NCBI GenBank assembly: GCA_010093815.1 | Contig: ML996572.1 | DNA: 64,000 nt | From: Pseudovirgaria hyperparasitica | Lineage: Eukaryota | Strand: one strand, 5' to 3' | Made by a program: the position numbers and the translations under genes | Part shown: positions 1-64,000 of the stretch, in pieces | How positions within the stretch are numbered: position 1 is the stretch's first letter | Layout of the letters: the number at the start of each line of letters is the position of its first letter | Notes under the pieces: model-generated | What the model was told of the DNA's origin: nothing | Database searches by the model: none | What the model saw: only the letters and a program-made list of their open reading frames with translations

Positions 1-464
1 CGCCAGTTCTATTCAGATTGGTGGAACAGCTGCGACTGGCTGGAGTTTTCGCGCGAGTGGAATATCCCGGTACATCATTTCTTTCGGAGGCACGTATACG
101 TAGCGTCTCGAATCTATGTGTCCAAATCAGCTGCGACAGGAATCACGTTCCTCGTCAGTGCTTTGGCCCACGAGCTGGTAATGGGCTGCATTACGAAGAA
201 ACTCAGGGGGTATGGCTTCACTATGATGATGTTGCAGATGCCAATCGTTATGATACAGCGATCAAGGCTTCTTAGGGGCCGGACTTTGCTGAATGTAAGA
301 GCGCTACTGTCCCGGTCATGCAACCACTGACGAATCCTTCACAGAATGTTCTCTTTTGGTGTAGCATGATTCTTGGGTTGTCAATGGTATGATTTACTTG
401 AAATTACTGAAGTACAAGTTCTAACAGTGAGTTGCAGATTTGCGCACTCTATGTTCTGCTCTAG
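1..464 (+). CDS. ARE2: Sterol O-acyltransferase (MBOAT family), 3' part only; gene starts before the window
   Basis: Frame 1 reads RQFYSDWWNS (FYxDWWN motif)...EWNIPVHHF...SALAHELVMG (catalytic His). Introns at about 295-344 and 387-437; TAG stop at 462-464. Confidence 0.88.
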
Positions 465-818
465 ATCTCAGCAGTTGCAGCGACTATGAGGATATTCCTT
501 TTAGTAGTGATGATCTTCTGTTAAAGCGTCGAGATACCCTATTCGCGTTCCAATGTATCGTTCCGTAGAGATCTAGGCTGCATGTAATTACACGTTCCAA
601 GTATCAATGCCTAGATAGTTCTAGCCATATAGTTTGTCATTATTCACGTGTGAGGCAGGACTTGACAAAATGATGCGGAAATCGCTTGCAATTCCCATGT
701 ATTTTATATTCGACATACACAGGATAGACTCCTTGGAATCACGCTATAGTAGCATTCCATTCCATGAAAAGTATCAAGACCCGTTTTCACCCAAACGCGA
801 CCCTTTATGAGAACCCAT

Positions 819-1726
819 TTATTCTGCGGTGTAACCCTCTGCCGGCGCCTCGCCACCCTGCTCTTGCTGTTCAGCCAACCGTGCTTGCTCAGCAGCTTGC
901 TGTGCAGCAACAGCCTTAGCACCATAGTCTTGGGACATTGGTTGCACAACTGGTTGTTCTTCCTTTGGCTCAATGATGGTAACGGAGTCAGGGAGTGATT
1001 TTTGGGGACCAGCTTTGCCCTCAGGGTCAGAACCGCGCATAATCTTGACCTTGATACCTAATACACCCTGACGGAGTAATACGTGACGGGTGGCATGGTC
1101 GATGAAGTCTTTTGCAGGTTGGCCGGAATGGATCATGAAACCATCAGTGAACTTCATGCTCTTAGCGCGGGCAGCTCTCAGCTTGCCGCTCACGACGACT
1201 TCGCAACCCTTAGCACCGCTCTCCATGATGAATCTCAGGACACCGTAACAGGCTCGGCGAACGGCCAGACCGTTGAGCAGCTTGTATCGGAGGGACTCGC
1301 ACTGGGCGACGGCGGACAGACCACGGTTGGATACCTTGGCGGCATATAGAGAAACGGAATTTTCGGGGAATTTGAAGCGCTTCTGGATGAGTGAGGTAAG
1401 TTCACGGATTCGTCGTCCCTGCTCTCCGAGAACTTCTTGTGTGTGGGTTGCGCGAATGATGATATCGGTGACGGTGGGCGTGACGCGGACTTCGACACCA
1501 GAGTAACCTTCCTCGGCCAGCTCGCGTTGAAAGAATTCATTCAGTTCGGCGTAGAAAACACCGTCTATACATAGGTCAGTACTGTGCCCTAGCAATTGGT
1601 GTGCTCGCTATCCCGCTCCAATAGCAAACATATTTGTTAAGTCTGCGAGGAGTAAAGCCACATACCGGCGACGAACTTTCTACGCTTAGAGATAGCGGCA
1701 CCAGGGGCGGCAGCAGCAGAGGCCAT
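819..1726 (-). CDS. RPS3: 40S ribosomal protein S3 (uS3)
   Basis: [50 protein letters not shown]...[23 protein letters not shown]. One intron, 1565-1665 (GTATGT...TAG). Confidence 0.98.
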
Positions 1727-2162
1727 ATTTGCTGTATAGAAACAGAGTCGGTTGGTGTTCCGGTCGAGTTGGCGGGTTGTCGAGATATGTAGTCGTCGTC
1801 GTCGTCGCTCGGCTTAAAAGAATTCGGTTGGAGTGCTTAGCACATCGTTGTTGTGCGGCTCGCTTACGAGCATCTAGTCTTTGCCTGAACAGTCTTAGCG
1901 CGCTATTGCGGGGCAATCTCACGGTTGCGCGCCAGGCTCGGGGGTGCCTTTCCAACATGTCGCTAATCCCTGCTTATGTGCTTCCAGCTATCACCGTGAT
2001 CTAGGTAATTAACAACTTTGTTACTGATGCACGAGACCAGCCCGGCTCCATGTAACACACAGAAAGGAACATACCACACCACGTCATCGTCTCTGTGAGC
2101 TTTGGTCTTCCATCACACGCTGCTCTCGCAACACAGAACCGCGTTGACTGACGTAGCAGTCC

Positions 2163-4554
2163 ATGGACAAGATTCGTGTCTCGAAGGTGAACCGTCAAAG
2201 GCGTGTTACCCAGCCTAGCTAATCGTATATCGCTAGGTGGAAGATGTCACACTATGGAGACAGGGTATTCGCGTCGAAGGGACACTACACTTGACAGCCC
2301 ATCATCTCATATTCAGCTATCACTTACCAATATCGCCCGACCAACCCAACGCCCCTCCCAAAAAGCTTGAGAGAGAGTTATGGGTTACTTTCCCCATGAT
2401 AAATGGCTGCACGTACAGACCTGCACCGCTAGCTTCACACCAGTCACCAGCAATACGAATACGCTGTCGAGACTTTACCTTTCTTGCGTTCCATTTTGTT
2501 GTAGAAAGTAAAGCACGAGATGTGTACGACAGTATTCGATCTTTATCATGCAAAGTCGGACGGATAGAAAAGCTTTATGCCTTCAGCTACAAACCGCAAG
2601 CTCCGGAGAACAAAGTCAATGGGTGGGAGTTGTACGATGCAGAGAAAGAGTACCGTCGCCTGGGCATTGGGGGAAAGAATCCAGAGTACGGATGGAGAGT
2701 ATCATATATCAACTCCAACTACAAGGTGTGAAAAAAACCATGGTCGCTAGCATAGCACGACTGACTATCTCGCAGTACTCTCCTACCTACCCGGCCGTTC
2801 TTGTAGTGCCCTCCATAATCTCAGATAACACTCTTACATACGCGGGAAAGTATCGCTCGCGTGCACGGATTCCAGCATTAGTATACAGACACCCTGTGAA
2901 CAACTGCTCCATTACCCGAAGTTCTCAACCCCTAGGTGGGTTTGCACGAAACAGGAGTGTGCAAGATGAGAAGCTAGTAGCCGCGATATTTGCAACAACT
3001 GCAGACAGCGAGAACAACAGCTCGCAAGATACCACGAGTAGTGGTCCAAGATCAACAGGAACCAGCCCAGATGCCAGTATTCAAAGTCTGGACACTGGAG
3101 AGGGGTCCAATAGCAGCATTAACGCTGAGAAATTCGAGGACCAAGTTCTTCAACAAATCGATGCACCTGAGAAGAGGCCGAAAGTATATGGCGCGCAACA
3201 GCGAAATCTCATAGTCGACGCACGTCCCACAGTCAATGCAATAGCCATGCAAGCCGTAGGAAAGGGTTCAGAAAACATGGATTTTTACAAAGATGCAACA
3301 AAGGCTTACCTAGGAATTGACAATATTCATGTCATGCGCAGATCTCTGAACAAGGTCATTTCTGCGCTCAAGGACACTGACATGACACCATTAGGTCCAA
3401 ACCGAGAAACACTAGCGAAGAGTGGCTGGCTAGATCATATCAGTAATCTACTGGATGGAGTCTCTTTGATCGCACGCCAGATTGCAATTCAGCATTCTCA
3501 TGTTTTGATACATTGTTCCGACGGATGGGATCGCACGAGTCAACTGAGCGCTCTGAGCCAACTTTGCCTGGACCCATACTATAGAACCCTAGAGGGCTTC
3601 ATTGTACTGATAGAGAAAGACTGGCTCTCCTTCGGTCACATGTTCCGCTACCGCGCTGGTCTTCTGGGAAGTGATAAATGGTTCGAGGTTGAGAATGAGC
3701 GGTTAGTGGGGAACAGGAATGGAGTCGGCAATGCTGGGGGCCCTGCGAACGCGATAGAGAACGCATTAGCAAAAGCCCAAGGGTTTTTCAATAAAAAGAA
3801 CGACTCCAGGGAACTTCTGTTTGCAGACTCAGACGGCGAAATGCAGGCATATGATTCCCCTGAGGGTCCACTAAAATCGAGAGCAGCCGCTACAAGTAGC
3901 ACTTCTGCCGAGCAAGAGACAGCCACAAAGGTCGATGAAATAAGCCCAATATTTCATCAATTCCTGGATGCGACTTATCAATTGATACGCCAGCACCCTA
4001 CCCGATTTGAGTTCAACGAACGTTTCCTTAGGCGACTACTTTACCATCTATACTCATGTCAGTACGGTTCATTTCTGTATGACAACGAAAGGGAGCGGGT
4101 TGAATCACGTGCAAAGGAGCGGACTAGAAGCGTATGGGATTATTTCCTATCGCGGAAGGAACAGTTTACCAACGCAAATTATGCATCAGCTGTGGACGAT
4201 AATCAAAGGGGCCAAGAACGTGTTCTCTTTCCTATCCCGAAAGATGTAAGATGGTGGGCCGAAGTCTTCGGGCGCAAGGATGAGGAAATGAATGGCTCTT
4301 TGTCAACGACATATTCACCAAAGTCTACCAGTGGTATAACTACGGGAACTGTTCTCTCAGCAGTCGAAAACTCATCTGGGTCCGCAGAAGTTACTCCGCA
4401 ACGCAGACAGGTCCAAGGTCACGACACAGCGATCAGTCCCGCGTGTCTCGCTACTGGGCTTTCGACTCTAAGTGTCGAACAGAGAGATATATCTCCTGGT
4501 CGATCGAGAAGTCCTCGACTATCAAATGGAGGCTTTGAGGTTGAAATGCAGTAA
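2163..4554 (+). CDS. YMR1: Myotubularin-family phosphatidylinositol-3-phosphatase
   Basis: Catalytic VLIHCSDGWDRTSQ motif, RSSQP, WLSFGH and SPIFHQFLD motifs, N-terminal PH-GRAM-like region. ATG at 2163; introns 2187-2236 and 2726-2775. Divergent from RPS3 across 436 bp. Confidence 0.95.
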
Positions 4555-5280
4555 TACGATTGTATGATGCCGCAGAGTGTAGGTTAATCCAGGGCTTGTA
4601 CGTGTACATGGTGTTGGAAATTGGTCATACAATGCTAGGTCGACATCGCTCCATCTGCTGATTTGGGAAGGCGTTGCTTGACGAGATTCTGAACTTTATC
4701 ATCCATAAATTGTTTCACGACACATGTCGTTTGAGGCATGCAATTTTGGGACTTCTGGATGGTCGTAATCAAGTGCAGTCTTTCATATACACGGACCTGA
4801 AATTATAATAAGCGGAATTCTCAATCGCCATTACCGGACCAATGATGTCGACCGAATCTAGTCATATCTGCAGATTGTTTATGCGCAGAAAATAGCTTAT
4901 CGTTCATCGCTGCCTGGGTGGATATTCCAGTTGATGTCTTGGAACACGGATTCGCGGGGCTAAGTAGACTGAGGTGATGGACCGACGTCACTGACAACCC
5001 GAGCACCTGCAGCTTGAAGTACCCACGTTCTTTCTGTGACAAAAGACGACCGTAATTGTAAAATTGTAAGCTACGCCTGATAGTCCATACTAGTTGTACT
5101 TCCCTGGTCCTGTTCAACCGGACCAGGCGTTTGAGAATACTGGCTCACACTTTAGTTTCTTTCTACATCCTGGTCCTCATTTACTTTCTTTCATACGCTG
5201 CACCCTACTCTAAACAATCTTAGACCTTTTCGCACTTGGAATATCACCTGTTCTCGCAGATATTCGTCCTATCCTACAGC

Positions 5281-6935
5281 ATGAGGAAGTTCATGGGCAA
5301 AGTGAAAGATGCTGGAAAGCCTTCTGGGCCTTCTCCCTATAGCCCTCAAAAGATTCATTCCCAAGCACCTAAGGCCTCACCTCCGATAAACCCAGACATT
5401 TTTCGCTATCGATACAACCATGGCACCAACGTAGGATCAATATACGTTCTGGAAAAGTGGCTCTACCAGTCAATGTTCCCTCAAGGCTGCGAGGATGGCA
5501 AATCATCAGAGCTCGAGGCTGTTAAAGCCAATGTTAAAGAGCTACATACTGACAAAACTCGACAAAAGCTCGAGAAGCATTGGTCTAATGCAATCATACA
5601 ACAAGAATGGGAATGGCTCTCGCGCGACGCCAAATGTTCCGCCATAAGACTCCCAATTGGGTACTTCACGTTAGGTTCAAAGTTTGCACGCGGTACTCCC
5701 TTTAGTCCATTCGAGAAAATATATCAGAACGCCTGGTCCAGCGTTCGTCGCTTCGTTGAAACCGCCAATTCCTACGGCATCGGAGTCTTGCTCGACCTTC
5801 ACGCCGCCCCGGGTGGTGCAAATAGCAGTGATCATTCGGGTACTAACTCCAATAAAGCAGAACTGTGGAACAGCGACTCAAACAGGAAGCTGACCATCGA
5901 CTGCTTGAGATTCATTGCGGAGGAAGTGAAGAACGGGCTGCCTGGTGTTATAGGCATCCAGGTGTGCAATGAAGCTGAGTACGGTGCACAAGGCATGTAC
6001 GACCTCTACGATTGGGCTTTGAGCACGTTCAGCTCCATCGACTCTAGCATTCCCATATATATCTCGGATGCCTGGAATCTTGGAGACACTATTCCTTATG
6101 CTTTGAAGCGCAACGCGAAAGATGTCATCTCGAACCCGGTATTCATTGATACACACTTCTACTGGGCGTTCAGTGACGCGGACAAGTCAAAGTCACCCCA
6201 GCAGATTATTGACGAGGTTCCTACTAAACTAGGGGAGCTTGATGGCCAAGAAGGAAGTATTCATGATCGTGGCGGGGTACAGATCATCGTCGGTGAGTAT
6301 AGCTGTGTCATGGCGGGCGAGGTCTGGAAGAAGCATGGCGAAGGCCAGAGAGACGAATTGACAAAGTCCTTTGGGCAAGCGCAGAGCCGTCGGTGGCAAC
6401 AAAAGACTGGCGGCTCGTTCTTCTGGACACTCAAGATGGTGAGATTCAGTATCAGTTCAAATGTTTCATGGCTAATCTGGTCCAACAGGACTGGGTACCG
6501 GGTGGCGAATGGGGCTTCATTGAACAAACGAAGAACGGAGCTATAAAGGCTCCTGATTGGTTCGATCTCTCCTTCACACAAGTCAAAGAAGCCTTGGCAA
6601 AGGCTACAGGTCAACGAGACTCGTTGGCACAGAAAGCTGCTGCAGAGCATGCTGCCTACTGGGATGGAAAACATCCTGATGGTACTTTTGAACATTGGCG
6701 CTTTGAACCTGGTTGGCAACAAGGTTGGGATGATGCCGAGAAATTCTTCACTGCGCGAATGAATGGACTGGTACCAAAGGGCAGCGGTGAAGGATGTGAT
6801 CGTATCGGTGCTATCGAGGCTTGGACACTAAAACGCTGTAGAGAGTCTGGAATGGTGGACAGTGGATGGATGTGGGAATGGGAGGTGGGCCTCAGGAAGG
6901 GCATCAAAGACTTTGAGCAGACTGTCGGCATCTGA
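5281..6935 (+). CDS. Glycoside hydrolase family 5 (exo-1,3-beta-glucanase-like), no signal peptide
   Basis: GTNVGSIYVLEKW, IRLPIGYF, LLDLHAAPGGAN, acid/base CNEA, DTHFYWAF, nucleophile VGEYS, FFWT. Intron 6439-6488. Confidence 0.9.
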
Positions 6936-7532
6936 GTTCAGCAAACGCCAATTGAGGCAAGAACGACCTATGAAACTGTTGAGTATTTCCATAGTGTATG
7001 TTCAGCTTGCATCATTGGGGCGCAGATAAGTACGACTCAGCCTGCGAGCACCAGCAATCGGACTAAGTAAAGTAGGTTCATTATTGTTCTGGATAATGAC
7101 ACACATAGTTAGATGTTGTGATTGCAGTGAATAACGAGGCTCTAACAAAGCGTAAGGTAAGATGCCACCTACCCCGTTTCTATTACTGCAAGCAGCATAT
7201 GGTGATCAGACTTGAACACTATTCGAGAAATATGCCACTGTGCGTGACAGTTAAGTACGACTCATTTCTTCGTTCGCCATCTGCTAGCGCTCACTCGTGC
7301 GAGGAGGCGTCGTGGCTGTCTCGCTCGTAGTTTGCATGATATATGTGGGGTTGAGGCTACAGGTGATGGATTCTGCTTATCTCGGCTCACCTAATTCAGA
7401 TCCCAGACATATTCCTCTCCGCTGTTCTTATCCGACGTCAGCATAACTGTCAAAGCACGTCCAGATTATCAACAATAACGTTACTAGACTGTCTTAGCGA
7501 GGAAACCCGGGGGGTGTCAAGATCATACATAC

Positions 7533-9477
7533 ATGATGAGAACATATGCCTATGGACCGCTCAGTAGAAAGCAAGACATTAGGATCTTAAAGCTAAATGC
7601 AGGATCGATTCATGATCCGCTCAGAGGATCTCTGGCTCCTCGCAAAGACGATGAGTCTTACGAGGTCTTGCTCTGGGCTATGGAGGAAGGAAACGAGTCC
7701 AGTCGAATCTCGCTCCACGATGAAGGTGGCGTGTCTAATTTTCTGCATATCAAGCCAGACTTGGGGGCAGCGCTGAAAAGCTTGAGACCAAGACAATCTG
7801 GTAATCCGCATCGCAAGCTCTGGATAGATGCGATTTGCGTGAACTGGAAAGATATTCAGGAGAAAAATAAGCAGGTAGCCATGATGGCTCAGATACTCAG
7901 ACAGGCTACGAGAGTATGCCTTTGGCTTGGATCCCATGATCATGATAGCCGCAAAGCAATTGAGTTTATGAGGAGTAAAATCCTAGATCTTGCCCGTATC
8001 GATTACCATTTCAGTCAGGAATCAAGCTTGGATTCCTGCATAGCATTGGCTAGTTTCCTCAACCGACCGTGTTTCGAACAGCACTGGATGGTGCAAGGAA
8101 TTGTCTTGGCTCGGAATGCTGCAATATACTGCGGCGAGGACTGTTTGAGCTGGGACCAATTTGAAGCTGCTGTCTCACTGTTTCGCGTCAAGTACGACTC
8201 ACTAGCTCGGCATCCGGCGTATAGTGCATATAACTTTGGAGATATCAGGGCTTTCAGTGCTGTTCGCCTCGTCGAGGTGACATCTACTCTTGTGGAGCGG
8301 TCCGAGTCGGGCGGTATGTTGTCTCGATCCCTAAGCATCGAAGATCTTGTTTTTATGCTCTCCGATTTCAAGGTGCGCGAGCCACATGACTTGATTTACT
8401 CCGTATTGGCCTTGGGCAGTGGTACAGGGCTTCTGGAATCACAGACTGTAAAACCTGTGGAGGGCAAGACGGGGAGCACTGATAGTCGGCGAAGTACGAC
8501 AGTCATCGCAGTCGACTACGGACAGGACTTTTTTGAAGTCTGCAAGAAGTTCATGGCCTTTACTATCTCCAGATCTGGATCTTTCGATCTAATACTCCAG
8601 CCTTGGGCACATCAGGCTGCGAGTAGGCTACCAAGGAGCAAGAATACCCTTCCATCATGGATCACAATGACCGGACCGGTGCATCAAACTCAAGCAAGCT
8701 CTAGTGCATTTGGCGGCGTGAGCAGAGTTCGCGCCAGTGCTGATCCCTTGTTGAAGTCGGGTCTGTCGCGTTCATATCGGTATAAGGCCTCGTGGCAACG
8801 TGCAAGGCCTGCAAACTGGAGGTTGGGGACCGGCGACAAGGGCTGTAGCCTATTCGTGACAGGCTTTATTCTTGATGCTGTTGGGGAGAGAGGAGAGTCA
8901 GCCGGTGTTGGGATGCCGCCACCAAGCTGGCTTGAATTGACCGAGGACGTGGAGCGATCAGACGCATTCTGGAGGACTCTCGTTGCGGATAGAACCATGG
9001 ATGGTCGCACTGCGCCGAAGTACTACTCTCGTGCATTCATGCATGCTCGACAGCCAGGTTTCATGGTGGATGAGCATGGCCCTTTCGTAGTAGACGAATT
9101 TATCCGGCGTGTACGTGCTGTCACCTGGAAACGCCGCATGATAACGCTCCGGAACGAGCACGAACAATTCGGCAAAGAAGCGGTCATTGGATTAGCACCT
9201 GAACGAACGTGGAGAACAGACAGTAAGATAGCTCACAACTCTGGCAATGCATCTGTACTTAACCCGTGTAGTCATTGCCATTATCGAAGGCTGCTCCGTA
9301 CCGGTCGTTCTCCGTCATGTTCGTGGAACCGAAACGTACAGTCTCATTGGTGAGGCGTACATTCACGGGTACATGGACGGTCAAGCTTGTAGCTTACAGG
9401 AGTATGTTCAACGTGCCGAAAGTACGAATTATGCATTGAAGGAGCAGATGAAGACACGCGAGTTTGAATTGAGTTAG
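7533..9477 (+). CDS. HET (heterokaryon incompatibility) domain protein, HET-6-like architecture, degenerate motifs
   Basis: IRILKL, LWIDAICVN...EKNKQVAMMAQI...RVCLWLG, later DLIYSVLAL, LPSW and C-terminal GCSVPVVLR...LIGEAYIHGYMDG. Intron 9223-9271. Confidence 0.88.
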
Positions 9478-10657
9478 GTCTGTCATCGTCTACACCACCC
9501 CTTTCCCACAATTTTTGTGCCACGGAACACAATAACTCACTTGAGCCTCACACTCGGCCAAGTACACGGATAACTAAATAGAGTCGTAAAAGCTTTCGCT
9601 GCTATCTGATTCTACCAGTACCGTGTTCCAGTTCGTACCCCAGGCTCAGAGATTATGTTGGAGGCGGATGTAGGTGCTCATAACCATTACCCAGTTTTTT
9701 TCTTATACTGCCCTGTGCCCAGCCGTATGTTCTCTCTGGACCTCCTTTTTCTTCTGACTAGAGTCATCCGTTAGCCCTTTGGCTTCATTACACCGCAATC
9801 CATTGAGTTGCGATCTTGCTTGAGAATTCATCTTTAACAAATCACTGAGCCATAGCATCGGCAGGTATGTATATGATCCGTCATAGACAGAAGAGACTCT
9901 TCTTGTCTGTGTACTTAACATTAGGTTAGACGAATGCTGGCCAAGTTCTCAAAATGATATCTATCCACAAATGCCTTCGTATACGGATCTGACTCCAATT
10001 CTGATCCTGGCCAAAATGCACTGTATTTGTGGAAGCGACATAAGAACCTTGCCCACCTCCCACGGAATACAATATCCGTCGTCACTGTCGTTTTTCCTCT
10101 TTCTGCCTCACGCATGTACGTCATCGAATGCCGATCAGATCGTCAGGCCCGTTTGATTGCCAAGAAGGGGGCCGGAATTCAGCCTCGTCCCACGTGCACA
10201 TGTGTACGCGTATAGCAGAAGCCTTGCTAGACCCGTCTGGGAAACGATGATCAAGCATTACAATTGGCAAAGAAAAAGCCAAGATTCCTCTTTTCTAGCT
10301 TGGAGTGGCGCGCTTTGCGAGGCGGAGTGGACGTACGGGCTGAATAGGCCGGATCATTTACTTTGGGCGGGTGTAGCCGGGGGGTTATTGTGATGACTCC
10401 GCCTGGTACCTCCGCAGTGCATACAGTGGTCGGCTTGGTACGGTGTGTGTCGTACGCGTATAAGCTGCCTAGTGTTATGACATTGTTTTGGGGAATTGGT
10501 AGCTTGGGGGGATTGCTCGTTATGGGTAGCTTGGGATGGACGCATGTATTGGTCTTGTGAAGTATAAAAGGCGGCATTCTGCACACGGGATGCCAGTGCC
10601 ATCTTACACCCAGAACGCTATTCCAATACGTTACACAGTTCCAGTCTCTAATACGGG

Positions 10658-12463
10658 ATGCTTCTTCAAACTCTCCTCCCCCTCGCTCCCCTAGGCGCAC
10701 TCGCATACTCCTCTCTCCAAACACAAACCAACCCCCTATCCAAGCGCGACGACGAGTTTAACTGGACCTCAATCCACCCAACTCCCGACCTCCAATACCA
10801 CGATTGCTACACCACATTCAAGTGCGCACGTCTACAAGTACCCCTCGACTGGTCCCTCGATGCGCCCACAAACCTAACGACCAACACCTCCTTCGCCATC
10901 GCAATCGTAACCCTCCCCGCAACCGTTCCAGCCACAGATCCAAGCTTCGGCGGCACCATCGTCACGAACCCAGGCGGGCCAGGAGGTTCAGGTACCGATT
11001 TTGGGCTGTCGTCGAGCACTCGCTTGCAGCAGATACTCGAGGGCGAGAAGCACTACGAGATCCTATCCTTTGACCCGCGTGGTGTGTATCGGACTACGCC
11101 GACACTCGATTGCTACGAGGGTGATGTTGCTACTCGGCTCGTCGAGATATTGCAGACGCGTGGGGTTGGGCGGATCGGGGAGGAGCCAGATGGTGTGCGC
11201 GATCGGTATTTGATGGCTCAGGCGGCGAGCAGGTTGTGTGAGGAGGTGACAGCGAATGTGCTACCGCATATTTCGACGGCGAGTGTGGCGCGCGATATGG
11301 TTGAGATTGTTGATCGTGTGGAGGAGTTGCGGCGGACGGAGACTAATAGGACGGCGACGGAGGTGCCGAGGTTGAATTTGCTGGGGATCAGTTATGGGTC
11401 GGCGCTGGGCATGACGTTCAGTGCCATGTTCCCGGAGCGCGTCGGGAAGGTGATGATTGATGGGATCCTGGATATTGATGACTATACTAGTGGTGTGAGT
11501 ATGCCGTTGGCAGTTTCAAGGGAACTTTACATTGACGAAGTGTAGGAATGGAGGAAGAACCTCGACGATGCCGAAGCCGTCCTAGATGACTTCTATCAAA
11601 ACTGTTTCGACGCAAATTGCACCCTACGCAATCCATCTGACAGCAACTGGACCGCAATCCGCGACCGTGTGTCGGCGTTCCTTACAGAATTCGAGCGAAA
11701 CCCGGTGCCTGCTTTCAGAAACAAACAACCCACAGTCCTCACCTCTGACGACATGCGCGACCAGATGCTCCTCGCATTGTACGGACCAAACGTCACATCC
11801 GAAGGCTTGGCGCAAACCCTCTCAGATACCATCGAGGGGAACTACACAACACTTGCCACGGCCGTGCTAATCTCAGACGATGAACTCTTAGCCTCGCCAT
11901 ATCTCTGGAGCCGAGACGTGCGTACGGCTGTAGGATTTGCCGACGCAGTGCCTGAAGCCGGGAACAAGACTCTCGAGCAACGACAAGCGGACGTCCAATT
12001 CCTCACCGAGCAAGCCCCCACGTTGGCAGGCACCTTATGGCCGGATATCACGATCGCCATGAGCGGACGTACAGTCCGTCCGCGATACTCCTTCACTGGG
12101 CCATACACAGTTCCTGTCGCGGATCCTCACAATGCTTCAACTCCGGCAGCGCCCCTATTATTCCTGTCGGCTCGTCTCGACCCCGTCACACCGTTGCGAA
12201 ATGCGCAGGCCATGGCAGAGAGATTTCCCGGATCGAGCGTGATGATTCAGGAGTCGGCGGGACATAGTGCTTTGTTCTCATCGGATAGTGAGTGCACGAA
12301 TGCCGTACTGCGAGAGTTCTTCGGGACGGGGAAAGTACCGGAGATGAACTTTAGCTGTGAGGCTGATTGTAAGCCATTTGTGGGTTGTAAGACTGCAAAT
12401 GGGACTTTTGTCGGTGAAGACCTGCAAGTGCGCAGAGAACCATTTCTACCGCGGATGATTTAG
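10658..12463 (+). CDS. Secreted alpha/beta-hydrolase (tripeptidyl-aminopeptidase/TAP-like)
   Basis: Signal peptide, CARLQVPLDW, NPGGPGGSG, FDPRGV, nucleophile GISYG, DPVTP, GHS. Intron 11495-11545. Confidence 0.92.
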
Positions 12464-13588
12464 TCTTTCTCGGAGTTTGAGATGTGTCTAACGGTGTTGA
12501 AAGAAGTTATATTGTAAGATAGAATCTCATCTCAGGTCCCTGAATATATTATACTTAGACTCAAGCGAAGCACTGCAGTCGACAGCCGACATAAGTGTTG
12601 TCGAGTTCTAAAAGTTTCTCGTAGTTAGAAATAGTCGCCAATATACGAACGTAGAACATTCTGAAGTCGTCTTGACGGAGCGTCGTATCACTAGCTCTTG
12701 AGCTTTTCGCTACCAACATCTACGTTTAAATTCAGTAACAGGATCAAGATTAAAGAAGCCCATACCGCATCAGGGAGCACTTCATTCCTCTTTAGGTCCA
12801 ATGAACATTTCTTTGGCTCACCGAAGTGCGGTGTCCGAGGAATGGTGTAATTATGGCAATTGCATTGAGCATGTCACGGTAGATCGACTCTTCAAAATGA
12901 GCGAAGTGGCCGCACTACTAACGGCCAAAGAATATCTTCTGTTGCTCTGTGTGTTCAGGAGGATAGGATGAATAGGGGACTTTTGGCACCCCATCATTCT
13001 TCTCCTTCCATTCCAGTCTATTAAGCCCGAAGCTTCGAAACGCAACGGCGGACGCAATACGTATCTCTCACGAGCCACGACTCGAGGAATTTCTAGAGGC
13101 TCAGCAACTTTGAATTAGGCAATGCCCGGATCCCGGATGTTGATGCAGCTTCAGCTGATAGAAGAAGGTGAGGATGCATCGTCACACAAGGAACCCTGGC
13201 CGTCGATCGGCAGTTAGGCTTTGGGCAAAGTCTAGACCATTTCTGGGATAGTGGCTATGGTGGATAATGTACATGAATCTTCGCTACATGCGAAAGGGAG
13301 AACATAAACAGGAATAGCTACTCATACTTAAACAAGACAACTGCTTCTACGCATTTGGTTTTCATGACCTCGTTTCGTCATGACTACTACACCCGGCGAA
13401 GAGCGCTGAACGATAAGAGAGATATCCACGGTGCAACGCCTCACACGCAGAACCTGGTCGAATCTGCGATGCATCCGACAAGCCAACAGATGACTTATTA
13501 ATATGTCAAGGCACTTGTCGACGGACAACCAGACCAATTCTGGTTAATTAATGCACTGATCAACGTGGGGTCGGACTTCTAGCTTCCT

Positions 13589-13703
13589 TCGTCGTTTGCC
13601 TAGAACCTGACTCTCTTGGCATTCGGATGTCGCGCTATGTCTCCCCCACCCAAATTTACGTGAGACGGACATATTCTGGCATTTTGTCGTGTACTCGTCG
13701 CCA
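13589..13703 (+). repeat. Left terminal inverted repeat (115 bp)
   Basis: TCGTCGTTTGCCTAGAACCTGACTCTC...GTACTCGTCGCCA is the reverse complement of 16863-16977 with one G/A difference at 13686. Confidence 0.97.
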
Positions 13704-13812
13704 ACGCGTTGCTATTGCTGATTACACGTATTCGGTACGTTATTGAGGCTATCTAGTAGTTAGTATACCTATTATATAATATATTTCTGGTGTTTTCGAC
13801 TCACAGTCGCGT

Positions 13813-14922
13813 ATAGTGGGCCTACCTGGTAAGGCGTACGACGCGAGTACCTATCGCCGAATTGACTTCCTCCTTGAGCACGACGTGCCCTCTACTATTA
13901 CCGCAGAGAAGTCTCAAGTATCTGTCTCGACAGTCAATCGTATGAGGTATAATCTTGCTACGTATGGCCAGCGAAACAAGCCTCTATCCGCGAAGACGCG
14001 TGGTCGTGAGACTATCCTCAGTGATCGCGTAATGGGATTACTATTCGAGCACCTGCTCGAAGAGGGATGGCTATACCTTGATGAGATGGTAAAATGGGTA
14101 TATAAAGAGCTCGAGATAGTAACCTCACCATCTACTATCTTAAAGCAGCTAAAGAAGAGAGGGTGGACTAAGCGTCTACTACAGCGTATTTATTCCCAAC
14201 GCTCTAAGGTTGCGCGTCGTTCCTATCGTGAGGATATTACTCAGCTACCTGCTGATCGCCTTATATTTATTGATGAGGTTATCTTTAACGAGAAAACGGG
14301 ATGGAGGAGACGAGGTAGAGCTCCTCGTGGAGAGACTCCTAGGCAATTTGCGAGGATCAATCGAGGCCCTACGTATAGCGCATGTGGTGCTATATCTGTT
14401 AATGGCTTCGTTACCTATGGTATTAAGAAAGGTTACTATAATAAGCAAGAGTTCATCGACTGGCTAGAGGTATACCTATTCCCTAGCCTACAAGAGAAGT
14501 ACCCTAATCAGGCTATGGTTATCATCATGGATAATCTCTCTCTTCATACCGACGACGACGTTGCTCCTATAGTTGCTGCAGCTGGTTATACTCTTCGATA
14601 TACACCGCCTTACTCACCTGATTATAATTCTATTGAGTTGGTATGGGCAGTCCTGAAGGCGTGGATTCGAAGGTGGTACCTGTTTGTACGTGAGTAGTCA
14701 TACAACTTCGAGGAGTTCTTACACCGCGCCTTTAAGGATAGCTGCTGCGATCAGTTCGCTCTCCGCTTCTTTAAGTATGCGGCTAACGGTTGGTATATTG
14801 ATGAAACGCTACGAGAGCGTATTATCGCGGATTTGAAGCAGTTTGAGCGTGGTAGAAGGTGTGGTTTTGCGGCAGAAGTGAGGGATATTAGTCAACTTTT
14901 TACTATACTCTTTACTGACTAA
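13813..14922 (+). pseudogene. DD34E transposase (DDE_3/IS630-Tc1-like), lightly RIP-damaged
   Basis: N-terminal HTH-like region, LIFIDE, IIMDNLSLH, PPYSPDYNSIELVW with 34 residues between the second D and the E. Probable ATG>ATA at 13813 and one in-frame TAG at 14695; the frame continues to TAA at 14920-14922. Confidence 0.9.
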
Positions 14923-15020
14923 CGTCACGTTGTTCTCGCTTATATTCATAGGGAGGAGATATACTCATTTATATATATACGTATTTAATATGAACTTCGT
15001 AGCATCTCTACTTAAAAACC

Positions 15021-16781
15021 TCATATAGCCCCAGAAGCGAGTCCATGGAGTGCCTTCGCTGCTTCCTCCTGTTCTACTACCTTAAGATTACCCTTATACT
15101 TATGAAGATAGCGACGAGCATCTAATACTATGCTTAATAGGACGCCATACGCCTTCGCTGCCTCATGATAAGCAGTTCCAGGACGAGTAATCTCTTTAAC
15201 CTGCCTATACTAATAATAGTTATCAACTACGTACTCGCGGAGTAACCTAATCCCGTCCTTCGTCCTCGTATGAGTTTCCTTCACATGTCGCTATTCAAGT
15301 GCTAACTAAACCACGTTAGCCTGATGAAGTTCTGGTTGAGTAGGGCTACTATATGGTGCTGGATTTATCGTCTCTAGCGGCGTCGATAGACGAGGGCGCT
15401 GACTCTTAACCTTACGAGTCGGCGACGGTGACGTATAGGGCGGTGGAATACCTAATGGATATAGAGGCACACGTGATGCGAATACAGGATTAAATCTAGC
15501 CTGTTGAAGTTGAGCCTGCCTCATCTACTCATTAAAACGTTGACGCTCAGCCCTTTCCTCATCCTTTACTCTTCTATCTTCTTGACGGTACTAAAGCTCG
15601 TTAATCGCTGCTTAAACCTTCTGAGTCTAGAGTTGCTCAGTAAGGGTGGCGAGGTCGACTTGTCCAGATATACCTGTCTTCTTTACTGACTTTCTCTCAT
15701 AGGGTTTAGATACGAGTTACTTTATTACACCTATAGGAGGATCCTCAACGGAGGCTCTAGTAATACCAGCAGTAATAGCGTGTGCCTATGGCTCTGTCGA
15801 CGCGCGTTTAATCTTATAATGAAGACGACTAGATAAGGATAGGACGATAAAACAGTGGCCTCGCTCATTAGTACAACCAACGTCCGTACAACGGTAAGTT
15901 AACTCTATTATACTAATTATCTCGATCCGTTTTAGGCCAGCTTCCTTCCTCTACTAAGCATCGTTATGTATAATCGCGGCACGCCCTCTTAATAGAGTCT
16001 CTATATTCGGCGAACTTCGAAGTCCTGTACCTGGCGATGGTGTAGGAGAGTCACGGTGACGAGTACGTTGAGGTTGCTAAAGAGGTTTCTTACCCCAGGA
16101 CTCGCACTTCACGCTATCCTTAAAGGTAATCATAATAACCTTATCCTTCGTATTGGCGAGCGAGTGGATCTCGTCTATGACTGTATAGACTCTCTCCCAG
16201 CTAATAATCGACCAGTCATTGATAGCGAGAGTCCTCCTCTGTTTCTTCCTCACACTAAGGCTATATACTACCTAGCGAGTATTAAAGGCCCAGTCGTTAG
16301 TACTGAGTCTCGTACTAATCAAGTCGTTAATCGTACTCTCGTACACTTCACGTTCAAACGCACATCGCGGAACAGTAGTGAGTTCATCTGCCGCCTCGTT
16401 CTTTCTATTAACACGTAATCTCTAGGACACGTGGATCTTATACGTCTCCTCTTCATCTTCTATAACCTCATCCCGCTCGCTATCTATAGAATCTACTAGA
16501 GGAGGAGGAGGAGGAGGAGGAGGAGATAGAGACGAAGAGACAGATGGAGGAGCAGGTATAGCCTCAGGAGGCGCCGAAATGTCGACAACACGTGGTTTTT
16601 TCGGCGCCGCGGTACGTTTACGAGCTTGTTTCTTCGCCATTGCCCTCGCAGTAGTAGCCTCTACTAATTTAGTAGTAGATTTACGCTGACGAGGAGGAGG
16701 AGGAGGAGGAGGAGGTTCGACTGACGCGTCTGTCGTGAACTGAACGCTTCGAGCGGGTTTTTTCGACCTGGAGGAGGGCAT
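15021..16781 (-). pseudogene. Transposon second gene (ORF2), about 586 codons, Cys3-His motif protein, RIP-inactivated
   Basis: One reading frame without frameshifts from ATG 16781 to TGA 15021, broken only by about 14 TAG/TAA codons where CAG/CAA/TGG fit. Contains poly-Pro, YRCTDVGCTNERGHCFIV...HYKI...(W)AHAITAG...DPP, a Gln/Glu-rich coiled coil and an SSP motif. Confidence 0.85.
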
Positions 16782-16862
16782 ATGGGTAAAAAAAATACGT
16801 GGAGACTCAACACCAAGTATATTGACTAATATTCGATAGTATACGTATATTTAGACTTCATG

Positions 16863-16977
16863 TGGCGACGAGTACACGATAAAATGCCAGAATATGTCCG
16901 TCTCACGTAAATTTGGGTGGGGGAGACATAGCGCGACATCCGAATGCCAAGAGAGTCAGGTTCTAGGCAAACGACGA
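16863..16977 (-). repeat. Right terminal inverted repeat (115 bp)
   Basis: TGGCGACGAGTACACGATAAAATGCC...TTCTAGGCAAACGACGA, the reverse complement of the left TIR. Confidence 0.97.
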
Positions 16978-17127
16978 CTTCCACACGACACGCGAAAGAC
17001 TACTCATACCGCCCCTTATATTACAAGTCCAAACGATGAGCCGCATCGTTCTATAATAACTTCATGTAGCCTATGTCTGACTCTGTATAACGCTCGTACT
17101 TGTCCTCTCTAGTCTCGTCGCTTTGCA

Positions 17128-18883
17128 ATGGGTTTCGATCTGACATTGCAGTGGAGCCCATGGCTCTTCGCAACCTTCATCCTCGCCGCAATCCCCCTCT
17201 TCCTCCGCGCTGTGCTCCTATCAAGCAAAAAACCAGACCCTAAACCAGCGTACATCACAACGAAAACTGCACTCAGCACAGAACTATCCACCGCTCTGCC
17301 CGAATCAGTCTTCTTCGGTGCACACCCTTCATTTCATGAGTCCATCTCCTCCTACTTCGGCCTCGCCCAACAGAGCGTCATCCCGGAATGCATCGTCAAG
17401 CCCCTAACCGCACAGGAAGTCTCCACCGCAATCAAAATCATAAAGCGGCACTATGACGAAAGTATCCGCGACGGCAGCCCGCATCCCACCTTTGCCATCC
17501 GCAGCGGCGGCCACAATTATGTCGTGACCGCCGCGACGGCCCGTGACGGCATCGTCTTCGACCTCCGCCTCCTGAACTCCGTTGAGCTCTCCGAAGACCG
17601 CAAGTCCGTTACTATCGGCCCGGGCGCGACCTGGAGCGCTGTTTCCTCCGTTCTGGATCCGCTGGGTCTTGCCGTGGCCGCGGGTCGGAATGCGGCTGTT
17701 GGTGTCGGCGGGCTCGCCCTCGGAGGTACGTCTTTATCCATCATTACCCCCTTTCTTAAGCATCGAAATATCAAAACATGCATAATGTTTCCACAACGCA
17801 GAGCAATACTAAGCCAAGACTCCCTATCCAGGCGGCATATCGTACTTCTCCCCGCGCGTCGGCTTCGCCTGCGATAACATCACCTCCTACGACATCGTCC
17901 TCGCAGACGGGACCCTCACCACTACCACCACCACCACCTCTTCCCCCACCGCCGACCTCTCCCGCGCCCTCAAAGGCGGCTCCAACAACTTCGGCATCGT
18001 CACCAGCCTAACAACCACCACCTTCCCCGCCGGCCCCCTCTGGGGCGGCTTCCTCTACTCCCTCGGCACACGCACAACCCGCCTATCCAGCATCCGCGCC
18101 ATGCACGCCTTCATCGCAGCAACAGCCTCCACAAATCCCACCTCCACCACCACATACGACCCCGCCGCCTCCCCAATGGTATGCATAATCGACATCAACA
18201 TCCTCGGCCTCACATACATCCCACTCGTAATCCTCAACCTCGTGCACACAGACGGCAAAGCCTGGCCCGCATGCTACGACGGCTTCAAAGCACTACCACG
18301 GGTGTTCAGCAGCGCGAAAGTGCAGAGCATCACGAGCGCGGCGCGCGAGCACGAAGGGCTGTGCACGCCGGGCAGCATGCAGTTTCAGGCTACGACGACG
18401 GTGGCGAATGATCTGGATACGCTGATGTATGTGCATGCGACGTGGGAGAAGTATCGGGCGCGACTGGGGCGGGTGAGGGGGTTGTTGTGGGAGTTTGTGC
18501 TGCAGCCGATGGCGGTGTCGATGATGCAGAACCGGGGTGGTGATCGTGATGGTAGTGGTGGTGGTAATTGTCTTGGGTTAGAAGATCAGCAGGAACCGCT
18601 TGTGATTGTGCTTATCCTTGCGGTGTGGCGGGATGCGGCTGATGAAGCGGTGGTGGAGGAGTGTGGGCGGCGGACGACGGAGGAGATTGACGCGTATGCG
18701 AAGGCACGTGGGACGGCGCATCGGTATAAGTACTTGAATTACTGCCATGGGTGGCAGGATCCGTTTGCTGGGTATGGCGAGCGGAATAGAGCGTTCCTGG
18801 TGGAGACGAGTAAGAAGTATGATCCGGATGGGTTCTACCAGAGAGCGCGTGTGGGAGGATATAAGCTGACTGACTGTGCCTGA
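17128..18883 (+). CDS. FAD-linked oxidoreductase (berberine-bridge-enzyme/VAO-like) with N-terminal membrane anchor
   Basis: PECIVKP, IRSGGHNY (covalent-FAD His), VGVGGLALGGG, LKGGSNNFGIVT, YLNY...KYDPDGFYQ. Intron 17726-17831. Confidence 0.93.
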
Positions 18884-19390
18884 GGAGAGGTGATGTGATG
18901 CGGTTGTTACTAGAGATCTTCCACTTGATACACGGTTACTATTGTAGATGACGAGTATGACTTGAGAATGACAGGCTAAAGACTGCAGCCACAGACAGAT
19001 ATGTAGGTAGTAGACAATCGATTTCTATTATAGCAAGTTTTGGACAATGTTAGAGCCGTCTGCCTCAGGCAGCGGCCTAACACTCAACATCTAAAGACAA
19101 AGCAGGTACAGTCCAGGGGTAGCAGTCTACACACCACCACAGCCTGGCTATGCGCGTAACACACCATACTAGTTTTTTCCCCAGTAGAGAGTGCAAAAAC
19201 ACCATGCCGCTAAAACTAATAAACAGGGTATGTTTGTGTAAAGGGAAGAAGATCTGAACAATAGAGGCAAACAAGGGAATGCGTGACAACAGAAACATTA
19301 GGAATAAAAATCACCACCGAGCGCCATTGCAATGCCCATCTAGTACAGAACAGCAGGAGGGTGGATTAGTATCAACAGAAGAAGGGATGA

Positions 19391-21501
19391 TTATGCGGGA
19401 GCGGCGGCTTTGGATTTCAGGAGGTCAACACCGTGTACGTTGTGTCCAAAGTCAAGCAGCAGAGCGCGACCGTCTTGGCTCGTGCAGACGATCCTTCGGT
19501 AGTCGCTCTTCGCGCTCAGAATCCAGCTAGTGGTCCAATTCTCGAAGTGACACATGCGTTCACCGGTGGCGTAGTTGAACACTTGTATGCTCTGGTCGTA
19601 GGAGCCACTGACGACGAGATTGTTCGGTGCGTCTACGAAAAGACTGCGGACGAGCCCTGCATGGCCTTGGTACGTGTGAAGGCGTTCACCAGTCGTAACA
19701 TCAAACTTGTACACAACCATGTTGTTACCGCCCGCGAGTACGTACTTTGCGTCGTCGGTGAATTCAACGGCAGCGAGGCCTCCTTCAACCGAGATAAACT
19801 CTTTTATACATTTTGCTGAGCTCAACTCCCAGAGTTTCGCTACACCGTCGCCAGATGCGGAAACCAGGAGGTTCCCTCTCATTTGCACAGCGTTGACTGG
19901 TCCTCGGTGGCCGTATAGCACATGCAAAAGTTCTCCGCTCTCACGACCCCATACGCAGATGGTTGCATCCTTACTACAGGAGATGATGTAGTTTGCATCC
20001 AAGCACACGTCGAGAACACCGGCAGTATGGCGCCGGAGGCGCCGGATCGGCCGGAAGGTCTTGACATCCCACACGATGCAAGTTGTGTCGCTAGATCCAG
20101 TGACCATGAGATCATCATCGTACTGCAGACAAAGTATACTTTGGGAATGAAAGTCGTCCGGAGTGAAAAAGATGCTGTCGCCATAGGGTGTACCGTTTGC
20201 ACTCTCGACGTTGGAGTGCGTACATTCCACCATGGGTAGAGGAGGGTTGATATTGGTAGTTGGTTTGGCTGCGGGACCACCAATAACTTTGATGCACTTG
20301 TACGTATCAATATCCCAAACACGAATCGTGCGATCGCGCGAGCCCGTGATTATTTTCTTCTCATCAAATTGGCAGCAGTAGACTGAGTCCGTGTGGCCGT
20401 TGAGGTACACCGCTGAGGCTCTTTCACCGGCCCAACGTCTTTCAATTATACGGCGAGCCTTTGTCATCAACTTCCAATCCTGACCCGGAATGAGCTCTCC
20501 ATACCCTAGACCACCCATCTGGATCGGCGTCGGCGAAACGTGAACCTTTGGTTCGTACTTTGTGCGAAATAAATGTTGCCAGGCGGAGGGGGCGGTGGCA
20601 AGAAAGTTCCACTGTCTGTTAACACTCTCGCATCGGGCAAGAGACTGAACATCGAGATATCCGAAAATTTCTAGCGATAGCTCGGGAGGAATTACACGAA
20701 CAAAATCTACGACGGTTTAGCTGAAAGTTGATGGGTGAATGGGAGAAAGTCAGGCCTACCACAACGAATGGAATAGTCCACCTCAGGCATATCATCCAAA
20801 TATACAGCACTCTCATCATCACGAGTAGATGCAGGCGACTGGGGAGGTAGCTGGAAAGATGTACCCGAGTCTGAAGCTCGAAGATTGGAGTATGCAGCCG
20901 CAGCAGCTTTGGCGGCTCGTCCGCTTTGTGGATCCAGATTAAAGGCAGGATGGATGTAGCTGGCTGGCATTGGTGCTGCAGGAGGATTCCAGCGTCCCTC
21001 CTCGCCGGATGGACCGGAAGCTGCTCCACGTCGCCTCTTGGACGGGGTAGCCATGTTCACAATTCCTCTGAAGGCGGACATCTTCATTCTTCCCTCGGCG
21101 ACTTGCACGAGCGGTGCATCTTCTGGAGTATCGTACAATGCCTGAGCCGAGTCGCGAGTGGCAGTGTCTTGTCGGTTCTTGAAGTGTGAGGATACGTGCT
21201 TGCGTACCGAACGAGAAGTGACAGTCGAGGCTCTTCGCAGCAGTCTTCTACACGACGATGAAGAATTTTCAGTTACATCTTCGGTTTCAGTCCTTCGCTC
21301 TTTCTGTGAGTGTTGCTGGATCGCAGGACCTGTCCCGCGTAGTGAAGCCGAGGAAGCTGACCCGGCATCGCTGGAGCGCGAAAAGGTCTGCGAGATTGTC
21401 CGTTTGACCTGCGGCATTGTATCTTGTGTAGAGGAAGATTGTGTTGAGGAAGTGGATTTAGAGGCTGACGGACGAAGGCTCAAGGTGGTCGGGACTTTCA
21501 T
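19391..21501 (-). CDS. F-box/WD40-repeat protein (SCF substrate adaptor)
   Basis: After intron 20707-20759: F-box DFVRVIPPELSLEIFGYLD...VNRQW, then about seven WD repeats (GHTDSVYCCQFDEKKIITGSRDRTIRVWD etc.). Start at 21501 is the best guess. Confidence 0.92.
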
Positions 21502-22838
21502 GTCGAAGAAGTGAGCAGGCGGAGGCTTGTTGTTTCGTGGTTCGGTTAGTGAATGAGTGACACAGGAGGCGCACGCGGCGAGCGAAGCAAGTGAATAGAG
21601 GCACAGCACCCTTTAAAGATGCGTGAGGGTATTAGGTAGAGTGAGGAGGCGGGTCGGGGTGTTTATGCGTCGTTGGAGCAGACAACAATGCTGCAGGGAG
21701 TTGGGTGAGATGAGGCACAAATCGCTGTTTGAGAATAACGTGGTCCTAGCGGGCGCTTTCTCACACAGGAAACTTTATGTTGCCCCAGGAAGGCTGGGAC
21801 GACGGATATAGGACAATAGCTCGCGATAGGGACAAAACCAAAGAGAACGAGACAGGACACGAGACAAGAGAGAGGATGGCAGAGGAGGAGGCGGAGGAGG
21901 TCAGGTCGTGAGCGAGGAGTAGTAGTGTGTGGTAGATGGAGGAGGCAAATGAGAAGCGGAAAGCTTATTAGATATTATTATGGTGTATTATTATACGGAG
22001 GGTGACATTGTGCATGGGCATGCGGAAACGGATTACGGATGCGGCTATGGGATGGATGGATTGGAGCCAGTGTAGGAGCTTAGTAGGGGCCGGTGGATGT
22101 GATGCGTGACAAAAGTGCCCGGGAACGAGCGAGGAGAGGGTGGATGTCTGGCTGGCTAGCTGGCTGGCTCTTGGGCTCCTTGATTACCTTACCTTACCAG
22201 CCTGCCCCGGTCCCTGAAGGAAAAAAAAGGCGGCAAAGGGCCCAAATGAGGGGCCGACTTGCACGGCGAACAGCGGGTAAAAGTGGTGGTGGCTAAGTGG
22301 GCTCAGTGGGCTCAGTGTGGGCTGAATGGGCAAGTAAAACATCCAGAGATCGGCTGCCCCGACCGCCCGGCTTTAGCCCTTCAGCCTCATCGTACTGTAC
22401 AATCATGCGTACAATACATACAGTACATACGATCACATGCCCCTCTGCACATCATCTGCCTCAGTCACTCTCTCACCGACCCTCACCTCCGCAACCAATC
22501 TTGTTCATTCCCGTCCTCTTTACCAACAACATCATCACCCACTCCAAGCAACCAGGCCCAGTTCTTTCAATCCGATTTGCATCTCTGCTACGGAATCCTC
22601 ATCTCCTGTTGAATCCCATTTTTCGGTACACCTTCGCACATGAGCTGGTCCTCTTGCGCGAACTACTCCCTCACTTGACCATCTACTCTTACACTCTGAC
22701 CACTCCGAGGTCCTCAAAACTCACTCACCTACCCTCCGATTCCGACTCCGCTACCTATCCCTCCGTGCTGCAGCTACAATCACCTCCTCAATTATCGCCG
22801 AGTCATTGCTGCACTCTTTGCATACCGTGGCTGACACA

Positions 22839-23321
22839 ATGGCCACGCCGGACTCCCTCAGTGCCATACCTCTCTGGTACCGCCTCTTCTTCTTGTATAT
22901 CGAGCCCATCTCCACCATTGTCGGCGCAGTATACGCTCAATTCTATCCTTTCACTTACCTGCAGTTGACACATGCACGATCCGCCCCTGCGTCCACTGAT
23001 GCCATTCCCGAAGGCACACGCATCGTTCTGAGCCAACTTGCAAACCTATACTTCGCCTTCACCCTGAACGAAGCTCTCGTGCTACGCACCACCTCGAACA
23101 TACGGGTGTGGAAGGTACTTCTTTTAGGCCTTTTGATTGCAGACTTTGGGCATATATTCACAGTTCACTCGCTGGGCGTGCAGATTTATTGGCAATTCTG
23201 GACATGGAATGCCATTGACTGGGGCAATCTAGGTTTCGTGTACTTGGGGGCTCTGTCAAGATCGTGCTTCATTCTGGGTGTAGGGCTGCCCACACGTCAG
23301 AAGAGCGTCAAGACTCGCTAG
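22839..23321 (+). CDS. Small conserved fungal membrane protein (about 4 TM; DUF7704-like from memory)
   Basis: IPLWYRLFFLYIEP...QLANLY...VLRTTSNIRVWK...ADFGH...WGNLG pattern; hydrophobic segments; single exon. Confidence 0.8.
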   Translation: MATPDSLSAIPLWYRLFFLYIEPISTIVGAVYAQFYPFTYLQLTHARSAPASTDAIPEGTRIVLSQLANLYFAFTLNEALVLRTTSNIRVWKVLLLGLLIADFGHIFTVHSLGVQIYWQFWTWNAIDWGNLGFVYLGALSRSCFILGVGLPTRQKSVKTR

Positions 23322-25446
23322 AATATCGATAGAGCGGCCCGCCAGAATCCCATGAGTCCATGAATGGTGTTCCATGTCATAAGCGGTACAAGTCTCAAGC
23401 GTTACAACTGCTGACTATAGCACTCGTTCTAGACCACCCGTTGTGATAATATGGCGTCATGGGACTAACATCATGGTAACTATGATTGCATCTGTGGCGT
23501 CGCTTAAACCTTTAATACACTTAGCAACGCAGCTTCGTATCGAGACCGGATGACTGTCGTGCACACCGTCAATTCCCCGAGGATCCGAGCCGAGACCTTG
23601 CCCAGTGAACCAGATCTTGAATGCAGGTTCGTGCTGTGTCCGTCTCGGGGTTTGACGCTGCACTGCTTAATTAGTACTGGTCAATTATTTTCTGATGTTA
23701 TGTGCATTCGAAGTTGAAGCCTGAGGCTCTGCGAAATAATATTTGACTTGTCGCGGTTATTACAAGGGCGTCTTCCGCGAGTATTTACAACGGAGCACGT
23801 GAAGTCACATCGCCACACGAAACACGTTTCAACATGACATGATGTTGAAGTCGCCATAGATATTACCACATCAAGTTACCTTTTTGAGGCTCGTTTGGCT
23901 TCTCCTGTCACGAATGACTGCCTAGGGTCTCCATTAGAGCATCAAATTCAGTCCAAGAGTTGCCTTGCCACCTGTTCATTTCTCCACTCGACTCGTCCTC
24001 TCATGTATTTCGGTATGTCGGTCTTGCAAGGTTCTCGTTGAAAGTCGAATGGTTCGTGTATAGCTCGAGCAGCCCGGCCTTGGGTCGGCTCACCATGTTG
24101 CAGGGAAAAGGGTACTTCCTCTGACAGTATAGCCCACTCGACATCACGCACTCTATCCGAGTCTACCGCCTCCTCAAGGACGCTTCAAGATTCTCTCGTT
24201 CCACCATCGCTCCCGGTCCCATCGAAATGTGTCTTTGGTCATGGTCATTTTTCTCACCTGCATACAGCCACAGCAATAGCCACAGCAGCAGCACAAGACA
24301 GCACAAAACAAGAAACCATGACATCCGCATCATACATTTTTCGGTATTCTGTCTCACGGGCTATGCCTTTTTCCTCTTCTTTTTTGCAGACGTCCCCCTT
24401 TTTTTAGAAATGAAAGCGTCGAGAACCCCCCTTTTGAAGTTCACAAATGCAGTGCTGAGATGGACAAAACACGACTGTCGGGTTGCGTTATACTACATAC
24501 ACACGTATTAATCACACATGTAATTGTGCGAGTGGAGCTATATATGTCAAGATACGTTCCTTTGGAGGTGGGATATGTGAAAGATGTGGTTAGGTTGCTC
24601 TTGTGTAGAGTATTTGGGGGTTCGTCGCACTGATTATATAGTTATCATAGGGGACGATGAAGATGCCCCCATGTGTATCGAGCGCCAGACTTGTCATGGT
24701 TGATATATCTGCTGTTGTGCTCGTGAGTGATAGTGCAAGGTATTGAGGGGCACGTATGCATGTATGGGCGACTGAACAGAGTATGGTGTACGACCATATG
24801 TCAAATGAATATAAAAAAAAACCAAATCGAGGTAAAGGCATGATGGATTTTCTGGTGCGTGTTAGTTTCGGCGCCTTTGATCAGCTCTTTTGTCCTGCTT
24901 TATCATGTCTCGGCTTCTGCTTCGTTGCTGTCTTCACTCATTCACCGTTCGCCTTCGCCTCCCTAGCACAAAACACAACACCACCAATCAACTCACTCAC
25001 CATCTCCATATCAGTCATATAACCCATTCGATAACCAAACCGCAAACCTCGCTCTGAGCATCCACCCACAACTCCCAAAACCTTGGAATCCAACCACACG
25101 AAACCGAAAAAACAAAATCACAAACACAGATCCTGTCACTACAGGTATAATGACAGCACTTCAAACAGTGCTACTACAATACCATACTATGCTGAGGCTA
25201 GTGAGGGCTTGCATTCTCTGATAGAGGAGGGGTGTATAACAAGGGGCTATATGCAGGGAGAGCGAGGATAGTGCTGAGTGAGCCTGGCCTGGACAATTGT
25301 TTGTCCTGTGCGAGGAACCAGGAGACATGAGGAGGAACCATAAGATTCTAGCAGATGCTATGGAAAGTGGACATAAGAGACGTGTAGTTCGGAAGAAGAA
25401 AGTATATGAGTATGTATGCTGAAGACGATGGAAGATATTATTTGTA

Positions 25447-27183
25447 TCAGAAAGAGCTGTTGCTGACTTGATAACACACACTGATAATGCGAGAAATATT
25501 TCCAATAATACCCACAAGGAAGATATTAGCACCTTTCAGCAGTCGACGCTGTACTGTGCGTACTGCGACGGAACAGCTTTGATCCCAGTTCTTGAATGGT
25601 CCGATGGATGGTAACCTCGACCATCCGAATGGATGAGGTAGCCCATCTAGACGCACTTCAAACACGGTTTGGAAGTCCTAGTGCTGCTGCGGCCCTATAG
25701 TATCGTCGAGCACCGTCGCACTAAGCATTAACGCCATGTACGGTCTCGAGGTTTGAGGTTCACCTCTTATAAAAATAAACATCCGCGAACGGCTCGGGTC
25801 GTCAGCTGGCGTCGACCAGCGCGCCTTCCTATGCGTTGCCATCCTAAATACTACTATGGGGTAGAGATCCCACTACTTATATCCTTGGAGAATGAATCAG
25901 TTCTAAAGAATAAATTCTGCTGACCGACACCAGCCGACCATTCTTGGTATAGACTCGACGCATTAGCACCTTCAGACACCCCGAATGACTACCTACTAAA
26001 CCCGCCAGAGAATCCAGATTTGGCGAATACATTTTCCGCGAGCCTTATGAAATGAGAGGCGAGTTCTATTACCTAGCACAGTGAGAGTTTAAATTCGGGA
26101 GTCCTAGGACCTAGGAGTCCATCAAGTATGCTAGAATCTCCAATATCAATAAGAATGAGCTTGCTATAGGAACCGAGGAGGTAGACGAAGACTTGCTCCA
26201 CTAGGTTTCCTAGCTCGATGTTAGCCGTGTTATTCGGGATACAGACTCCAACGGATTCCAACTAGGAACTCAATGACAAGTCTAAATAGCGAGTATCGGC
26301 GGAAGGCGACGAATGCTGTCTAAAGCGACGTCTGAAGTCCACACTCTTACCGACGTATAGGTACGTCTTATTTGGCTCCCAACGGGTGACGGAGACTAAA
26401 GAAATGTAATGGCGTATATATGTTCCACCAATGCCAGAGGCCGACTGGTTATTAATTTGAAACCGAGACTCGTTGAGGATGTCCGATATCGTAAACCGAG
26501 GCTTATTAAGAGCCTTGTACAAGCCAGCTTACTTAATACCCCGAATGAGTATCTCTGTGATTAATGTAATGGTAAAGCTACCATGCTTTGCTCTTCCTTC
26601 GAGTAGTATCCTGATTTCATCAGTCATGTATGGAGTAGGGTCGCTGTCAATCTGCTGCAACAGTTGTGTTATAGTCCTCCCAAGGACACTCGTGTCTTTG
26701 GAGTTAATCAGGGGTCCTGGAACCGAGCGAACCGGGGCGCGAGACCCTACTAACTTCATCTTGAAGGTCCATTCATTCATATCTAGCTTCCGTATCTTTC
26801 CCTTGTCAATCACGCTCGCTGGCACCCACGAGTTTCCCGACCAGATCCCTTTCGAGTATCCTCCTGTCACGCCTTTGATAAAGGTCTTCACGTAGGAGGC
26901 CCTTTCTTCAAGTAGAGAGCCTTGCATGGCCTTTCTAAGCTTCGTATTTTTGCTGGAGTCATTGTAGTCTTGGTTTACCTTACAGCCATACTGCTATATA
27001 ATCCGTTTGTGAGGGCCTTCTCCGGGTATCGGTTTCCCATCCATCAAATCGCTAAAGTCACTTCTGAAGTTGGCTAGAATGCCCACAGACTGGTCAGCCG
27101 GCACGTGCGGCATATTTATGAGGTGTAGGGAGTTCTAGAGTCTCGTAAGTAGCATGTTAAAGACAAACCTAAGCTTCCATACC
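25447..27183 (-). pseudogene. GIY-YIG-like nuclease-domain protein pseudogene
   Basis: Colinear ORF fragments share one frame, joined by about six TAG/TAA stops, with one frameshift near 25858. Motif GTYIRHY...LYVGKSVDFRRRFRQH...LVEQVF. Likely splice acceptor near 27184; the 5' end is lost in RIP-eroded DNA. Confidence 0.7.
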
Positions 27184-27199
27184 TGTATGAGAATTGAGA

Positions 27200-27980
27200 A
27201 GCCGAAAAATAGTAATCAAGGTACGGATTAGAAAGTAGCAGGGCTTAAGAAATAGTAAGGCTCAAAAGGCTACGAGGCCTAAGAAGTAGTAGCTCAGAAG
27301 AGATAATAAAGACCGAGAAGTAGTAAGGTAGAGTCGAGCGGAGGTAGAAGTAAAGGTAAGGTAGAAGTTAACGAAGCGACGTAGAGTAAGGTAGAACTAG
27401 CTCTAATAGAATCATAGAGGCTTAAGAAGGAAAACGAATATTAATGTAGAGTATATATAGAAACTAAGTATAAATTACTAAATGATTCCGTAATAGATAT
27501 ATATTCTTTATTAATATCTTATAACTTTAAAATATTAATTACCCTATTTTTAGAAAGTTTTAATAACTATGTATTATACTAGTTAAACTTCTAGAGCTCT
27601 ATAGACTAATTTATAGATAAAATAAATATAATATATTAAATATCTCTCTTTAGTCATACTAATAGATAATTAAATAGATCTTTATATATCTATAAGCTTA
27701 ATTCTTAGTTATAAAGTCTATTTAAAGAGATAGAGAAGAATCTTTAAATATTCTTAGAAGTTCTTAGAAAAGAATCTATATAAAAATTATATTAGGTTCT
27801 AGAAAAACTATCTTATATCTCTTTCTAAGAAATTAAACCCTCTAATTAAAGACTAAATTAGATATTTAGAGCTTAGAGATTTATAGAATATATTATCTTA
27901 TTACTTTCTATAAGTCTCTATAGATATTATAATATATAGACTTCTATATAGAGATATAGATATAAATCAACTATAAAAGA
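27200..27980. repeat. Heavily RIP-mutated AT-rich relic
   Basis: Very low GC, dense TpA, near absence of CpA/TpG; original identity unreadable. Confidence 0.8.
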
Positions 27981-28160
27981 TCAGGGTAAGAACACACGCC
28001 TGAAATGGAAAATTCTAAGTTTGTCAGCTTCTAGCAAAACGACTGATAAGACAAGCGTGTGGCTAAAAAGCTACGAGGTAACTACGCGCTTGGTATAATT
28101 TTCTTAAATCTATACACTCGGTTTCTCATTTTCGATCTTATCATTGCTATACCACGAGCA

Positions 28161-29128
28161 GCGATGATCAGGTATTTTCCAACAGATCAGCCATGGTTCA
28201 CTGTAAACTTGACGCAAGTCGCGAGGACCCAGCCAGGCGCCTGTCATGAGGTTCAAGAAAGAGAGTGGCGAACATATGGGCCACCGCCACCAAATTTCTG
28301 GGTCGCTCCCATGGGTTCACCGGATGCGACTCAGCAAAGATACTTCGTGTATGGTGACCGTTCTATTCAGGCGGTAGATGAAGGCTTGAAAGAAAACGCT
28401 CAGAAACCAACAAATGCAGTCTACACGTCCAAGTTCGAGGGTAGGGAGTTCTCCAAAGGATTTTCCAAGTTTCACCCATGTTCACCGGAAGGGCGAAACT
28501 CTTACCCTCCACCGAACTTCCAAGAGGAGATGATCTTCGATGTTGAGGATACACCAGGATTCTTTCATCCCCCACTTAAGTATGTTGCTTCTGAAGTGCA
28601 ATGGAACTTCCATGAAAAAAGATGGAACCATGCTTTATCGGCTGCTATGACAGATGCTGGAGAGCCAAAGCTACACCGGAGGCGGTATTGGAGAGATCCG
28701 AAGCATTACTGTCTGACGCGAGATACACGGGAGCCAATTCGTTATGCCTTTCCCATCCCGCTAATCGGGATACAGTCATTTTCAGCGGTGAAGTGGAAGC
28801 TTCTTGTGTTGCTCGCTCTTGTGGTTTCAGCCTAATCATCATTTGCTGCTTGACTCGCGCTGAGGGCATTGGCTGGCAGCGTATCTATGACATGGAAAAT
28901 CGCCCACGCATCTATTCACGCTGGTCGACCGGACCTCAAGCAACGGGAACACCACTGGTACTAATGTGTTTGCCAAGTACACCCTTATCACACGGAGGCG
29001 GCAAGGAGATGCGCAACGTATTTGCCACAGGCTACGCTTTCCGCAAAAGGATGACTGACTGGTTTACCATGAAGCCGACACCAAGGTCAAGCTTTGAGAA
29101 GATACTCAACACAATAAGTCATGAGTAA
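28161..29128 (+). CDS. Orphan hypothetical protein (probably two exons)
   Basis: Stop-free ORF 28059-28835 (first ATG near 28163) plus an overlapping frame to 29128; possible intron from about 28788. Normal GC; no recognised domain. Confidence 0.5.
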
Positions 29129-29129
29129 C

Positions 29130-29640
29130 TATAGACTTTATGATTCCCTTCTACTACTTATCCTACCTCTTACATAGCTATACCGATAACGATGTTAGAA
29201 CTCTCAAGAAACAATTCAGCATAAGCGTAGAGTGTGCAGCATTAGGCAAGTGACCGGTACTAGGGTGGTATGATATTATATTACCGCTTATAGAGGTTAA
29301 TATAGCTATAAGCGAATAGACTTAGTTATCTCCTTATAGTATAGAGAATAAGTAAGCCTATTTATATTAGAGGGGTGAATATTTAAATAGCTAGTAGAGC
29401 TTTTTAATATTTATCCGTCTCTAGTATCACGGATAAATATAGTAATTAACTAGATTCTAGCCCTCTTTACTATGTGAACGTATAAATAAATCGCCCTTTA
29501 GGCTTACTTCCTCCGGCTAGAGGGTCTTATAATATATATACTAAAGGTCTTAAATATATATCTATATTATGGAAGTATATTTCTATATACATTCTTTTAA
29601 AGCTTATATGATATAGAGAGTTCTTCGAACTGGTCATCTG
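29130..29640. repeat. RIP-mutated AT-rich relic
   Basis: Abrupt rise in TpA and AT content directly after the orphan ORF. Confidence 0.7.
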
Positions 29641-30960
29641 TATATATGAACGTCCGCTCCATGATTACTCTCATGTTTCTCTTTCGATGCATGTTCATGG
29701 TACCTATGTCGAACGGAGGAGCAACGTCTGGAATTCGTACCTAGATGCTCTTTCCGACGTCGTTTTGCGGCCATATATAGTGTTCTGCTGTGTCTCCGTG
29801 AGGCCTACCGAATATAACCACACGCTTACATATCTCATAAGATCTGTACCGACAACACATCTGCCCAGTAACGCCAGGGTAAGGACCTGTTTCAGACCCG
29901 CAGTATAATCAGAACGGACTCAAACCAGGGGACACCTCTTGCTCAGTCAAACAAATCTACCAATTCAAAGAAGAAATGAGGAATATACAAGCCCACTTTA
30001 TTCCGGCCTGCCGCATGTCATGCGAGCGTTACACGGTTACACCCCTAGGAAAACAAGAAAGTCCAGTTCAGAATCCGAACAATTCCAGGGAAAGCCCCTG
30101 CACAACGCACTATGATCCTAGACTCAAAAAGCTCAGCGGAAGCATTGTATTGTCTTCGTGAGAACAGTGCACGGTACCTGGCAAAGGATGTACATAATTC
30201 ACTTTGCGACCAAGTATATACCATAGGTAGTGGCTGTAACGCACAAAGTAAGGTACACTGGACAACGTTGTGGTCGTGTGTGTCATGCCTAGCTCCGGGA
30301 TGATATCTTGTCTAGCCTCCTGATTCATAATTTTTGTGTTTGCTATGTTCCCGACACCCTTTCTGTTTGACGAGTAATGTAGTGCTATGGAGGAGCATAA
30401 GTTGCAGGTCTATCTTTCGTAGTAGTTTCTGCTCTTCTTGTGCTGACGATGCTGGACTGGGTCGACGAACGGAGTCCTAGATGTGAGATGGGAACGGTGA
30501 ATATCGTGTCGTAGATAGCTGTGACAACGGAAAGTTACCAATCAGCATTGTGCGCATTCCTATGTTGTTCTGTACTATATATCTGTCATCTTTAAGACCT
30601 GCAGTGGTATTGCAGGTGCCTTTCGGTCCCATATCATCTCTAAAACGACTGATATACGTGGCTAAGACTTTATCAATATAGCTATATGGGCCTACCTTCT
30701 ACAGGACTACCAGAAAGTTAGCGGTTACTAGTGGGCCATGCCTGTTTCAGACGAGGCTGGCAAAGAGCGGAGATGGCGGATGCAGAGATTCGGTACACTA
30801 ATCCCAGCCAGACGCATGGCAGAACTAATATCCACCTATAGTCTAGGCAAGTCTTTGTCGCATTTTGGGCAAAAAAAGAACAGTGATATTCCTTGCGTGA
30901 AAACCGCTTTGTTAGTTGCCGCGTACAGGTACCGTACCGTACCGTTACCATCCATTCAAT

Positions 30961-32053
30961 TCACTGCGCCGAAATCGCTCTGCCCCCTCGTCTGAATCTT
31001 GGTAGTTGGCGCACGACCCCCTTGATCTCGTGCCGTGTCCTCGCATTCTCCTTCAGCGGCCAACTAACAAGCACTTCAAACACCTTCCGAGTCTGGACTG
31101 CCTTCAGCGGCAACAGCATGTCGTCTTCAGAATCCGTAAAGTAGCCCTCCGGATCCAAAACTCCCCATAGGCGCATACGACAGAGCCGCACTCTCAGCAC
31201 GTCGAGGTTGGGCATCCTCCCAAAGGCCCGCCAGACGCATACCCAGTGCTCGTCCACATATCGCCACGCGTGTTCTGGTCCTGGGTTGTATTTGGGGACT
31301 AGGTTAATGCTGTCCCATTTGAATGTGACGTGTCGGATGTTAGCAAGGCGATTGGGAATTATGGCCTTTGGCAGGCTTGAGACTGCGCGGGATGCAAACC
31401 AGTAATCCCAGAACTCGATATGATTTGACCCATATACGTGTGGTATGGCCTCATGATATCTGGAAATTTAGGTCAGCACGCTTGCTTACCATTGCGAACC
31501 GTCCGAGACAGTACATAATCTAGACATATAAAATGGGCGAATAGATGACATGAACATACACTCGTCGACAAGTCTGTAGAATCGGCAGAAAAGAGAGACC
31601 TGCGGGATCAAACACGCACAGGAAGCCCAACTTGCAGGCCTGCTTTGTTTCGCGAAGCACTGGATCGTACACATTTTGACAAACACCTGCTATTAGCTTT
31701 CCATTGCAAAGACGAAAGTGCAAACGGCGATTGCCAAGTGCATAGAACCATATCTGATTCCTGACCTCGGGAGGCAGCTTTTGGAACAGAGGAGAGCTCT
31801 TTTGCGGGTTTGTCCGCTTCAACTGCTGGGTAGATGTGATAGAGAGTTTGCGCTTTCGCTTTCGTGGCTGTTTACGCTTTGACGAAAGTGCTGTACCGGG
31901 CGGTGGCATGACTCCCTCTGCGAAGGCTCGTGTCTGGAATCTGTCATAGAACGCTTGGATGGAGTGGCCCAAGGATTGGATGATATCGATGGGAACCCTC
32001 ATTATACCAAGGATTCGGGATGTGAGCTTGCAATTTGGTGGTCGCAAAGCCAT
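30961..32053 (-). CDS. Conserved fungal hypothetical protein with F-box-like N-terminal motif (DUF7730-like from memory)
   Basis: QKSSPLFQKLPPEVRNQIWFYALG...LPILQTCRRV/YHEAIPHVYGSNHIEF...RLANIRHVTF...W...MPNLDVLRV. Intron 31460-31559. Confidence 0.82.
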
Positions 32054-32689
32054 GGTGGTCGTAAAGGGGATGATGCACCGGGGCGACGGAGAAATGGTAA
32101 GTGCATCAACGGGCTTTCACGCTGTGAATATATCAAAGAGTGAGACAGTTCTATGTTTTCTAAGGACTTCTTTTTAGGTCTACGGACGTCTTATAACCGC
32201 CTGATCCGTAGTATTCCGGTGACTGATACGTCTAGCAGACATGCAGTGGCTGGATGGCGCCATATTATCGAGGACGAAAGGCTTTGCCGGTGCATAGGTG
32301 GCTATGTTTTGTTTCAGAGTACCAGTCCATAGTATTCCGGACCATGTCAGGCTCTTGGCGACCGGCTACGAGATTTGATAGATAGATAACAGCACGGTGT
32401 TACTGTGGGTAGATAGATTGTGCTTTCGCCAGGACTTGCACCCTCGAGATCTATCGATTTGTGTATCATATGACGTGACAATGTAGCTGGGATCCCATAT
32501 TGTCTAGGCGAGACAGATTTACACAACTAAAGGAATTGATCGAATGTTGATAAGAGGATGAAGGAGGAAAAGGAGCCGACGGTTTCGTTCACCAGAGGTC
32601 CGTGCACCAGCCCACCACGCTTAAACCCGATGTGTATTAAGCTTATTTGCACCACATCCCAACTCCCTGAACCATAACATACACACAAG

Positions 32690-33937
32690 ATGACAACAAC
32701 GCCTGGGTCTACCACAAGCTTCACATCTGTCCCAATACTGGACCTCGCACAAGCCAATGACCCAGCAGCGAAGCCAAATCTCTTGAAGCAGCTTCGCTTC
32801 GCTCTGACCGAGATCGGATTCCTGTATATCAAAAATCATGGCGTTCCCAGCGAAATCATATCAGATCTTGTGCACACAATGTCAAACATGTTTGACTTAT
32901 CTCAGGTTGAAAAGTCTAGGGTAGCTTTGGAGAACTCGCCGCATTTTCTTGGCTATAGCGGCGAAGGCTCTGAGACGACTGGTGGTCGGACGGATAATAG
33001 AGAGCAGTATGAGTTTGCGACCGAGCTTGAGGATCGATGGACAGAGGGAATGCCATTATATGAAAGGCTGAAAGGGCCTTGTCAAGTAAGTGCGCTTATC
33101 GTGTTGTTTTTTGAGCGACAAGTTTGTGATGATACTCTGCTCCTCCTCCATGCAAGATAGTTTGCCGTGCTTTATATCAATCTATGCCATATCCTCAACG
33201 CCAAAGTGGTCCACGAATGGCTCGTTCTCTGGGCTCACAACATCCACGATTTTGACACCTAGCAGTATCCAGCCACATCGCCACCAAGCCAACCCATCAT
33301 CGAGTCATACATCTCACACATCACCACTCTCTCAACCAACTTCCTCACCCTCGTCGCACAATGCCTCGATCTCCCACCACTCACATTCCACTCCTACCTC
33401 TCCAACCAACACCGTCTCAAGCTCGTACACTACCCACCATCATCCACTCCCTCCCAAGGCGTCGGACCACACAAAGACTCCTCCGGCTGGTTCACCTTCC
33501 TCCTCCAAGCCTCCCCCTCTATCGGCGGCCTGCAGGCACTCAATAAAGCCGGCCAATGGATCGACATCCCAGCCATCCCCGACACATTCGTCGTCAACAT
33601 CGGACAAGCATTCGAAGTCATCACGCACGGGGTATGCAAAGCAACCACACATCGCGTATTAAGCCAAACGGCGGAACGCTACAGCGTCCCGTTCTTTCAG
33701 GGGGTGAGGCTGGATCTGACGAAACGGGAGGCGTTGGACGGGCTGCGAACGCACTTTGAGACGTGGGAAAGCAGAGGCGGGGAAAGCGCGGAGGGAAGGG
33801 AGATCGATAGTGCGTTTCTGCAAGGTCGATATGATACGTGGGGGGAGAGTCAGTTGAGGACGAAGATTAGGAGTCATAGGGGTGTCGGCAGGAAGTTCTA
33901 TGCGGACGTATATGAGCGCTACGTTAACGAGGATTGA
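32690..33937 (+). CDS. 2-oxoglutarate/Fe(II) dioxygenase (isopenicillin-N-synthase-like)
   Basis: VPILDL, GFLYIKNHGV, HxD motif VGPHKDSSGW, ATTHRV, RYSVPFF. Intron 33086-33265. Confidence 0.93.
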
Positions 33938-35342
33938 TATGAGTTATGTGATGTGGGTTTCTTTTGACAGCTTCTACTTCTATTATAAGTGCTTAATGGC
34001 GTGTACTGAGGGATAGTAGAGTAGATGCATGACAGCAGGAATGCAGAGAAGGAACTTGGCTTGGATGTAGCTACTAGTGGGATTGGAGGCCGTTAGAAAT
34101 TATGATCCGGGAACATACTACCATTGGATGTATTCATAGAAGGACTGCGCCAGACCGCCCAAAGAGCCCAGTAACAGAGGCTTCCACATAATCACACCAG
34201 GCATCCATCATGCACAACAAAGAGTCAATCTCAATCCAGCACCTTCAAATGAGTAACATAAAGAGTAACAGCAGACGTCGAAACCATCCCTCTGTCCCAC
34301 GTGATCAAAAGGTCCTCAAACCACAGAGCCCTAAATCCGATACTTGTCCTCTTCGATACGATACAGGTCGGACAGTGCGTCAAGATACATCTCGGTCGGC
34401 TCAGTGGCCGCTACCGACCACAACACGGATACTAAAGCCTTCAAATACACGCTTGACCGGACCCGTGCGACGGATTAGATGATCTGAGACTGAGATGTTG
34501 CACTGATGGTGCCGCGAGGTAGAAGTGGTGACACGAAAAAGCCGTACACGTAACGCACGCAGATGACGAATTATAGGCTAGTAAAAGATAACGCTGCAGT
34601 GCACGGTACTAAGTGGAAGTACTTAGCAGGCTGTGTGCGCTATATGCCAATGGTGAAACGAGGCTGAGATCAAAGAGGGCGCCCATTTGGATACACACGA
34701 CATTGATTGGAAGCTCTGACCATGAAATATGACACGAGCGTATGACCGCATTTAGCATTGCCTCATGAGGCCACAATACATCAATCATGATCTCTTAAAA
34801 TTTGCTCTTGAAAGCTGCAGTCTCTACATACACAGATGATGGATATAGTGCAACGCACAAGCAACGCTAAGATTGATATCATTGAAACTAGAGATTTGGG
34901 AGCTAGTCGATGGATAGCGACTTGGTTTGGGGAACATAGAAGGCTGTGCGGCAGGTAGCCTCGGAATTGGAGATCGCGGATGTCGGAGTGGACAGAACAT
35001 GAATGCGCTCTGAACGAGTGGGGGCCGATTCGAAGCGGGAAGGAAAGTTGCCGAGGATGTGGGGAAAGTAGTGAAGATTCGGGGGGAGCGCAGTCGTGAA
35101 AGGAAGTGATCCATCCGGTAGGGAGCGGCGGAGGCAGGAAGATAAGGTCATGGAGCTTAGATGATGCGGCTACCGGTAGTGGGAGATTGTAGACGCCAAT
35201 ATTGAAGTGAATAAGTCATGAATTTTGTTTCGCCTAGGATTCAAAAGGTGGTGTAAGCCGGGACGAGGTAAAAGGGTGCGGATCGTGGTAGAGAAGAGTA
35301 ATGTGTTTTGGTTGTAACACGTCCTCGAGTCGCTCATGGTCT

Positions 35343-36542
35343 TCACTCCTGGCTTCCCTGGCTGCGGCGCATCTTCTCGGCTTCCAAATTCTCGTACAGC
35401 AGGTAAAGAGCCTTCTCGTTGCTGCTTGCGCTACCCGTGATGGTGAACATGCGCTCACCAGAGTCATCATGTGGAGCCTTGGCGATGGAAATACGAGCTC
35501 CAGAAGATTTCCGAATCTCGCTAATCTTGCTTCCGCCTCTGCCAATGATACAGCCTACCATGTCGGAAGGGATGCTGATGTTCTGCGTCTGGATTTCCTC
35601 GCCATCCTCGGTGGTAGTGGGTGGAGGAGGCCTGTTGGCAGCATCAGAGGCAGAGCGACGGTTATAGGTCGGTTGTGGATCGCTGAAGTCGGCGCCATGT
35701 CCCGTGCGGTTGTAAGAGCTCCTGCCGCCAGTGGGAGCGGCCCCAGTTGCGGGACCACCGTTGCTGATGGGCCCAGCTCCAGCAGAGACTCTAACAGCGG
35801 GGTTGTACAGAACAGTTCCATAGCCGCGCTCGCTGTCGTCAATCAGACACTTTCCGATCTCCCAGACAGCTTTCTCGATCCCCTCTGGAGTGCCTTGTAC
35901 CTCGACAACGCGTTCAGTGGATTGGGGAAGCATCTCTTTCTGGGCAACCATACGGACACCAGAGATATCTTGAATCTGCTTGATCTTGAGACCTTGGCGG
36001 CCAATGATAGTTCCCATCTGATTGTGTGATATGAGAAGGCGCACAGCTGAAGAATGTCAGTGCTGACCTGTTGGATATATGATGAGGCTCAAGGACACTG
36101 CGATTACTCGGAGAGCATGAGCCACACGTTAATCTTGGGACGACGTACGATGAGTTCCATTGTTGTTGATGATCCCACCCATACCCATCTGAGGAGCTCC
36201 ATCAAGCAGGCCCTTGGAAACGATAAGATAAGCCTTTGCGATACCGCGAAGAGCGCCAGTGACGGTAAGAACGCGGTCGTGAACACCAGGTACGACCTTG
36301 CTAACGCCAGCACGCACTCCAGTTTGATCGCGAAGATCAGCTACATTCTTGCCAGCCTTGCCGATGATGACACCAGCTTCCTTGGAAGAGACAATGGCAC
36401 GGAGAGTCAGCTGCGACTCGGCGTACTCCTCCTCGGTGCGTTGTATAGGTTCTCCGTCGGGCCCTTCATTGGTGTTCAAGCGACCGAATTGTTGGTTGAA
36501 GTCTCCAACATCTTGGGACGAGATACCTTCCTCAACAGACAT
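35343..36542 (-). CDS. rnc1: Triple-KH-domain RNA-binding protein (Rnc1/Pbp2/PCBP-like)
   Basis: Three KH motifs: GVIIGKAGKNV, GTIIGRQGLKI, GCIIGRGGSKI. Intron 36047-36148; probable 5'-UTR intron upstream. Confidence 0.92.
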
Positions 36543-37678
36543 GATAGAAGGGACGGGAAGAATTATGCTGGGCAATAGGTGTCAGCGCGAAGCTCGCACA
36601 AAGCGCGCTCAGTGTATCCGAGTGGACGCGTGAAGAGGGCCATGAGGGAAAGAAAAGCTCAAACTGATTGAAAGTAGAAAAAAAGCTGCGCAATGGATGG
36701 AGACACATCGCAATCAGTCCAAGATATAATTTGATCCATTATAGCTTGGCTTGGGCGATGAAAGATTGCAGTACTCACAAGATTGGTGCGGAAGTGGCGG
36801 AGAGACGACAAAGGTGGTTTGGGAGAACTGGAAGAGGTCGGACGAAGAGCGAGCAAGAAGAAAGGTTGGCGGGAAGAGGTGGAGAGGTGGAGGAGTGAGG
36901 ATGGGTGATGGAGAGAGGCGGACGGGAATGCGAAAGTGACGGTGTTTGTTGTGATCAAAGGTAGACAGAGGAAGGGTTGAGGGTTGACTGAGTGGAATAT
37001 TTGGGAAAGAGGGGACGCCGCTTCCACACAACAGCTGGCGAGTGGTGCGGTGGAGCTTTAGCGAGCTTTTTGCGGGTGGTTCACAGGGTCTGATGGATCG
37101 CCCGCTGTGATTGGCGTTGGCCTGGACATCCGCAAATTGATACTGTAGATTATTCTCTATTATTATTCCTTGCGGTTCAACACGCACACTTTTTTTTGCT
37201 TGCATCTGAATTTGTGTTCTTGAATCCTGCACTGTTGGACCTGCCCAGGAGGTTGATTGAGGTTGAGGTTGACGAGCACGCAGCAGTCATGACGCCGAAA
37301 GCATTCCTCCTGCAAACAACGGGGCTTGCAGCTAACTCCCACTTTCTGATCCTCCTCTTACTTTCAGCCTCGTTCTCCGCTTCTACGCCTCTTCATCGGC
37401 TTCTCCTCCTCCTCTTCCTTCGTCTGTTGTGGGGAAAAGCAAAAGCAGAAGCAAAAGTAGCCCGAAAACATGCCCCGCGCTAAGACTAAACCGAACTGAA
37501 GCTATCCCGCATGTAGCTACTACTCATACACTCCGCTGGAATGTGATAAACATTCCATAGGATGTATTACATCCCATCTTCTTGGCATTGAATGCGACTC
37601 GCTCGATCCCACTCCAGACTACTTACACGACCTAGATTAACTCGTGCAGACCGTCACTGGATCTTGAGATCTAATCTG

Positions 37679-38964
37679 TCAATGCCATGCCTCAAAAACG
37701 ACCTTTTGGACCTTCATGCTGTCAAAGAGCTCGTACCCCTCTACGGCCTTGGAAAGGGGCATGATGTTTTCGGACATGAACCTGATCATCTATGCATCAG
37801 TAGTTGCATTCGGAATCTGCAGGATACTGCACTCACCCTAGCAGATGCTGCTTCTTCGCTAGCTGCTCAAGCGCTTCAGGAAAGATTGATCGCACCGGGC
37901 AGCGACCCATTTGTATCTTCAAATTCTTGCCATAAGCCTGATTGCCAGTCCACGGGATCTATCGATGTTTAGCATGCGGGAGTTATACATGCTGACACAC
38001 TCATCACTGACCTCTCCGTTGTGAACGCCAACACTGCTGATGACACCCCAAGGTCGCAGAATCTCAAAGCCCATTTGCAGCGCTGGGCTCAGACCGACCA
38101 CCTCGATTACAATATCGGCCCCCCGACCATTCGTCGCCTCCTTGATACGCCTATCAAGCCCTGCCCGGTCAGTCTGGAAGTTGAGGGGCTCTGCACCCAA
38201 CGACTTGGCCAGGTCGAGTCGTGACTGGACGGAATCAACAGCGAATAAATGCTTTGGCTTGTGGTCTTCTGCGTTGATCAGGGCACAGAGACCAACAGGT
38301 CCGCAGCCGATTACAACAACGGTCGACTCGGCAATTTCGTCTTTGCTGAGTCCTTTGAATGCATTCTTCGAAGCGAAATAACCGGTAGGAAAGATATCTG
38401 CCATCAGTACTAGAGCGTTCTTCTCTATCGACGGAGGCGCCTTCATCACTGTCGCGTCGGCAAGAGGTATGCGAATCTAAGCAAATGATTAAAGACTGCG
38501 TTACAACCACACAACAGGTAGGAAGTCTTGCTCACGTATTCGGCTTGGCCGCCCTCGAGTACCGCAGAGCCGTAGAGTAGACACTTTTCACAGCGCGACG
38601 AGAACCCACGCTTGCAATAAAAGCACTCTCCACAAGACGTCGTAAACGGGGAGACAATTGAATCCCCCTTTTTGAAGTTCTTGATTTCACCGCCAATCTC
38701 TTCTACCGTTCCCGTGAATTCATGTCCCATAATAAACCCAGTAGGACTCTTCTGATGTCCTCGAAAGACATGAAGCTCACTGTCATCAGTTAGTCTTCAG
38801 GTCAAGCTGAAGCACGTGCCGCGTTACCTTCCACATAAGGCAGTATACTCTATTTTGACTATAATGTCGGTGGGCTCCTCGATCTTGGGCGTTGGTCGGT
38901 CCTCTAACTCGACTTTTCTCACGCCCTTGAAGACAACGGCTTTCATGGTCGGTGGGAGCGTCAT
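37679..38964 (-). CDS. Zinc-dependent medium-chain alcohol dehydrogenase
   Basis: MKAVVFKG, TALCG/SELH, GHEFTG, CGECFYCKRGFSSRC, ADIFPTG, VIGCGPVG; several short introns. Confidence 0.92.
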
Positions 38965-39486
38965 TGTCAATAAGTCCAGTACGATTGGTATATATACTTC
39001 CAGCTATCGCAACTTCGTGGCCAAAACGACGTTGTTAGAGAGAGGAAATCAGGGCGGCATCTTCGGGATTAGCCTTTGACGTAGAGCCTAGGTAGTTCTA
39101 CCCGAATTACCGACTTTGACTGTCAGTCTTTATGGCCGAGGGGCCCAGCCTCCTCAGGTTTAGAGGCAAGCCAATCACAGAGGTGGGGTAGCTTTTGCTA
39201 GTGGACTACCTAGCAACCCAAGCTATAACACAGTGAGTGCAGCCGTGATACAACTACAACTTCGCAGGTACAATGCGACACTGCCGAATGTAAATCATGA
39301 ACTTATCCCGAGACTTTCATTGAGAATGTGCCCTGAACATGTGTCTTTTTTACAGTTTACAGTGAGTGTGCCCAAATATGCGCAGAGGAAGACCTTGAGC
39401 CGACAACCGAAATTCCGTGGCAAACGCCATACTCAAGAGACACCTGAACGCCAACTGAAGTCGAAGTGGAAAAGCCAAGAGCATTC

Positions 39487-39878
39487 TCATGTGACTTGGC
39501 ACAGTAGTTCCGCTTCGAGGATGAATTTGCTTTCTTTATATTTCTCCGAAGCCTCGTAAGCTTTGTCGTATTTCCAACCCACCGTATCTTTGCATTGCTT
39601 GCAGCGTATGTCACGAACGATGTGGCGTCCTGTGGTCATTGTTCGTTCCGTAGGATCACCTTCCACGATGTTCACGACAGAGTCGAAGAGGTACGCTTTG
39701 CCATGCTGGCCACGAAAGTTCTAGGTAGAGTAAGGATCAGCAAATGTCAGGAGTGTCTTTTAATCGCCAGGCTGCATACCCGGCTGATTATATCATCGTG
39801 GTTGGATAAATGTGTCTTGCAGGTCCGACAGCCGTAAATCCGGTTTGAGTTCAGATAGACGTTGTAGGACAAGCCCAT
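39487..39878 (-). CDS. MOH1: Yippee-family zinc-binding protein
   Basis: MGLSYNVYL...YGCRTCKTHL...SR/NFRGQHGKAYLF...MTTGRHIVRDIRCKQC...GWKYDKAYEASEKYKE. Intron 39721-39779. Confidence 0.95.
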
Positions 39879-41135
39879 ATTGTCAGACTTTGAGAGGACT
39901 GGGAGAGTTTGAGCGTAGAGAGAGACGGAGCCAGGCTTGATCTCAGAGTTATGCTCTGCGACTAGATCGATGATTCCGCAATCCTCCGCGACTGTCTTGC
40001 CTTTCTCGCTGCAGCTCACGTTAGAACTTTGCCTCAATTGTTCTATATCTTGACCCCGTTCATTCAACTAGGGATTCTGATGGTTGAGGGAGGAGTGCCG
40101 GTAATCGTGGTACTCAAGCTGGTAATTTCTCCAGCGAAATCTTGATATCGTTTCGCTTTCACGCTGCAGTAGGTGTTACTTGGGCTGTCAACAAAGTGGG
40201 GGCGTTAATGTAGCAGGACACGAGAGCAAGCGGATGTAATGAGAGACGTCAATGAAGAGAGAGGGTTGCAGCTTCACGGAAGTTAGATGTCAAGGGGAGC
40301 AACCGTAAGTTGGGCTTTACCTAAAGATATGGAACGTCCACGAGACAAGCGGGCGGATCACGTGTAGGTCAGCTGGGAGCGTATGGGTTCAGTATGCTTA
40401 TCATCAGTGTAGCGAATAGAGCAGAGTGTGATGCTTGATATGAGGCTTCAACCAATCCGAGAGATGTCGAGGATAGCGTGAAATGCATGTTTGTTGTTGT
40501 CCAAAGAAGCTCGTCCACGACGCGTCCTCAAGCTGCAAAAGAGCTGGAGGTTGAAAGACTGATGACGGAGCCAGAACCCGTCAAGCTCCGAACAACCTCA
40601 GGCCACAAGGTTGGCAATCGATAAGGAATGCGAAATCGTTCTTTATTCTGCGGCCTTTCTTTCCACTCCAAAGCTCAGCTCAGCCTGCACAATTCTTAGT
40701 TTTGCCATCCAGTCCGCAGCACTGCACCGGATATGTCTATGTATACACGTTTATGGATATGCGTCATGTAATAAGAAGGAACGCATGAGAACAGCTTTAA
40801 CAGTGATATTTTCCCAACGACAAGTGAACTGGGTTGCCTACTATAGTGAACAAGGTGACCCGGCGGCTGCAGCACGCACAAACGGTTTCTCGCACAGTTC
40901 ATTCGCTGCCCATACTCCTGGGCAAGGCCATGGATGCGATGCCAGAATGTTCCACCTACAAAACACAAAAATATCAATTCTCACTCCAGTCTCGACCTTA
41001 GTGTGCCATCATTTGTCTTTTTTAAAGTCTTGCGGCTCCACTCAACTGTTTGTGCGTGTAACTGGCTACCGTCCGCGGCTCTGAACCTACTACTCCCTAG
41101 GTATCCGTCGGAGTGGCTTAGTGAGCCGAACCCAG

Positions 41136-43282
41136 ATGCCTGTCAATCTTTTCAAGAAGAAGTCGAGAGCGCCAGAAGACAAAACTTCTGCCACCCCACC
41201 GTCATCTCCAGAAAAGCGATCGCCAACAAAGCCAACAAAGCCTTCAAACGACCGCGACCGTGACCGTGACCGCCGATCACGCTCTACCCATTCTCCGAAG
41301 CCTTACAGCGCTTCCCGCACAAACTCGCATCGCTACGACAAAGACACTCATCCTCTCAACCTTCCTCCACACGAGCGAAAGAGGCTGTCAGCCCTGTCGG
41401 CCGGTATGAGCGATCAAGGTACACCGACACCTGCAGAGGTCGATCGCGATATCTCCTCGTCGCCTGCCCCTACTAGTCCCGCAACTACACTTCCAGGAGC
41501 CTTTCCTAGCTCAAACGGAATCCGTAACGGTGCAGATGAGGTTGGACCAGCACCACCTCCACACCGGACCCCGACCAGTCCGCCGCCGCAGTCACAGCCT
41601 CAAGAGAACGCTGTAGATGCAGAAGCATGTAAAGCTGCCGGAAATAAATTCTTCAAGGCCAAGGACTATACCAAGGCTATCCAAGAATATTCAAAAGGTG
41701 TGCCGTGGCGAGGCTCATGAGAGAAGCCGTTGCAGAATATGCCTCATTCATTCTGCGGGTTGAACAATCGTTTGCTGACACAACAACTTAGCCATCGATG
41801 CGGATCCGAAATCGTCCACGTACCGCGCCAACCGTGCAGCGGCCTACATGTCTGCAAATCGTTTCGCGGACGCTCTTCGCGATGCCAAGACTGCCGATGA
41901 ACTCGAGCCCAACAACGAAAAGATACTATACCGCCTAGCTAGAATCTACACCAGTCTTGGAAGACCTGATGAAGCGCTTGACACCTACGCACGAATCGAT
42001 CCGCCTGCCTCAGCAAAGGACAAGGGTCCAGCACAGGCTATGCAACACCATATTCAGCAAGCGGAAGAGCAGTTGAGGACCGGAACGTCTGGGTCAATGG
42101 TTATTCACGGTCTTGACCAAGCAGAACGCGGGCTGGGATTCAATGTTGATAGGCCGCGGAAGTGGAAGCTAATGCGCGGAGAGGCATACCTCAAGATGGG
42201 GAACGAGAACTCTCTAGGCCAAGCTGCTAATGTCGCCATGTCATTATTGAGAAGCAACAATTCAGACCCTGAAGCGTTGGTGCTGAGAGGTCGCGTGCTG
42301 TACTGCCAGGGCGAGAATGAGAAAGCGATCCAACACTTCCGACAAGCACTCAACTGTGATCCCGATTTCAAGGATGCTGTCAAGTACCTGCGGATGGTAC
42401 AGAAATTGGACCGGACGAAAGACGAAGGAAACTCACTCTTCAAGTCGGGCAAGTATCAAGCTGCCATTGAGACGTACACCCAAGCTTTGGATATCGACCC
42501 TACCAACAAGGGCACCAACTCGAAAATCCTGCAGAACCGCGCTCTCTGTTACACACGGACAAAGGAGTATCAAAAGGCTATTGCAGACTGCACACGTGCA
42601 CTAGAACTAGATCCTTCGTACACCAAAGCACGCAAGACAAAGGCCAAAGCATTAGGCGAGTCGGGTAATTGGGACGAAGCCGTCAAGGAGCTCAAAGCTA
42701 TACACGAGGCAAATCCATCCGAACCTGGTATGGCCAAGGAGATTCGCAACGCAGAGATGGAACTGAAGAAGAGCAAGAGGAAGGACTACTACAAGATACT
42801 CGGGGTTGATAAGGATGCGGGCGAGTCTGAATGCAAGCGTGCCTACCGTAAGCTAGCTATTGTCCATCATCCCGACAAGAACCCTGGCGACACCGAGGCC
42901 GAGGCGCGATTCAAGGACATCAGCGAAGCCTATGAGACTCTTAGCGACCCACAGAAGAAAGCAAGATACGACAGCGGAGAAGACCTGATAGATCCATCAG
43001 AAATGTACAGCGGCATGGGGGGCATGGGAGGATTCGGCGGTATGGGTGGCATGGGCGGAATGGGCGGAGGCATGGGGGGCATGGCTGGCGGCATTGACCC
43101 CAACATCCGTAAGTCTTCTATCACCACTGTCAACAAATACAATGTGTTGACTAACGACTTGAATAGTGTTCGAGATGCTCAACAACCAAAGACCGCAGGG
43201 TGGAGGCGGAATGCCCAGAGGAGGGGGAGGACACTCGTTCTCTTTCAATACTGCTGGAGGCTCTCCATTCGGTGGCTTCTAG
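41136..43282 (+). CDS. DNAJC7: TPR-repeat DnaJ co-chaperone (DNAJC7/Tpr2-like)
   Basis: Multiple TPRs ([18 protein letters not shown]), J domain KDYYKILGV...HHPDKN, GGM-rich tail. Introns 41698-41791 and 43109-43166. Confidence 0.94.
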
Positions 43283-44024
43283 AATCCAGTCTGACACTGC
43301 ACAGCGCAACACACGGTTACTGTCCACGCATCACTGTTACCCGTCTGTTTGGAGTTCTGGGGGGATTATGGGACGCTCAAGCGAGCTGGATAGATCTCAT
43401 GAGCACTTGACGTTCGAAAACAGTTGGCAGCATGCATCTAATAATACGATGAGCATTCAATGTACAACAGCAACCTCTCGCGCTCTTTCTAGCAATAACC
43501 AGACTAAAACCGGCTCGAGATACTACTCTACATGTTGCTTTATTATCGTGAAATGCCCAGAGATAATGTCTGTTCTATGACAGAAAAGGGTAAGATTTGA
43601 CTATGACAGACGTCCATATATGCTACGAATGAGATCAGTGGAGACAAATGAACATATGCTTACTATCTAAAAATTTAAAATCAACCTTCAGGGGGCCAAT
43701 TAAGCTCAGCGGTTCACCGGGATGCAACGCTAGTAACAGGGGACTAAGGTAGAGCTGGGGTGCCACGCTAGCGCCGCCACAAGCGTGGGGTGCTGCTCCC
43801 AAGATCCGATGATGCCAGATATCCAAAAAGTGCTTGTGAGGTTACAGTATTCTCCTTCCATTGCTTCATCTGGCTTCGACACCATAGATCTCTTCACGTC
43901 AGCCATACACTGACAGTCACGCCTTTTTCGGTGCTATCTTTGACCTGTACATAAACTGTTCGCGCCTCTACATTTCTTGTAACTCACACAGCTGGTCAAG
44001 CTCATTCCGCAACTTGTCATTCTC

Positions 44025-45373
44025 ATGGCCCGCAAGAAAAACCCAACTCCAATGCGACGAGAACCCTCCGACATCTTCAATCGCTCCGACGGTGCCATCG
44101 ACAAGCACCTCGGCTACCGACAAGTCGACAACAAGGAGAACGGACATGCGAGTGGCGCTCTCACGGCCAACCACGCCGCGGGAGCTCAGAAGGAAGCAGG
44201 CCTCACAGAACTCGTCTTCTGTGTCGCAGGCATATACGCCTCATTGTGAACCTTACCTCCCTCTCACAGTCCCAATATGAGTACTGACTCTCACTCTCCA
44301 GTCTCACCTGGGCCGTCCTCCAAGAACGCATCACGACAACCCGCTACGGGCCCCCAGCCGCGCCAGAAACATTCACATACTCCATCTTCCTGAACACTGT
44401 CCAGTCCACCCTCGCCGCCCTCGCCGGCTACATCTACCTCCGTCTCTCCTCGCGCTCGTCTCCCAACAGTCCACCACCCATCTTCCCCTCGCGCGCAATC
44501 TTTCCCCCGCTCGCCCTCGTCGCAATTACGTCCTCGCTCGCCTCGCCCTTCGGCTACGCCGCCCTCAAACACATCGACTACATAACCTTCATTCTCGCAA
44601 AAAGCTGCAAGCTCCTCCCGGTTATGCTACTGCACCTCACCGTGTTCCGCAAATCCTACCCGTTCTACAAGTACGCCGTTGTCGCCGCTGTCTCCGCCGG
44701 CGTTGCTCTCTTCACCATCGCCTCGCCCTCCGCCGCCCGCAAGGCCTCCTCTCATTCCGCTGCCGCTGCCCTGCGCCCTGGAAACACCACCTGGGGCTTG
44801 CTTCTCCTCGGCGTCAACTTGCTCTTTGACGGCCTGACAAACTCCACCCAGGACTACATCTTCACTGCTTTCCGCCCCTATGGCGGCCCGCAGATGATGT
44901 GTGCGCAGAACATCATGAGCACACTACTCACAGGCGCATACCTGCTCCTCTCCCCCCTCCTCCTCGCCTCATCAACCCATCTAGGCGGCATCTTCAGCAG
45001 CAGCATCAGCAGCAGCAGCGAATCCGAACTCAGCGCCGCCCTGGCCTTCATCCAGCGCCACCCCCAAGTCGGCTGGGACGTGCTCGGCTTCGCGGCCTGC
45101 GGCGCCTTCGGCCAAGTCTTCATCTTCTACACCCTTGCGCACTTTTCGAGCCTGCTGCTCGTCACGGTGACAGTGACGCGCAAGATGCTGACGATGGTGC
45201 TGAGCGTCGTCTGGTTCGGGCATCGCATTCAGGGCATGCAGTGGGCGGGCGTGGGGCTTGTGTTTGGTGGGATTGGGGCCGAGGGGCTGATTCAGCGGCG
45301 GGAGAAGGCGGCGAGGGCGCGGGCGAAGAAGGTTGTGGAGGAGCAGGAGGAGTTGAAGAAGAAGGCGGAGTGA
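44025..45373 (+). CDS. HUT1: UDP-galactose transporter homolog (UAA family)
   Basis: CVAGIYASF/LTWAVLQER, LAKSCKLLPVM, LFDGLTNSTQD, GQVFIF, VTVTRKM, C-terminal KKAE. Intron 44246-44301. Confidence 0.94.
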
Positions 45374-45584
45374 GGGAGGGGATGTGGGATATGGGATGTA
45401 TGTAGGATGTGTGTGGGGTTGATACCATATAGATGCATAGGATATACATGTAGATGAATGAAATATCCATATAGACAGACGTATATGATATATTGATACA
45501 TTGATTGATAGATTGATGGACAGGACAGACATTGCTATGCCGCTCATGTCGCTCATGCAGACTAACCACGCCATCCTCCTATTT

Positions 45585-47768
45585 CTAACCCACAGCCTCA
45601 CTCTCCTTTAATAAACTCCCCCTATTCTCCTTCTCCTTGTCTTTCTCCTTCTCCACACTCCCCTCCGTCCTCGCACTCCGCCCCGAACTCGCCAAACTCA
45701 CCGAACTAGCCCCTCGACTCCGACCACTACTCCCCTTCCCACTTCCAGGACCACCAAGACCACCACCAACCTCATCCCTAACCTCCCTCAACACCTCCAA
45801 TCCACCATCCATCCTCCCCACACGGCCCACAAGCGCCGTATTCTCCCTCTGCAACTCCCCAACCCGCAACTGCAAAAGCGCAGCCTCCTTCTCCGCAATC
45901 AGCGCTCTCTGCACAGACTCATCCCGCTCGCGCTTCACCTTTGCCAGCTCCGTCCTATCCTGCTCCTTGCGCTGCCTGTCGAGCAGTCTGCGGGCCTCCT
46001 TTTCGCGCTTCGCCTCGAGGCGGGCCATTTCCTTTTCGTATTTTTCTTGCTGCTGCTTGATCTGGCGGGCGTGTTTCTCGCGGGCCTTGGAGGCTTGTTG
46101 TTCGCCTTTCTTGGACTCTTCGGCGGCGCGGCTCTCGGCGCGTTGGCGCTGCTTGGTGAGTTTGTCTTCGAGGTCGGTTCTCTGGCGGGCGATTTTGTCG
46201 AGTTCTTTTTGGTGGCGGGAGGGGGCTGGTGAGGGGATGCCGGAGTTGGTTGAGTCAGTGTCGTCGAGGGCGCGTGGTTCAATGGAGGAGAGGCTTGCGG
46301 CGGCGGAGTTGGAGGATGGGATCGGGGTGGATGGGTCGGAGCTGGATGCGAATTCGTCGGCGGAGGCGAAGGAGAGGGTTGATTCAGAATCAGAGGAGGA
46401 CGAAGGGGATGAGTCAGGGACGAATGAGCCTGGGAGGTGGGTCTGAATCACGGTTGGGAGTGATGCCGCGATAGAGGAGATGATGCCAACTGGTGCTGGC
46501 TGAGGATCGGATGCGGTAGGTATGGCGGTCTTGGAGTGTGTGCGACTTGTCGAGGGCCGGTCTGCGATACTTTCACCCACGCCGGCGAGGTAGGCGTTGT
46601 TTTCTACAACGCTGAAGCGTTTGCTTTCGATGCTCTTGCGGGTTGATTCGGCTGCGGCATCGTTTGGCTTACTGCCATCCTCAAGGTCGTTCTCATCTTT
46701 TGCGCATGCCCAATCCAGGAACTTGCTGGCGTCTGTGACGATGCTGCCGGGTGTGCCACGTTCTACCATGAAACGAGGTATACCGCCTCCAGGATCGCTT
46801 CGTGTGACCATTATCCACTCGACAGGATTGCGTTCCGCAACAGCATCATCTACGTCGACGTCGAAGTCTGCTTCAGACGCATCTCCAGTCTCGTCTGCGA
46901 GACTAACATTTGACGTGGTTTTCGACTTTGGAAGAGGTATCTCTCGAATCATCTCGACAGACTCGTATTGTCCTCGCACCAGGCCATTCCGCGCTGGAGC
47001 ATCTGGGTGCGTTACAGGTATCGAGACAATCAGAAAGTGACGTGGCACCTCCTTGATTACCTCTGGAGAATCGACGTGAGGTGCGGACTTTTCAGTCAGG
47101 GCGTTGTCCGAGGTCAGGAGTAATGTGACAAACTCTCGAGGGGCGACAGGACCGGGGAACTGCGCTGATAGCTGATATACTGATCACCTTGTCAGCGCGT
47201 TAGTAACCTCATGCAGCCGTATTGTCGTACCTTCCACTTTCCCAACACCGTCCAGCTCTACCTTCTCCAATCTCTTATCCCCGCCGATACCCCTCACGTT
47301 ACCCTCTCCTGGCGCGCCCTGCACAGCCAGACTCTCCGCAAACTCCAACTGCATCGCCTTCTTCCATTTCGAGAATCCCAGTCCCTCGTGTATACTTCTC
47401 CGCCCAAACCACGCACCATGCCTGTCTTTGCCCGCCATCTTATACACCGACATCTCGAGCGGATTCTCCTTGGCACTGAGCTTAATCGCCTTCCCCCAGC
47501 TCGAGTAGAGCTCCGCGTGTGACGGGTCTGGCGGTGGTGGGCGCGCTCTCGACACCGTCATGTCGGCAGCTGCGCTTGCTGGACGGGCTTCTGTGCGTGT
47601 AGGTTGTGCGGTGAGGAAGTCGTCGCCTCCGGGCGGCGGAGGCACGCTGTTTGCAATGATCTCTGCTTGGTCGAATACATTGCGGAGGAAAGGGCCGAGG
47701 TCGTCGATTGGGACGTCGGAGTAGTCCTTTGGCCGCAGCTGCGTGAGAGCCTCGTGGAGTGTAGACAT
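45585..47768 (-). CDS. DUF3074 / START-like domain protein with C-terminal coiled coil
   Basis: AWFGRRSIHEG, VYQLSAQFPGPVAPREFVTL, VRGQYESVEMIRE, NPVEWIMVTRSDPGGGIPRF. Intron 47180-47230. Confidence 0.9.
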
Positions 47769-48189
47769 GGCGAGGGGTGCAGGTGAAGCCTAGACAAGGA
47801 CTGTCTGGAAGATTCGGAGAGATGATTTAAGCGGATTCGGCGGAGCTGAGAGCATCAGATGTGGTTGGCGGTGCTGAAAGGTTTGGTGGTGTGTGTCCAC
47901 GGTTACAAACAGCCTGAGTGGGCGCAATAAGGAAGTAATAGCTGCGTCATGCCTCAGACGTAGTACAGCTAGTTAGCGCGCAGCAGTGTTCCTGCAGGCA
48001 TGCATAGCCGCTATATGTAGATTGAATTGCAGTTCATGAACCATTCACCCCACAAAACCACTTTACATACACTTTCCTACATCACATTACCTCATTAACA
48101 GAGTCCGCATAGTTATAGGTATGCACGAGTGCGCTGTCATAGCAGACCCGCATTCACGTTGTGTCTTGCTCGTCTGGCTTGTGAGGAGG

Positions 48190-48362
48190 GGGGTTAGGGG
48201 GGGGCCCTCGGGCGAGCTGCGTCAAGTGGAAAGGCCCCTGCTACGCCTGACTAAGCCCGTACCCAGGCGGGGAAAAGATTCCGGGCAGTGGTAAACGGGG
48301 TCATCCTGACCGCGTGGGTCGCGGAGTCCTCGTGCCGGATGGATACGTGACCAATACTAATT
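48190..48362 (+). other. Structured GC-rich non-coding element, probably the 3' end of a Tad-clade LINE (5'-truncated) or a derived SINE
   Basis: Several nested stems; layout GGAAAGGCCCCTG...GGCAGTGGTAAACGGGGTCATC...AATACTAA recalls fungal LINE 3' UTRs (from memory, unverified). Confidence 0.5.
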
Positions 48363-48584
48363 ATTGCAAGCTGATTGACTAATGTTGTTTTGATACAGTT
48401 TCTGTTGATCGATTGTGTGTTATATGCTTCAAACACAGGTGTATGTATGTACGCATATATATATACATGTACACCAAATTCGCTCGCCATATATACACCC
48501 TGTTCGCCGATATATATACAATGTTTTCGTCTCGCCATATTCGTCACATCGTTTAGATATTCGCTGTACAATCAATCGCGCAAT

Positions 48585-51500
48585 CTATCCAGCCATAGAT
48601 GCATCGTCGTGGTTCCCGTGCCTCGTTTCATCGTGCATGTACCCTCCGTCGGCGGCCATGTTTCCAGACGGCAGATTCCCAAAGTCTCCAAACCCCATCC
48701 CACTCGCTGTGCTGAAAATCCCGTCGTCGCCGAGATCGGGTGGGTCTACGTTGAACGGCATAAACCACCCATTGCCTGGCTCCAAAGTTCCGCCACCGTA
48801 ACCACCACCAAAAGGCGCAAGGTCGCCGTTGTAGTATGTCTGCATGGCAGCTTGAGTCATAGGGTCAAGCTGGGGGAAATGATTGGATAGGTCGATTGGT
48901 GTGTGCGTTGAGAGTGGGGACTGCTGGTGTTGGTGTTGTTGCTGAAGCTGCTGGTTGATGAGGTATGCTGTTGCGGCAGAGGCATCGAAGGAGCTGCCTT
49001 GGCGGTTCTGCTGCACAGGGGCCGACGTGGGTGCTTGTTGATAGAAGGCAGAGGAAGCATCGAAATCTGTAGCTAGCGATGGGAGAGGCATTTGTGTGCG
49101 CTGTGTGGTGTTTGCACTTGGTTTGGGCTGTTGCGCAGATACACGGCGATTCTGGGCGATGACATTCTTTCCCTTTGAAGCTTTGGCCTTCTTGGCCATC
49201 TTTTGCTGTGCTTCTGTTCCCGTAGGTGGCGACAGGGTGGCGAAGAATTCTTCGACGGTTTGAAGTTCGGACTTTTGTCCTAGAACGGCATCGGTACCGG
49301 GCTCGCTCTTGTCACGGGTGATTGGGTCTTCGTAGTCGGTTTTGGACACACCATGGGGGTATCTATCGAACCAGTCACCATATTGGAAGATTGTGGGAGC
49401 GTTATCCTTGGCTGCTTTGGCGCCGCGTAGGTTCGCATCGGCGTGTTGGCGGTAGAGATCCTTCAGGTTCTCTGCAACAAAGTGGAACATGCCCCAGACC
49501 TTCTTCATCTTGCTGAGGTACTTTACATTGCAAGCAAGGTACTTCTTCGAACTGGCCTCGAGGGCAGGGTTCTTGGAGAAGACGCCGTGTACATGAACGG
49601 TGCTGGAGAAGAAAGCAGAGTAGCCGGCAAAGGGCGCAGTGACGTTGTGGTCGAGCGACTGGTTAATCAAGATGGAAATCTGATTGGCGGCATCCAAAGC
49701 TTTCTTAGCAGCTCCCTGAACAAAAGATTTTGGCATTTCAGGCGTCGCACGTAGACCAGTCAGATTGGGCAGCGCGAAGCGGTTCATGAACAGAATGATC
49801 TGGTGGTAAAGTATATGTAGGTAAAGAAATTGATTTGCGGTTCGTTCAGAGGCGTGTGTTTGTAGATTATCCTCGTTGTAATGCAGCGCCTCGGGCAAGT
49901 CCGACATCCATCTCTCCGTCTGATTTTTGATGTTGCTGAATTCTGATTGATCATCCCACATCGGATGGGGATCCTTTGCTTTCCCGCCCAAATTGATGTA
50001 CTTGATGACTTTGCCCCATATCGTTACCAGTCGTATCATGTATGCCATAGCTCCCATATTTTCTTTGGGGGACTGGTCTTTAGCCTCTTCAGTTGAGGGT
50101 GATGGTTCGTTTGGCGACACGTCAAGTGCTTCGGTCGGTCCTGCGATTTCCATCTGGAAGAAGTGTTCTTTAATGGGTAATTGTGCGACAATGAATTGCT
50201 CGCTGACAAAGAGCGGTCGGTCTGTGCCTGACGAATTGAAGCGGTCCATAAGAAAGCAGGACCACATTGTCCGTCGCCGGATCTCGCGATCAGTAAAGGA
50301 CAATTTCGAGTGCTCGCCCACGCGTGGGTCATAGTCGAGGTCGCGATGAAGCTGGAGAGCGTAAGCCATTCTTTGTGCCATTCCGCCAAACATCCAACTC
50401 CGACCACCCTGACATGTGCCAAACTCATGCAAACCCAGCAGTAGATATACGATCAGAATCGTAATGTTTGGCGTATCATATCTTTTCAGGGCAATCTCGC
50501 GTGCTTTACTCGCATACGTCTCCCCACGCAGGAAAGCAGGCTCTGTTCGGAGAGAGGGATGGGTTGAGAACCTAGCAGATATGGCGCATACTGCAAGCAT
50601 AAGCACAGGTGGCACTTGACCTGTACTTAGCCTGCACATGAAGCTTGGTTTGTGTAAGAGGGGATAACTTTGGCCATAGACGTGGTCAAAATATACTTCG
50701 GCGAGATGTTCTTGGAGCTCTTTCGATGGCAAGCTCTCAGCTCCATCCGTGAGCAGCAGATTTTCGTCTGCATCTTGACCCTTCACTCCAGTTAGGTCGG
50801 CAGGGTTCGTAGGTCTTGATTTTGACCATTCATCAAGTTCGTTGCCAAAGGCCTCTTCGGCTTGGCGCTTCTTTGAGGCTGCGGGCTTGGCAGGTGCAGT
50901 GGGTATGGGCGGCCTGACTACCGAACGACCAGAGGCAGCCACAGTCGCCTGGTTCTCCTTGGGCACGAGCTTGATGACACGATCTTCCATCCTCTTGAGG
51001 CGCTTGTCGAGCATGGCCATATAGTCGGTGCGGGGAGCGGCTTTGCGAGTGGTGACCTTGTAGACGCACGGTATCCGCGACCGTAGACAGTGCTTGCAAG
51101 CGGGCTTCTCACCAGAGCAACGTATCTTCTTTCTCCGACATGCGATGCATGCAAGTGGTAACCTTTTGCGCTCTTTTCCGGCCTTTGTCTTCATCTCGCT
51201 CCAAGCAGGAGCATCATCCCCAGTGGCATCTTTTCGAGTCGACAGCTGGTCCAGAAAGTCCAAATCGCCTCCCTCGGCGTGCAGACCGGAGTCGTCTGAG
51301 ATTTCCGTCCGCATTGCAACGCTGGCGCTGTAGTTGCGATCGGGACTTTGGATCTGATCACGGCCATCGAGACTTGCCGGTTGTATGTCGGAGGGGCTGC
51401 TGGTGGTGGTCTGGTGACGGAGAGAGATTGCGGAGCGGGAGTCTGAAAGATTAGATATTGAAGGTCGATGTGGAAGTGGAGATGGAATGGACTTGGCAGA

Positions 51501-51707
51501 GGAGGCGATGTTATGGTCGTATGAGGGAGTTGGTTGAGAGAAGTGGTGCAAGTCATGGTGAAGAGGCACGGAGAAGGCGGAGAAGTTGAGTAGGTCTGTA
51601 TTTGAGGGCGATTGAGAGGAGCGAATCATGGCATCCATGGTGTGGGAGGCAGAGGCGGCCATGACATATGAGTTGAGGTCCAGAGGGTCGTCAGTCGAAG
51701 GTTCCAT
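48585..51707 (-). CDS. Zn(II)2Cys6 transcription factor with fungal-specific TF middle domain
   Basis: ACIACRRKKIRCSGEKPACKHCLRSRIPC cluster; YPLLHKPSF, MAYALQLHRD, REIRRRTMWSCFLMDR. Single exon, 1040 aa, Kozak GCCACCATGG. Confidence 0.97.
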   Translation of the reverse strand: MEPSTDDPLDLNSYVMAASASHTMDAMIRSSQSPSNTDLLNFSAFSVPLHHDLHHFSQPTPSYDHNIASSAKSIPSPLPHRPSISNLSDSRSAISLRHQTTTSSPSDIQPASLDGRDQIQSPDRNYSASVAMRTEISDDSGLHAEGGDLDFLDQLSTRKDATGDDAPAWSEMKTKAGKERKRLPLACIACRRKKIRCSGEKPACKHCLRSRIPCVYKVTTRKAAPRTDYMAMLDKRLKRMEDRVIKLVPKENQATVAASGRSVVRPPIPTAPAKPAASKKRQAEEAFGNELDEWSKSRPTNPADLTGVKGQDADENLLLTDGAESLPSKELQEHLAEVYFDHVYGQSYPLLHKPSFMCRLSTGQVPPVLMLAVCAISARFSTHPSLRTEPAFLRGETYASKAREIALKRYDTPNITILIVYLLLGLHEFGTCQGGRSWMFGGMAQRMAYALQLHRDLDYDPRVGEHSKLSFTDREIRRRTMWSCFLMDRFNSSGTDRPLFVSEQFIVAQLPIKEHFFQMEIAGPTEALDVSPNEPSPSTEEAKDQSPKENMGAMAYMIRLVTIWGKVIKYINLGGKAKDPHPMWDDQSEFSNIKNQTERWMSDLPEALHYNEDNLQTHASERTANQFLYLHILYHQIILFMNRFALPNLTGLRATPEMPKSFVQGAAKKALDAANQISILINQSLDHNVTAPFAGYSAFFSSTVHVHGVFSKNPALEASSKKYLACNVKYLSKMKKVWGMFHFVAENLKDLYRQHADANLRGAKAAKDNAPTIFQYGDWFDRYPHGVSKTDYEDPITRDKSEPGTDAVLGQKSELQTVEEFFATLSPPTGTEAQQKMAKKAKASKGKNVIAQNRRVSAQQPKPSANTTQRTQMPLPSLATDFDASSAFYQQAPTSAPVQQNRQGSSFDASAATAYLINQQLQQQHQHQQSPLSTHTPIDLSNHFPQLDPMTQAAMQTYYNGDLAPFGGGYGGGTLEPGNGWFMPFNVDPPDLGDDGIFSTASGMGFGDFGNLPSGNMAADGGYMHDETRHGNHDDASMAG

Positions 51708-51767
51708 GGTGGCGGTAAAGCATGCTCCAGGCTAAAGTGAAGGGGTGCTGCTAAGGATAGCTCCCAT
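51691..51767 (-). promoter_or_regulatory. Two upstream ORFs in the leader of the Zn2Cys6 gene
   Basis: ATG 51767 to TAG 51732 (11 aa), and ATG 51723 to TGA 51691 (10 aa, out of frame, overlapping the main ATG at 51707). Confidence 0.55.
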
Positions 51768-51840
51768 GACGGGGCCCCGCGTTATTGTGTGTGCAAGTGG
51801 CAGTTTGTCAATGGCGTCGCATATGCTGAGTGGTATGTGG

Positions 51841-51896
51841 GTGTGCGTGTGAGTGTGTGCGTGTGAGTGTGTGCGTGTGAGTGTGTGCGTGTGAGT
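51841..51896. repeat. Minisatellite, about 4 x GTGTGTGCGTGTGA
   Basis: Direct reading of tandem 14-mers. Confidence 0.9.
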
Positions 51897-52839
51897 GGTT
51901 TGGACTTGAAGGGTAACACGAGGGAATGTCTGGCTGGTGGAGTGTCGCGAGGATGGGCGCAGAATAGGGAAGGAGAAGAGGATATGTTGTAGCAGGGCGA
52001 GACAGGTGTGGAAGGCAATTGATAGAGTGTGGAGGTTGAGAGTTGAGGGATGAGCTCAACGGAGTGAACGAGGCCGAACCAACTGAAAGAGGAGCGATGT
52101 CAGCTGAGAGAAGGAAGGTGGTGGTAGCCAATTGGTAAAGATGGATGAGCGGGGAAGGGTCCTCGAGCGGAGAGCGGTGGAGTGGAGTGGAGAGTGGTTG
52201 AGAGAATCGGGAAGCTGGAGTAGGAGCAGGAGTAGTAGCAGTAGCAGTAGTAATAGTAGCAGCAGCAGCAGTAGGAGTAACAAGCTAAGTAGTGGCGAGA
52301 GAAAGTAGTGACGAGGCCGTAGAGAAGTAGCAGGGGGTGGGAAAGAATGGAGAAGCAGGATGAGGACAAGGAGTGAGGATGAAGCTGGAGATGCAGATGA
52401 GGAAGAGAGAATAGAGAAAAGGTGGACTAATTACCTACTCTGGTTGGAGGCGGATGGATGAGTGCGAGCTAAGGTAGTCAGGTTAATAGGTAGAGAGAGC
52501 ATGTGGGTAGCGGAGCGAGGGCCGAGAACGAGGTCTATAGGTCTGGTATGGTAAGCAAGCAAATCATAGTTATTATTATTATTAGGGCACAGCTACCATA
52601 CACACACGCACACACATACAAGATACATGCATACAAAGTTAAAGATGGGATGCTAAGAGAAGAGATGTATGCAGCGAACGGACAGCTAAGGATAGCCAAG
52701 AATCACACGTGCAAGCATTGCGTGGCTGTGGGAGAGTGATGGTGGTTTGTAGGTATCGTAGAGTGGCTAGAGCGAGATTGATGAGGGAGATGAGATAGAG
52801 ATGCTTACAAGACCCTAAGACTAACCAGCAAGGAGGGCA

Positions 52840-52866
52840 TGGACATGGACATGGACATGGACATGG
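52840..52866. repeat. Short tandem repeat (GGACAT) x4
   Basis: ggacatggacatggacatggacat. Confidence 0.85.
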
Positions 52867-54887
52867 GCATACAGCAGAGAGTGAGTGATAGATGGCTTGA
52901 GCTTGTTGGAAGATGGGATATATATTATGATGAGGTATCTATTATTATTGCCTGATAGCGTTACTTGTCAGGGTATCAAGGTATGTAATTAATGTTGTCA
53001 GTAATAGGTAGTAGTGTAAGTAGATATCATTGCCTTTGTACCGCGCTGAACGGCCGCTACAGAGCCCGCTAATCAACTGCATCGTACTGTAATGATGGGT
53101 GCAGACCAGCCTGCAGACCAGCCTACAGAGCTGCCTCCATCCCTACGCGCCGGCTGCATCTGGGGTGCAGCAGTATTATGTACAGTACTAGCCAGCGCAA
53201 TGCATGATGCACCATTGCCATGGATGAGGATGATGAGGATGAGGATGAGGATGATACATACTTTGCTGCAACTTTCGTCTCACGCACGCCCTGCACTAAT
53301 CAATTACTCTCAACTGTTCTTCTACGTACTTACTTACACACACAGACAGGATACATAGATGGACTACAAAAGCACAAAGCAGGTAATCATTAGTCCAGCA
53401 TAGCCCCACACCGTGACACTCACGATATTATTAATAATGCACTGAACTGCGACTCGTCTTGCGCGCAGTGACACTCTTCGCCATCTCAAAACGCTTTGGT
53501 ACCGAGGCAAGCACTGCCACTCTTTGCACCGCTATTCTGCTCGCCAAACTCCTCCACCATTCTTCACGCCAAACGGTTCGATTCGCCATCTCGCCATCTC
53601 ACCATCGCCAACTATCCTCTTGTTGTCGTCGTCGTCGTCGTCGTTGTCACTCGTCTATCTTGGCTGTTTCGTGCGACTCCACTCTGCCGAGAACCGTGAC
53701 GAACTCGCGTCCGCACTCTTTTAAGTTTAAGCTCTCTTTCTCTCCACTATCCTTTATACCTGAAGAAATCCCACAATCTACCACCATCTGTTCGTCTCTT
53801 CACCATCTCACTCCTCTCACCTGCTTTACGCCAACGCGGGAATGCTACGGGTACCAGCGCGAACCTGTGGATAGCAGGCCTGACATTTGACACTACAGGA
53901 TTGTCAATCATCTTGCCATGTGGAGGCAGGCGTCAAGCCACAGCGGTCCGTCCGCTTGTCGCCAAGTCGCCATGCCGCCCAGACTGCCTGTCACTCTCCT
54001 CCCTACCCCCCAAAGGCTGAATGCTGGGGCGAAACAACACCTTGAAACACCACCATCATCGTATGCCATCGATAGATTGATCGAGCTCATCACGCTGATT
54101 CAGCGCACCGCTCGATGCGGTGCTCCCGTCTTGCCCATCCCTGCCTCGTCGTCGTCACCGATGAGACCAAATATCACAGCCGCCACGTTTCCACACCACC
54201 GCTCCGCTGCTCCCCACAAACGGACCGACGTGGGTCCTCTACTACAGCTAAGCACTGTCCACTTACTTCTATATACTAATATCTATGCATGTCGCGTCCA
54301 CTTGGCTGTACTGTACTGTAGTGTATCTCAGGGCACCCCAGATGGTGTGGACTCTATTTTCTGCTGCAAGAATCCTCCCATCACACTCTCTTCGTCTTCG
54401 TCTCGAGCAAAACCTCCGTTCTCTGGCAGCCCAACGACCCACATGGCTCCATTTTCTGCAGACTCACCATAATTAATACTGTCTACTCCATCAACCTTGT
54501 CCGAAAAGCTATTGCAGCATCGTGTTCTAAGCGAGGTCAGCCGGCCGTATCGCTGTTACGCTCGTGCAGCCAACTATGAGAAGACTAATATCACTAGTGG
54601 CACTTTCTTCCAACGTCGAGCGTAAGGTATAATTATGGTACCTAGGTACCAGAATACCTCGTCGTATTCCTCTGCCGTTTTGATGGTCCTGCACAACAAA
54701 CACACGTGCATTACCTTGACTCAAAGGAACACCCCGATACCCAATATTTCCAGGCCAGCTTCCATCTACACAATATTCCGGTCCAGAGCACGCAGCTCCA
54801 ATACCACACCAATACCAATATCAATAGTATCTATCCCAATCCGTCCATGACCCAAGTAAACCTTCTCATACGTCACGCGACCTTATA

Positions 54888-54912
54888 CCACACACACACA
54901 CACACACACACA
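54888..54912. repeat. (CA)n microsatellite
   Basis: About 12 CA units. Confidence 0.9.
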
Positions 54913-55410
54913 ATATATCACATCAACATAATTAACCTAGCAACACCACGCTCCCGTCCCATCACAACAACCCACATCCCACGTTCCCCCATCTTACCTC
55001 CCCCAGCATCCCCAGCATCCCACTATCCCAGCATCTCGCACAGCCAACCCTAAGCATCCCTCCAACCCGCACACACAACGAACCACGTCAGAAGTCGTTT
55101 GTTTCACAATGCATACATACATCATCCTGCACTCCCTCCCTCCCTCACTTGCATAACCTGCATTACCCTCCCCAATCCCGCCACCTCGTTTTGGTATTTC
55201 TTTCTTCGTCAATCACACGGAATATCCCGAGAAACACGCACAGAGAACTGGTCCACACCAATACCAATACCATATACTGGTCCTATCAAGGATAATACTA
55301 ACTTAGCAGTCTGCATCCACATAAAAACCACAGGTCTTTGGAAAATGTTTGTCCGATATCCGCGTATACACACATAGACACGCGTATAATTACACGTATA
55401 CACGTACACG

Positions 55411-55482
55411 CATACACGCATACACGCATACACGCATACACGCATACACGCATACACGCATACACGCATACACGCATACACG
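55411..55482. repeat. Perfect tandem repeat (CATACACG) x9
   Basis: Nine identical 8-mers, with degenerate copies on the left. Confidence 0.95.
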
Positions 55483-56016
55483 CACACACAGTAATTACAT
55501 ACTAAGCGTAGTCGTCCCGTCAGGTCATCAGGCTAGTATCCCAGTAGGCCCATCAATCATATCATACCACGCCTTCTATCCATCCATGCGTGCAGTGCTC
55601 CTGCCTTACTTACCTTACCCACCTCACCTCCTCCACCCTCAACCTATCCTCCTCCACCACTTTCCCCAGAACACTAATTATGAAAAGAGGGCAATGGGGG
55701 CGTGCGATTGTGAGTTGGAGTGGAGGGACGGTGTGCGTGGTGGTTGTATATATATATTTACATAGAGAGAGAGAGAGAGAGGTTTAGCGTACATCCCTTC
55801 AATCACATCAAACAAACCGTATTTTTGTTTCTGTATTGTAGTGGCGCAAAACACGTGATGTGGTGTGGCGTGAATTGCTGTCCGTTTTGTATGTCTTGTC
55901 TATATATATGGCATGGCATGGCTACAACTACTCTCCGCACCAACACCCGTGTGCACGTCCAGAAAACACACATCCATCTCTATACATCATCAGGCAAATC
56001 AAGCACGCACGCATCT

Positions 56017-59000
56017 CTATACATCCCGCACCCTTCCCGCGGCAGTGCTAGTAGCGGGCGCCGCTGCAGTCGACGTCGACGTCGTCCGCACCGGAATCTC
56101 CGCCTCGACAAGCTCGAAGCCACTCAGACTCGGGTAGCGCCTCGTGAAGTTCTCCTCCCATGCCTCTGCATCGGCAGCAGACATGTTCTCAGTCGGGTTA
56201 TTGCTGGTGACAGGATCTTGGATGCCGAGGCCGTGTTGAGGGGCTACTGCTCGTTTATTCGCTAGAGATGATGATGATGGTTTGACGGGGGAGGGAAAGG
56301 ATGATGGTCCGCCTGTAGTGGTGGTGGTGGTGTTGGTGCCGCCTGTCTGGAGTTTCTTGGGCTTGGGGGGCGCCGTGGGTCCGGTCCGTTGCGTGGCGGG
56401 TCCAGATGTGGAGGATGATGTCGAGATGATAGGCGGTGCCGAGGACGGCGGTGCTGGCGCGGCCATGTTCGACACCATGTTGCTCTTCTTGCCTGGTACA
56501 GTCGGCCTCTCGCCGTCCTTGCCTGTCTCGCTCTCGCGTGTGTACTTGCCATAGCCCTCCGCCGTCCTTTTGACGGGCTCTTCCTTGCGACTCTCGTCTA
56601 GCAGTGTGCGCACGCGCGACTGAATCGTACTCGCCCTTGCCAAGCCCTGCGTAACCTCGCCCTTGGCCACACGCGCCTGATACGCGCGAGCGGCTTCCTC
56701 GACACGTTTCTCTTCTGCGTCGAGGGCGCGACGCTCGAGTTCGCGCTTGACGTCGGGTGAGAGCTCTTGGGTTTCGTCAAGGAGATCGGACGCTGTGTCA
56801 TCGGTGGCGACGGAGCCGGCGATGGGATAAAGAGATCCAGTGCGTGTGGGTACGCTATGGGGATCATCAAGACGGTCCATCCTGTCGGTGTCGAAGGATG
56901 GGCTGGGTGTACGAAGGGGTTGATCGTGAGAGGAAGGCGCTTCGAAGCGACGGAACGCGTCGCCAAATTTCCCTGCTAGCATTGATTTGGTGTTGGACAG
57001 GGAGAGAGATGTCATGCTTGCGCGCTTGGAGTGGCCGAACGAGGACCGCTTGGAGCGCTTCGAAGGGTCTTTGTCTTCGATGGCGCGGAGGTAGTCGACG
57101 CTGGAGCGGATGTTCTTGTCTTCAGGTTCCGCATCCGCATCTGGTGTGACAGGACCGCGTGAGGAGTCGGTTGGACGATTCTCGCGGACGCGAAGGTAGT
57201 CGATGCTTGATTCAAAGTGGAGGCTGGTTGGACGTTGCCGGATTCCGGCAGTCGACTTGGAGCGGGCTACGGGGTCATTTATGTCAAGTGCGGACGGCCT
57301 TGAGCTCTCTAGAGATGGCCGAGATGAGGCAGGACTTTTTGGTATCTGTAGAGTAGAGCCCATCTGAGATTTGCTCCGCTGTGCGTCAGTCATCGAAGGT
57401 CGAGGCGGTAGAGCGTGCTCTGGATGCAGTGTCGGTGCAGTCCGCCCCGAGACTTCTTCGGGCCTTGGCTGACTAGCATTTCGACCATGTACATCTGTAG
57501 GCACTCGCCAGATAGGTCTCGCGTTGATCTCAGGTAATCTGGCTGGACGAACTTTGGGTGATGCTGGTGGAGATGCTCCTGTGCCTGTCGATACCATTCT
57601 CGCCCGTTGTGGTGACGTCTGCCGGCTGATGAGTGGAGGACGGAACTCTGGCCTCTCCGCGGGCACTGGTTTCTTGGTTGCAGGTGCAGCTACTGAGGAC
57701 GGCTGAGGCTTCAGTGGCGGCAGTTTCTCTTTTGGCGGGGGAGTAGGTTTTGCGAAAACTTCATCAGCCAGTGCTGCCGTAACACGTCGATTGAGACTCT
57801 CAGGTGGTGCCTCTTTGGGTGACGACGCCCCAGAGAATTGGAACTTCGTCCCTTTGTCATGCAGAATAGAGAACTCATCCAGAGAAGGAAATTTTGCTGC
57901 GAGTTCATCTGCCGCTGCCGATCGCTCTGACACTGATGTTGAGTCGAGCGCAGCGAAAGGATCACCTGCAACCCTGTTGGGCGCACTTGGTTTAGCTGCC
58001 GACAAGTTTTGATTGGGACCTGTTGGCCTGCCTCTTCTCATGGGTACCACGTCAGGTATAGCCTGCTTTTCTTGTACAGGGGCAGCCTTTTGTATTCCGA
58101 TGACTGGCGGAGACGACACTATCTCGGGGGAAGGGAGTTCTTGATAGCGCTGTCCCTCGGGCTGAGTCCGTTGTGCATATATCTGTGTCTCATGAGCATC
58201 GTTTCCGCGCTGCTTTGCCAGTCCTTACATCTTTTATGGGTATCGAGGTGTTGCGCATGGAGCAGATTTCAGCGACAACCTGGTATATGTTCGGGCGCGC
58301 TTTCGGGCTTTCTTTGAGCATAGAGCCTGTTTGACGTGTGAGCACCTAGTCCTCCTGGTATGTTGAGGTCTTTACCAATCAATCGCTTAATGCGGTCCGA
58401 AAAAGAAGGGTATTGTGGGTACTTGAAGCTCGCGTTAAGTATCGCCATTTGGCCTTGATCTTCAAACGGTGTAGTATAGTAGCAAAGCTTATAGAGCAAG
58501 ACTCCCAAGGCCCATATGTCACTCTTCTCATCAATTGGCTGCTTCCGATATACGTCAATCATTTCCGGACTGCGATACTGAAGTGTGGTGTGCCTCTGGA
58601 TGTCTTCCTCAATCAGTCTTCCTTCCTGTGCGGTTGTGGCAGCAGGTCTAGGGGGCGCAGTTGAGCCAAAGTCCGCGACCTTGTATAGTCTTGAGGAGCC
58701 AGATGTCGATATAAGGACATTCTCTACCTTCAAATCGCGGTGTAGAAGAGGCGGTTTGAGATAGTGCATTGAAGCCACTCCCTCCGAGACATCCGAGAAT
58801 ATCTTGAGGATTTCCGGCTCTGTCAATCGATGTTGTAATCTGGTATTCATGAAATCAATCAACCCACCGCCTTGACAGTACTCCATAAGCAGGAATACCT
58901 CGTAGCCACCTCCTTGAAGCTGCGAAGCGTGCGAATCCATATAAGTGACAATATGCTTATGCCCCTTCAGTTTCTTCATGGTCTCCACCTCTGTCCTCAT

Positions 59001-59249
59001 GTTTGCCAATGCGTCCTTATCAGGTACTGCCACTCTCTTGAGGACAGCGGTCTCGTACTTGTCCCCAGATCGGGGGATTCGCACAACGTAAACATGCGCG
59101 AAGCCACCCTCAGATAGGTATTTTTCTATGACGACCCGATGATTTCCCACCTGGACCTTCGTACCTGGTATGAAAGTGCCAGGAGGAGCATTGTTCGATG
59201 CGATAGGAACATGATAGGCAGCAGGACGGGAGCTGAAGGTGGAGGCCAT
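56017..59249 (-). CDS. ARK1: Ark1/Prk1 (NAK family) Ser/Thr kinase with long Pro/Ser-rich tail
   Basis: LSEGGFAHVY, VLKRV, PPLLHRDLKVEN, ADFGS, TTLQYRSPEM, DIWALGVLLYKLCYYTTPF; tail motifs KFPSLDEF and RRYPSL. Introns 58327-58375 and 58183-58228. Confidence 0.95.
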
Positions 59250-59800
59250 GGTGGGACAGAGGGCCCTCGGGGGTAAAGGGACGTAGCTAGCGGAGCTGCA
59301 TAGAGGATGCCCAGGCAGAGCGTGTCAAGTCCTTCTTTCGAGCTGTGTATGGGACTATGGATGCATTGGAAGCTTTTCGAGGACTTCTTGGTATCGGCCT
59401 CAAGTTGGAGTTTACGAATTCGCCTAATCAGAGCTTACCTGGTCTGGGTGGTGTGGCGCAGAAATCCCTCCGCAGTCTTGGCGGTCCGGGCACGAGAACA
59501 ACCACATGGCTTCACTCAGACACACATGACGCTTCAACATCAGGCTCTTGTCGCACATGCATCTACATTATCAGCTTGCAGACATCGCGGCCATACAGCC
59601 GCTCTCTCGCAGTGTAAAGGATGCCTCCTGTATGAGGATATTATCATCATCCTAAGTATCTATCTCACACCATGACTCTAATCGATTTTCGCATGTACCG
59701 AGAACTCTCGTATGCCAGCTCTCAGTGTGTCATGCGAGTATTAGCAGGATTCATGAGCAAGCCATCTGTCCCTGAAAGTGGCCAACACAATCGTCACTTA

Positions 59801-60256
59801 TCAGACTCCCCTACCGGCCGGACGGGTTTCGGTTGATGTCAAGTTGGAGACATCCATATTATCGCCAGTACCATAATTCAAGTCATGGCCCGAAAAGCAC
59901 AGAAAACTCAGGATTCTCCTATCCACATACTGGTGGATGCTCGCTTTCTCCTCTGCCGTGATCTGGGTAGATCCGCCACCGACTCTACAGCCCGTCTTGG
60001 TGTGAAATCTACAGGACGTTTTCCTGCCTACAACGATAGACCTGATTCGAAACTGCCAATTGTTCTGCAAAGTGGTGCAGTGTGAGTACCCATGGGTATT
60101 TGGGTAGACTGTCCAGGAAGCTCCGCCGAAGTTGGTATGCTCAAACCACATGACGCATCCTTCTGTGTGTAGGCATTTGTGCCGTTCTGAAATGGGTGAA
60201 GCGGTACTGAACTGCAGTATCGCGCTGACTGTCATGAGGTATAGGGGTTTCATCAT
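59801..60256 (-). CDS. Small secreted Cys-containing protein with beta/gamma-crystallin-like motif
   Basis: Signal-like MMKPLYLMTVSAILQFSTASP; WFEHTNFGG...C...RIRSIVV...CRFH...C...ILSFLC. Confidence 0.6.
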   Translation of the reverse strand: MMKPLYLMTVSAILQFSTASPISERHKCLHTEGCVMWFEHTNFGGASWTVYPNTHGYSHCTTLQNNWQFRIRSIVVGRKTSCRFHTKTGCRVGGGSTQITAEEKASIHQYVDRRILSFLCFSGHDLNYGTGDNMDVSNLTSTETRPAGRGV

Positions 60257-62959
60257 AGTCAGAAGAGCTTCGTCGTATTTTGGATCCTCGGTGTCAAATG
60301 GGATGTGGCGTGGATTTGGCAATGCTATGCCTAATATATCTGCAACGACAGTGACATCCTTGGCCTCGGAACCTTTGTTGTATGGTCCGCCGCTGTTGAC
60401 ATAAGATACTCCCTCGGAGTGCGATGATCCCTCGGATCACAACTGAGGACGTACCGTGTCACTGTTACACATATTCGCGGACCGATCACATGTGAACGCG
60501 TGTCTCAAATGTGCCGCATAAACGCAGCTTTATATTTACAAAGACAGCACGTCAGTCACTTGAAGGGATCTATATGGCTCAAAGGCGCGAAGAAGTTCTC
60601 CTCCTTGGGATGTATCGCTGCTCATACGAAGACTGCACAACCATTAAGTGTAACCAACTCCAAACCTTTACAGTATATATCAAGACTATCAAACTGTGAG
60701 ACTCGAATCATATACTTTTAGGAAGCAAGCGGTGAGAAACAGTCGCAAGTCATTGTCTCACTAAAGTTCACTTGCAAGGTTCTGTTGACAAAGGAAATGA
60801 AATGGAATCGTCCCCCGAGATATCTGCCTTCTGGTTACAGCAAACCTACCGACATCTTATAACCTTTACATGCCACACGTTGGAAGAATTCACATCTACC
60901 GTTCTGAAATTGGATTCTTAGTCTCACATTTCGTCCTGTCAATGAATCGAAAAGCACGGCGTCAATCATAAATCAATAAGCCGTGCTAACAGGAATCGTG
61001 CGTTCGACTCCACTTCTATCCTTAATGTTCACTTACCCTATCACTAGTGTATGTTCATTCACACGCCAGCGTTTCTGCTATATCGTGGCCCAAGCACAAT
61101 GCTACACAGTGGTTAGCTTGACGGTTGTAACGGTATGTACCGTGAGCATTCATGAACGGTTACATCGATGTGCTCGATACCAAGCTTATAGGCGTCCTGT
61201 CATATCGATACTTCACGCTATCGCTCGGGATACCTAAGACCTTGATATACTGGAAGTTCAAAAGATTTCTAGCGCGTGCATCACTTGCTAAAAACGCTCA
61301 TTGTCCAATTATCTAATATCTCAACTTTACTACCCGGCACGACTAGCTAGGACTTATCGTGACTTAGTAGTAACATCGTCAAGGGTGCTTGGAACTATTT
61401 CGAAGCTACTAATTAGACGTCACAAAATAGGACTGTCTTTTCACGAGGTGACCTGAAATTACACACAACTCCGTGTGCTCAGTCGGTACGCGGCGATCAA
61501 GGCAACAATCATTTGGATGTCCTCGACTTGGTGTGCGGCAAATTCTGCCGGTGGACATTTCTGAGTTGCCCAGTCGCTCTCTGGCATCTTTCAGCGATGC
61601 GCTTATTAAGGAAGTGAAGACGTGATCGCAATCACCAGAAGCATAATTTAGATACAACAGCCAGATCATGTGCTCTATCCAATACAAGCCCGGTTTCTTA
61701 CGTCTACTTGGCACTACAGAAGGTAAAGATTTGGATCACGTCAAAAATTGTCTTCTCAAATGACCTAATGTGGGCTTTTGTTGCATCGCGCCAGCGACCG
61801 CTCTACTAGTCCGTGTGAGCAAGAGATAATGGTTAGAATCTGGCACAGATAGCTTATTTAAAAAACTGGAGGACTCAATTCTAATGAAAGAATTTATGGC
61901 TCTTTGTACTTTCCGAAGCATCCGCTGTTTGTCCACGTCTTGATCAGGTGTATGATTAGCGATTTGAGATCAGATTCTATCTGCTCGGGGACGGCTCTAA
62001 TTATCTACCCTACTCTATCTCATCTTAACAGAAGTAATCTAACTAACCGGATTGAGATTTTCCCGTCTTGGCAATATTTTTGAGGTGTAAAAACTGTAAA
62101 TTGAGCTTGTATTCTCTATTAGAATTTTTGACCAGATTGAGCTTGTATGGATTCGAATTGTAATTATGTGCCAAAGTCTGATTTCTGGCGACAAGCTCAT
62201 TGATCAATCTATGATCAATGCTGGTTGAATGAAGACAATGGCTTCGATCTATGTTTAATCTGTTTTGAGTATAGCGATCATCTCTTAGGACATGACCCCT
62301 TTCTTACCGAGATGATATATGATCGAATGATTTTTATTCTTCAACGAAAACTCATATCAACATAGAACTCGATTTTGCCATTAAATGTGGCATTTGCCAC
62401 ATCCAAAACTACGATAGACCGTCAAGAGTTGCAGCACGTTCTCTTATGCCCATAGATCAAGGTAATGAACAATACATGTACAACAGTTCATCGCGTTAAG
62501 CGAGGCGAAAATGTAGTTTAATCAGCTGAGCCTGTACACGAACCCAAGATAGTGAGAAAACCATCATTGCGTAATATCGCTCCGCAAGTATGAGGAGCTG
62601 TAAGCCACTACCACGAGGTATTCGCCTATCACTCAGCCCTCACGTACATAGGTCGTGTCAATGAGCGCCACAATTCCCCACTACGCAGAGTATAACTGTC
62701 CACTACATCTCTACACGAAACAGTGCACACTGAAACATGGTTTGCCTTGTGTCAGTATCTGTTAGGATTCGGGGAATGCATTTAGCTCGTGAATGTTACC
62801 AGCATGTTGATCCTTGTAGCGCAGTGGCTGTACAGTCAGCGTCGCAGTGGCCAAATGGAAACATATGATCATACTTATTCAAAGCGAGACTTTAGTTGTT
62901 AGTGTCTGCTCTTCATCTTCTCACTTGTAGTAACTTGACACAACTGGAGGGCCATCGTC

Positions 62960-64000
62960 ATGCGGAACATTACATGCCATACTATACTCGCTCTTGGGGC
63001 ACTGAGTCCTCTATGTCTTGCTCGAACCTGCGAAACCATCATTATTCCTATCAGTGCGACTGCACAGAACAGAGTGCTTCCGGAGTCTCTCACAATTTCG
63101 TCTTTTACATCAGAGCTCCTCTCTTCGATACCCAACATACCGCCGACTACAGTCTCTGCTCCAGTGAACATCAGCGCAGTATACTGCACTCCGTCACCCA
63201 ATCCTCGCTCTTCCACTCTACAGATTCTCGTACATGGAGTCACCTACACGTCTAGCTACTGGGATGGTCTTGACACTGGCGATGGCACCTACTCCTGGAC
63301 ATCTTACGCCAACACCCAGGGTTACGCGACCCTCGCCATCGACCGCCCATGCAACGGAGCGTCCACTCGTCTGCAAAGCATCGCCGAATGCCAGATTCCT
63401 CTGAACGCAGATGTCGTCCACCACCTCGTACAAGCTGCTCGAGGTGGCACTCTCCCTCTGTCTACACCACGCACATTCAACAGCATCATCATCGTTGGTC
63501 ACTCCCTCGGCAGCGTCATTTCAAACTTTCATGGCCAAATATATCCAAACGATGCAGACGCGTATGTCCTCACTGGTTTCTCACCCGTCCTCGTAAATGG
63601 CCTTCCGGCTATACTGGGCATTGGCTTGACACCTGCGTCGGCTGGTCTTCATGTGGGATATGTCAAGATCGGCTTCGAGGCCGGCCAGAGGTTTATGTTT
63701 TATCATGGCCAATACAGCACCTCGCTCCAGCATGCCGACTTTCTTCGTGGCGGTACATTGGCCCTAGGTGAGGCGGCGACGGGGTTATTAGGACAATTGC
63801 CTGTTCCTGCGTACACAGGAGCTGTGTTCGTACTCAATGGGAACGAAGATACGGTGTTTTGTCAGCTTCTGCCTGTCGGCAGTTTGCTGGGAATGATGGG
63901 ACATTGCGATGCTGGGCCGAGTCAGGGAGTGCAAGCTTTATATCCAAACGCAAGGGCTTTCAGTTTGTTCGATGTTCAGAATACCGGGCATTGTTTGAAT
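62960..64000 (+). CDS. Secreted alpha/beta-hydrolase, runs off the window end
   Basis: Absent from the ORF track because it has no stop in the window. MRNITCHTILALGALSPLCLA signal, LQILVHGVTYTSSYW, GYATLAIDR, nucleophile VGHSLGS, late TGHCLN. Confidence 0.9.
   Translation, partial: MRNITCHTILALGALSPLCLARTCETIIIPISATAQNRVLPESLTISSFTSELLSSIPNIPPTTVSAPVNISAVYCTPSPNPRSSTLQILVHGVTYTSSYWDGLDTGDGTYSWTSYANTQGYATLAIDRPCNGASTRLQSIAECQIPLNADVVHHLVQAARGGTLPLSTPRTFNSIIIVGHSLGSVISNFHGQIYPNDADAYVLTGFSPVLVNGLPAILGIGLTPASAGLHVGYVKIGFEAGQRFMFYHGQYSTSLQHADFLRGGTLALGEAATGLLGQLPVPAYTGAVFVLNGNEDTVFCQLLPVGSLLGMMGHCDAGPSQGVQALYPNARAFSLFDVQNTGHCLN

Follow-up and report, generated by a model that had tools for sequence, protein, structure and literature searches.

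Which kind of mobile element lies at positions 13589-16977 of the window, the whole 64,000-nucleotide stretch of Pseudovirgaria hyperparasitica contig ML996572.1 that was analyzed, and does the second gene inside it really belong to it? The element sits between host genes. To its right there is a FAD-binding gene, and the translations of the two genes to its left (7488-9353 and 10652-12463) read as one HET-domain-like and one alpha/beta hydrolase-like protein. An inverted-repeat search found terminal inverted repeats (TIRs) of 115 bp at 13589-13703 (+ strand, beginning with TCGTCGTTTGCC) and at 16863-16977 (- strand). They are complementary over 115 nt at 99% and form the only long inverted pair within the 64-kb window. 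Between them lie two tail-to-tail genes, a transposase on the + strand and ORF2 on the - strand, with only 98 bp between their stop codons, exactly the enclosed pair described in the initial annotation. We consider it very probable that the family as a whole is a two-gene fungal lineage related to IS630/Tc1. The window element itself is probably a RIP-inactivated copy of an autonomous two-protein cut-and-paste transposon from this old lineage, in which ORF2 would be modulatory.

The transposase frame (13813-14922, + strand) contains one premature TAG (14695-14697) and matches the Pfam family DDE_3 with an E value of 3e-33. Its catalytic codons, D at 14272, D at 14530 and E at 14635 on the + strand, correspond to D154, D240 and E275. 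They have the DD34E spacing that had been read from the sequence, and a spacing of 34 also occurs in 86 of 112 relatives. Pfam identified no HTH family in this RIP-mutated protein; many of its homologues have one. The start of the gene had been placed at 13813, and an ATG made by splicing had been overlooked. In contigs from the runs X2 and X4, which derive from related copies, position 13758 is joined to 13817 across a stretch with GT..AG ends (GTTAGT...TAG, 13759-13816, + strand), and its removal joins A13758 to TG. In lineage B, described below, the transposase starts in the same manner, with A, then GTTAGT...TAG, then TG. Because this intron splits the ATG, the true start is probably 13758 rather than 13813, with the main exon at 13817-14922 and a product of 368 aa once spliced. 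X2 and X4 are not recorded as RNA; we take them as such because the GT..AG and CT..AC stretches of neighbouring host genes are skipped in them, as they are not in X1 and X3.

ORF2 occupies a single frame of 586 codons from 16781 to 15021 on the - strand, recognized by its reading frame and by 31 intact homologues. As first proposed, the gene is fragmented by RIP and yet its frame is preserved: there are 14 internal RIP-type stops (12 TAG and 2 TAA) and no frameshift. The RIP index TA/AT reaches 1.35 within the element, compared with 0.74-0.76 on either side. The element shows 178 differences from its nearest copy; 162 are transitions, of which 133 fall at CpA. A transcript of a related copy, running on the transposase strand, enters ORF2 in antisense and is spliced there at a GT..AG intron that has CTAAC as its branch motif (15268-15319, + strand; joint in X2 and X4). 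A further GT..AG joint on the antisense transcript, at 16123-16214, is less certain.

In the 35.4-Mb genome a DNA search for the family yields 87 matches, among them full-length copies at 94% and 77%, and the search with ORF2 yields 45. All full-length copies found there carry stops. ORF2 lies tail to tail with three transposase lineages, A (that of the window), B and D, which are 35-56% identical. Lineage B has TIRs of 94 bp and stands at 54-58% where lightly mutated and at about 40% where heavily mutated; the value for lineage D is about 35%. Copies at about 40% and about 55% were considered as separate lineages, and this was rejected, both being lineage B with a different RIP load. One lineage D copy (L221) has no ORF2, and a portion of a fourth type of ORF2 survives in the relic L058. 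There are also MITEs of 456-518 bp with lineage A ends.

If the element is related to Tc1/mariner, then we can ask: Is it flanked by the expected TA? The window copy reads CT on both sides (13587-13588 and 16978-16979), a non-palindromic direct repeat. In lineages A and B, for which 51 distinct ends were tallied, the flank is AT in 48, AG in two, CT in one and TA in none, where the CT and one AG both come from the window copy. Position -3 is unconstrained at these ends, which excludes a TA target for both lineages. In lineage D both left ends examined read AT before CCGT. The initial annotation missed this 2-bp duplication with its preference for AT, and the absence of a TA duplication is the reason why we do not file the element as canonical Tc1/mariner.

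It could be argued that AT is no duplication at all and that an element with the termini T...A is inserted between an A and a T. The paralogous empty site L165 shows a single GT at the point where AT flanks the element on both sides in the filled site L002, and by itself this fits a 2-bp duplication and an insertion between A and T alike. The MITE L064, with its unequal flanks AG and AT, would be allowed by this reading as well and is neutral on the question. The CT on both sides of the window copy favours a true 2-bp duplication, since it is not palindromic and the duplication model needs no mutation to produce it; we therefore regard insertion without duplication as quite improbable. Four sequencing runs from two samples show no empty allele for the insertion in the window, and the paralogues of the flank of the MITE L004 (L168-L170) are too rearranged to give a clean empty site. 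One of the pair L169/L170 has ATCCAT where the other has AT. This resembles an excision footprint, the duplication plus two terminal bases, and is suggestive only.

How far does the second gene extend beyond this genome? A word-index search with the RIP-mutated ORF2 retrieved no homologues, and a profile search was required. Searched against 1.84 billion representatives, a profile of nine pieces from the same genome detected 31 proteins, all intact, with E values of 0.001 or less, and a second profile added 25 homologues. The named members come from Paraphaeosphaeria, Clathrospora, Massariosphaeria, Eremomyces, Aspergillus carlsbadensis, Glutinoglossum, Geoglossum and Lipomyces, and thus span Dothideomycetes, Eurotiomycetes, Geoglossomycetes and Lipomyces. 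Paraphaeosphaeria minitans is the one case among the named NCBI homologues in which the gene neighbourhood was seen, and here ORF2 (PMIN01_12092) and the transposase (PMIN01_12093) have consecutive tags and accessions. Among 25 ORF2 homologues checked for their source contigs, seven have a longest contig exactly equal in size to that of one of 116 transposase matches, and 18 have no such partner. Among 80 metagenome loci fetched by their transposase, most of them short or bacterial-like, ORF2 is present in six, always downstream and on the opposite strand. Four of these (L084, L085, L087 and L093) match a profile made without them at E values of 1e-11 to 1e-35, L083 matches the own-genome profile at 2e-13, and L117 matches weakly at 2e-4. 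Matches of profile A6 to L083, L085, L087, L093 and L117, and the A2-A6 profile match, are circular and were excluded.

The layout is therefore that of a conserved two-component family, as had been supposed: ORF2 is paired with three lineages of transposase in P. hyperparasitica, occurs at the six metagenome loci and neighbours the transposase in P. minitans. Linkage is not universal. Thirteen loci of the fungal clade extend for at least 600 bp beyond the transposase on its downstream side; five of them have ORF2 and eight do not, and L078, L080 and L081 are complete single-gene elements of 1.4 kb, the last two flanked by TA. In the transposase tree, which covers only the homologues retrieved here and some bacterial IS630 sequences, such single-gene relatives with TIRs nest inside the ORF2 clade, and the transposase of L078 is uninterrupted. 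So ORF2 is present across a wide clade and has been lost in places. The initial annotation had asked whether ORF2 homologues might prove to be host genes unlinked to transposases; they are linked and convergent wherever the DNA was seen.

At two of these loci that carry ORF2 the element reads TA before CAG, namely L087, where one end was seen, and L093, where the flanks are palindromic and the boundary is ambiguous. We considered that ORF2 determines the AT target and rejected this on account of both loci. Because ORF2 also occurs in TA-flanked relatives, the AT dinucleotide is not set by it, and the targeting role first suggested for this protein is unlikely as far as the dinucleotide is concerned. 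In L093 the TIRs of 144 bp (4319-4462 and 7240-7383) overlap the 5' part of each gene, and the two frames start alike. L117 is AT-rich and intron-bearing, groups with a Rhizophagus protein and reads AT before CGCCG (an ambiguous boundary); its Glomeromycota-like ORF2 (2469-3344) has an additional N-terminal Cys-rich region with CxxC pairs, unlike the ascomycete proteins.

The second level of comparison concerned the evolution of both genes along the same lineages. We used 14 ORF2-transposase pairs, of which seven were seen in the DNA, one was paired by locus tag and six by an equal-sized source contig with their orientation unseen. Tree distances for the two proteins are correlated (Mantel rho 0.84, p 0.0001; rho 0.88 for the 10 closer pairs alone), and 8 of 11 splits are common to both trees, against a maximum of three in 2000 shuffles. 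The comparison of phylogenies that had been recommended at the outset thus shows that ORF2 and the transposase co-diverge. RIP does not make transversions, and transversions between the sublineages of A number 25/19/47 at the three codon positions of ORF2 and 16/12/31 at those of the transposase. These counts show that ORF2 is under purifying selection.

Could ORF2 nevertheless be a captured host gene, carried as passive cargo? The annotations of several fungi list its homologues as ordinary hypothetical proteins, which would agree with such an origin. However, the selection on ORF2 is frame-specific, and its tree is congruent with that of the transposase. Moreover, the intact homologue P0130 matches only two places in the P. 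hyperparasitica genome, both within elements, and no intact host-type copy was found there. The reading as captured cargo is thus largely refuted, and we consider it very improbable. The ORF2 family instead accounts for a set of these "hypothetical proteins" in fungal annotations.

What kind of protein is ORF2? Its sequence has no match among PDB sequences, and no Pfam family scores above its cut-off in 18 intact homologues, so that neither a Myb/SANT family nor, by Pfam and PDB sequences, the RuvC nuclease of Fanzor/TnpB was found. Pfam SAM_1 is scored in the L117 homologue only (E 0.001; 19.8 bits, below the curated cut-off of 23). In the model of homologue P0132 (mean pLDDT 77) the N-terminus is predicted to be basic and disordered, and it is followed by a beta-grasp domain, the Cys/His knuckle, one long helix and a C-terminal domain of helices, an arrangement different from that of Fanzor. 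By alignment to this model the putative PB1-like beta-grasp domain maps to about 16086-16445 of the window (- strand). Its best matches other than coiled coils are PB1 domains (4mjs_A, Z 7.0, rmsd 3.1, 84 of 88 residues aligned; 2g4s_A, Z 6.7, with the full-length model), and other beta-grasp proteins top the Foldseek list, in which no ORF2 model had a match at E 0.001. The Cys/His knuckle (about 15732-15914, - strand), C-x4-C-x-N-x4-C...H...W, is the most conserved motif of the family and is modelled confidently; its cysteines are the invariant residues of the family and are retained in the window copy. It is a putative zinc site and may bind zinc and nucleic acid. The named clusters of the ESM Atlas include no family for it, and the fold searches of whole ORF2 models listed no fold match for it. 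A charged long helix, coiled-coil-like in the model, follows at about 15507-15659 (- strand).

The C-terminal domain (about 15057-15329, - strand) appears SAM-like. In the model of the L087 homologue it superimposes on the SAM domain of tankyrase (Z 7.7, rmsd 2.1, 62 of 63 residues aligned), and SAM domains fill both fold lists, with HhH-type folds (Rad51, NusA) within about 1.5 Z. An initial reading of this region as HTH_psq was given up in view of the fold searches. The fold scores of the PB1-like and SAM-like domains, Z 7-7.7, are middling, and both assignments are predictions from models. ESM Atlas features for P0132 point to unnamed Basidiomycota clusters of 300-480 aa (0.88-0.90) and to a SAM cluster (0.79); the former are possible basidiomycete members of the ORF2 family and serve as leads only.

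PB1 and SAM domains are known to polymerise. By analogy with its family, the DD34E transposase would bind the TIRs, excise the element and insert it at a staggered cut of 2 bp, which in this family falls at AT, and the same transposases may have mobilised the MITEs of 450-520 bp. ORF2 may assemble with itself through its PB1-like, coiled-coil and SAM-like domains, may contact element DNA or chromatin through the knuckle and the basic N-terminus, and would in this manner maintain expression or mobility of the element despite host silencing. We propose only tentatively that ORF2 is a polymerising modulatory accessory factor which protects the element from silencing. That it is modulatory in some way is probable because single-gene relatives with TIRs nest in the clade and related transposases have HTH domains of their own. 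These nested relatives argue for a dispensable modulator, and they could be complemented in trans.

In PIF/Harbinger and MuDR a second protein is needed for transposition, and ORF2 might likewise bind the transposase as a cofactor of the transpososome required for excision or integration. The close co-divergence of the two proteins, the convergent genes that each start just inside a TIR and the several protein-interaction folds predicted in ORF2 agree with such a function. However, it is rather unlikely in view of the single-gene TIR elements nested in the clade, L078 among them with its uninterrupted transposase, and of the occurrence of ORF2 with AT and TA flanks alike. It is also conceivable that ORF2 restrains the transposase, by sequestration in a polymer or by an antisense effect where the convergent transcripts overlap, since the genes are 98 bp apart and transposase-strand transcripts of a related copy enter ORF2 and are spliced there. 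Against this, a multi-domain protein of 580-750 aa conserved across fungal classes would be costly for mere repression, and read-through from RIP-damaged copies may be cryptic; we judge negative regulation improbable. Returning to a modulator that favours the element, we can imagine, still more speculatively than its protective role, an ancient fungal IS630-like clade, reaching from Ascomycota possibly to Glomeromycota, whose PB1-knuckle-SAM protein would counter genome defence and of which one branch would have switched from TA, the target of nearly all ITm elements, to AT.

TA targeting and a single gene are the textbook traits of Tc1/mariner. The window family shares with the IS630/Tc1/mariner group the DDE_3 domain with DD34E, the TIRs, a 2-bp duplication and MITE derivatives, and it differs in its AT duplication and in its conserved convergent second gene. 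It is related to this group and most likely works like Tc1/mariner, from which it departs in these two usual characters. Among fungi, hupfer (Beauveria bassiana) and Ant1 (Aspergillus niger) are IS630/Tc1-like and duplicate TA. To our knowledge no second gene has been described in either, and hupfer is about 3.3 kb long with about 2 kb of this unexplained, a part that could hold an ORF2. In MuDR two convergent genes, mudrA and mudrB, start from the two TIRs, and VANDAL elements encode an accessory or anti-silencing protein, VANC. PIF/Harbinger has a 3-bp duplication and a Myb/SANT partner, in contrast to the 2 bp of the window family and its lack of Myb/SANT.

As the cited papers describe them, ITm elements duplicate TA and usually have one gene (PMC7325037, PMC4054914, PMC4122938, PMC13469147, all in part). 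The statement that Tc1/mariner elements normally encode a transposase alone thus stands as a usual condition and fails as a strict one, multi-ORF elements such as TBE, Tec and Dici being known already (PMC7325037, PMC13469147). Dici of Diutina catenulata is likewise a DD34E ITm element from a fungus and contains additional coding sequences. It is set apart here by its description: it duplicates TA and has a transposase of 432-478 aa, its extras are an orphan of 143-146 aa and a relic transposase, and its 22 relatives mostly have one CDS (PMC13469147, in part). The TBE and Tec elements, compared likewise by description, combine a DD34E transposase with maintained extra ORFs, one of them with a zinc finger in TBE; unlike the window family they are restricted to ciliates and have three ORFs, and Tec has a recombinase (PMC7325037, in part). 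ISL2EU resembles the window family in having a second ORF and in duplicating 2 bp, which are typically AT, but its transposase is IS5/PIF-related and has THAP, and its partner protein is a YqaJ exonuclease; neither of these was found here (PMC4122938, in part). According to the same source, MuDR and VANDAL are unlike it in their Mutator transposase and duplication of 9-12 bp (PMC4122938); ORF2 is likened to their second proteins by layout and proposed role only.

Two fungal surveys (PMC5751038, 10.1101/2025.06.16.659975, both in part) mention no such second gene, and the literature, mostly open-access papers without their supplements, gave no description of the two-gene layout or of AT-duplicating Tc1 elements. 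The two-part lineage is apparently undescribed in this literature; an existing Repbase or Dfam entry for the family is quite possible. ORF2, which belongs to no known family and co-evolves with the transposase across fungal classes, is a candidate anti-silencing or regulatory factor of fungal transposons. Relatives with AT and with TA in one clade make a natural pair for asking what sets target choice in DDE transposases, a question which bears on transposon tools.

Some minor features accompany the copies of this family. At L024/L077 (C38:14000-19000) a lineage B element is nested in a lineage A element, and lineage B ends, all AT-flanked, cluster nearby. A 150-bp repeat with many other sites in the genome splits a lineage B transposase at about 1834-1987 of L073. 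At L052:1256-2444 (C49) there is an inverted repeat of 352 bp, 99% identical, which includes fragments of ORF2 and of the transposase and is a possible source of hairpin RNA. Within the window itself, a tandem array with an 8-bp unit similar to ACGCATAC occupies positions 55362-55503.
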